A DNA stretch of 32,000 nt, taken from NCBI RefSeq assembly GCF_009848685.1, contig NZ_WXTX01000012.1, forward strand, positions 63,744 to 95,743, written 5' to 3'. The DNA comes from Andreprevotia sp. IGB-42 (GTDB lineage: Bacteria > Pseudomonadota > Gammaproteobacteria > Burkholderiales > Chitinibacteraceae). The notes beneath the pieces were generated by a model. The model had not been told where the DNA came from. It was given only the letters and a program-made list of their open reading frames with translations, and made no database searches. The translations under genes and the position numbers were made by a program. Below are positions 1-32,000 of this stretch, in pieces. Within the stretch, counting starts at the first letter, position 1; the number at the start of each line of letters is the position of its first letter.

Positions 1-1377
1 CAGATCGTGGCTGCTGCCTTTGGGGCACAGAATGGGCAGAGCGCCATTGGTGACAAGAATATCGCCACCGATCTGCGCGAGATCACTGCGGTACGGTACG
101 TTGTCGCGATCCACCAGCGAGACGAACACGTCCGAATAACGGTAGTTGCCCAGCTGCGCCTGCGCACCCGACAGGCCGTGGATGAGCCGTGGCGAACGGC
201 GGATGGAGAACATGGCGCGCGATGGCGCCCATTCGCGCGAATCCGCAGGGGCGAACAGCGGCGAGAAACGCGTGAAATCGTTGGCATCCGCAGCGTAGCC
301 TTCCAGCGCCAGCACATCATAGACTTCGTAATTGAGCGGGCGGCGGCGATCGGGCACCACATGGTATTCAGAAGCCATCTGGTTCACCAGGATGCGGTCC
401 GTGCGCCGCTGGAACAGGTTGACCACCGGTGTGGTGAACAGGGTCAGATTGTTCTGATCCACCGTACCGGCCAGTGATGCATCATTGGCCGACAGGTAAA
501 AGGTGATGTTGACGCGGTTTTGCACCGCATGGCGGCGTATTGCGTCGGCAAACGCAACGCCACCCAGGCGGAAATAACGATAACGCTGCGGAAAAGCAAA
601 GTACTCGTGCAGCAAGCGATAGCCGGAAAACGCCGCGGAGCCATGATCGAGCAGCGCTTCGTCATCTTCGAAACCGACCGTGCCCAGCGCCTGCAGGCCC
701 AGCTCGGTGAATTTGCGCGGCTCGGGGCCATCCGGCGCGCCGATGCGGATGGCCACGCAATGGCCGAGTATCTGCTCAGCCAGGCGCCCGGCCACGTCTT
801 CGGCGCCAGCCAGATAGAAATCAAGGCCATCCACGCGCATGCGCAACAGGTCGGCACCGGTTTGTGCTTCCAGCGTGACCTCGATCTTGGCATTGGCGGC
901 AGGATGCGCGCTTTCCTGTGGCCGGCCTGGCAGATAGCGGCAAGCGGCAACGGACAGCGGCCAGATCTTGACCTCGTGCGCGGTTACGAATTCACAGTTG
1001 CCATCGATACCGGGTATCGATTGGCTAACCAGACGGGTGCCGCGCGCGATGGCATAACCATCCTGCAGGCCGGCGGCTGCGCGCGACGGGTTCATCGCCA
1101 CGATCGCCATGGATGGCGTTGGGGCGCCCCAGTTGGGATAAGCGCAGCGCAGCAGTTGGCTGGTGAATTGCGGGAATGCGGCTTCCTGCTTGAGCTGGAT
1201 ACGCGCGGTCAGGAATGCAAACGCCTCGACCAGCCGCTCTACATACGGGTCGCTGATGCCTTCAAAATCGCCCAGCCGGCCGGCGATGTCGGGATATTGC
1301 TGGGCGAACTCGCGCCCGGTTTCCCGGACGTGCCGGAGCTCTTGGTTGTAAAGCTCCAGAAACCGCTGATTGACCAT
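1..1377 (-). CDS. tssF: T6SS baseplate protein TssF (ImpG/VasA family), N-terminal 459 codons; the 3' end runs off the left window edge
   Basis: Absent from the ORF track because the frame never closes inside the window. Hand translation of the reverse strand from ATG (complement of 1375-1377) gives MVNQRFLELYNQELRHVRETGREFAQQYPDIAGRLGDFEGISDPYVERLVEAFAFLTAR. This matches the conserved TssF N-terminus (Y..EL..L...G.EFA..YP.IA.RLG, DP.VERL.E.FAFL.AR). The start is 3 nt downstream of the tssE stop on the same strand. The listed + strand ORFs 7..477 and 520..1731 are its antisense shadows. Confidence 0.85.
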   Translation of the reverse strand, partial: MVNQRFLELYNQELRHVRETGREFAQQYPDIAGRLGDFEGISDPYVERLVEAFAFLTARIQLKQEAAFPQFTSQLLRCAYPNWGAPTPSMAIVAMNPSRAAAGLQDGYAIARGTRLVSQSIPGIDGNCEFVTAHEVKIWPLSVAACRYLPGRPQESAHPAANAKIEVTLEAQTGADLLRMRVDGLDFYLAGAEDVAGRLAEQILGHCVAIRIGAPDGPEPRKFTELGLQALGTVGFEDDEALLDHGSAAFSGYRLLHEYFAFPQRYRYFRLGGVAFADAIRRHAVQNRVNITFYLSANDASLAGTVDQNNLTLFTTPVVNLFQRRTDRILVNQMASEYHVVPDRRRPLNYEVYDVLALEGYAADANDFTRFSPLFAPADSREWAPSRAMFSIRRSPRLIHGLSGAQAQLGNYRYSDVFVSLVDRDNVPYRSDLAQIGGDILVTNGALPILCPKGSSHDL

Positions 1378-1380
1378 GAC

Positions 1381-1863
1381 TTAGTACTCGGAAACCGAAA
1401 AGCGGCCGTTTTCTACATCCAGCTGTGTACGCAGCAGCAATTCGATCGGCACCGGGTTGGCCAGCACATAACCGGCAATCTGGAACGACAGCAACTGGTG
1501 GTGCGTATCGGCAATATTGTTCAACGGTACGACTTTGAGCGAAACCGGATCAATGCGCGGCTCGAAGCGCAAGATGGACTGGCGTATCCAGCGTTCGATC
1601 TGGCGCATGGTGTTCTGGCTGGTGGTCTGCCCGCTCAGGCAGGGGAAACCGTAACCGATCACCGATGTGCTGTATTCCTCGTCGCTGTCGGGTGCAACGT
1701 GATATGCCGAAATCGAATTCAGCAGGAATGACAGATCACGCATGATGCTGGCAAGCAAGCCCTTGCGGTCGGGCAGCCTGGCGCCGCCCCGGTTGCTGAT
1801 GGCCGCCTGGGTGCCGGTAAGCCGATCGAATAGCGAAGGAAAATAAAAGTCTTCTCGTTTCAT
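1381..1863 (-). CDS. tssE: T6SS baseplate wedge protein TssE (gp25/GPW-like)
   Basis: ORF 1381..1887. The start is moved to the ATG at 1863 (MKREDFYFPSLFDRLTG...) so it does not overlap the tagF stop at 1871. It has the N-terminal SLFDRL motif, ~160 aa length, LLNS and GYG motifs typical of gp25-like TssE, and sits directly upstream of tssF. Confidence 0.85.
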   Translation of the reverse strand: MKREDFYFPSLFDRLTGTQAAISNRGGARLPDRKGLLASIMRDLSFLLNSISAYHVAPDSDEEYSTSVIGYGFPCLSGQTTSQNTMRQIERWIRQSILRFEPRIDPVSLKVVPLNNIADTHHQLLSFQIAGYVLANPVPIELLLRTQLDVENGRFSVSEY

Positions 1864-1870
1864 GTTTTCG

Positions 1871-2590
1871 CTAGATGGCAGAAGCAACTGCGGTTGTCCG
1901 CGGGGACATCAGCAAGGAAAATTCATAAAAATTGGGCAAGCCCTGAAAACGGCGCATCTGGAAATGATCGCTGCCTGCCCCACGCTCCCACCACACCGAT
2001 TGCCCGGCGAACAGCCGCTCGAACGCGAGACTGCCCAGTTGCTGCGCCAGCGCGGTAATCGGCGGATCAGCCGGTATCTGCAGCGGCGCGCCTTGCGGGC
2101 GGTGCTGGTGCCATTCGGTGGCCAGGCGGCGCGCCTGCGCATCCAGCGCCATATTGAAATCATCCAGCCCCAACACATTGAGGCGCTCCAGCTCGCCGTC
2201 GATCTGCTGTGCATCCCAGCGCTGGCTGACGGCCTGCAGTGCAATGGCTTCAAGCTGATCAAACCACGTTGCCGAGTCGGCGTAAACGATCTGCTGCGTC
2301 CAGTCGCCGGAAAAACGCTGGCAGAACACGCACGGATAGCAGCGGCCTACGGCATCGATGCTGGGCGTCAGGATGCCGAGTATCGCCTGCTGGCCGGCAA
2401 CACCGGGCGCAAGCAAAAAACGCCATTGTGGCGCTTGCAGGAACAGGCTTTGCCAATCCGCACCTGCGGTGCTGCGGTAGCTGGCAACCGAGGCTTCCAT
2501 CCAGTCCGTCAGGCGTTCGAACAACGCGCCATCGACACGGCGAACCAGAAAATCCGGTGCTGCGGGTATTTTTCCAAACCAACCGATCAC
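1871..2590 (-). CDS. tagF: T6SS accessory/post-translational regulator TagF (ImpM, DUF2094 family)
   Basis: ORF 1871..2797 is open further upstream, but that part overlaps tssM by 188 nt and reads as junk. A GTG at 2590, preceded by an AGGA ~8 nt upstream, gives (M)IGWFGKIPAAPDFLVRRVDG. This is the hallmark TagF N-terminus (G.FGK.P...DF). It lies 20 nt after the tssM stop and is 239 aa long. Confidence 0.75.
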   Translation of the reverse strand: MIGWFGKIPAAPDFLVRRVDGALFERLTDWMEASVASYRSTAGADWQSLFLQAPQWRFLLAPGVAGQQAILGILTPSIDAVGRCYPCVFCQRFSGDWTQQIVYADSATWFDQLEAIALQAVSQRWDAQQIDGELERLNVLGLDDFNMALDAQARRLATEWHQHRPQGAPLQIPADPPITALAQQLGSLAFERLFAGQSVWWERGAGSDHFQMRRFQGLPNFYEFSLLMSPRTTAVASAI

Positions 2591-2609
2591 TGACTGTTCC
2601 TGCCCGTCG

Positions 2610-5600
2610 TCACAGATTGGTCGGGCATTTGAATTTGTCCAGCTCAGCCAGGCGGAACGGGCTCTGCACGGTAGAAGTGGTGACTTCGAACTTGACGTAA
2701 CGATCCTGGATCTTGAACGCAACACGTACGGATTCGGGCCGTGAGGTCGGCTCGACAGTGGCCTTGTCCATGGCATGCCACAACGCCCAGTCGCCATCGA
2801 AGGTCAGGCCGCCCACGTCATTGCCGTTCAGGCCATTCATGGTCAGGCGGATCACGCCGGTGCCCTTGGGGCCGGGCCAGGTCATTTGCTGCGGCACGAT
2901 GGCGCCGTGACGGTACTTGAGAATCTGGCCGTCGATATCGAGCACGGTTTGCGACAAGGCGGCATCCATTTCAACCGGCTTGATGGTAAAGCGCACCTGC
3001 GCCTGGTTGCCGCCCGGGAAGAACACATCGCGGATTACAGCTGCACGCTGAAAATCGGCCAGTGCGGCCGATTGGTTATTGTTGGCGCTGGCTGCACCCG
3101 GGCGAAAAGACCAGGGTTTGGTGGAAGTATCAACCTCTTGCGCCAGGCTTTTCTGAAAAAAAGCGTCAATGACCCCACCCGGGCTGAATACCCGGGCAAA
3201 GTCATCGCGGCGTACATCGCTGGGGCTGCTGCGGTTGAACGGATAGCGGTCTTTCACCACCTGCGTGCAGACATCCCCCACCGACGACTCCATCGCAGAC
3301 GACAGGTTCTGCTTGGCAACGCCCTGCACATGACCAACGCTGGTATCCGACAAACCCTGCAGCATGCTGCCCAGTGGTTCCGGCATGCGGGCAGCCTCGG
3401 ACTTCAGGCGTACCGGCAGATCGCTGGCGGGCAATGCGCCCTTGGATTGGGTCGCCGCATCTGCCGCAGACAGGTAGTTGTACAGATCACCCAGCAGCAC
3501 GATGGTGCTTTCAATCGGCGCCTGAGCATTCGGTGCCGGCGGCGTCACCATGCGATGGATGCTGGTGAAACGGCTATCCACAATGTACTCGAGGCGGGTT
3601 TCTGTCTCTGCATTGCGGGTCTGGCGTGGCGCCATCAGGCGTTGCAGCTTGTCGCGCTGTGCCTGCACCGCGCTGGCGGTGGCCATTTCAACCAGCTTGC
3701 CGGCGGTACCCTGGGTTTCAGCCAGTGCGACCAGCGACGTTTCATGCGTGATGCCGCGCAGCAGGTACAGCAGCGGCGAATCCGGACCGGACAACACGCG
3801 CGTCACATGCACGCTTTGCTCCAGGCTGGCTTGCGGGGCAATGCGGATATCGTTGACGAGGCGCTCCCATGCGGCTGCGTACTCTTCCAGATACAGGCGT
3901 TTGACTGCATCGCGCACGCGCTTTTCTTCCTGCTCGGCGTTGACGAGTGTTTTTACTCCGCCGGCAGCCACCGGCTCGTCACGCAGTACCCAGCCCTCCT
4001 CCTGGTACATGTCTTTCAGTACCGGGTCGATGGCCGGCAGGAAAGCCTTGGAGTAGCCATCTGCGGTGAACAGGCCCGGCATGCCCTGGCTGAGTGGCGC
4101 GCCGCTGGCGCGTACGAACACCACGGCAGCCGATGGACCTGCCGCTTCGGTAATGCGGAACTCGGCAATCTGGTTACCCACACCCATGCGCTTGAGGCGG
4201 CCATAGATGCGGTTGGGCAGTGGCGAGCTGGCAAGCTGCGCACGCACTTCCGTGGTCAATGCCTTGTCGAGCGGAATGGGGCTTTGCACCGCACCGCGGG
4301 ACAACAGCGTATCCAGGTGGATTTCCAACTGCTTGCGCTGTTCGATCGGAAAATCACGCGGCAGGTTGGCATCCCAATCGAGCATCACCCATGCCTTGAA
4401 TGCATTGGCATTGAAACGCTCGGCCTCGTGCAGCATCAGATAAACCTTGAGCGTTTCGTACTGCATGTCCGGATCGGACTTGAACGAACGCAGCGCTTGT
4501 TCGAGACGACCATTGATTTGCGGGATGAACGTATCCTGCAACAGGCGGTAATACGCGTTGGACGATGCGGCGGTCAGCTTCTCGCCCTGGTACATGCCCA
4601 TATTGCCCAGCCACAGGTCGGATTGCCCCGCTACCGGCGCAGGAATATCCCGCACTGCCTGCAAGGTGGGCAACAGATCGCCCAGCGACATTTCCTGGCC
4701 GACATTGATGCGCTCAACCTGGTCACGCACCTTGGGCACCCGTGCGGCTACCGCGTCCACGTAATCGTTGTTGTGGCGATAGCCAACGATCATCGAACCG
4801 GCTGCCAGCACCACCATCAGGCTCAGCAGCACATAACCGGCCGAGTGCAGCAGGGTACGCTTGCGGTGCCAGGACAGATTGCTGCCGGCCAAGTGTGCTT
4901 CGCCCAGCATCAGCTCACGGAACACCCGGGCCACGAAGAACGGACGGAACACCATCTGCTGCGCGCGCGCCAGCGTGAATGACTGGCGCAGGCCCAGCGG
5001 CGCAGCAACAGCTGGCAGCAGCGGATCCACCGGTGCACCTTCCTGCGCACCACTGGTGAAGTAAAAGCCACGGAACAGGATGCGCGACTGATACGGATTG
5101 GCGCTGAATGCCGCCTCGATGAAGTCGAGCAGCGGTTGTTGCAATGCCTGGAAGCTCTGCGGGAAGAAGCCCAGCAGGGTACGACGATCCAGATCGGTTT
5201 CGCGCTGCAGTTTTTGCAACAGCAGGCCCTGCAGGCGCTGGCTGAGTGCCGCCAGCTCGCCCTGCACGGTATTGAGGGCAACCGGGTCTTTGGCGGAAGC
5301 CGGGATGGGCAAGGTCACGCCCCACACCTGCTCGCGCTCTTCGGCACTCAGCGTTTCAAAGAATTCGCAGAAACCGGAAATCAGGTCGGCCTTGGTCACC
5401 ACCAGATACACCGGCACTTCAAGGCCCAGCACGTGGCGCAGTTCCTGCACGCGGTTGCGGATGGCATTGGCCTGGATTTCCAGCTCGGACTTGCGGCCAG
5501 CCAGCAATGTATCGGCACTGACCGAGACCATGATGCCGTTGATCGGCTGGCGCGGGCGGCTCTTTTTCAGCAGCAGCAGGAATTCTTCCCACTCGGCCGA

Positions 5601-6224
5601 ATCAGCCTGACGATCGCTTTCGTGCGTGCAATAGCGGCCTGCGGTATCGAGCAGTACCGCCTTGTCGGAAAACAGCCATTTGCAGTTGCGCGTACCACCC
5701 ACGCCATCAACTGCGTCATCCTGCTTCTGATCACCCAGCGGAAACTTCAAACCGGAGTTGCGGAAAATGGTGCTTTTGCCGGTACCCGGTGCACCCACAA
5801 TCACATACCAGGGCAGGCGATACAGATAGGTATCGCGATCCAGCGTACCCAGCGTGCGGGCAAACCAGCCGTGGCCTGCTTCGTCCTGGCGCACTTTGCG
5901 CAGGGTAAGCAGGGCTTCGGAGAAGCGGCGCTTGAGGACATCACCACGCTGGCGTTCATCACCCGTTTCGCCCTCTGCACCCAGCATGCCTTTTTGCAAG
6001 GCGGCATTGGCGCGGCGGGCGCGGCGCAATGCAAGCACCAGCGCGATCACGTAAATCAGTGCAACGACAGCGGTGAAGGTCACACGCACCCACAGCGGGG
6101 CGAACGGACGCCAGGAACCAATAGCCACCAACGGGCCGACAAACCAGACCAAGAGCGTAAGGCCGATCAGACCCAAGGCAACCAGGACCCAGCGATTGAG
6201 GATAAAGCGAAGAAACGTTTTCAT
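2610..6224 (-). CDS. tssM: T6SS membrane complex protein TssM (IcmF)
   Basis: 1204 aa. It has N-terminal TM helices (LVALGLIGLTLLVWFVGPLVAI, VTFTAVVALIYVIALVLAL) and a third TM (YVLLSLMVVLAAGSMIVGY). It carries a Walker A motif GAPGTGKST, has IcmF-like length, and sits next to tssL. Confidence 0.95.
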   Translation of the reverse strand: MKTFLRFILNRWVLVALGLIGLTLLVWFVGPLVAIGSWRPFAPLWVRVTFTAVVALIYVIALVLALRRARRANAALQKGMLGAEGETGDERQRGDVLKRRFSEALLTLRKVRQDEAGHGWFARTLGTLDRDTYLYRLPWYVIVGAPGTGKSTIFRNSGLKFPLGDQKQDDAVDGVGGTRNCKWLFSDKAVLLDTAGRYCTHESDRQADSAEWEEFLLLLKKSRPRQPINGIMVSVSADTLLAGRKSELEIQANAIRNRVQELRHVLGLEVPVYLVVTKADLISGFCEFFETLSAEEREQVWGVTLPIPASAKDPVALNTVQGELAALSQRLQGLLLQKLQRETDLDRRTLLGFFPQSFQALQQPLLDFIEAAFSANPYQSRILFRGFYFTSGAQEGAPVDPLLPAVAAPLGLRQSFTLARAQQMVFRPFFVARVFRELMLGEAHLAGSNLSWHRKRTLLHSAGYVLLSLMVVLAAGSMIVGYRHNNDYVDAVAARVPKVRDQVERINVGQEMSLGDLLPTLQAVRDIPAPVAGQSDLWLGNMGMYQGEKLTAASSNAYYRLLQDTFIPQINGRLEQALRSFKSDPDMQYETLKVYLMLHEAERFNANAFKAWVMLDWDANLPRDFPIEQRKQLEIHLDTLLSRGAVQSPIPLDKALTTEVRAQLASSPLPNRIYGRLKRMGVGNQIAEFRITEAAGPSAAVVFVRASGAPLSQGMPGLFTADGYSKAFLPAIDPVLKDMYQEEGWVLRDEPVAAGGVKTLVNAEQEEKRVRDAVKRLYLEEYAAAWERLVNDIRIAPQASLEQSVHVTRVLSGPDSPLLYLLRGITHETSLVALAETQGTAGKLVEMATASAVQAQRDKLQRLMAPRQTRNAETETRLEYIVDSRFTSIHRMVTPPAPNAQAPIESTIVLLGDLYNYLSAADAATQSKGALPASDLPVRLKSEAARMPEPLGSMLQGLSDTSVGHVQGVAKQNLSSAMESSVGDVCTQVVKDRYPFNRSSPSDVRRDDFARVFSPGGVIDAFFQKSLAQEVDTSTKPWSFRPGAASANNNQSAALADFQRAAVIRDVFFPGGNQAQVRFTIKPVEMDAALSQTVLDIDGQILKYRHGAIVPQQMTWPGPKGTGVIRLTMNGLNGNDVGGLTFDGDWALWHAMDKATVEPTSRPESVRVAFKIQDRYVKFEVTTSTVQSPFRLAELDKFKCPTNL

Positions 6225-6245
6225 CTAATGCGGCTCGGGATCGGG

Positions 6246-7526
6246 TTAGCGTGCAACGAACACGGTGATTTCCACGCGGCGGTTCTTGGCGCGGTTGGCG
6301 GGTTTGTCGTTCTTGACCACGGGTTCGGAATCAGAACGGCCTTCAACGGACAGACGCGTTGCTGGTACATCAACGGCGAGTACATCGCGTACCGATTGCG
6401 CGCGCGCCTGCGACAGATGCCAGTTGGACGGGAAGCGCAGGCTGCCGATCGGCTGGTCATCGGTATGACCGGTCACCAGCACCCTGCCCTGAATCTTCTT
6501 CACTTCCTCGCCCACACGGTGCAACACCGGCAAAGCGGCCGGAATCACATCCGCACTGCCCGACTCGAACAGGCCATCACCCAGGATGGTGACCACCGAG
6601 CGATCAGCGTAGTCAGCCACGCTGACCTGACCGGCAGCAATCTCGCGTTCCAGGAACTGTGCCAGCCGTGGCTGTGCCGCAGCCTTGGGCGCTGCCAGCG
6701 GTGCCGAACGCGCGCGGATGCTCTGGATCTCGCCGAACACCGGATCGGAATGCTGGTTGATGCGCAGCGACAGGAACAGATACATCACCACCAGCACAAT
6801 CAGCATGGCCACCGCGGATACCCACAACGGAATGATCGCCAGCGGTTTGACCGCCTTGCCCGATACGCCTTGCCAGCGCTCGGACAGGTCATTGTTGCCC
6901 GCTTGCGGCGTGTACTGGCGCAGCAACTCCGCCAGCTGGTTGCGCAGCACATTCAGTTGCTGCTGGCCACCATCGATCACGCCAAAGCGGCCGGAAAACC
7001 CGTAGCTGAGGCAGACATACATCAGCTCAAGCAGATCACGCGTATCAGCCGGTGTTTCCTTCAGGCGATCGAGCAACTGGAAGAACTTCTCGCCCCCCCA
7101 GGTTTCGTTATGGAACTGCACCAGCAAGCTGCAAGAGCCCCAGCTCACGCCCCACTCGCAAGAGCAGATTACCTCGTCCAGAAAGGTACACAACACATAG
7201 CGCGCAGCAACCACGTGTTCGTGGCGTACACCCTTGCGGCGCATGGCATCCTCGAACTCCTTGATGCCTTGCACCAGGTAGCTCTGCAGCGCGGTCAGGT
7301 TTTGCGGACTGTCGCTGTGGCGCAATTGCATTGCCGCGTAGATCAGCGGGCTGGCGCTGGACAAGATGGGGTTCACACCACTACGCAGTGCCTCGACGGC
7401 TGCCGCATCGGCAGGGCCATAGGGCTGCGCCGTGCCGGGCTGCGCGGTACCTGACCCGATGAACTGATCCAGCGGGTGGTTGGATTCGGTTGCGATACTC
7501 AACGTACATACTCCTGTATCGGCCAC
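6246..7526 (-). CDS. tssL: T6SS membrane complex protein TssL (DotU) fused to a C-terminal OmpA/MotB-type peptidoglycan-binding domain
   Basis: 426 aa. It has a DotU-like cytoplasmic domain, a single TM (PLAIIPLWVSAVAMLIVLVVMYLFLSL), and a C-terminal OmpA-like motif block (VTGHTDDQPIG..FPSNWHLSQARAQSVRDVL...NRAKNRRVEITV). Confidence 0.9.
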   Translation of the reverse strand: MADTGVCTLSIATESNHPLDQFIGSGTAQPGTAQPYGPADAAAVEALRSGVNPILSSASPLIYAAMQLRHSDSPQNLTALQSYLVQGIKEFEDAMRRKGVRHEHVVAARYVLCTFLDEVICSCEWGVSWGSCSLLVQFHNETWGGEKFFQLLDRLKETPADTRDLLELMYVCLSYGFSGRFGVIDGGQQQLNVLRNQLAELLRQYTPQAGNNDLSERWQGVSGKAVKPLAIIPLWVSAVAMLIVLVVMYLFLSLRINQHSDPVFGEIQSIRARSAPLAAPKAAAQPRLAQFLEREIAAGQVSVADYADRSVVTILGDGLFESGSADVIPAALPVLHRVGEEVKKIQGRVLVTGHTDDQPIGSLRFPSNWHLSQARAQSVRDVLAVDVPATRLSVEGRSDSEPVVKNDKPANRAKNRRVEITVFVAR

Positions 7527-7533
7527 GCAGTGC

Positions 7534-8868
7534 TTAGCTGCGTACGGCCCAAAGCTCTAGTTCCAAACCGGGGAAATCACCGGCGACGTGTAGGGCCAAA
7601 CCGGCCGACTGCCCAAGCTGCTGCCAGAAATCGCCACCCTTTTCCAGTTCGAAGTAATTGAAGCCGGCATGGAAAGGGATCTGGTGCGGCACCACCGGCA
7701 GCGCAGAAATGCGCACGCCAGGCAGTTGCAGGCTGATCAGATCGCGAATCTTCTCGACCGGGCCAATCTTGATTTGCGATGGCAACAGGTTGCGCAGCAC
7801 CTCGCTGGCCAGTTGCCCCTTGGCGGCCAGGATGAACTTGGCCTGATCGAACAAACCGTTGTCCGGAACAATGGCCACGCGTACGCCGTAGTTGCGCTCC
7901 TGCAGCTCGATAGCGATGGCACTTTGCTCGAACACCATCGACAACATGCGGCGCAGTTCGGCAATCAGCGGCGGGAAGCACGCTTCTGGCGCATCATGCT
8001 GGTAAAGCGGCACATCGGTGGCCAAGCGTGATTCGTTGGCAAAGATCGACAGGTCACCCAGCAAGGTCTGCCCCAAGCCGAAGAACAGCGACGGGTGACA
8101 GTTGCTGCGGACCACCATCTGCTCCAGTGCTGGCGAATAGCGGTTCAATGTTTGCAGCAACAGGAATTCAGCGATATCCGCCACGCTGCTCTTGGGGGCG
8201 CCCACGCGGGCGGCAACCGCCATCGCACGTTGCCGCACCAGCCCGGCCAGCTCTTTCAGCCAGGTTTCGATCAGCGGCGATGCGGTCACCGCCAGGGTCG
8301 GCGGCACGAAACTGCCATCGAGCGTGACGCGACCATCAGCCTGACACTCCACCACGCGGGCAACCGGCAAGGCCACCCACGCACCGGACAGCTCACGCGC
8401 CATCAACAGGCGCAGGTTCTGGCGCCCCAGCAAGGCATGCACCTTCAGCGCCGGATCAAGCGCGTCCACCAGCTCATGCCCTTCCGCCACATAGCGGGCA
8501 GCAACCGGCTCGCTACCGCTGGACAGATCGAATTGCGCACGCCCGACCAGTGCCATGGGCACGGCCAGGTAAACCAGTTCGTTGCGAGCATCCTGCGGCA
8601 CGTCCAGTGGCGCGGGGGCCAGATCGTAGCCGGGCACGTCAAACACCGCACCATCGCGGAACAGGCCACGCGCCGCCAGCACGCCCAGTTTACCCATGCT
8701 GCACAGGGCGCTATCGAGCTTCAGCTCGGCAAAGCCCCAGTGCCATTCGCCGCCCAGTTGCACGTGGCGGATCAGCAAGGATTCAAAAAAACGTTCTTGC
8801 TGCTGAAAATGCTGCTGCTGCAAGAACAGCCCTTCACTCCAGACAACGCGATTACCGCTCATTTGCAT
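7534..8868 (-). CDS. tssK: T6SS baseplate protein TssK
   Basis: 444 aa. The N-terminus VVWSEGLFLQQQHFQQQERFFE is the conserved TssK opening (W.EG..L.PQHFQQ.DRY). It sits between tssJ and tssL. Confidence 0.9.
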   Translation of the reverse strand: MQMSGNRVVWSEGLFLQQQHFQQQERFFESLLIRHVQLGGEWHWGFAELKLDSALCSMGKLGVLAARGLFRDGAVFDVPGYDLAPAPLDVPQDARNELVYLAVPMALVGRAQFDLSSGSEPVAARYVAEGHELVDALDPALKVHALLGRQNLRLLMARELSGAWVALPVARVVECQADGRVTLDGSFVPPTLAVTASPLIETWLKELAGLVRQRAMAVAARVGAPKSSVADIAEFLLLQTLNRYSPALEQMVVRSNCHPSLFFGLGQTLLGDLSIFANESRLATDVPLYQHDAPEACFPPLIAELRRMLSMVFEQSAIAIELQERNYGVRVAIVPDNGLFDQAKFILAAKGQLASEVLRNLLPSQIKIGPVEKIRDLISLQLPGVRISALPVVPHQIPFHAGFNYFELEKGGDFWQQLGQSAGLALHVAGDFPGLELELWAVRS

Positions 8869-8889
8869 GTTCCCAAAAGTGGTATCGCA

Positions 8890-9603
8890 TTACTGGATGC
8901 TCGGCAGGCGGCTCAGTACCGCATCCTTGGCTTTGTCTTCGGCCATGCTCACAGCCTGATCTGCGGCACGGTCCGCTGCGCTCGCGGCATAAGCCTTGGC
9001 CTTGGCGATGGCCTTGTCGCTGGCGCCGGAAGCACCGGCCTGTGCCTTGTGCTTCACACGTGCACTTTCTTCCGCAACGTCAAGCAACGCCACATCGTCC
9101 GGCGAAGAAATCTGCAGCGTGGAATCCACCAGATCGATACGCAGCGCCATGGCCGGCTTGCGCTCCCACACCAGCGGAATCTTGATTGCGGTCACGTTCT
9201 CCACCTGACCATCAACACGCCATTTGGAACGGTCGACATCGCGGAACGCGGCAACGGCAGCAAAGTAGCGCGCCTCGGGCAGGATGGGGCGCTTCAGGCG
9301 CAGTGCCTCATCGGGGCGCACCAGCACCTCTTCGCTGCTGAGCAATTCAGGCCCCAGCGTCTCGGGGTGATCAACCAGCACAAAGTAATCTGCAGCCTGG
9401 AAAGCATTGAGTGATTTCAACTGGAACAGACGCACCACCACCGGCGAAGGGCGTGCATTCAGGTCAGGATTGATCTTGGGTTGCGCCAGCACCAGCGCAT
9501 CAACCTCGGTCGGCTGCGCAGCGCAGCCGCTCAGCATGGCAACCATCACCAGCAGCGAGGCGGCAGCCCATCGTCCACCCCGGAAAAAAACAAAATCATA
9601 CAT
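8890..9603 (-). CDS. tssJ: T6SS outer-membrane lipoprotein TssJ with an unusual Ala/Lys/Asp-rich C-terminal extension
   Basis: 237 aa. It has a signal peptide plus lipobox (LLVMVAMLSGC) and a TssJ-like body (PKINPDLNARPSPVVVRLFQLKS...F..ADYF.L). It is the first gene of the minus-strand operon. The last ~57 aa are low complexity (AQAGASGASDKAIAKAKAYAASAADRAADQAVSMAEDKAKDAVL). Confidence 0.85.
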   Translation of the reverse strand: MYDFVFFRGGRWAAASLLVMVAMLSGCAAQPTEVDALVLAQPKINPDLNARPSPVVVRLFQLKSLNAFQAADYFVLVDHPETLGPELLSSEEVLVRPDEALRLKRPILPEARYFAAVAAFRDVDRSKWRVDGQVENVTAIKIPLVWERKPAMALRIDLVDSTLQISSPDDVALLDVAEESARVKHKAQAGASGASDKAIAKAKAYAASAADRAADQAVSMAEDKAKDAVLSRLPSIQ

Positions 9604-9618
9604 TTTCGTATCTTTCTT

Positions 9619-9637
9619 AAGGTCTACAAAAGACCTT
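9619..9637. promoter_or_regulatory. Perfect inverted repeat AAGGTCT-N5-AGACCTT in the tssJ/tssA divergent control region
   Basis: Read directly: aaggtct acaaa agacctt. It lies 16-34 nt upstream of the tssJ start codon (9603, minus strand). It is therefore either a 5'-UTR stem-loop next to the tssJ ribosome-binding region or a dimeric regulator operator. Confidence 0.4.
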
Positions 9638-9823
9638 GGCTATTGACGTGGCGCGAATGCTAACTGGAGAATTACAGATCCACAACATCTAAAAAATCAA
9701 TGCGTGCATTTTGTTTCCGTTCGGTAACAATGTGCAGACCAACGGTTGTTACAGCACCCTGTTTTCGGCAAGTATGCACCTAGCATCACCCTCTAAACCT
9801 CTAGAAGCAAACACTTAAATATC

Positions 9824-10807
9824 ATGCAGTTAGACGCGCTACTCTCACCCGTATCAGAAGCCAATCCGACCGGGCCCAACCTGGAATATTCGCCTGACTT
9901 CATGGAAATCGAGGCGTCAGCTCAGGAGACGCCGGAGCAGCAGTTCGGTGATGTGATCATCGCGGCAACCCCGCCTGACTGGAACCGCATTGCTGAAAAC
10001 TGTCAGCAGATATTCAGCAAGACCAAGGATCTGCGCGTTGCGGTGATCCTGTGTCGCGCGTTGGTTTTCAAACAGGGGCTGCTGGGTTTGCAACAAGGCT
10101 TGTCGCTGGTTGCCGGTCTGGTCGAACGCTATTGGGCGGACCTGCACCCCGAGCTGGAGGACGGCGACGCAACCTTTCGCATGAATGCGATCTCCTCGCT
10201 GGCTAGCCCGGATTTCTTACTGAAGGAATTGCGCCGCGCGGTGTTCTTCCACAGCAAGGGTGCGCAGCCGATCCGCGTCTTCGAGGTGGAGGCGCTATTC
10301 ACGCCGGGTGCCAGTACCGAGCTCACCGAGGGCGAGCTGCATCTGCAGCTCAATAGCCAGCCAGAGGGCCTGGCCGCACTGCGCGAGCAGTTCGGCCACA
10401 GCCTGCAGGCAGTGGAACAGATCAAGGCTTGCCTGTCCGAGCAGGCGCCGGAACATCAGAACGCGCTGGAGCAACTGGCGCAGTTACTGATGCGTTTACA
10501 ACACAAACTGCCGGATTCGGGCGCCGCCACTGAGCAACTGACAGACGGTGACATCGAAACATCCAGCGAGACAACAGATGTGATTGCCGTCACATCCACC
10601 CCGGGGGTCATACGCTCCAGGGCTGATGTGGAGCGGCAACTCGAGGCGATATGCAGCTATCTTGAGCGGGTTGAGCCGAGTAACCCCGCTCCGCTGCTGC
10701 TGCGCCGTGCGCAAAAAGTGCTGACGATGGACTTCATGGATATCATCCGTGAGCTGACACCAGACAGCGTTGGTCATATAGAAATGCTGGCTGGCATTAA
10801 CCGCTAA
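9824..10807 (+). CDS. tssA: T6SS protein TssA (ImpA_N domain, short TssA1-like form)
   Basis: 327 aa. It has an ImpA_N signature at the N-terminus (LLSPVSEANPTGPNLEYSPDFMEIE) and a conserved C-terminal block (YLERVEPSNPAPLLLRRAQKVLTMDFMDIIRELTPD). It lies directly upstream of tssB. Confidence 0.85.
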   Translation: MQLDALLSPVSEANPTGPNLEYSPDFMEIEASAQETPEQQFGDVIIAATPPDWNRIAENCQQIFSKTKDLRVAVILCRALVFKQGLLGLQQGLSLVAGLVERYWADLHPELEDGDATFRMNAISSLASPDFLLKELRRAVFFHSKGAQPIRVFEVEALFTPGASTELTEGELHLQLNSQPEGLAALREQFGHSLQAVEQIKACLSEQAPEHQNALEQLAQLLMRLQHKLPDSGAATEQLTDGDIETSSETTDVIAVTSTPGVIRSRADVERQLEAICSYLERVEPSNPAPLLLRRAQKVLTMDFMDIIRELTPDSVGHIEMLAGINR

Positions 10808-10848
10808 ACCGAAGCACCGAGTGAAGTAATCCAACAGAGGACCGCAAG

Positions 10849-11376
10849 ATGGCAAGCAACAGCGCCCAGAAATTCATTGCCCGTAACCGGGCTCCACGTG
10901 TGCAGATCGAGTACGACGTAGAGGTTTACGGCTCGGAAAAGAAAATCCAGCTGCCGTTCATCATGGGCGTGCTGTCGGATCTGGCCGGCAAATCTGCAGA
11001 AGACCTGCCGCCGCTGTCAGAGCGCAAGTTCTTGGAAATCGACGTCGACAACTTCGACAACCGCATGCAGTCGATGCGCCCGCGTGCCGCGTTCCGCGTG
11101 GACAACGTCCTGACCAACGATGGCGAGCTGTCAGTGGATCTGACGTTCTCCAACATCAATGATTTCTCGCCGGCTGCCGCTGCCCAGCAGATCGAACCGC
11201 TGCGCAAGCTGCTGGATGCCCGTCAGCAACTGTCCAACCTGCTGACCTACATGGACGGCAAGAACGGCGCGGAAACGCTGATCGCCGATTTGCTGAGCGA
11301 CCCAACCCTGCTGGCCACGCTGTCCGCCTCCGCCAAGCCGCAAGCCGCGGCAGGTGAAGCCCCCGGCGAAGGCTGA
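10849..11376 (+). CDS. tssB: T6SS contractile sheath small subunit TssB (VipA)
   Basis: 175 aa. It carries the signature PRVQIEYDVEVYGSEKKIQLPFIMGVLSDLAG and is followed by tssC. Confidence 0.95.
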   Translation: MASNSAQKFIARNRAPRVQIEYDVEVYGSEKKIQLPFIMGVLSDLAGKSAEDLPPLSERKFLEIDVDNFDNRMQSMRPRAAFRVDNVLTNDGELSVDLTFSNINDFSPAAAAQQIEPLRKLLDARQQLSNLLTYMDGKNGAETLIADLLSDPTLLATLSASAKPQAAAGEAPGEG

Positions 11377-11427
11377 ACCGGCACTGGCCGGTACGGCATT
11401 GGATAGTCATAGAGATCAAGGGACATC

Positions 11428-12936
11428 ATGAGCAGCGAACTTCTTCTAGAGCAACCCGGCGCGGGTGCCACGCAAAACGAACAGGCTGATAACGCTTTTT
11501 ATCAACTGTTGCAAAAGGAATTCCGCCCCAAATCCGACGAAGCGCGCAGCGCCGTCGAGAACGCGGTACGTACACTGGCCGAGCAGGCGCTGGGCCAGAC
11601 CAGCCTGATCGGTAGCGATGCCATCCGCACCATCGAAGCGATGGTGGCGGAGCTGGACCGCAAACTGTCGGCACAGATGAACCTCATCATTCATCACCCG
11701 GATTACCAGGCACTGGAATCGGCGTGGCGCGGCCTGCATTACCTCGTGAACAACACCGAAACCGACGAAATGCTCAAGATCAAGGTGTTGAGCATTTCCA
11801 AGAGCGAGCTGCATCGCAACCTGCGCCGCTACAAGGGTACATCGTGGGATCAGAGCCCGTTCTTCAAGCGCATTTACGAAGAAGAATATGGCCAGTTCGG
11901 TGGTGAGCCGTTCGGCTGCCTGGTAGGCGACTACTACTTCGACCACACCCCGGTTGACGTTGAGCTGCTGCGTGAAATCGCCCGCACCGCTGCGGCCTCG
12001 CACTGCCCGTTCATCACCGGCGCCTCGCCTGCTTCCATGCAGATGGAATCGTGGCAAGAGCTGGCCAACCCGCGCGATCTGACCAAGATTTTCCAGACGC
12101 CGGAATACGCTGCCTGGCGCTCGCTGCGCGAATCGGAAGATGCGCGCTACCTGGGCCTGGCCATGCCACGCTTCCTGGCCCGGCTGCCATACGGTGTAAA
12201 AACCAACCCGGTGGACGAGTTCGATTTTGAAGAAGATACCGCCGGCGCCGCACACGAGCGCTACAGCTGGGCCAACTCGGCCTATGCCATGGCGGTCAAC
12301 ATCAACCGTTCGTTCAAGTACTACGGCTGGTGCACCCGCATCCGCGGTGTGGAATCGGGCGGCGCGGTAGAGAACCTGCCCAGCCATACCTTCCCGACCG
12401 ACGATGGCGGCGTGGACATGAAGTGCCCGACCGAAATCGCCATTTCGGATCGCCGCGAAGCAGAGCTGGCCAAGAATGGCTTCATGCCGCTGCTGCATCG
12501 CAAGAACTCGGATCTGGCGGCATTCATCGGCGCGCAGTCGCTGCAAAAGCCGACCGAATACATGGATCCGGATGCAACCGCGAACGCCAATCTGGCTGCA
12601 CGCCTGCCTTACCTGTTTGCGGTGTGCCGTTTTGCGCATTACCTCAAGTGCATCGTGCGTGACAAGATCGGCTCGTTTACCAGCCGCGATGAAATGCAGC
12701 GCTGGCTGAACGATTGGGTTCTGAATTATGTGGATGGTGATCCGCAAAATTCGTCCGAATCGGTCAAGGCTGAAAAACCGCTGGCATCCGCTGAAGTACA
12801 GGTTGAAGAAGTGGAAGGCAACCCAGGCTACTACTCGGCCAAGTTCTTCTTGCGTCCGCACTATCAGCTGGAAGGCTTGACCGTATCGTTGCGCCTGGTC
12901 TCCAAGCTGCCATCGGTCAAGAACGGGGGCAGCTGA
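11428..12936 (+). CDS. tssC: T6SS contractile sheath large subunit TssC (VipB)
   Basis: 502 aa. TssC-typical blocks are present: IHHPDYQALESAWRGLHYLV, LGLAMPRFLARLPYG, GVESGGAVENLP, and the C-terminal FFLRPHYQLEGL. Confidence 0.95.
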   Translation: MSSELLLEQPGAGATQNEQADNAFYQLLQKEFRPKSDEARSAVENAVRTLAEQALGQTSLIGSDAIRTIEAMVAELDRKLSAQMNLIIHHPDYQALESAWRGLHYLVNNTETDEMLKIKVLSISKSELHRNLRRYKGTSWDQSPFFKRIYEEEYGQFGGEPFGCLVGDYYFDHTPVDVELLREIARTAAASHCPFITGASPASMQMESWQELANPRDLTKIFQTPEYAAWRSLRESEDARYLGLAMPRFLARLPYGVKTNPVDEFDFEEDTAGAAHERYSWANSAYAMAVNINRSFKYYGWCTRIRGVESGGAVENLPSHTFPTDDGGVDMKCPTEIAISDRREAELAKNGFMPLLHRKNSDLAAFIGAQSLQKPTEYMDPDATANANLAARLPYLFAVCRFAHYLKCIVRDKIGSFTSRDEMQRWLNDWVLNYVDGDPQNSSESVKAEKPLASAEVQVEEVEGNPGYYSAKFFLRPHYQLEGLTVSLRLVSKLPSVKNGGS

Positions 12937-12970
12937 CACCAGGGGAAACATAACCAGTCCTGATGGTCAT

Positions 12971-12998
12971 GAGGAATGCGGCGCAAGCTGCGTTCCTC
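12971..12998 (+). other. 12-bp stem / GCAA (GNRA) tetraloop hairpin 35 nt after the tssC stop
   Basis: gaggaatgcggc-gcaa-gctgcgttcctc. The pairing includes two G.U wobbles. No U-tract follows, so it looks like an mRNA-stabilising or processing hairpin rather than a canonical intrinsic terminator. Confidence 0.4.
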
Positions 12999-13099
12999 AG
13001 CCCTGACCAGAACATCCGTTTATTCATTTCCGTTTCAAAAATGCTGCATTCCGCCGGGATGCCGCTTGGCAGTCTGCGCGCATCATGCCGGATGAATAA

Positions 13100-13115
13100 C
13101 CATATCAGGATATGG
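13100..13115. promoter_or_regulatory. Perfect palindrome CCATATC-AG-GATATGG upstream of hcp
   Basis: Read directly. It lies 126-141 nt upstream of the hcp ATG, in an AT-richer stretch (ggttaatttaatttcatg) of the 304-bp tssC-hcp spacer. It is a candidate operator. Confidence 0.3.
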
Positions 13116-13240
13116 TTAATTTAATTTCATGCACATTGGCCGCTGCTTTGACCAATTGCATTTTCAACCCGGAATCACATTAATGATTCCTATGTTTGAT
13201 GTACCGCAGCAACGTCGCTGTACTTTAAAAGGAGCAGTAA

Positions 13241-13726
13241 ATGGCAAGTGATATTTTCCTGAAGATTGACGGCATCGATGGCGAATCCAAAGATGACAAG
13301 CATGCCAATGAAATCGAAGTACATTCGGTTCAGTGGAACATGAGCCAGGGTGCTTCGATGCATGCCGGTACCGGTGGCGGCGCAGGCAAGGTCAGCATTG
13401 ACGACCTGGTCATCACGCACGCAATCGACAAGTCCAGCCCGATCCTGATGCAGACCTGCATGAGCGGCAAACACATTGCCAAGGCTGTGCTGACCGTGCG
13501 TAAAGCAGGCGAAAAGCCGCTGGATTACTACAAGATCACCATGACAGACGTGATGATCTCCAGCGTTGCACCGGCTGGTGCAAACACCGGCAGCGGCTTG
13601 GTCGAAACCGTGGGCCTGGCATTCTCCAAGGTGAAGATCGAGTACCAACCGCAGGGTGCAGATGGTGCAGCCAGCGGCGGTGCCGTGGTTACCGAGTGGG
13701 ACATCAAAGCCAACAAGAAGGTTTGA
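13241..13726 (+). CDS. hcp: T6SS inner tube protein Hcp
   Basis: 161 aa. It opens with the classic Hcp1 sequence MASDIFLKIDGIDGESKDDKHANEIEVHSVQW. A strong RBS (aaaggag) lies 7 nt upstream. Confidence 0.95.
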   Translation: MASDIFLKIDGIDGESKDDKHANEIEVHSVQWNMSQGASMHAGTGGGAGKVSIDDLVITHAIDKSSPILMQTCMSGKHIAKAVLTVRKAGEKPLDYYKITMTDVMISSVAPAGANTGSGLVETVGLAFSKVKIEYQPQGADGAASGGAVVTEWDIKANKKV

Positions 13727-13735
13727 TGCGTGCAA

Positions 13736-13765
13736 CTGGTCCGGGCTTGCCCGGGCCAGTTTTTA
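13736..13765 (+). terminator. Rho-independent terminator after hcp
   Basis: ctggtccggg-cttg-cccgggccag followed by tttttaa. The GC-rich stem is 10 bp with one U.G pair. It starts 10 nt after the hcp stop codon. Confidence 0.65.
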
Positions 13766-14297
13766 ATTGCGAATGAATGAACCGATCAATTTTGGGAATA
13801 CCTGTTTTGCAAGCCTATCCTTTCCCGCACCGGAACAATATGCAATGGCCAGCAGCAATGCCGCGCCCGCAATTGTTCAAGGACATTGACGGGCGTGATT
13901 CAGGCGGCAATCCAGTGCATGGAAAAACGGGTAGCGCATGCGCGGCCAATTGCACACTGCGAGCCGGCGGCATTGTTCCAAGCCCAGCCGCTGTAAAGTT
14001 AACCAAGAAAGAAGCGACGCAACGGCGACCGAACCTGCGCAAGCTGACAAAATTTCCGTCATTGCCTGTCTGCCAGGCGATGCCGGCAGCATCGCGCAAC
14101 GAGTACCCGGCCAAGCATGGCCTGATGTTGCGTTACCGAAGTACACCACGACAGATTGGCACAGCCGATTGCAAGCAGCCATACCAGCGCGCCGGATCAG
14201 GCAGCGCAATGCCTTGGCAAAATCGCGCTGGCAGTCACCCTTTACCCCGGCGCAGCGCTGAGCGCGCGCCTCAACGATTCAGCATGCAGAGCCAGAC

Positions 14298-15131
14298 ATG
14301 ACCACATTGACCCCCGCCCAGGAAAGCATCGACAAGCTGATCAAGCAAGGCGAGCTGGAGCAAGCCCTGAACCAGATTCAGGATGTGGTACGCAATGCAC
14401 CGTCGTATCCGCCGCACCGCGTGGTGCTGATACAACTGCTGCTGGCATTAGGCCAGTGGGATCGTGCCGAGAAACAACTGCAGCAACTGGAACAGACCGA
14501 CCGCGAGTACACGCGCTTTTGCCAGACTTACCTGGGTGCGCTGCGCGGCGAGCGCCAGCGTCTGGCCGTATTTCAGGGTGATGCCGCACCGCAAATGGGC
14601 GACGAGCCACCGCAATGGCTGGTGATGCAGATCAATGCATTCCTGATGGAGCGCACCAAGGCGCATCGCGCAGCGGTGACCGAACGCCAGCATGCCGCCG
14701 AATCAGCCCCGGCTGTCCGTGGCGAGGTGGATGGCACCCCATTTGAATGGCTGGCCGATGCCGACCCGCGACTGGGCCCGGTGGTCGAAGCCATGCTCGA
14801 CGGCCAATACCATTGGCTGCAGCAGAGCGACATCCGCCAGATCGACTTTTTTGCCACGCAAACTTTGATGGATCTGATCTGGCGCCAGGCCACCATCACC
14901 ACGCACGATGGCGTGGCCCACCCGGCACTCATTCCGGCCCGCTACCCGGAATCGCCCAATGCGGATGCGCGCTATGCACTGTGCCGCGCCACGGATTGGC
15001 TGAACGTGGGTAGTGACGGCTGGCAAGGCATCGGGCAGCGCGTACTGGGTACAGAAGAAGCAGAATACGGGCTGCTGGACATCAAGCTGATCCGCTTCGA
15101 GAACAACAAACAAACGGGGGACACTGAATAA
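14298..15131 (+). CDS. tagJ: T6SS accessory protein TagJ (ImpE/SciE family, TPR-like N-terminus)
   Basis: 277 aa. By eye it aligns along its length with my recollection of P. aeruginosa TagJ1: GQWDRAEKQL, DGTPFEWLADADPRLGPVVEAMLDGQYHWL, LIPARYPES. It follows hcp, the same position as in the H1-T6SS. Confidence 0.8.
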   Translation: MTTLTPAQESIDKLIKQGELEQALNQIQDVVRNAPSYPPHRVVLIQLLLALGQWDRAEKQLQQLEQTDREYTRFCQTYLGALRGERQRLAVFQGDAAPQMGDEPPQWLVMQINAFLMERTKAHRAAVTERQHAAESAPAVRGEVDGTPFEWLADADPRLGPVVEAMLDGQYHWLQQSDIRQIDFFATQTLMDLIWRQATITTHDGVAHPALIPARYPESPNADARYALCRATDWLNVGSDGWQGIGQRVLGTEEAEYGLLDIKLIRFENNKQTGDTE

Positions 15132-15553
15132 TGGCCGAAGCACTGAATGAAACCGCAACACGCATCATCGCTGCCTGCGAGCAGAACTGGGATGCCTGGA
15201 AAAACGATTGCAGCGGCTTTCTGAAAGCAGTCGGCGCAACCCTGGGCGTTGCGCTGCAAGGCAATGCCAACGCCATCGGCACTTACCTGGAAACCGCTGC
15301 CGATTGGCAAAACCTCGGCAGCGACCTCGCCACCGCACAACTGCGCGCCAACAACGGCATGTTCGTCGTGGGCGCACTCAATACCCGTGGTCATGGGCAC
15401 GTGGTGGTGGTGGTTGCCACCGATACGCCGCACCCCTACCCGGTGGCCTACTGGGGCACGTTTGGCGCCGCTGGCCGCAAGAATGCCACCATCAACTACA
15501 GCTGGCGTGCCAGCGATCTGGCCAACGTCAAGTTCTACGCCCGTCCGCTATGA
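15131..15553 (+). CDS. tae1: Tae1 (Tse1)-family T6SS peptidoglycan amidase effector (papain-like Cys/His)
   Basis: 140 aa. By eye it is co-linear with my recollection of P. aeruginosa Tse1 (PA1844). KNDCSGFLKAVGATLGVALQGNANAI matches KDNCSGFVQSVAAELGVPMPRGNANAM. GMFVVGALNTRGHGHVVVVV matches GFLVIAGLKGRTYGHVAVVI. YPVAYWGTFGAAG matches YPMCWCGSIAGAVG. The putative catalytic residues are C27 and H90. The start overlaps the tagJ stop (TAATG). Confidence 0.85.
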   Translation: MAEALNETATRIIAACEQNWDAWKNDCSGFLKAVGATLGVALQGNANAIGTYLETAADWQNLGSDLATAQLRANNGMFVVGALNTRGHGHVVVVVATDTPHPYPVAYWGTFGAAGRKNATINYSWRASDLANVKFYARPL

Positions 15554-15978
15554 GCCAGACTGCCACGCTGTTTGCCTTGCTGTTCGCCGCGTTCTGGTCA
15601 CCCTGGGCGGTTGCGGATTGCCAATTGCAGGAAGCCACGCCAGCCGTGCTGGCCGAACTGGCCGGCGGCGTCACGCTGGAAGGCAGTGACGACAATGCCG
15701 AAGCCCCGCTCTGGCTGGGCCCGGTGCGCACGCCTGCCTGCACGCTGGAGCCGGAATTGTTCCGCGGCCCGCTGGCCACCGCGCAGGGCCGCTACCTGTT
15801 CCTGATCCGCACCAGCGGCAGTGAACAGCAACTGGCGCAGTACGATCTGCAACAATGCAAGCTGATCTGGCAAAGCAAGCCGCAATTCGGCGCTGCAAGG
15901 CTACTGAAAGACGGCTACCAGATTGGCAAGAAGCGCTTACGCTTCGACCCGCAGTGCCGGCCACGCAAAACATCATGA
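15550..15978 (+). CDS. tai1: Tsi1/Tai1-like periplasmic immunity protein for the Tae1 amidase
   Basis: 142 aa from the ATG at 15550, which forms an ATGA overlap with the tae1 stop. It has a signal peptide MSQTATLFALLFAAFWSPWAVA. By eye it resembles remembered Tsi1 (PA1845): VADCQLQE vs AADCTFTQ, and QGRYLFLIRTSGSEQQLAQYDLQQCKLIW vs DGRRVLMHEFSGSSAELVSYDSATCKVVH. The listed ORF 15208..15978 is this frame extended backwards through tae1. Confidence 0.8.
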   Translation: MSQTATLFALLFAAFWSPWAVADCQLQEATPAVLAELAGGVTLEGSDDNAEAPLWLGPVRTPACTLEPELFRGPLATAQGRYLFLIRTSGSEQQLAQYDLQQCKLIWQSKPQFGAARLLKDGYQIGKKRLRFDPQCRPRKTS

Positions 15979-16026
15979 ACAAGCGCGTGCCACCACAACC
16001 CCGCGCCATATCGGCGAGGCATGCCG

Positions 16027-16050
16027 CTGCGGATGCCATTGCATCCGCAG
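16027..16050 (+). other. Perfect 10-bp stem / 4-nt loop hairpin in the tai1-vgrG spacer
   Basis: ctgcggatgc-catt-gcatccgcag, read directly. No U-tract follows. It lies 49 nt after the tai1 stop and 172 nt before the vgrG start. Confidence 0.45.
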
Positions 16051-16221
16051 CCAGCGCCAACCGTGCAGCGGCCAACCTGGGCATGCCACGGCACGCAGCC
16101 CCCTGCCCTGCCACGCAGGCGCGGCAGCTCGATCATCGTTTCATTGCGCACCCTCGGCCAGCCCGGGCAGCGCAACCCCATCCTAACCGTGTGACGTCTT
16201 CCGCAAAATCCGGGATCCTAC

Positions 16222-18156
16222 ATGTTTGATAATCGCTCAATCCGCCTGCACAGCCCGCTGCCCGATACCAGCCTGTTCTTCCGCAACCTGACTGGGGGTG
16301 AGGCGCTGAGTACGATCGGCCATTATCAACTGGCCGCCCTCTCGCTCAGCCCGGATCTGCCGCTGGATGATCTGGTAGGCCACCCGGTCACCATCGAGCT
16401 GGATCTGCCCAAAGGCGGACAGCGCTATATCCACCAGTATGTGGCCAGCATTGCGCTGATCGGCAAAGAGGGCCAGCACTACCGCTATGAAGCTGAATTG
16501 CGCCCATGGCTATGGTTTCTGACCCGCACTGCGGACTGGAAGATTTTCCAGAAGCAAAGCACGCTGGATATCGTCAAGAAGGTGTTTGCCGATCACGGCA
16601 TTGCCCGCTTTGAAGAACGCACCACGCAGAACTACCCGCCCCGCCGCTACTGTGTGCAGGCGGGCGAAACCGATGCCAACTTCGTGATGCGCCTGCTGGA
16701 GCAGGAAGGCATCTACTTCTTCTTTGAACACAAGGCAGACCAGCACGTGCTGGTACTGGCCGATGGCCTGCCCGCACACAAGCCGCGCCCGGGCTACGAG
16801 ACATTGCCGTTCGAGCACGGCGCCAACGACGGCGGCATGCGTATCGATGAAGAACACTTTGCCAACTGGCGTTACGGCAAGGTGGTGGAAAGCACGCGTT
16901 TCATCGTCAACGAATACGACTACTTCCGCCCTTCCGCCAACCTGCAGCTCAAGGCCACCGAAACCCGCGCGCACGGCCAGGCCCAGCACGATGTTTACCT
17001 GTGGCCCAGCGAGTATTACGCCAACGACCGCGGCCAGCACTTTGCCGATGTGCGGCTGGAAGAAAGCCAAGCCCGCCATGAAACAGCCAGCGGCAGCGGC
17101 CCGATTGAAGGCTTGGGCGCCGGCCAGCTGTTCACGCTGATCGACCACCCGCGCAATGATCAGAACCAGCAGTTCATGATCACCAGCGAACACTTGGTGC
17201 TGGAAGAGAACACCTACGAATCCACCGGCTCCGGCACCGGCCAGCGTGAGTGCCATATCACCGTGCTGCCGAGCAAGACCGCCTACCGCCCGCCGCGCGC
17301 CACGCCCAAGCCCATCATCCAGGGCACGCAAACGGCCAGCGTGGTCGGCCCTGCCGGTGAAGAAATCTATTGTGACGAAAAAGGCCGTGTGAAGATCCAG
17401 TTCCACTGGGATCGCTACGGCGCCAAGAACGAGCAATCCGGCTGCTGGGTACGCGTAGCCAGTGCCTGGGCCGGCCAGGGCTTTGGCGCCACCGCCATTC
17501 CGCGTATCGGCCAGGAAGTGCTGGTGTCCTTCATCGAAGGCGATGCAGACCGCCCCATCATCAGCGGCCGGGTTTACAACGAAGAACAGCCTACCCCGTT
17601 CGGCCACGCCAGCAGCAAGACCCAAAGCGGCCTGATCAGCCGTTCCAGCCCGGGTGGCGGGCCGGATAATGCCAACATGTTGCGGTTTGAAGACAAAACC
17701 GGCGCGGAGGAAGTCAAATTCCAGGCGGAAAAAGACATGAACGGCCTGGTCAAGAACAATCAGGGTTACGTGGTTGGCAATGATGAGCAACGCTACGTGG
17801 GCCATGATCAGGTACTGCGCGTACACAATGACCGGGTTGAAGTTGTCAAGAATGCGCTGACCATCATGGCCGGCGCAAGCCGCGCAGATGCGGTAGGCAC
17901 CACCTACCTCATCGAGGCCGGCGATGCGATCCGCCTGGTGTGCGGCAAGACCGTGCTGGAAATGAGTGCGGACGGCATGTTCAGCATCAGCTGCGAAGCC
18001 TTCAATATCACCGCCAAGCAAAGCGGTGAAATCAATACCCTGGGTGGCAAGCTTGATTTGAACAAGGATGGTGGCGCAGCCAGTACCGATTCCGGCCCGC
18101 ATGGCCAGAAAGGCACCATCGTGAATACCGTCAATCAAAACTTCCCAAGCAAGTAA
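16222..18156 (+). CDS. vgrG: T6SS spike protein VgrG (no C-terminal effector extension)
   Basis: 644 aa. It has gp27-like and gp5-like regions: RYEAELRPWLWFLTRT, QEGIYFFFEH, GRVKIQFHWDR, WVRVASAWAGQGFGATAIPRIGQEVLVSFIEGDADRPIISG. Confidence 0.95.
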   Translation: MFDNRSIRLHSPLPDTSLFFRNLTGGEALSTIGHYQLAALSLSPDLPLDDLVGHPVTIELDLPKGGQRYIHQYVASIALIGKEGQHYRYEAELRPWLWFLTRTADWKIFQKQSTLDIVKKVFADHGIARFEERTTQNYPPRRYCVQAGETDANFVMRLLEQEGIYFFFEHKADQHVLVLADGLPAHKPRPGYETLPFEHGANDGGMRIDEEHFANWRYGKVVESTRFIVNEYDYFRPSANLQLKATETRAHGQAQHDVYLWPSEYYANDRGQHFADVRLEESQARHETASGSGPIEGLGAGQLFTLIDHPRNDQNQQFMITSEHLVLEENTYESTGSGTGQRECHITVLPSKTAYRPPRATPKPIIQGTQTASVVGPAGEEIYCDEKGRVKIQFHWDRYGAKNEQSGCWVRVASAWAGQGFGATAIPRIGQEVLVSFIEGDADRPIISGRVYNEEQPTPFGHASSKTQSGLISRSSPGGGPDNANMLRFEDKTGAEEVKFQAEKDMNGLVKNNQGYVVGNDEQRYVGHDQVLRVHNDRVEVVKNALTIMAGASRADAVGTTYLIEAGDAIRLVCGKTVLEMSADGMFSISCEAFNITAKQSGEINTLGGKLDLNKDGGAASTDSGPHGQKGTIVNTVNQNFPSK

Positions 18157-18168
18157 AGGCCAGCAATC

Positions 18169-18612
18169 GTGAATTACCTTATCAATGAAGCGCTTTTCAA
18201 GTTGCCGGACCCTACGCCAACTGATTACACCATCAACATGATCAAGCTGAACCAGCTTGGGGCCAACCTTGCCATTGGCCGGGGCCAGATGCAGCCGGAT
18301 GAAACCAGCCTGGAAGAGAACGTGAAGCGCCAGCTGGAAGCATTGGACCGCCAAGTGAGCAGCTTGCGGATTCAAAACCAGAGCGCCTGCCAGATTGGCG
18401 AAAATCTGCAATACCCGGCATTTGAAATCCAATCCCGCTTTGTGCGGGGCAACGAGATCATTTACCAGCACCAGGTCATCCTGCAGATTCCGGATACCGA
18501 CAAAACGCTGGTATTTACGTATTCAAAGCCCACCGCGATGAATGAACAGGACGCACAAGCCTGGCAGGCCATCAAAAGCAGCATTCGCCTTGCGCAAGCC
18601 AACCCACAATAA
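18169..18612 (+). CDS. eagR: Eag-family (DUF1795/DcrB-like) T6SS effector chaperone
   Basis: 147 aa with a GTG start and AAAGG 8 nt upstream. It has a DUF1795-type opening (NYLINEALFKLPDPTPTDYTINM) and size. It sits between vgrG and a prePAAR Rhs gene, the canonical Eag context. Confidence 0.8.
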   Translation: MNYLINEALFKLPDPTPTDYTINMIKLNQLGANLAIGRGQMQPDETSLEENVKRQLEALDRQVSSLRIQNQSACQIGENLQYPAFEIQSRFVRGNEIIYQHQVILQIPDTDKTLVFTYSKPTAMNEQDAQAWQAIKSSIRLAQANPQ

Positions 18613-18623
18613 AGCCCCCCGAC

Positions 18624-19469
18624 ATGTCTGATCTCTGTGCCGCACGCCTGGGTGACCCCATTGTTCACACCTCCCTCCTAGGCGACATTCTGAAAGTCGC
18701 GCTGGATATTGCCGCATACGCATTGATTACAGCCGCCGCCGTTGCCGCGGTTGCAGCTGCCGCAGCGGCAACCGGGTTGACCTTGGGCGCAGGTGCGCCC
18801 CTGTTGATTGGCGTGGTTGTCGGGATCGGCATGGGGGTCTCTGGTGGCTCCGGCTTACTGGATAAAGCCACCACCGGGATAGCCAATTTCATCTGCCCCC
18901 CGCAGGAAGACGGCAAGATCCTGACCGGCTCTACCAATACCTTCACCAACAGCAAGCCTGCTGCCCGTGCAGCCGGCAAGGTGGGGGGTGGCCCTGCGTC
19001 GCCACCGCCCGCACCCAGCCTGGGTGATGAGGTAGTCGGGTTTCTGTCGGACATGTGGCGGCCCACGATTGCGGTAGCGGCACCGGGCTCATCCCCTGTG
19101 CCACTGGATACCGTGCTGTGTGGCAAACATCCGCCCGCCCCACCGGCTTTTCTGGCACAAGGCTCGGAATCCGTTTTCATCAACAGCCAGCCCGCCACAC
19201 GCAAAGGTGACAAAACCACCTGCGGTGCAGATGTGGGCACGGCATCCAAGAACGTATTCATTGGTGGCCAGACCATTACCGTGCGTGACGTAAAAAGCGG
19301 TGCCAACCCCTGGGTGGGTGCCATTGCTACGGTAGCCCTGCTGCTGACTGGCAAGGTCAAAGGCAGCTTCTGCACCAAGCTACTCTGTATGGGTGGCAGC
19401 TTTGTGGTCGGTGTTGCCACTGCGTATGTCACGCAGCGCGCCGTTACCGCAATCAACAACTTCCGTCAG
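18624..19469 (+). other. Rhs N-terminal loading region: prePAAR motif, TMD1 (aa ~25-75), split PAAR domain (aa ~95-215), TMD2 (aa ~228-270)
   Basis: Read from the translation. Two TM regions plus an Rhs cage plus an upstream Eag gene match the class II prePAAR effector architecture described for EagR-dependent effectors. Confidence 0.75.
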
Positions 19470-22400
19470 GGTAGCCCGGTACACGTGCTGAGCGGTGCCA
19501 AGGTACTCGATGCGGAAGACGATCTCGACTTTTCACTACCGGGCCGCATGCCCATTACCTGGCAGCGGGTATATAACAGCCGCAACCTGTCCTCCACCGG
19601 TTTGTTTGGTCAGGGCTGGTCTTGCGATTACGCCCAACAGATCAGTACCGACCTCCGCCCGGATGGCGTGCATTACCATCTGCAACTGGATGACGGCCAG
19701 GTGCTCAGTGTGCCGCCCATGGCCGCGGGCGAGTCTTATCACGTTGTCGATCTGGGGCTGCGCGTAGGCCGTACCGAAGGCGATCACCTGATCGTCGAGA
19801 TCATTGATGCCGGCATCTATTATCTGTTTGGCAAGCTTGACCATCTTGCCGCAGTGCAAAACCAGCCATTGCGTGGCATTGAAGACCGCCACGGCAACCG
19901 CCTGACCTTGCGCCACGACGAACATGGCCGCTTGTACCAGATGATCAACTGCAGTGGCGTGCTGGTTGAACTGAGTTATGACCCGCAGCACCCGCAGCGC
20001 GTAGCAAAGATGGAACGCCTGTATCTCAATCAGGCGCCAGAGCGCGAAACGCTGGTTGAATACGCTTACGATGCACGCGGCCAGCTCATTGAAGTGCGCG
20101 ACAGCGCGGGCCAGAGCGTGCGCCGTTTTGCCTATGACAACAATAGTTTGATGGTGGAACAAGCCTTGCGCACCGGCCTGATATGCCATTACGAGTGGCA
20201 GCAGGTGCAGGATGCGCAGGGCGTTTTTCCAAGGGTGGTGCGCCACACCAACAGCCTTGGTCAGCTCTGGCAATTTGCCTATGACGGCGAGCAAGGCATC
20301 ACCCGCTGCACCGATCAACTGGGCCGCACGCAAACGTGGACCTGGGATGCGCTGTATCAGGTGCTCAGCCACACCGATGCACTGGGCCGCACTACCCTGT
20401 GCGAATGGACCGAACAACGGATGCCCGCAGCCATCGAAGGGCCGGACGGCGGCCGTGATACAGCCAGCTATGACGATGCCGGCAATGTGGTGGCGCTGAC
20501 TGACCCACTGGGCCGCAGCTATACCTTCAGTTGGCACCCGCAGTGGCTGCAGGTGGTCAACATGGTCGAGCCAGGTGGCCAGGCCTGGCAGTTCGAGTAT
20601 GACAACGAAGGCCAGCGTGTACGCACTACGGACCCGCTTGGCCATGTCACGCTGGAGAACTACGACGATCATGGTCAACTGATCAAGATCACCGACCCGC
20701 GCGGCGGCCAGAACCTGCTGGTGTGGAACGGCATGGGGCAGTTGATCCAGGAAACCGATTGCTCCGGGAAATCCAGCTATTTCTATTACGATGTGCATGG
20801 CCTGCCCATCCGCACCGTCAACGCCATCGGCAACGAAACCAGCTTCAACTGGGATGCAGTGGGCCAGCTGAAGCAACTGCAACTGGCCGATGGCAGCCAG
20901 CAGCAATTTCACTGGTCCACGGAAGGATGGCTGGCAGCGGAGACCGATGCCCTCGGCCAGATCACCCGCTACGAGCGTGACCCGCTGGGCCGGCTGGCCC
21001 GCAAAACCGACCCGCTACACGGCACGCTGGCATTTGAATACGACCGCGCCGGCAACCTGGCGCAACTGCGTAACCAGAACCAGCAAAGCTACGGCTTCAA
21101 TTACGACGCTGCGGACCAATGCACCGCTGAAATCTCGCTGGATGGCCGCCGCCGTGAGTATGGCCTGGATATCAATGGCAATACGGTGGAAGTGCGTGAA
21201 GCCGCAGGCAGCGTGCACCAGATCGTTACCGAGCTACAGCGCGATATCATGGGCCGGCTGGTTGCCAAGATCACCGCGGAAACCGTCACCCGCTACAGCT
21301 GGGATGCCAATGACCAGGTCATCCAGGTAGCACGCTGGGCCAGGGATGATACGGCGGAACAGCAGCAAGGTGCTTTCATCGACCAGATCGACTGGGCCTA
21401 TGATCCACTGGGCAGCCTGCTAAGTGAAACCACCAAGCGGCTGCGCGCCTCCCCCTACCCCGGGCAGCCCGCGCAGGAAGACGTGCAGACGCTGCAGCAC
21501 GAATACGATGTGCTGGGTAACCGTATTGCCACCACCCTGCCCGATGGCCGCCGGCTGCAATGGCTGAGCTATGGTAGCGGCCATGTGCACCAGATCATGC
21601 TGGATGGCGAGATCATGTGCGATATGGATCGTGATGATCTGCACCGCGAAATTGCCCGCAGCCAGGGTCTTCTGAATTCTGCATTTGAATATGACGCGGT
21701 CGGCCGCCAGACCCGCCACTGGGCATTCAAGCCTGGCCAGCAATGGCCATGGCCGCAAGCGCGGGAGGAAATCCGCCAGCGCAGCCTGCACCCGCGTGTG
21801 GGCGATGCCCTGGCCAAGCACTTTGAATATGGCCCGACTGGCGAGCTGACCCGCCGGCAAGACACCATCAATGGTGAAGCACTGTTCAGCTACGACGCCA
21901 TCGGCCGCCTGCGCGAAGCGCGCTCGTCAGTGGTGAATGAACACTTCGCCTACGATGCCGCCTCCAACATGCTGGACCCGGTACGCACCGGCCAGGCGCA
22001 AGCCGCACTGCTGCACAACCGTATCAGCGTGCACGAAGACAAACGCTTTGCCTACGATGCGCACGGCAGGCTGGCCGAGAAGCGCATCGGCGCCCATACC
22101 ATCCAGACCTTCCGCTACAACTGCGAACACCAGTTGATTGAAGTGGCCATCCTCAAACATGGTCAGCAAAGCAGCGTGCGCTTTGAATACGATGCGCTGG
22201 GCAGGCGTACTGCCAAGCACAGCGGCAACAGCAGCACCCGCTTTGGCTGGGATGGCATGCAGATGATCCTGGAGGACAGCCACAGCAGCCACACCCTGTA
22301 CCTGTATGAACCAGGCAGCTATACCCCGCTGGCCCGCGTGGACCGCCGCCCGGATGCCGCCAATGACGATGCAACCGTTTACTGGTTCCACGCCAACCCC

Positions 22401-23105
22401 ACCGGCGCGCCGGAAGAACTGACCGACCGCAATGGCCGCGTAGTGTGGCAGGCACGTTACCAAAGCTGGGGTAACCTGGCGCTGGAGCAACAGCCAGCGG
22501 ATGAATACGCCGTCACCAAGCTACAGAACGACCTGCGCTACCCCGGCCAGTATCATGACCGGGAAACGGGGCTGCACTACAATACCTTCCGCTACTATGA
22601 TCCGGACATCGGCCGCTTTACCACAGAAGACCCGATCGGCTTGAATGGTGGTTTGAACCTGTATCAGTATGGGCCCAATCCGTTTGCATGGATTGATCCG
22701 TGGGGATGGGTATGTAAAAGTGCTTTTAGTGGTAATCGAGGTAGAAATAAGGCCATGCATGATTTGAAGAGAAATGGCTTTAAGCTTGTTGCTGAAGAAG
22801 TAACAATGAAGGTCAACGGCAAACGAATTCGCGCTGACTTTGTCATGCAAGACCAACAAGGAAAATATCACGTCTTCGAAGTAAAGCATGGCTCCGGTGG
22901 CCTCACGAAAAATCAAAAGGCTGCAGGCGTTTTTGATATGAAATCACCTGCCAATACTACAAAAAATCTTGGGGGAGGAACAATTAAACCTTCTCAAGGA
23001 AAACAAGGTGTATTCAAAGTCGCCACACGCGGCCAACCAGGCAAGGAACTAGGTGGATTTGGCGCTCAACACGACGCCACATTCAACCTACTAATTTACA
23101 AATAG
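18624..23105 (+). CDS. rhs: prePAAR/PAAR-Rhs T6SS effector with a variable C-terminal toxin domain
   Basis: 1493 aa. It has a prePAAR motif AARLGDPIVH (aa 6-15), two hydrophobic TM regions flanking a PAAR domain, the Rhs N-terminal plug motif (PVHVLSGAKVLDAEDDLDF), and many YD repeats (YDxxGxL). The Rhs core ends in DPIGLNGGLNLYQYGPNPFAWIDPWGW. Confidence 0.95.
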   Translation: MSDLCAARLGDPIVHTSLLGDILKVALDIAAYALITAAAVAAVAAAAAATGLTLGAGAPLLIGVVVGIGMGVSGGSGLLDKATTGIANFICPPQEDGKILTGSTNTFTNSKPAARAAGKVGGGPASPPPAPSLGDEVVGFLSDMWRPTIAVAAPGSSPVPLDTVLCGKHPPAPPAFLAQGSESVFINSQPATRKGDKTTCGADVGTASKNVFIGGQTITVRDVKSGANPWVGAIATVALLLTGKVKGSFCTKLLCMGGSFVVGVATAYVTQRAVTAINNFRQGSPVHVLSGAKVLDAEDDLDFSLPGRMPITWQRVYNSRNLSSTGLFGQGWSCDYAQQISTDLRPDGVHYHLQLDDGQVLSVPPMAAGESYHVVDLGLRVGRTEGDHLIVEIIDAGIYYLFGKLDHLAAVQNQPLRGIEDRHGNRLTLRHDEHGRLYQMINCSGVLVELSYDPQHPQRVAKMERLYLNQAPERETLVEYAYDARGQLIEVRDSAGQSVRRFAYDNNSLMVEQALRTGLICHYEWQQVQDAQGVFPRVVRHTNSLGQLWQFAYDGEQGITRCTDQLGRTQTWTWDALYQVLSHTDALGRTTLCEWTEQRMPAAIEGPDGGRDTASYDDAGNVVALTDPLGRSYTFSWHPQWLQVVNMVEPGGQAWQFEYDNEGQRVRTTDPLGHVTLENYDDHGQLIKITDPRGGQNLLVWNGMGQLIQETDCSGKSSYFYYDVHGLPIRTVNAIGNETSFNWDAVGQLKQLQLADGSQQQFHWSTEGWLAAETDALGQITRYERDPLGRLARKTDPLHGTLAFEYDRAGNLAQLRNQNQQSYGFNYDAADQCTAEISLDGRRREYGLDINGNTVEVREAAGSVHQIVTELQRDIMGRLVAKITAETVTRYSWDANDQVIQVARWARDDTAEQQQGAFIDQIDWAYDPLGSLLSETTKRLRASPYPGQPAQEDVQTLQHEYDVLGNRIATTLPDGRRLQWLSYGSGHVHQIMLDGEIMCDMDRDDLHREIARSQGLLNSAFEYDAVGRQTRHWAFKPGQQWPWPQAREEIRQRSLHPRVGDALAKHFEYGPTGELTRRQDTINGEALFSYDAIGRLREARSSVVNEHFAYDAASNMLDPVRTGQAQAALLHNRISVHEDKRFAYDAHGRLAEKRIGAHTIQTFRYNCEHQLIEVAILKHGQQSSVRFEYDALGRRTAKHSGNSSTRFGWDGMQMILEDSHSSHTLYLYEPGSYTPLARVDRRPDAANDDATVYWFHANPTGAPEELTDRNGRVVWQARYQSWGNLALEQQPADEYAVTKLQNDLRYPGQYHDRETGLHYNTFRYYDPDIGRFTTEDPIGLNGGLNLYQYGPNPFAWIDPWGWVCKSAFSGNRGRNKAMHDLKRNGFKLVAEEVTMKVNGKRIRADFVMQDQQGKYHVFEVKHGSGGLTKNQKAAGVFDMKSPANTTKNLGGGTIKPSQGKQGVFKVATRGQPGKELGGFGAQHDATFNLLIYK
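22710..23105 (+). other. Rhs C-terminal toxin domain (aa 1363-1493), unassigned family, with a PD-(D/E)xK-like residue pattern
   Basis: It begins immediately after DPWGW. GC drops abruptly at this exact point. The pattern is GFKLVAEE...RADFVMQD...YHVFEVKHG...TKNQ, with candidate residues D1405, E1419 and K1421. Confidence 0.55.
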
Positions 23106-23114
23106 AGAATAGGC

Positions 23115-23720
23115 ATGTTTGATTTGAAAGAATTTGAGGCAACTTTTCTTGAAACCCTAAAAGAAAGAAAAGAAAGTGGGACATCTTTATCTAAAAACAC
23201 AATAAAGTATAAAAAAGGCAGCGAGGTGATTGCTGAAATATATATACAACATTTGAGAAATGCAGATGGCTACTATGCTGGAGCACGTGCTTACAGCAGC
23301 GAAATTGAGAATTTTTGTAAAGAGGCTGCGCCGCCCTACAAGAACAATTTATCTAACCCCGCTTTTTTTTCTGCCACATCCCAAAATGAGCCATATAAAA
23401 GGTTTGGCGATGATACAACCGGAGTTGTCAGGCTAAACAAAAATCAAAGCACAAAAGAAAATGCCGAGCGAATTTTTCAAAAATTAAATGAATTCTACAT
23501 AAGAAGAATTAAAAATTGCCTAACCCTCGACACAGCTTTGATTAAAGAAGTCATTGATAGCCCAAACGATTTTTCATACCCGTTCTTGATAGTTGTTTTT
23601 GCAGCAAAGCAAAGCAAACTACCTTTTGACAGCGAGGCAGTCCAAGAAGCTATATGTAAAAAAGGCATGCTTGGGAAAAAAGATTTTGATTTTGCATTTG
23701 CTAAAAAATATTTAGCCTAA
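23115..23720 (+). CDS. Putative cognate immunity protein of the Rhs C-terminal toxin (hypothetical, cytoplasmic)
   Basis: 201 aa. The start is 9 nt after the rhs stop. There is no signal peptide or TM. It is Lys/Glu/Phe-rich and very AT-rich (two sampled 60-nt lines: 27 % and 40 % GC). I recognised no family signature. The immunity role is inferred only from position and shared composition with the toxin domain. Confidence 0.6.
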   Translation: MFDLKEFEATFLETLKERKESGTSLSKNTIKYKKGSEVIAEIYIQHLRNADGYYAGARAYSSEIENFCKEAAPPYKNNLSNPAFFSATSQNEPYKRFGDDTTGVVRLNKNQSTKENAERIFQKLNEFYIRRIKNCLTLDTALIKEVIDSPNDFSYPFLIVVFAAKQSKLPFDSEAVQEAICKKGMLGKKDFDFAFAKKYLA

Positions 23721-23922
23721 TTAATCGGACACCAACGGCCTCGGCAAGTCAGAAACGTTGTCAAATAGAAATTGACGGAGCCCTTGGCAGAAAATCAGTA
23801 ATCGATCAAACGATTACATAGAACTCCAAAGAATTCCAAAAAATGCTAAGGAACATCTGCAAAAATCAGCACCCGGCCGACTGATGTGATTGAATCAGGC
23901 ATCCCACTCAAGCGCCAGCACA

Positions 23923-24065
23923 ATGAAACAGCAAAGCGTCGCCGAACACGCCTTCACCAAGCAGCCCAAGGCCACCAAGCGTCAGCAGTTTCTGGCAGGG
24001 ATTGACGAGGTCGTCCCTTGGGAGCGGCTGTGCAGCGTGATCGAACCGTTCTACCCCACGGGTAC
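23923..24065 (+). pseudogene. IS5-family transposase N-terminal fragment (DUF772-type), truncated remnant
   Basis: MKQQSVAEHAFTKQPKATKRQQFLAGIDEVVPWERLCSVIEPFYPTG matches the conserved IS5/InsH-type opening (MKQ.SFA....K.K.T.RE.FL..M..VVPW..L...IEP.YPK). Similarity stops at ~24065, and the rest of ORF 23890..24135 is unrelated. No DDE catalytic region is present. Confidence 0.6.
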
Positions 24066-24160
24066 TTCCAGAAACCCCTTTTTCCATAAAACACCGCTTA
24101 TATCAATCAATAGGTTACATGCGCACGGCGGTTGAAAATCGAGGTTTTTGGAAGTTCCCA

Positions 24161-25564
24161 TTAATCCAGCGTGTTATCCACAACATCCCCACCCAGCGCC
24201 TGATACAGCTTCATCAAGTCATTCAGTTGCCGATAGCGGTTTTCGGCCAGCGTGATTTCGATGGCGCGGCGCGCTTGCTGTTGGTCCAGCCAATCTTTCA
24301 CGCCGGTCTTGCCGGCGCGATAGCGCACTTCTGCCAGGGTTTCGCTGCGGCGGGCCAGATCAAACGCGCGCTGCAGTGCCTCCCCTTCTTGCAAATCATG
24401 GCTGCGGGCGGATAACGCGTTTTCCACATCGGCCAGCGCCTTGTAGAGCGCCTGGCGGAATTGCACCACGGCAAGCTGGTAATCGGCTTGCGATACCTTG
24501 ATGGTGAGCTGGGTGGTGTTCCATTGCAGGAAGGGCAGCGTCAGCCCTGCCCCCAGCGTGCCGATGGGGTTGCTCAGTACATTGCCGAGATTGGTGCTGA
24601 CACTGCCCACGCTGCCGGTCAACGTGAATGCCGGGTAGAAGCTGGCGCGAGTGGCATCCACATTGGCCATGCTGGCGCGCAAGCGCCATTCTGCTGCTTG
24701 CAGATCCGGCCGGCGGGCCAGTACATCGGCGGGGATGCCTTCCGGAACCGTGGGCAATGGCGTTTGCGGCAGCGCTGCCAGCTCCAGCTCCCGCTGCTGC
24801 GGTGCCTGGTCGAAAAGGATGGCCAGTGCGTTACGTGCTTCTTCGCGCTGCTGTTGCAGGTTGACCAGGGTGGCTTGCTGGGTGGCCACACTTTGCGCGG
24901 CTTGCACTTCATCCAGCCCGGCCACCGCGCCGGCCTTGTGCTGCACGTGTACCAGCGCCAGTGTCTTTTCGGTATAGGCAAGGCTGGCCTCGGCCGAGGC
25001 AATGCGCTGGTTCAGGTAGGCGATTTGCCAGTACAGCTGCGCGGTGGTGCCGATCAGCGCCAGCGCGGTATTGCGGCGATCCAGCTCGGTGGCGTTGGCT
25101 TCCCAGGCGGCGGCGTCGCGCTGGCGCGCCAGCTTGCCCCACAGGTCGATTTCATAGCTGAGCGATGCGGTGGCGTTGTAGCTACGCACGCTGCGGCCAC
25201 CCTCTTTCAGATCTTGCTGCACGTTGCCCCCCGCCCCCACGGTTACGCTGGGGGTGAGGTTGGTATCAGTCAGCCCGGCTTGCAGCCGGGCGCGCTGCAC
25301 CCTGATGGTGGCCGCGGCCAGATCGTTGTTGCTGCGCAGTGCCTTGTCGATCAGCGCATCCAGTTGCGGATCACCAAAGCGCTGCCACCAGCGTTCGCCA
25401 CTGGCAACCTGCGGCCCGGTGATGGCCGTGCCTTGCCATTGCGCCGGCATCGCTACCGCCGGGCGCTGGTAATCACTTTGCAGTGCGCTGCCACAGCCGG
25501 CCAGCAACAGTGCCAATGCCAGCGTGGGTAGCCTTGTATACATTCTTGCTCGCATGGGGGTCAT
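24161..25564 (-). CDS. NodT/OprM-family outer-membrane efflux lipoprotein (outer membrane factor)
   Basis: The ATG at 25564 forms an ATGA overlap with the macB stop and gives 467 aa. The product starts [26 protein letters not shown] (lipobox LAGC) followed by [12 protein letters not shown], typical of NodT-family OMFs. It shows TolC-like repeat structure. The upstream 69 codons of ORF 24161..25771 overlap macB and are rejected. Confidence 0.9.
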
Positions 25565-27510
25565 TCGCGTGCCAGTGCCTCGATCGGATCCAGCCGGGCG
25601 GCGTTGCGGGCCGGCAGGTAGCCAAAGCCAATGCCGATCAGCGTGGAGCACACGCAGGCCACCACGATGGAGGCGATGGAAAACTGCATGGCAATCACCT
25701 GCACGAAGTAAGAGAACACCACGCCGATGCCCAGCGAGAGCACCACGCCGATCAGCCCGCCAATCAGGCAAACCAGCGCGGCCTCGATCAGAAATTGCTG
25801 CATGATGTCGCCCTGGCGCGCGCCCACCGCCATGCGGATGCCGATCTCGCGCGTGCGTTCAGTGACGGATACCAGCATGATGTTCATCACGCCGATGCCG
25901 CCCACCGCCAGCGAAATCAGCGCGATGGAGGAAATCAGCAAGGCCAGCGTAGCAGTGGTTTGTTCCACGGTCTTGAGTATGCTGTCGCTGCTGAAGGTGA
26001 AGAAATCCTTGCTGCCATGCCGTACGGTCAGCAGCCGGGTCAGGCTTTGCTCGGCCTGGTCATTGGGCAGGCCGTCGCGCACCCGCGCGGTGATGCTGCT
26101 CAGGTGGCTTTGGCCAAGTAGCCGCCCCATTGCGGTGGTATAGGGTATCCACACATTCAGATTGGCATCGTTACCGAAGCCACCGCTTTTCTTGGCCGCC
26201 ACGGCGATGATGCGGGCCGGCACCGTGCCCAGCAGGATGATCTCGCCCACCGGGTTACCGCCGTGCGGAAACAGCTTATTGCGGGTGTTGTCGTCGATGA
26301 CCACCACCTGTGCCTGACGGCGTACGTCTTCCTCACGGAATGCGGCCCCTTGGGCCATGGTCACGCCCTTGACGCGGAAAAACTGCTCCCCCACCCCGGC
26401 CACTTGCGCGGCGGCCTCGATATTGCGGTAGCGCAACGTACCACTACCATTCAACTGCGGCGTGGCGCTATCCACATAGACTTGTGCCTGCAGCGCGGTA
26501 ACGTCCGCAGCCACCAGCGTGTGGATGCTGCCAGCCTTGCTGTCGCCCCAATCCTTGCCGGGGAAAATCTCGATGGTATTGGTGCCCATGGCGCTGATAT
26601 CGCTGATCACCTTCTGCCGGGCGCCCTGCCCCAGCGCCACCACCGAGACCACCGATGCAATGCCGATAATGATGCCCAGCATGGTCAGCAAGGTGCGCAT
26701 GCGGTTGGACACCATGGCAATCCACGCCATCTTGAATGCCTCGCCAAAGCGGCTGGCATTGAAGCGCCTGGCGCGGGCCGGGGCGGCAGGCTTCACCAGC
26801 ACCGTGCGCTCGCCATCGCCGGCAACGGGGTTGGCACGGTCTGCAACGATTTCGCCATCATGGATTTCGATGATGCGCCCGGCGTTGCTGGCCACCTGCA
26901 TGTCGTGGGTAACGATGATCACCGTGTGCCCGGCGCGATGCAGCTCGCGCAAGATGTTCATCACTTCTTCGCCACTATGGCTGTCCAGCGCACCGGTGGG
27001 CTCGTCTGCCAGGATGACGTCGCCGCCGTTCATCAACGCGCGGGCGATACTCACGCGCTGTTGCTGGCCGCCAGATAGCTGGCTGGGCAGGTGCAGCGTA
27101 CGGCCTGCCAGGCCCAGCCTGGTCAGCAATTGCCGTGCGCGCTCGCGACGGTGCGTTTTGTCCACACTGGCATAGACGGCGGGGATTTCGACATTCTGCT
27201 CCGCACTCAGGTGCGGCATCAGGTGGTAACGCTGGAAAATGAAGCCGAAATGTTCGCGGCGCAGCGTGGCGAGTTCATCCACGCTCAGCTCACCGGTTTC
27301 ACGCCCGGCCACGCGGTAGCTGCCGCTGGATGGCTTGTCCAGGCAGCCCAATACATTCATCAGCGTTGATTTTCCGGAACCAGACTGCCCGACAATGGCC
27401 ACCATTTCGCCCGCGTGAATGCTGAGGTTGATGTTCTTCAACACCACCACTTCTTCATCCCCGGCCGGGAAGCGGCGTTCCAGCTGCATCAACTCAAGCA
27501 AGGCCGCCAT
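25561..27510 (-). CDS. macB: MacB-type ABC transporter (fused ATPase + FtsX-like permease)
   Basis: 649 aa. It has Walker [13 protein letters not shown] signature [15 protein letters not shown], and Walker [12 protein letters not shown]. The C-terminal permease has a large periplasmic loop and 4 TM helices. Confidence 0.85.
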
Positions 27511-27512
27511 GC

Positions 27513-28658
27513 TTACGGCCCCGGCGGCGGCATCATGCCGGCAACCGGCTCACCGATGATCACCTGTTCGCCACCAGCCAGCCCGGCCAGTACCTGTGCA
27601 TTGACGTTGTTGTTCAGCCCCGCCTTCACCTGGCGGGTTTCCACCTTGCCATTCTTCAGCACCCGAACTTCATAGCGCCCGTCCTTGCCGCGCAAGCCCA
27701 ATGCTGCTGCCGGTACGGTTAGCGCCTGTTTGGCCTCACCCTGCACGATGGACACCTGCGCCGTCATCGATGTGCGCAGCACGTGATTGGGGTTGGCCAC
27801 GTCGAACAGGCCGTTGTAATAGACGGCGCTGCTGGAGGAACTGCTGCTGTTGATGGATTCCGGCGCGGGTTCGATGGCACGCAGCCTGGCGTAGAAGCGC
27901 CGCTCCGGCACGCCCAGGATGGTGAAGTACACCGTCTGGCCCGCCTTCACACGCACCACGTCGGCCTCGGAGATTTGTGCCTTGATGGTCATGGTATCGA
28001 GGTTGGCCATGATCAGGATGGTGGGCGCGGATTGGGCCGAAACCACCGTCTGCCCTTCCTTGGTGACTACCGAGATGATCTCGCCATCCATGGGCGCCAT
28101 GATGCGGGTGTAGCCCAGATTGGTCTGCGCGGTATCCACCTGCACGCGCGATTGGGCGATCTGTGCATCCACTGCAGCCAGTTCGGCGCGGGTGGAATCG
28201 AGCTGCGCCTGTGCGCTTTCCAGATCGGCACGCGGGCTGGCATCGCTGGCGATCATCTGCTGCTGGCGCTTGAGTGCCAGATCATACTGGCGCAGCAGCG
28301 CTTCCTTGGCACGGCGCTGTGCCTCGACGTTCTGCAGGCCAGCCTGTGCGTTGCGCAGATCATTCTGCTGGATGGCAGGGTCGATCTCGGCCAGCAGCTG
28401 GCCCTTCTTCACACTATCGCCCAACTTCACCTTCAGCGCTTTCAGCTGCCCGTTCACCTGTGCACCGACGCTGACCTGGGTAATGGGCTCCAGCGTGCCG
28501 CTGGCCAATACCGCTTCTTCGATATCCATGCGCGCCACCGGCGCAGTCAGGTATTGGGGGGGTGGCGCAGGCCGCTTGAAATACCATACCAGCAAAGCCA
28601 CCACGATCAGTACCAGCACAGCCAGCACGATGCGGGTACCGCGTTTTTTCAGTTTCAT
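27513..28658 (-). CDS. macA: MacA-type periplasmic adaptor (HlyD/membrane fusion protein family)
   Basis: 381 aa. It has an N-terminal TM anchor ([18 protein letters not shown]), a coiled-coil hairpin region, and barrel domains. The stop is 2 nt before the macB start. Confidence 0.85.
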
Positions 28659-28864
28659 CCGGAAGCGCTATGTTCGATTGGAATGCCGTCGGCAAAATCA
28701 GCCTGGCGGCAGGGCACGCTATCTTAGCTGCAGTCTGTATCAGGAAAACATCGAAACCGTAAAATTCGTGGGATCGGGCTACGGCCTGCCTGTAAAAACA
28801 AACAATTCCGTACGCCATTAAGGGCGGTATCCAAAACGGGGGGCGGGTCAGCCTGCGAACGGGC

Positions 28865-29464
28865 TCAGCCAGCAGGCTGGTGGGCTGCCAGCTGCTGCCA
28901 GATCATCGCAACGGCCTGCGCCGGAGTGAGCTGTGCGGTGTCTATGGCCAGTGCTGGCGCCAGCGGCGGCTCATAAGGGGCACTCAGCCCGGTGAACTGG
29001 CCTATCTGCCCTGCCTTGGCCTGTGCATACAGGCCCTTGGCATCGCGCCTTGCACACACATCCAGGGCGGTATCCAGAAATACTTCGATGAAATGCTCGC
29101 TACCGATAAGGTCACGCGCCAGTTGCCGCTGTATACGCAATGGCGAAATGAACGCGGCCACCACCCAGATGCCACTGCGGTTGGCAAGGCTGGCTACTTC
29201 GGCAACGCGGCGGATGTTTTCGGTTCTGTCTGCAGAAGAGAACCCCAGATCACGGTTGAGGCCGGCGCGCACGTCATCACCATCCAGCAACAGCACCGCC
29301 AGGCCTGCTGCATTCATCCGCTGCTGCAGCGCCCGGCTGAGCGTGGTTTTACCCGCGCCGGACAAACCCGTAATCCAGACGGTACCGGGGCTGCGTTGCA
29401 GCAAGGGGCCGGCATGCGCGGTTCCGGGCATGGGCATCAACAGCGTGTCACCTGGCTTTTGCAT
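28865..29464 (-). CDS. cysC: Adenylyl-sulfate (APS) kinase
   Basis: 199 aa. It has the P-loop WITGLSGAGKTT, LLDGDDVRAGLNRDLGFSSADRTENIRR, and FISP, the canonical CysC blocks. Confidence 0.9.
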   Translation of the reverse strand: MQKPGDTLLMPMPGTAHAGPLLQRSPGTVWITGLSGAGKTTLSRALQQRMNAAGLAVLLLDGDDVRAGLNRDLGFSSADRTENIRRVAEVASLANRSGIWVVAAFISPLRIQRQLARDLIGSEHFIEVFLDTALDVCARRDAKGLYAQAKAGQIGQFTGLSAPYEPPLAPALAIDTAQLTPAQAVAMIWQQLAAHQPAG

Positions 29465-29809
29465 ACTTGATGGTCGAATCGGGCAGTCCGTGACAGTTTT
29501 GGCGATACGGTATGGATCTGATCATGGCCCGGCGCCGTCCCAGCCGGCTGGCACCGAGCCTGCTGCAGCTGGCCACGAGGTAAACAAGCAGCCCATTCCC
29601 ACGCCTCGGGGCTGCGTGCATGCAGCGGCATACTTCACGTTACCCATATCTGGCCCGCTGGTCAGCAAAAGGCTTTATCAAACCATGCATTTATCCCACA
29701 AGAAAAAGAAACTGTGTTGTAATTTCCAATCATCTAGCGATGGCACTTGCGTAAGAAAACCAGGTGCTTATCATATAGGGCGTTGTCATACCGGGCTCTA
29801 CCTTAATCC

Positions 29810-30352
29810 ATGAGCGCACCCACCCGTCAGCCTGTCGATCTGTCTGCGTTGCAGCTATGCCCCGCTGCGGACGGCGATCTCGACTTCCTGCGGGTGCTGT
29901 TTGCCTCTACCCGCATCGACGAACTGGCGCTATCTGGCTGGAGCGACGAGCAAAAAGCACAGTTTCTGCTGCAGCAGTTTGAAGCGCAGCACGCGTATTA
30001 CCAGCAGCATTATCACGATGCCGAATTCTCGCTGATTGTGTATCAGGAGCAGCCCATCGGCCGCCTGTATGTGTTCCGCGGGCCAAGCACGATCAACCTG
30101 ATCGATATTTCACTGCTGCCAGACTGGCGGCAATGCGGCATCGGCAGCCATTACCTGCGTGCGCTGACCGCAGAGGCAGACCAAGCCGGTAAGGCGATCC
30201 GGCTGTTTGTCGAGCAGACCAACCCAGCCAGGCAGCTGTATGAGCGTTTTGGTTTTTCGGTCACCGGCAGTAACAACCTTTATCTGCAGATGCATCGTAC
30301 TACCACTGGAATGCCGCAGTCACAGGCCCGGGCAATGGAAACAACCGCATGA
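29810..30352 (+). CDS. GNAT-family N-acetyltransferase
   Basis: 180 aa. It has an acetyl-CoA binding motif region (LLPDWRQCGIGSHYLRAL...) and a C-terminal NPARQLYERFGF block typical of GNATs. Confidence 0.75.
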   Translation: MSAPTRQPVDLSALQLCPAADGDLDFLRVLFASTRIDELALSGWSDEQKAQFLLQQFEAQHAYYQQHYHDAEFSLIVYQEQPIGRLYVFRGPSTINLIDISLLPDWRQCGIGSHYLRALTAEADQAGKAIRLFVEQTNPARQLYERFGFSVTGSNNLYLQMHRTTTGMPQSQARAMETTA

Positions 30353-30684
30353 CCGCTATTCCGAGTTTCACAGACCTGCAGCAATCGCTAGAGCAAAACT
30401 GGCACCTGAGCTGGGAAGGCCATGGCGGCGTGGACGTGCAGCTCGTCGAAGTGAATGAAGGCGTGGCAATGAACCGCCGGTTCGAATGCTACAGCGCCGT
30501 ATTCAGGCAGCCCGCTGGCCTGCAGTTGCCGCAATACACCTACCTGCTGCACAGCCCCGCAAAGATGCAATGGCCAGTGATGCTGACACCCATCGGCCCC
30601 GACGAAGATGGCGAACATCATTTGTTACAGGCTGTTTTCCATTGCCGGCGGCCTGTTGAGGCAGCAATAGCGGATACCCAATGA
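30349..30684 (+). CDS. Small hypothetical protein, DUF6916-like
   Basis: 111 aa. The start forms an ATGA overlap with the GNAT stop. The pattern FECYSAVFRQPAGLQLPQYTYLLHSP...LTPIGPDEDG..LLQAVFH resembles what I recall for DUF6916 proteins (F.L.F.GP....L.Q..Y.L.H.....LF.VPIG......YEAVFN). This assignment is from memory only. Confidence 0.5.
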   Translation: MTAIPSFTDLQQSLEQNWHLSWEGHGGVDVQLVEVNEGVAMNRRFECYSAVFRQPAGLQLPQYTYLLHSPAKMQWPVMLTPIGPDEDGEHHLLQAVFHCRRPVEAAIADTQ

Positions 30685-30748
30685 TCTTCTCGCGGCTCGC
30701 CGCGCAACCAGCCGACGATGTCGGCCGTATACCAAGTGGAGCAGCAAA

Positions 30749-31315
30749 ATGAGTGATCCGTTTATCGGTGAAATTCGTATGGTCGGTTTCAATTTCGCCC
30801 CGCGTGGCTGGGCTTCCTGCAATGGTGCGCTGGTCGGCATTGCGCAGAACCAGGCGCTGTTTTCCTTGCTGGGCACCGTATATGGCGGCAATGGCCAGCA
30901 AACATTCGGCCTGCCTGACTACCGCGGCCGCAGCCCGGTTGGCCAGGGCCAGGGCCCGGGCCTGACCCCGATCACACAGGGTGAACTGGCTGGTGCTGAA
31001 AACATCACGTTGCTCACTCCGCAACTGCCACAGTTCATCCCGAATGTGACGGTCAACGTTGCCATTCCGGCAGTGACTGCCAGCACCAATGTGGCGGCAG
31101 TGCCTTCGGCGACCAGCCGCCTGGGCCCGGTTACCGGCAGCGGCCGCCCTGGCACGCTGTACAGCACCGATGCCAGCGACGTCACACTGGCGCCATTTGC
31201 AGCACAAGTAACCAGCGCACCGATTGGCGGCAGCCAGCCGATCCCGCTACGCAATCCTTACCTTGGTACCAACTTCGTGATCGCGCTGGAAGGCATTTTC
31301 CCTTCACGCAACTGA
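30749..31315 (+). CDS. Phage tail collar domain protein (MdpB / microcystin-dependent protein family, COG4675)
   Basis: 188 aa. It opens MSDPFIGEIRMVGFNFAPRGWASCNGALVGIAQNQALFSLLGTVYGGNGQQTFGLPDYRGRSPVGQG and ends GGSQPIPLRNPYLGTNFVIALEGIFPSRN. These are the two conserved Collar-family blocks. Confidence 0.85.
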   Translation: MSDPFIGEIRMVGFNFAPRGWASCNGALVGIAQNQALFSLLGTVYGGNGQQTFGLPDYRGRSPVGQGQGPGLTPITQGELAGAENITLLTPQLPQFIPNVTVNVAIPAVTASTNVAAVPSATSRLGPVTGSGRPGTLYSTDASDVTLAPFAAQVTSAPIGGSQPIPLRNPYLGTNFVIALEGIFPSRN

Positions 31316-31419
31316 TTCCGAAGTGATACAACGCGTATGGTCTGATCCGCAATAGACTGTGCGCAAGGGAGTCCTCTCACCAGGACTCCCACTTTGCTTT
31401 ATGCGGCCAGGAGATGATC

Positions 31420-32000
31420 ATGTGGTGGACCAAACGCGACCTCAAGCCAACAGCAACCCCTGTTGGCAAAGCCAAGCCAGTATTGTTGCGCGCGCTGGAG
31501 CCACGCATCATGTTCGACGCCGCAGTGGTGGCCACTGCCGCGCATGCCGATACCAGCCACGCGGAAGCCAAACCGGCGCCACGCAGCGCAGAGGTGGCCG
31601 ATCGCCCCACCGCATATCTGACCAATGCCGATCAGGCAGGCAGGCAGGATACGCGGCCAGCACCGGCAGGCAACGATGCAGCGCCCAACCGCCCAGCCAC
31701 CAATGCTGCCGATCCCGCCGCACAGCGTGATACGCAGGTCGCACCGGCAGCGACGTTGCCCGCCAGCCTGAGCAATGCAGAGCCCGGCCGGCAGATCGTA
31801 TTCGTCGATGGTGGCCTCAGCAACGTACAAACATTACTCAATGGCATTTCCCCGAATCTCGAAGTGATCGTGATCCGGCCCGATCAGGATGGCCTGCAGG
31901 TCATTGCCGATACTGTGGCGGGCCGCAGCGACATCGATGCCATCCACATCATCAGTCACGGCGAAGTGGGCAGGATCGAGCTGGGTAACAGCTGGATAGA
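31420..32000 (+). CDS. N-terminus of a large secreted/surface repeat protein with a DUF4347 domain (partial; continues beyond the right edge)
   Basis: Not in the ORF track because it is open at the window end. Hand translation from ATG 31420 (GGAG 7 nt upstream) gives MWWTKRDLKPTATPVGKAKPVLLRALEPRIMFDAAVVATAAH...GRQIVFVDGGLSNVQTLLNGISPNLEVIVIRPDQDGLQVIADTVAGRSDIDAIHIISHGEVGRIELGNSWI. The LEPRIMFDAA motif plus IVFVD...DG..QI....L......IHI.SHG..G...LG is the DUF4347 signature of giant adhesin/RTX-like proteins. Confidence 0.75.
   Translation, partial: MWWTKRDLKPTATPVGKAKPVLLRALEPRIMFDAAVVATAAHADTSHAEAKPAPRSAEVADRPTAYLTNADQAGRQDTRPAPAGNDAAPNRPATNAADPAAQRDTQVAPAATLPASLSNAEPGRQIVFVDGGLSNVQTLLNGISPNLEVIVIRPDQDGLQVIADTVAGRSDIDAIHIISHGEVGRIELGNSWI

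Follow-up and report, generated by a model that had tools for sequence, protein, structure and literature searches.

A probable T6SS effector-immunity pair of the RhsA-CT/RhsI type with a predicted PD-(D/E)xK nuclease tip in Andreprevotia

The effector locus analyzed here has its closest described counterpart in the RhsA/RhsI pair of P. protegens, which has been shown to kill in a T6SS- and EagR1-dependent manner, to protect its producer, and to be toxic in E. coli unless RhsI is supplied, and whose toxin is called a predicted DNase (PMC7773334, PMC8765631). No enzymatic assay for the RhsA-CT clade was found in the literature searched. The DNase prediction is said to have originated with Tang et al. 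2018. Among clades whose activity has been measured, the closest is IdrD-CT/RdnE, a demonstrated DNase whose catalytic D, E and K residues are essential (PMC12483513), and which, as judged by sequence, matches the toxin described below over the catalytic core only.

The window, i.e., the whole 32,000-nt stretch of Andreprevotia sp. IGB-42 DNA that was analyzed, carries a vgrG gene for a T6SS spike (16222..18156, + strand, 644 aa; Pfam Phage_GPD E=4e-87, Gp5_trimer_C E=3e-25 and Phage_base_V E=5e-14) and an eagR-type chaperone gene (18169..18612, + strand, 147 aa; DcrB/DUF1795, Pfam DcrB E=1e-18), which together lie directly 5′ of an rhs gene (18624..23105, + strand). In P. protegens the EagR1 gene is also located between vgrG and rhs (PMC7773334). 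The 1493-aa product of rhs is a class I prePAAR-TMD-PAAR-Rhs effector (RHS_repeat E=8e-71, DUF6531, RHS core, PAAR E=3e-12), whose prePAAR motif reads AARLGDPIVH (aa 6-15) and whose single hydrophobic region covers aa 17-79. All the features of this class were found: the AARxxDxxxH motif, one N-terminal TMD region, a PAAR domain, a Rhs cage and, next to rhs, an Eag (DUF1795) gene. The existence of a dedicated delivery set upstream of the toxin, as proposed in a preliminary description of this DNA, was confirmed for VgrG, Eag, prePAAR and PAAR by Pfam and motif searches. The rhs gene closes a T6SS gene cluster, eight core genes of which were identified.

The Rhs cage ends with a C-terminal aspartyl autoprotease block (22629..22709, + strand) that runs from DPIGL, beginning at aa 1336 (D1336), to DPWGW, beginning at aa 1358 (D1358), and the PFAWIDPWGW stretch ends at aa 1362. 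The PxxxxDPxG[WLF] motif (consensus PxxxxDPxGW) and both catalytic aspartates are present, and they aligned with D1324, D1346 and W1350 of RhsA, a protein in which cleavage at the aligned block was experimentally shown (PMC8765631). On this alignment autocleavage is predicted to occur after W1362, and the released tip would comprise aa 1363-1493 (131 aa; positions 22710-23102, then the stop codon). This tip is basic, with a pI of 10.2. The two motifs, the limits of the tip and the residues singled out beforehand (E1391, E1392, D1405, E1419, K1421 and Q1431) were all located where the preliminary description had put them.

When the profile of the tip was compared with the P. protegens RhsA structure (PDB 7q97_A), the match (E=2e-69) spanned RhsA residues 1257-1426, that is, the whole toxin domain, and BLASTP of the tip against this domain gave 59% identity over 130 of the 131 tip residues (E=7e-51). 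The gene that follows rhsA was examined on a contig (L041) whose Rhs product is 100% identical to RhsA over its last 170 residues, and where a 208-aa ORF (L041:3529-4155) lies 16 nt 3′; this ORF, found directly after rhsA, is taken to be RhsI. The 201-aa protein encoded downstream of the tip matched it by BLASTP (E=2e-16), and the 208-aa ORF product matched the profile of the immunity family by hhalign (99.7%, E=3.5e-26). Judged by these alignments, the tip and the 201-aa ORF are a new member of the known RhsA-CT/RhsI effector-immunity family, and not an undescribed pair. The pair had earlier been presented as a candidate undescribed one, a claim made to depend on there being no confident match of both proteins to an already characterised family; such a match was found, and by its own measure the claim of novelty therefore fails. 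That the tip belongs to a T6SS Rhs effector and is followed by its immunity gene was supported. The accompanying view that the family is unassigned stands insofar as Pfam and NCBIfam recognise neither protein, but not insofar as both match RhsA/RhsI.

Database searches retrieved 37 homologues of the tip (E 1e-54 to 2.5e-10), which on these E-values are far beyond chance matches. Residues D1405, E1419, K1421 and Q1431 (D43, E57, K59 and Q69 in tip numbering; codons at 22836-22838, 22878-22880, 22884-22886 and 22914-22916, + strand) were invariant across 36 homologous sequences. They fall within aa 1363-1434 (22710..22925, + strand), a region supported as the putative catalytic core by the invariant residues, AlphaFold2 (AF2), Foldseek and hhalign, with alpha1, beta1-3 and alpha2 of the PD-(D/E)xK fold. 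The AF2 model of the tip (mean pLDDT 88.8) contained an alpha-beta-beta-beta-alpha-beta core, with pLDDT values of 89-98 over the catalytic core, and placed D43, E57 and K59 on the strands formed by residues 38-47 and 53-60 (beta-2 and beta-3). Residues E1391 and E1392, formerly assigned to a helix, were both put by the model on strand beta-1. The remainder of the tip, here called region 2 (aa 1435-1493 plus the stop codon; 22926..23105, + strand), had been regarded as a Gly/Lys-rich tail. A Gly-rich segment is indeed present, but it is not loose: residues N82, G88-90, T106, G115, G118, A123, F125, L128 and Y130 (tip numbering) are conserved, and the segment was modeled within the fold (pLDDT 71-95), where two terminal strands (residues 98-104 and 120-130) appear to complete the sheet. 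The region also aligns with RhsA over its full length.

In a Foldseek search of the PDB, the best neighbours of the tip were nearly all PD-(D/E)xK nucleases, with a probability of up to 0.99, weak E-values (best 5.6e-3) and a coverage of just 60-80 residues of the tip; among them were AdnA, Exo5, Cas4, XisH, NucS and restriction enzymes. No Pfam family (Tox-REase, VRR-Nuc and Ntox included) or NCBIfam family reached its threshold with the tip or with any of the 36 toxin members. The best Pfam score for the tip was with NERD (14.3 bits vs a cutoff of 22.1), and the weak Pfam matches seen among the 36 members were with NERD in 13, SduA_C in 12 and UPF0102 in 5. The restriction-endonuclease-like core of the model, its neighbours and the invariant D/ExK/Q residues agree with the PD-(D/E)xK layout read earlier from the letters alone, and we predict that the tip is a nuclease of this type.

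The nature of the substrate is a separate matter. Effectors of the PD-(D/E)xK superfamily degrade DNA or RNA (PMC12483513), and the substrate of the RhsA-CT clade is a prediction only, so that a toxin of this same RhsA-CT/RhsI family might cut RNA (tRNA, rRNA or mRNA) and not DNA. The tip family was aligned by hhalign with the IdrD/RdnE clade (95.8%, E=8e-9) over about 31 core columns only, and nothing in region 2 aligned with RdnE; since this conserved Gly-rich region has no counterpart in the DNase RdnE, substrate recognition could differ. Against cleavage of RNA, the nearest characterised clade is that same DNase, the best structural neighbours (AdnA, Exo5, Cas4, NucS and restriction enzymes) act on DNA, and RhsA is named a predicted DNase in the literature. 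We consider an RNA-cleaving toxin unlikely, and DNA is the substrate that we favour.

Other assignments of the tip were tried and rejected. Identity with RdnE/RdnI, suggested by the same residue spacing and overlapping host taxa, was set aside on the 31 aligned core columns and on the greater length of RdnI by description. The Aave_0499 clade gave a weak hhalign match of merely 52.6%; EHEC RhsF/RhsFI, judged by its description, has residues (D104/D127/T129) that do not fit the invariant ExK of the tip, and the papers on the Salmonella Tennessee Rhs and Xanthomonas Rhs tips treat different toxin domains. The Pfam models of other T6SS PD-(D/E)xK clades had no match at E<=1 in any of the 36 toxin members. 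The portion of the supplement text of Hespanhol et al. 2022 that was available makes no mention of P. protegens RhsA or Andreprevotia.

The putative RhsI-family immunity gene (23115..23720, + strand, 201 aa) starts 9 nt past the TAG stop codon of rhs on the same strand, at the distance originally noted, which suggests that toxin and immunity protein are co-expressed. As foreseen, its product has no export signal: a hydrophobic N-terminus is absent, the top 19-residue Kyte-Doolittle mean being 1.09 (residues 146-164), as expected for a cytoplasmic protein. The protein is not acidic (pI 8.8), which makes a role in mimicking DNA improbable. Neither it nor any of 31 family members matched a Pfam or NCBIfam family (Imm families included) at threshold, and its structure, predicted from a 13-sequence alignment, matched no solved structure in the PDB. 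With no recognised domain or structural neighbour, the 201-aa ORF might be seen as an unrelated passenger or accessory gene, protection being provided from elsewhere. This is extremely unlikely, given the homology to the presumed RhsI, which relieves the toxicity of RhsA (PMC8765631), and the 9-nt gap. In addition, a homologue of about 200-224 aa was found directly after the toxin in 36 of the 40 genome loci, in Pseudomonadota and Bacteroidota, and identities among the immunity proteins rise and fall with those among the toxins (Spearman 0.83, Mantel p about 5e-4). The family shares the conserved motifs PPY, PxxYxYP and K..D. We therefore retain the 201-aa ORF as the immunity gene of the pair.

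The tip and the ORF form a low-GC cassette: between about 22660 and 23880 the GC content is 0.30-0.49, a drop from about 0.61. At its 3′ edge lies an N-terminal fragment (about 66 aa; 23917..24114, + strand) of an IS5-family transposase, which was detected by tblastn against plasmids, where the matched features carry the annotation "IS5 family transposase" (42-48% identity, E about 1e-8 to 1e-9), and which had no match in Pfam. A search of plasmids with the cassette proteins gave no match, and the cassette DNA matched E. coli genomes only at the conserved end of the Rhs core. The foreign composition, the broken transposase and the finding of the exact immunity protein in a single genome and one sequencing-run contig could indicate a horizontally acquired remnant in disuse as a T6SS weapon, either silent or unsecreted, or serving as an internal TA-like module transcribed inside rhs, as reported for EHEC and Salmonella Rhs tips (PMC7618764); shortened 99-aa "MKVNG..." copies are also carried by orphan arrays elsewhere. 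However, the 1493-aa ORF is intact, with its prePAAR motif, TMD, PAAR domain, cage, both autoprotease aspartates and all the catalytic residues, and it comes right after vgrG and eagR, closing the T6SS cluster with its eight identified core genes. A promoter/terminator scan of 22300-24300 gave nothing above shuffled background, and promoter-like sites were fewer than in shuffled sequence (1 vs 3.0), which argues against this reading. A disused remnant is accordingly very improbable, and an operative effector-immunity pair is the preferred reading.

We consider it quite probable that the locus encodes a T6SS effector-immunity pair of the RhsA-CT/RhsI family, in which the tip is a PD-(D/E)xK nuclease acting most likely on DNA, and the 201-aa protein protects the producer. 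In the proposed mechanism, the prePAAR-PAAR domain would load the Rhs protein onto the adjacent VgrG, while the neighbouring Eag chaperone would shield its N-terminal transmembrane segment. The autoprotease (D1336/D1358) would cut after W1362, and the 131-aa tip would as a result be free within the Rhs cage. Once delivered to a neighbouring cell, the tip may fold as a small nuclease in which D1405, E1419 and K1421 coordinate a divalent metal and cut phosphodiester bonds, most likely in DNA, and the Gly-rich second half, by completing the sheet, is probably required for activity. In the producer cell, the 201-aa protein would remain in the cytoplasm, bind the toxin and block it.

With this locus, the RhsA-CT/RhsI family reaches Andreprevotia (Chitinibacteraceae), a lineage of chitin degraders, which is of modest importance. 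The locus also suggests that the toxin-immunity cassette, low in GC, is transferred as one unit from one Rhs cage to another, the cages being far more divergent than the tip. It also points to a curation gap: no Pfam or NCBIfam model exists for the toxin clade, for the immunity family, or for the wider set of tips on Rhs proteins in which the R.R.D...E[VI]K...T.NQ core recurs. The wider set amounts to 639 representative clusters at E<=1e-3; of its long representatives, all six that were checked carry RHS repeats, and three of these also Tc-toxin-type domains. A profile for these families would convert many Rhs tips of "unknown function" into predicted nucleases. Rather than being a plain non-specific DNase, the RhsA-CT clade, with its conserved Gly-rich beta region 2, could have a substrate or specificity of its own (RNA or structure-specific DNA) and be neutralised through an undescribed binding mode by its RhsI-type proteins of ~205 aa, which have no relative in sequence or structure among solved proteins; it would then be one part of a large uncurated PD-(D/E)xK toxin superfamily. 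We regard this combination as rather improbable.

Among known systems, Aave_0499 (RhsB), PoNe, TseV (VRR-Nuc) and Tox-REase resemble the tip in their superfamily and as polymorphic toxin tips encoded beside immunity genes (PMC9635880). IdrD-CT/RdnE with RdnI, from Proteus mirabilis, is likewise a T6SS tip carried on a Rhs protein and has a similar size (138 aa vs 131 aa here; PMC12483513, PMC9635880), with a PD-(D/E)xK core, the same D(+14)E(+2)K spacing, a helix carrying L[ST]xxQ and a second region after the core, which in RdnE is needed for activity. It differs in having GxGxD where the tip family has RxRAD, and in its immunity protein, RdnI by its published description having 305 aa and conserved Y197/H221/P244/E246, whereas the RhsI type has ~205 aa with PPY and PxxYxYP. 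In comparison with RhsA/RhsI of Pf-5 (PFL_6096 and the downstream gene), the host class is different, Andreprevotia being placed here in the Betaproteobacteria, RhsA has a 6-residue insertion ahead of the RxRAD strand, and the immunity proteins share 25% identity, so that cross-protection is unlikely. The Rhs cages are 41% identical, vs 59% for the toxin domains, and the tip therefore looks as if it had been swapped in as a cassette. Nevertheless, the two loci share the gene order vgrG, eagR, prePAAR-PAAR-Rhs and immunity, the autocleavage motif, a toxin that aligns from end to end with the same D/ExK/Q residues and a Gly-rich second half, and homologous immunity proteins of near-equal length (201 aa here vs 208 aa).

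The Rhs protein of Andreprevotia sp. IGB-42 (Betaproteobacteria, Chitinibacteraceae; Neisseriales) is encoded by a 1493-aa ORF (18624-23105, + strand). It carries the prePAAR motif AARLGDPIVH at aa 6-15, a single hydrophobic region at aa 17-79 and, in Pfam, PAAR, DUF6531, 12 RHS repeats and the RHS core. The sequence DPIGL starts at aa 1336 and DPWGW spans aa 1358-1362; since the latter ends at aa 1362, the tip corresponds to aa 1363-1493 (22710-23102, + strand), the boundaries proposed in the preliminary description. The delivery set noticed there was also found: besides the prePAAR-PAAR region, vgrG (16222-18156) and an Eag chaperone gene (DcrB/DUF1795, 18169-18612) lie directly upstream of rhs. 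Farther upstream are the T6SS core genes tssM, tssL, tssK, tssJ, tssA, tssB, tssC and hcp, together with the accessory gene tagJ. As described, the 201-aa ORF (23115-23720) starts 9 nt past the TAG of rhs, and no signal-like N-terminus was seen in its product. The observation as such is thus confirmed. Entries IGB42_03392 to IGB42_03401 matched six of the window proteins exactly, among them Hcp, TssB, Eag, Rhs and the 201-aa protein. The GenBank name of the Rhs protein, 'putative deoxyribonuclease RhsC' (KAF0812123.1), is presumably a generic pipeline label for Rhs proteins and appears not to be evidence on the activity of the tip; its RefSeq name is just 'RHS repeat-associated core domain-containing protein'.

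A scan with Pfam models, the check suggested at the outset, gave nothing above threshold for either protein, and NCBIfam gave none for the tip; for the tip, only sub-threshold hints to NERD, SduA_C and UPF0102, which are PD-(D/E)xK families, were obtained. A database search collected 37 tip homologues, most of which are C-terminal fragments of Rhs proteins, from Pseudomonas, Erwinia, E. coli, Salmonella, Photorhabdus, Comamonas, Lampropedia and Tenacibaculum. In the alignment of 36 family sequences, D43, E57, K59 and Q69 (D1405, E1419, K1421 and Q1431) are invariant, as are R39, R41 and several residues of the Gly-rich second half. The AlphaFold2 model of the tip was confident (pLDDT 88.8, pTM 0.85), with a helix at 3-21, strands at 25-35, 38-47 and 53-60, a helix at 67-72, and strands at 98-104 and 120-130. 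This order is that of the alpha-beta-beta-beta-alpha-beta core in restriction-endonuclease-like enzymes; D43 falls on beta-2, E57 and K59 on beta-3 and Q69 on alpha-2. Its best Foldseek matches in the PDB were nearly all PD-(D/E)xK nucleases (AdnA, Exo5, Cas4, XisH, Card1, NucS, SfsA, AvaII and DrdV), with probabilities up to 0.99, weak E-values (5.6e-3 or higher) and a coverage of only 60-80 residues. The invariant residues, the predicted topology and these neighbours all argue for the PD-(D/E)xK nuclease proposed from sequence alone. Two details of that proposal had to be revised: E1391 and E1392, assigned to a helix, are placed on beta-1 in the model, and the Gly/Lys-rich 'tail' is conserved and structured and belongs to the domain.

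When the PDB was searched with the tip-family profile, the 'Rhs family protein' 7q97_A was matched across the whole toxin domain (E=2e-69). This entry is RhsA of Pseudomonas protegens Pf-5 (PMC8765631), whose tip is 59% identical to the window tip over 130 of its 131 residues (E=7e-51). To obtain RhsI, the RhsA C-terminus was used as query against metagenome contigs, and contig Ga0207709_10000063 was 100% identical to it across all 170 residues. A 208-aa ORF lies 16 nt downstream, and we took it as rhsI by its position, which is that of the immunity gene in Fig 1A of PMC8765631. The window 201-aa protein is 25% identical to its product (E=2e-16), and the immunity-family profile matched this product with 99.7% probability (E=3.5e-26). 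Judged by these homologies, the window pair is a member of the RhsA-CT/RhsI family, so that the claim of an undescribed pair fails. The effector-immunity pairing holds, from this homology and the conserved linkage, and the earlier interpretation is therefore partly supported. RhsA kills recipients lacking rhsA-rhsI in a T6SS- and EagR1-dependent manner and is toxic in E. coli, where RhsI reverses the toxicity (PMC7773334, PMC8765631); it cleaves itself after W1350, for which D1324 and D1346 are needed (PMC8765631).

The linkage was surveyed in 40 genome loci encoding a toxin homologue. In 37 of them, the toxin stop is followed within a few bases by the start of an ORF with 190 aa or more (201-224 aa), and 36 of these ORFs were detected with the window protein alone (phmmer, E 4e-48 to 2e-5). 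Identities to the window proteins are 13-39% for the immunity proteins versus 44-77% for the toxins; PPY (aa 73-75), G103, P108, Y128, PxxYxYP (aa 150-156), K183 and D192 are conserved in the immunity family. Across 35 pairs, toxin and immunity pairwise identities correlate strongly (Spearman 0.83, Pearson 0.88, Mantel p ~5e-4), as would be expected if the two partners were passed on together and diverged in step. The immunity family had no sequence match in Pfam, NCBIfam or the PDB. Its AlphaFold2 model (pLDDT 85.4), for which a shallow alignment of 13 sequences was used, combines an alpha/beta N-terminal part with a helical bundle at the C-terminus, and no Foldseek match to a PDB structure was better than E=0.26.

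The region ~22660-23880, which coincides with the tip and the 201-aa ORF, has a GC content of 0.30-0.49 versus ~0.61 around it. The nearest relatives of the window toxin are found in Pseudomonas (73-77% identity), and those of the immunity protein in Pseudomonas and Xanthomonas (36-39%). Compared with RhsA, the cage is 41% identical and the tip 59%, so that conservation is higher in the tip than in its carrier. Nearest relatives in Pseudomonas and Xanthomonas despite a Neisseriales host, low GC and a less conserved cage fit a cassette exchange in which recombination took place at the DPxGW boundary. A ~66-aa N-terminal fragment of an IS5-family transposase (23917-24114, + strand; 42-48% identity to annotated plasmid IS5 transposases, E ~1e-9), which had no match in a Pfam scan, borders the low-GC cassette at its 3′ edge, just ahead of the return of GC to host level. 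The T6SS island is directly followed, on the opposite strand, by a tripartite efflux operon (24161-28658) for an outer-membrane efflux protein (24161-25771), a MacB-type ABC transporter (25561-27510) and an HlyD-family membrane-fusion protein (27513-28658). A second effector-immunity candidate is located between tagJ (ImpE) and vgrG: a 140-aa homologue of the P. aeruginosa peptidoglycan amidase Tse1 (15131-15553, + strand; PDB 4eob, 3vpi and others, E ~1e-13), and an ORF overlapping its stop by 4 nt (15550-15978, + strand), whose product has an N-terminus resembling a signal peptide and matches Pfam Tsi1 only weakly (E=0.13). Two candidate ORFs adjoining tssM (520-1731, 403 aa, and 1862-2593, 243 aa, both + strand) had no Pfam match at E<=1e-5.

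With the architecture and homologies of the window pair established, its cleavage, delivery, substrate and binding can be modelled on RhsA and on RdnE of Proteus mirabilis. The prePAAR-PAAR region would mount the Rhs protein on VgrG, and the Eag chaperone would cover the TMD; the Rhs protein would be cut after W1362 and delivered, and the tip would then refold into a metal-dependent PD-(D/E)xK nuclease, with DNA as the most likely target. In the producer, the 201-aa protein would bind and neutralise the tip. The RhsA toxin is 'predicted to function as a DNase' in the RhsA/RhsI literature, which gives Tang et al. 2018 as the source, and one review names it a DNase effector; our literature search found no enzymatic assay of it. 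The main rival, a tip acting on an RNA substrate, is considered improbable. A decayed or TA-like role of the cassette is also unlikely, because each functional element is intact. The remaining interest of the nuclease pair lies in a RhsA-CT/RhsI clade without curated models and an immunity protein without a structural relative in the PDB by Foldseek.

When 1.84 billion representatives were searched exhaustively with the tip profile, 18 clusters passed E<=1e-30, 49 passed E<=1e-10 and 639 passed E<=1e-3, the last being the much larger uncurated set of tips with the R.R.D...E[VI]K.G...T.NQ core. Fifteen of the weaker matches share the core G.R.R.D...E[VI]K.G...[LF]T.NQ, and most terminate with [RH]Y. 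Among ten weaker matches examined, all 6 long proteins have RHS repeats, 3 of them with Tc-toxin-type domains (SpvB, FG-GAP, TcdB), and none of the ten C-terminal domains had a Pfam match above threshold. Two Comamonas testosteroni chromosomes (4001-4931 in the retrieved loci) carry a 99-aa truncated copy of the toxin that starts at the conserved Met of 'TMKVNG', without helix 1 and most of strand beta-1, and is followed by a 202/204-aa ORF within an orphan toxin/immunity array (RHS fragments, LHH, Tox-URI2 with Imm44, and Ntox30). The same truncated form accounts for several database 'proteins' 94-105 aa long.

Among the published T6SS PD-(D/E)xK clades, IdrD-CT/RdnE of P. mirabilis is a demonstrated DNase that needs D39, E53 and K55 as well as its 'region 2' (PMC12483513), and its D(+14)E(+2)K spacing is identical to that of the window tip. 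With the deposited clade alignments of Hespanhol et al. 2022, hhalign related the tip family to the IdrD clade with 95.8% probability (E=8e-9) over only 31 core columns, and to the Aave_0499 clade with 52.6%. Compared by its published description, RdnI has 305 aa and conserved residues unlike those of the window immunity family. Given the short aligned core and this different partner, the window pair is, from these comparisons, probably only a cousin of RdnE/RdnI and not a member of that family.
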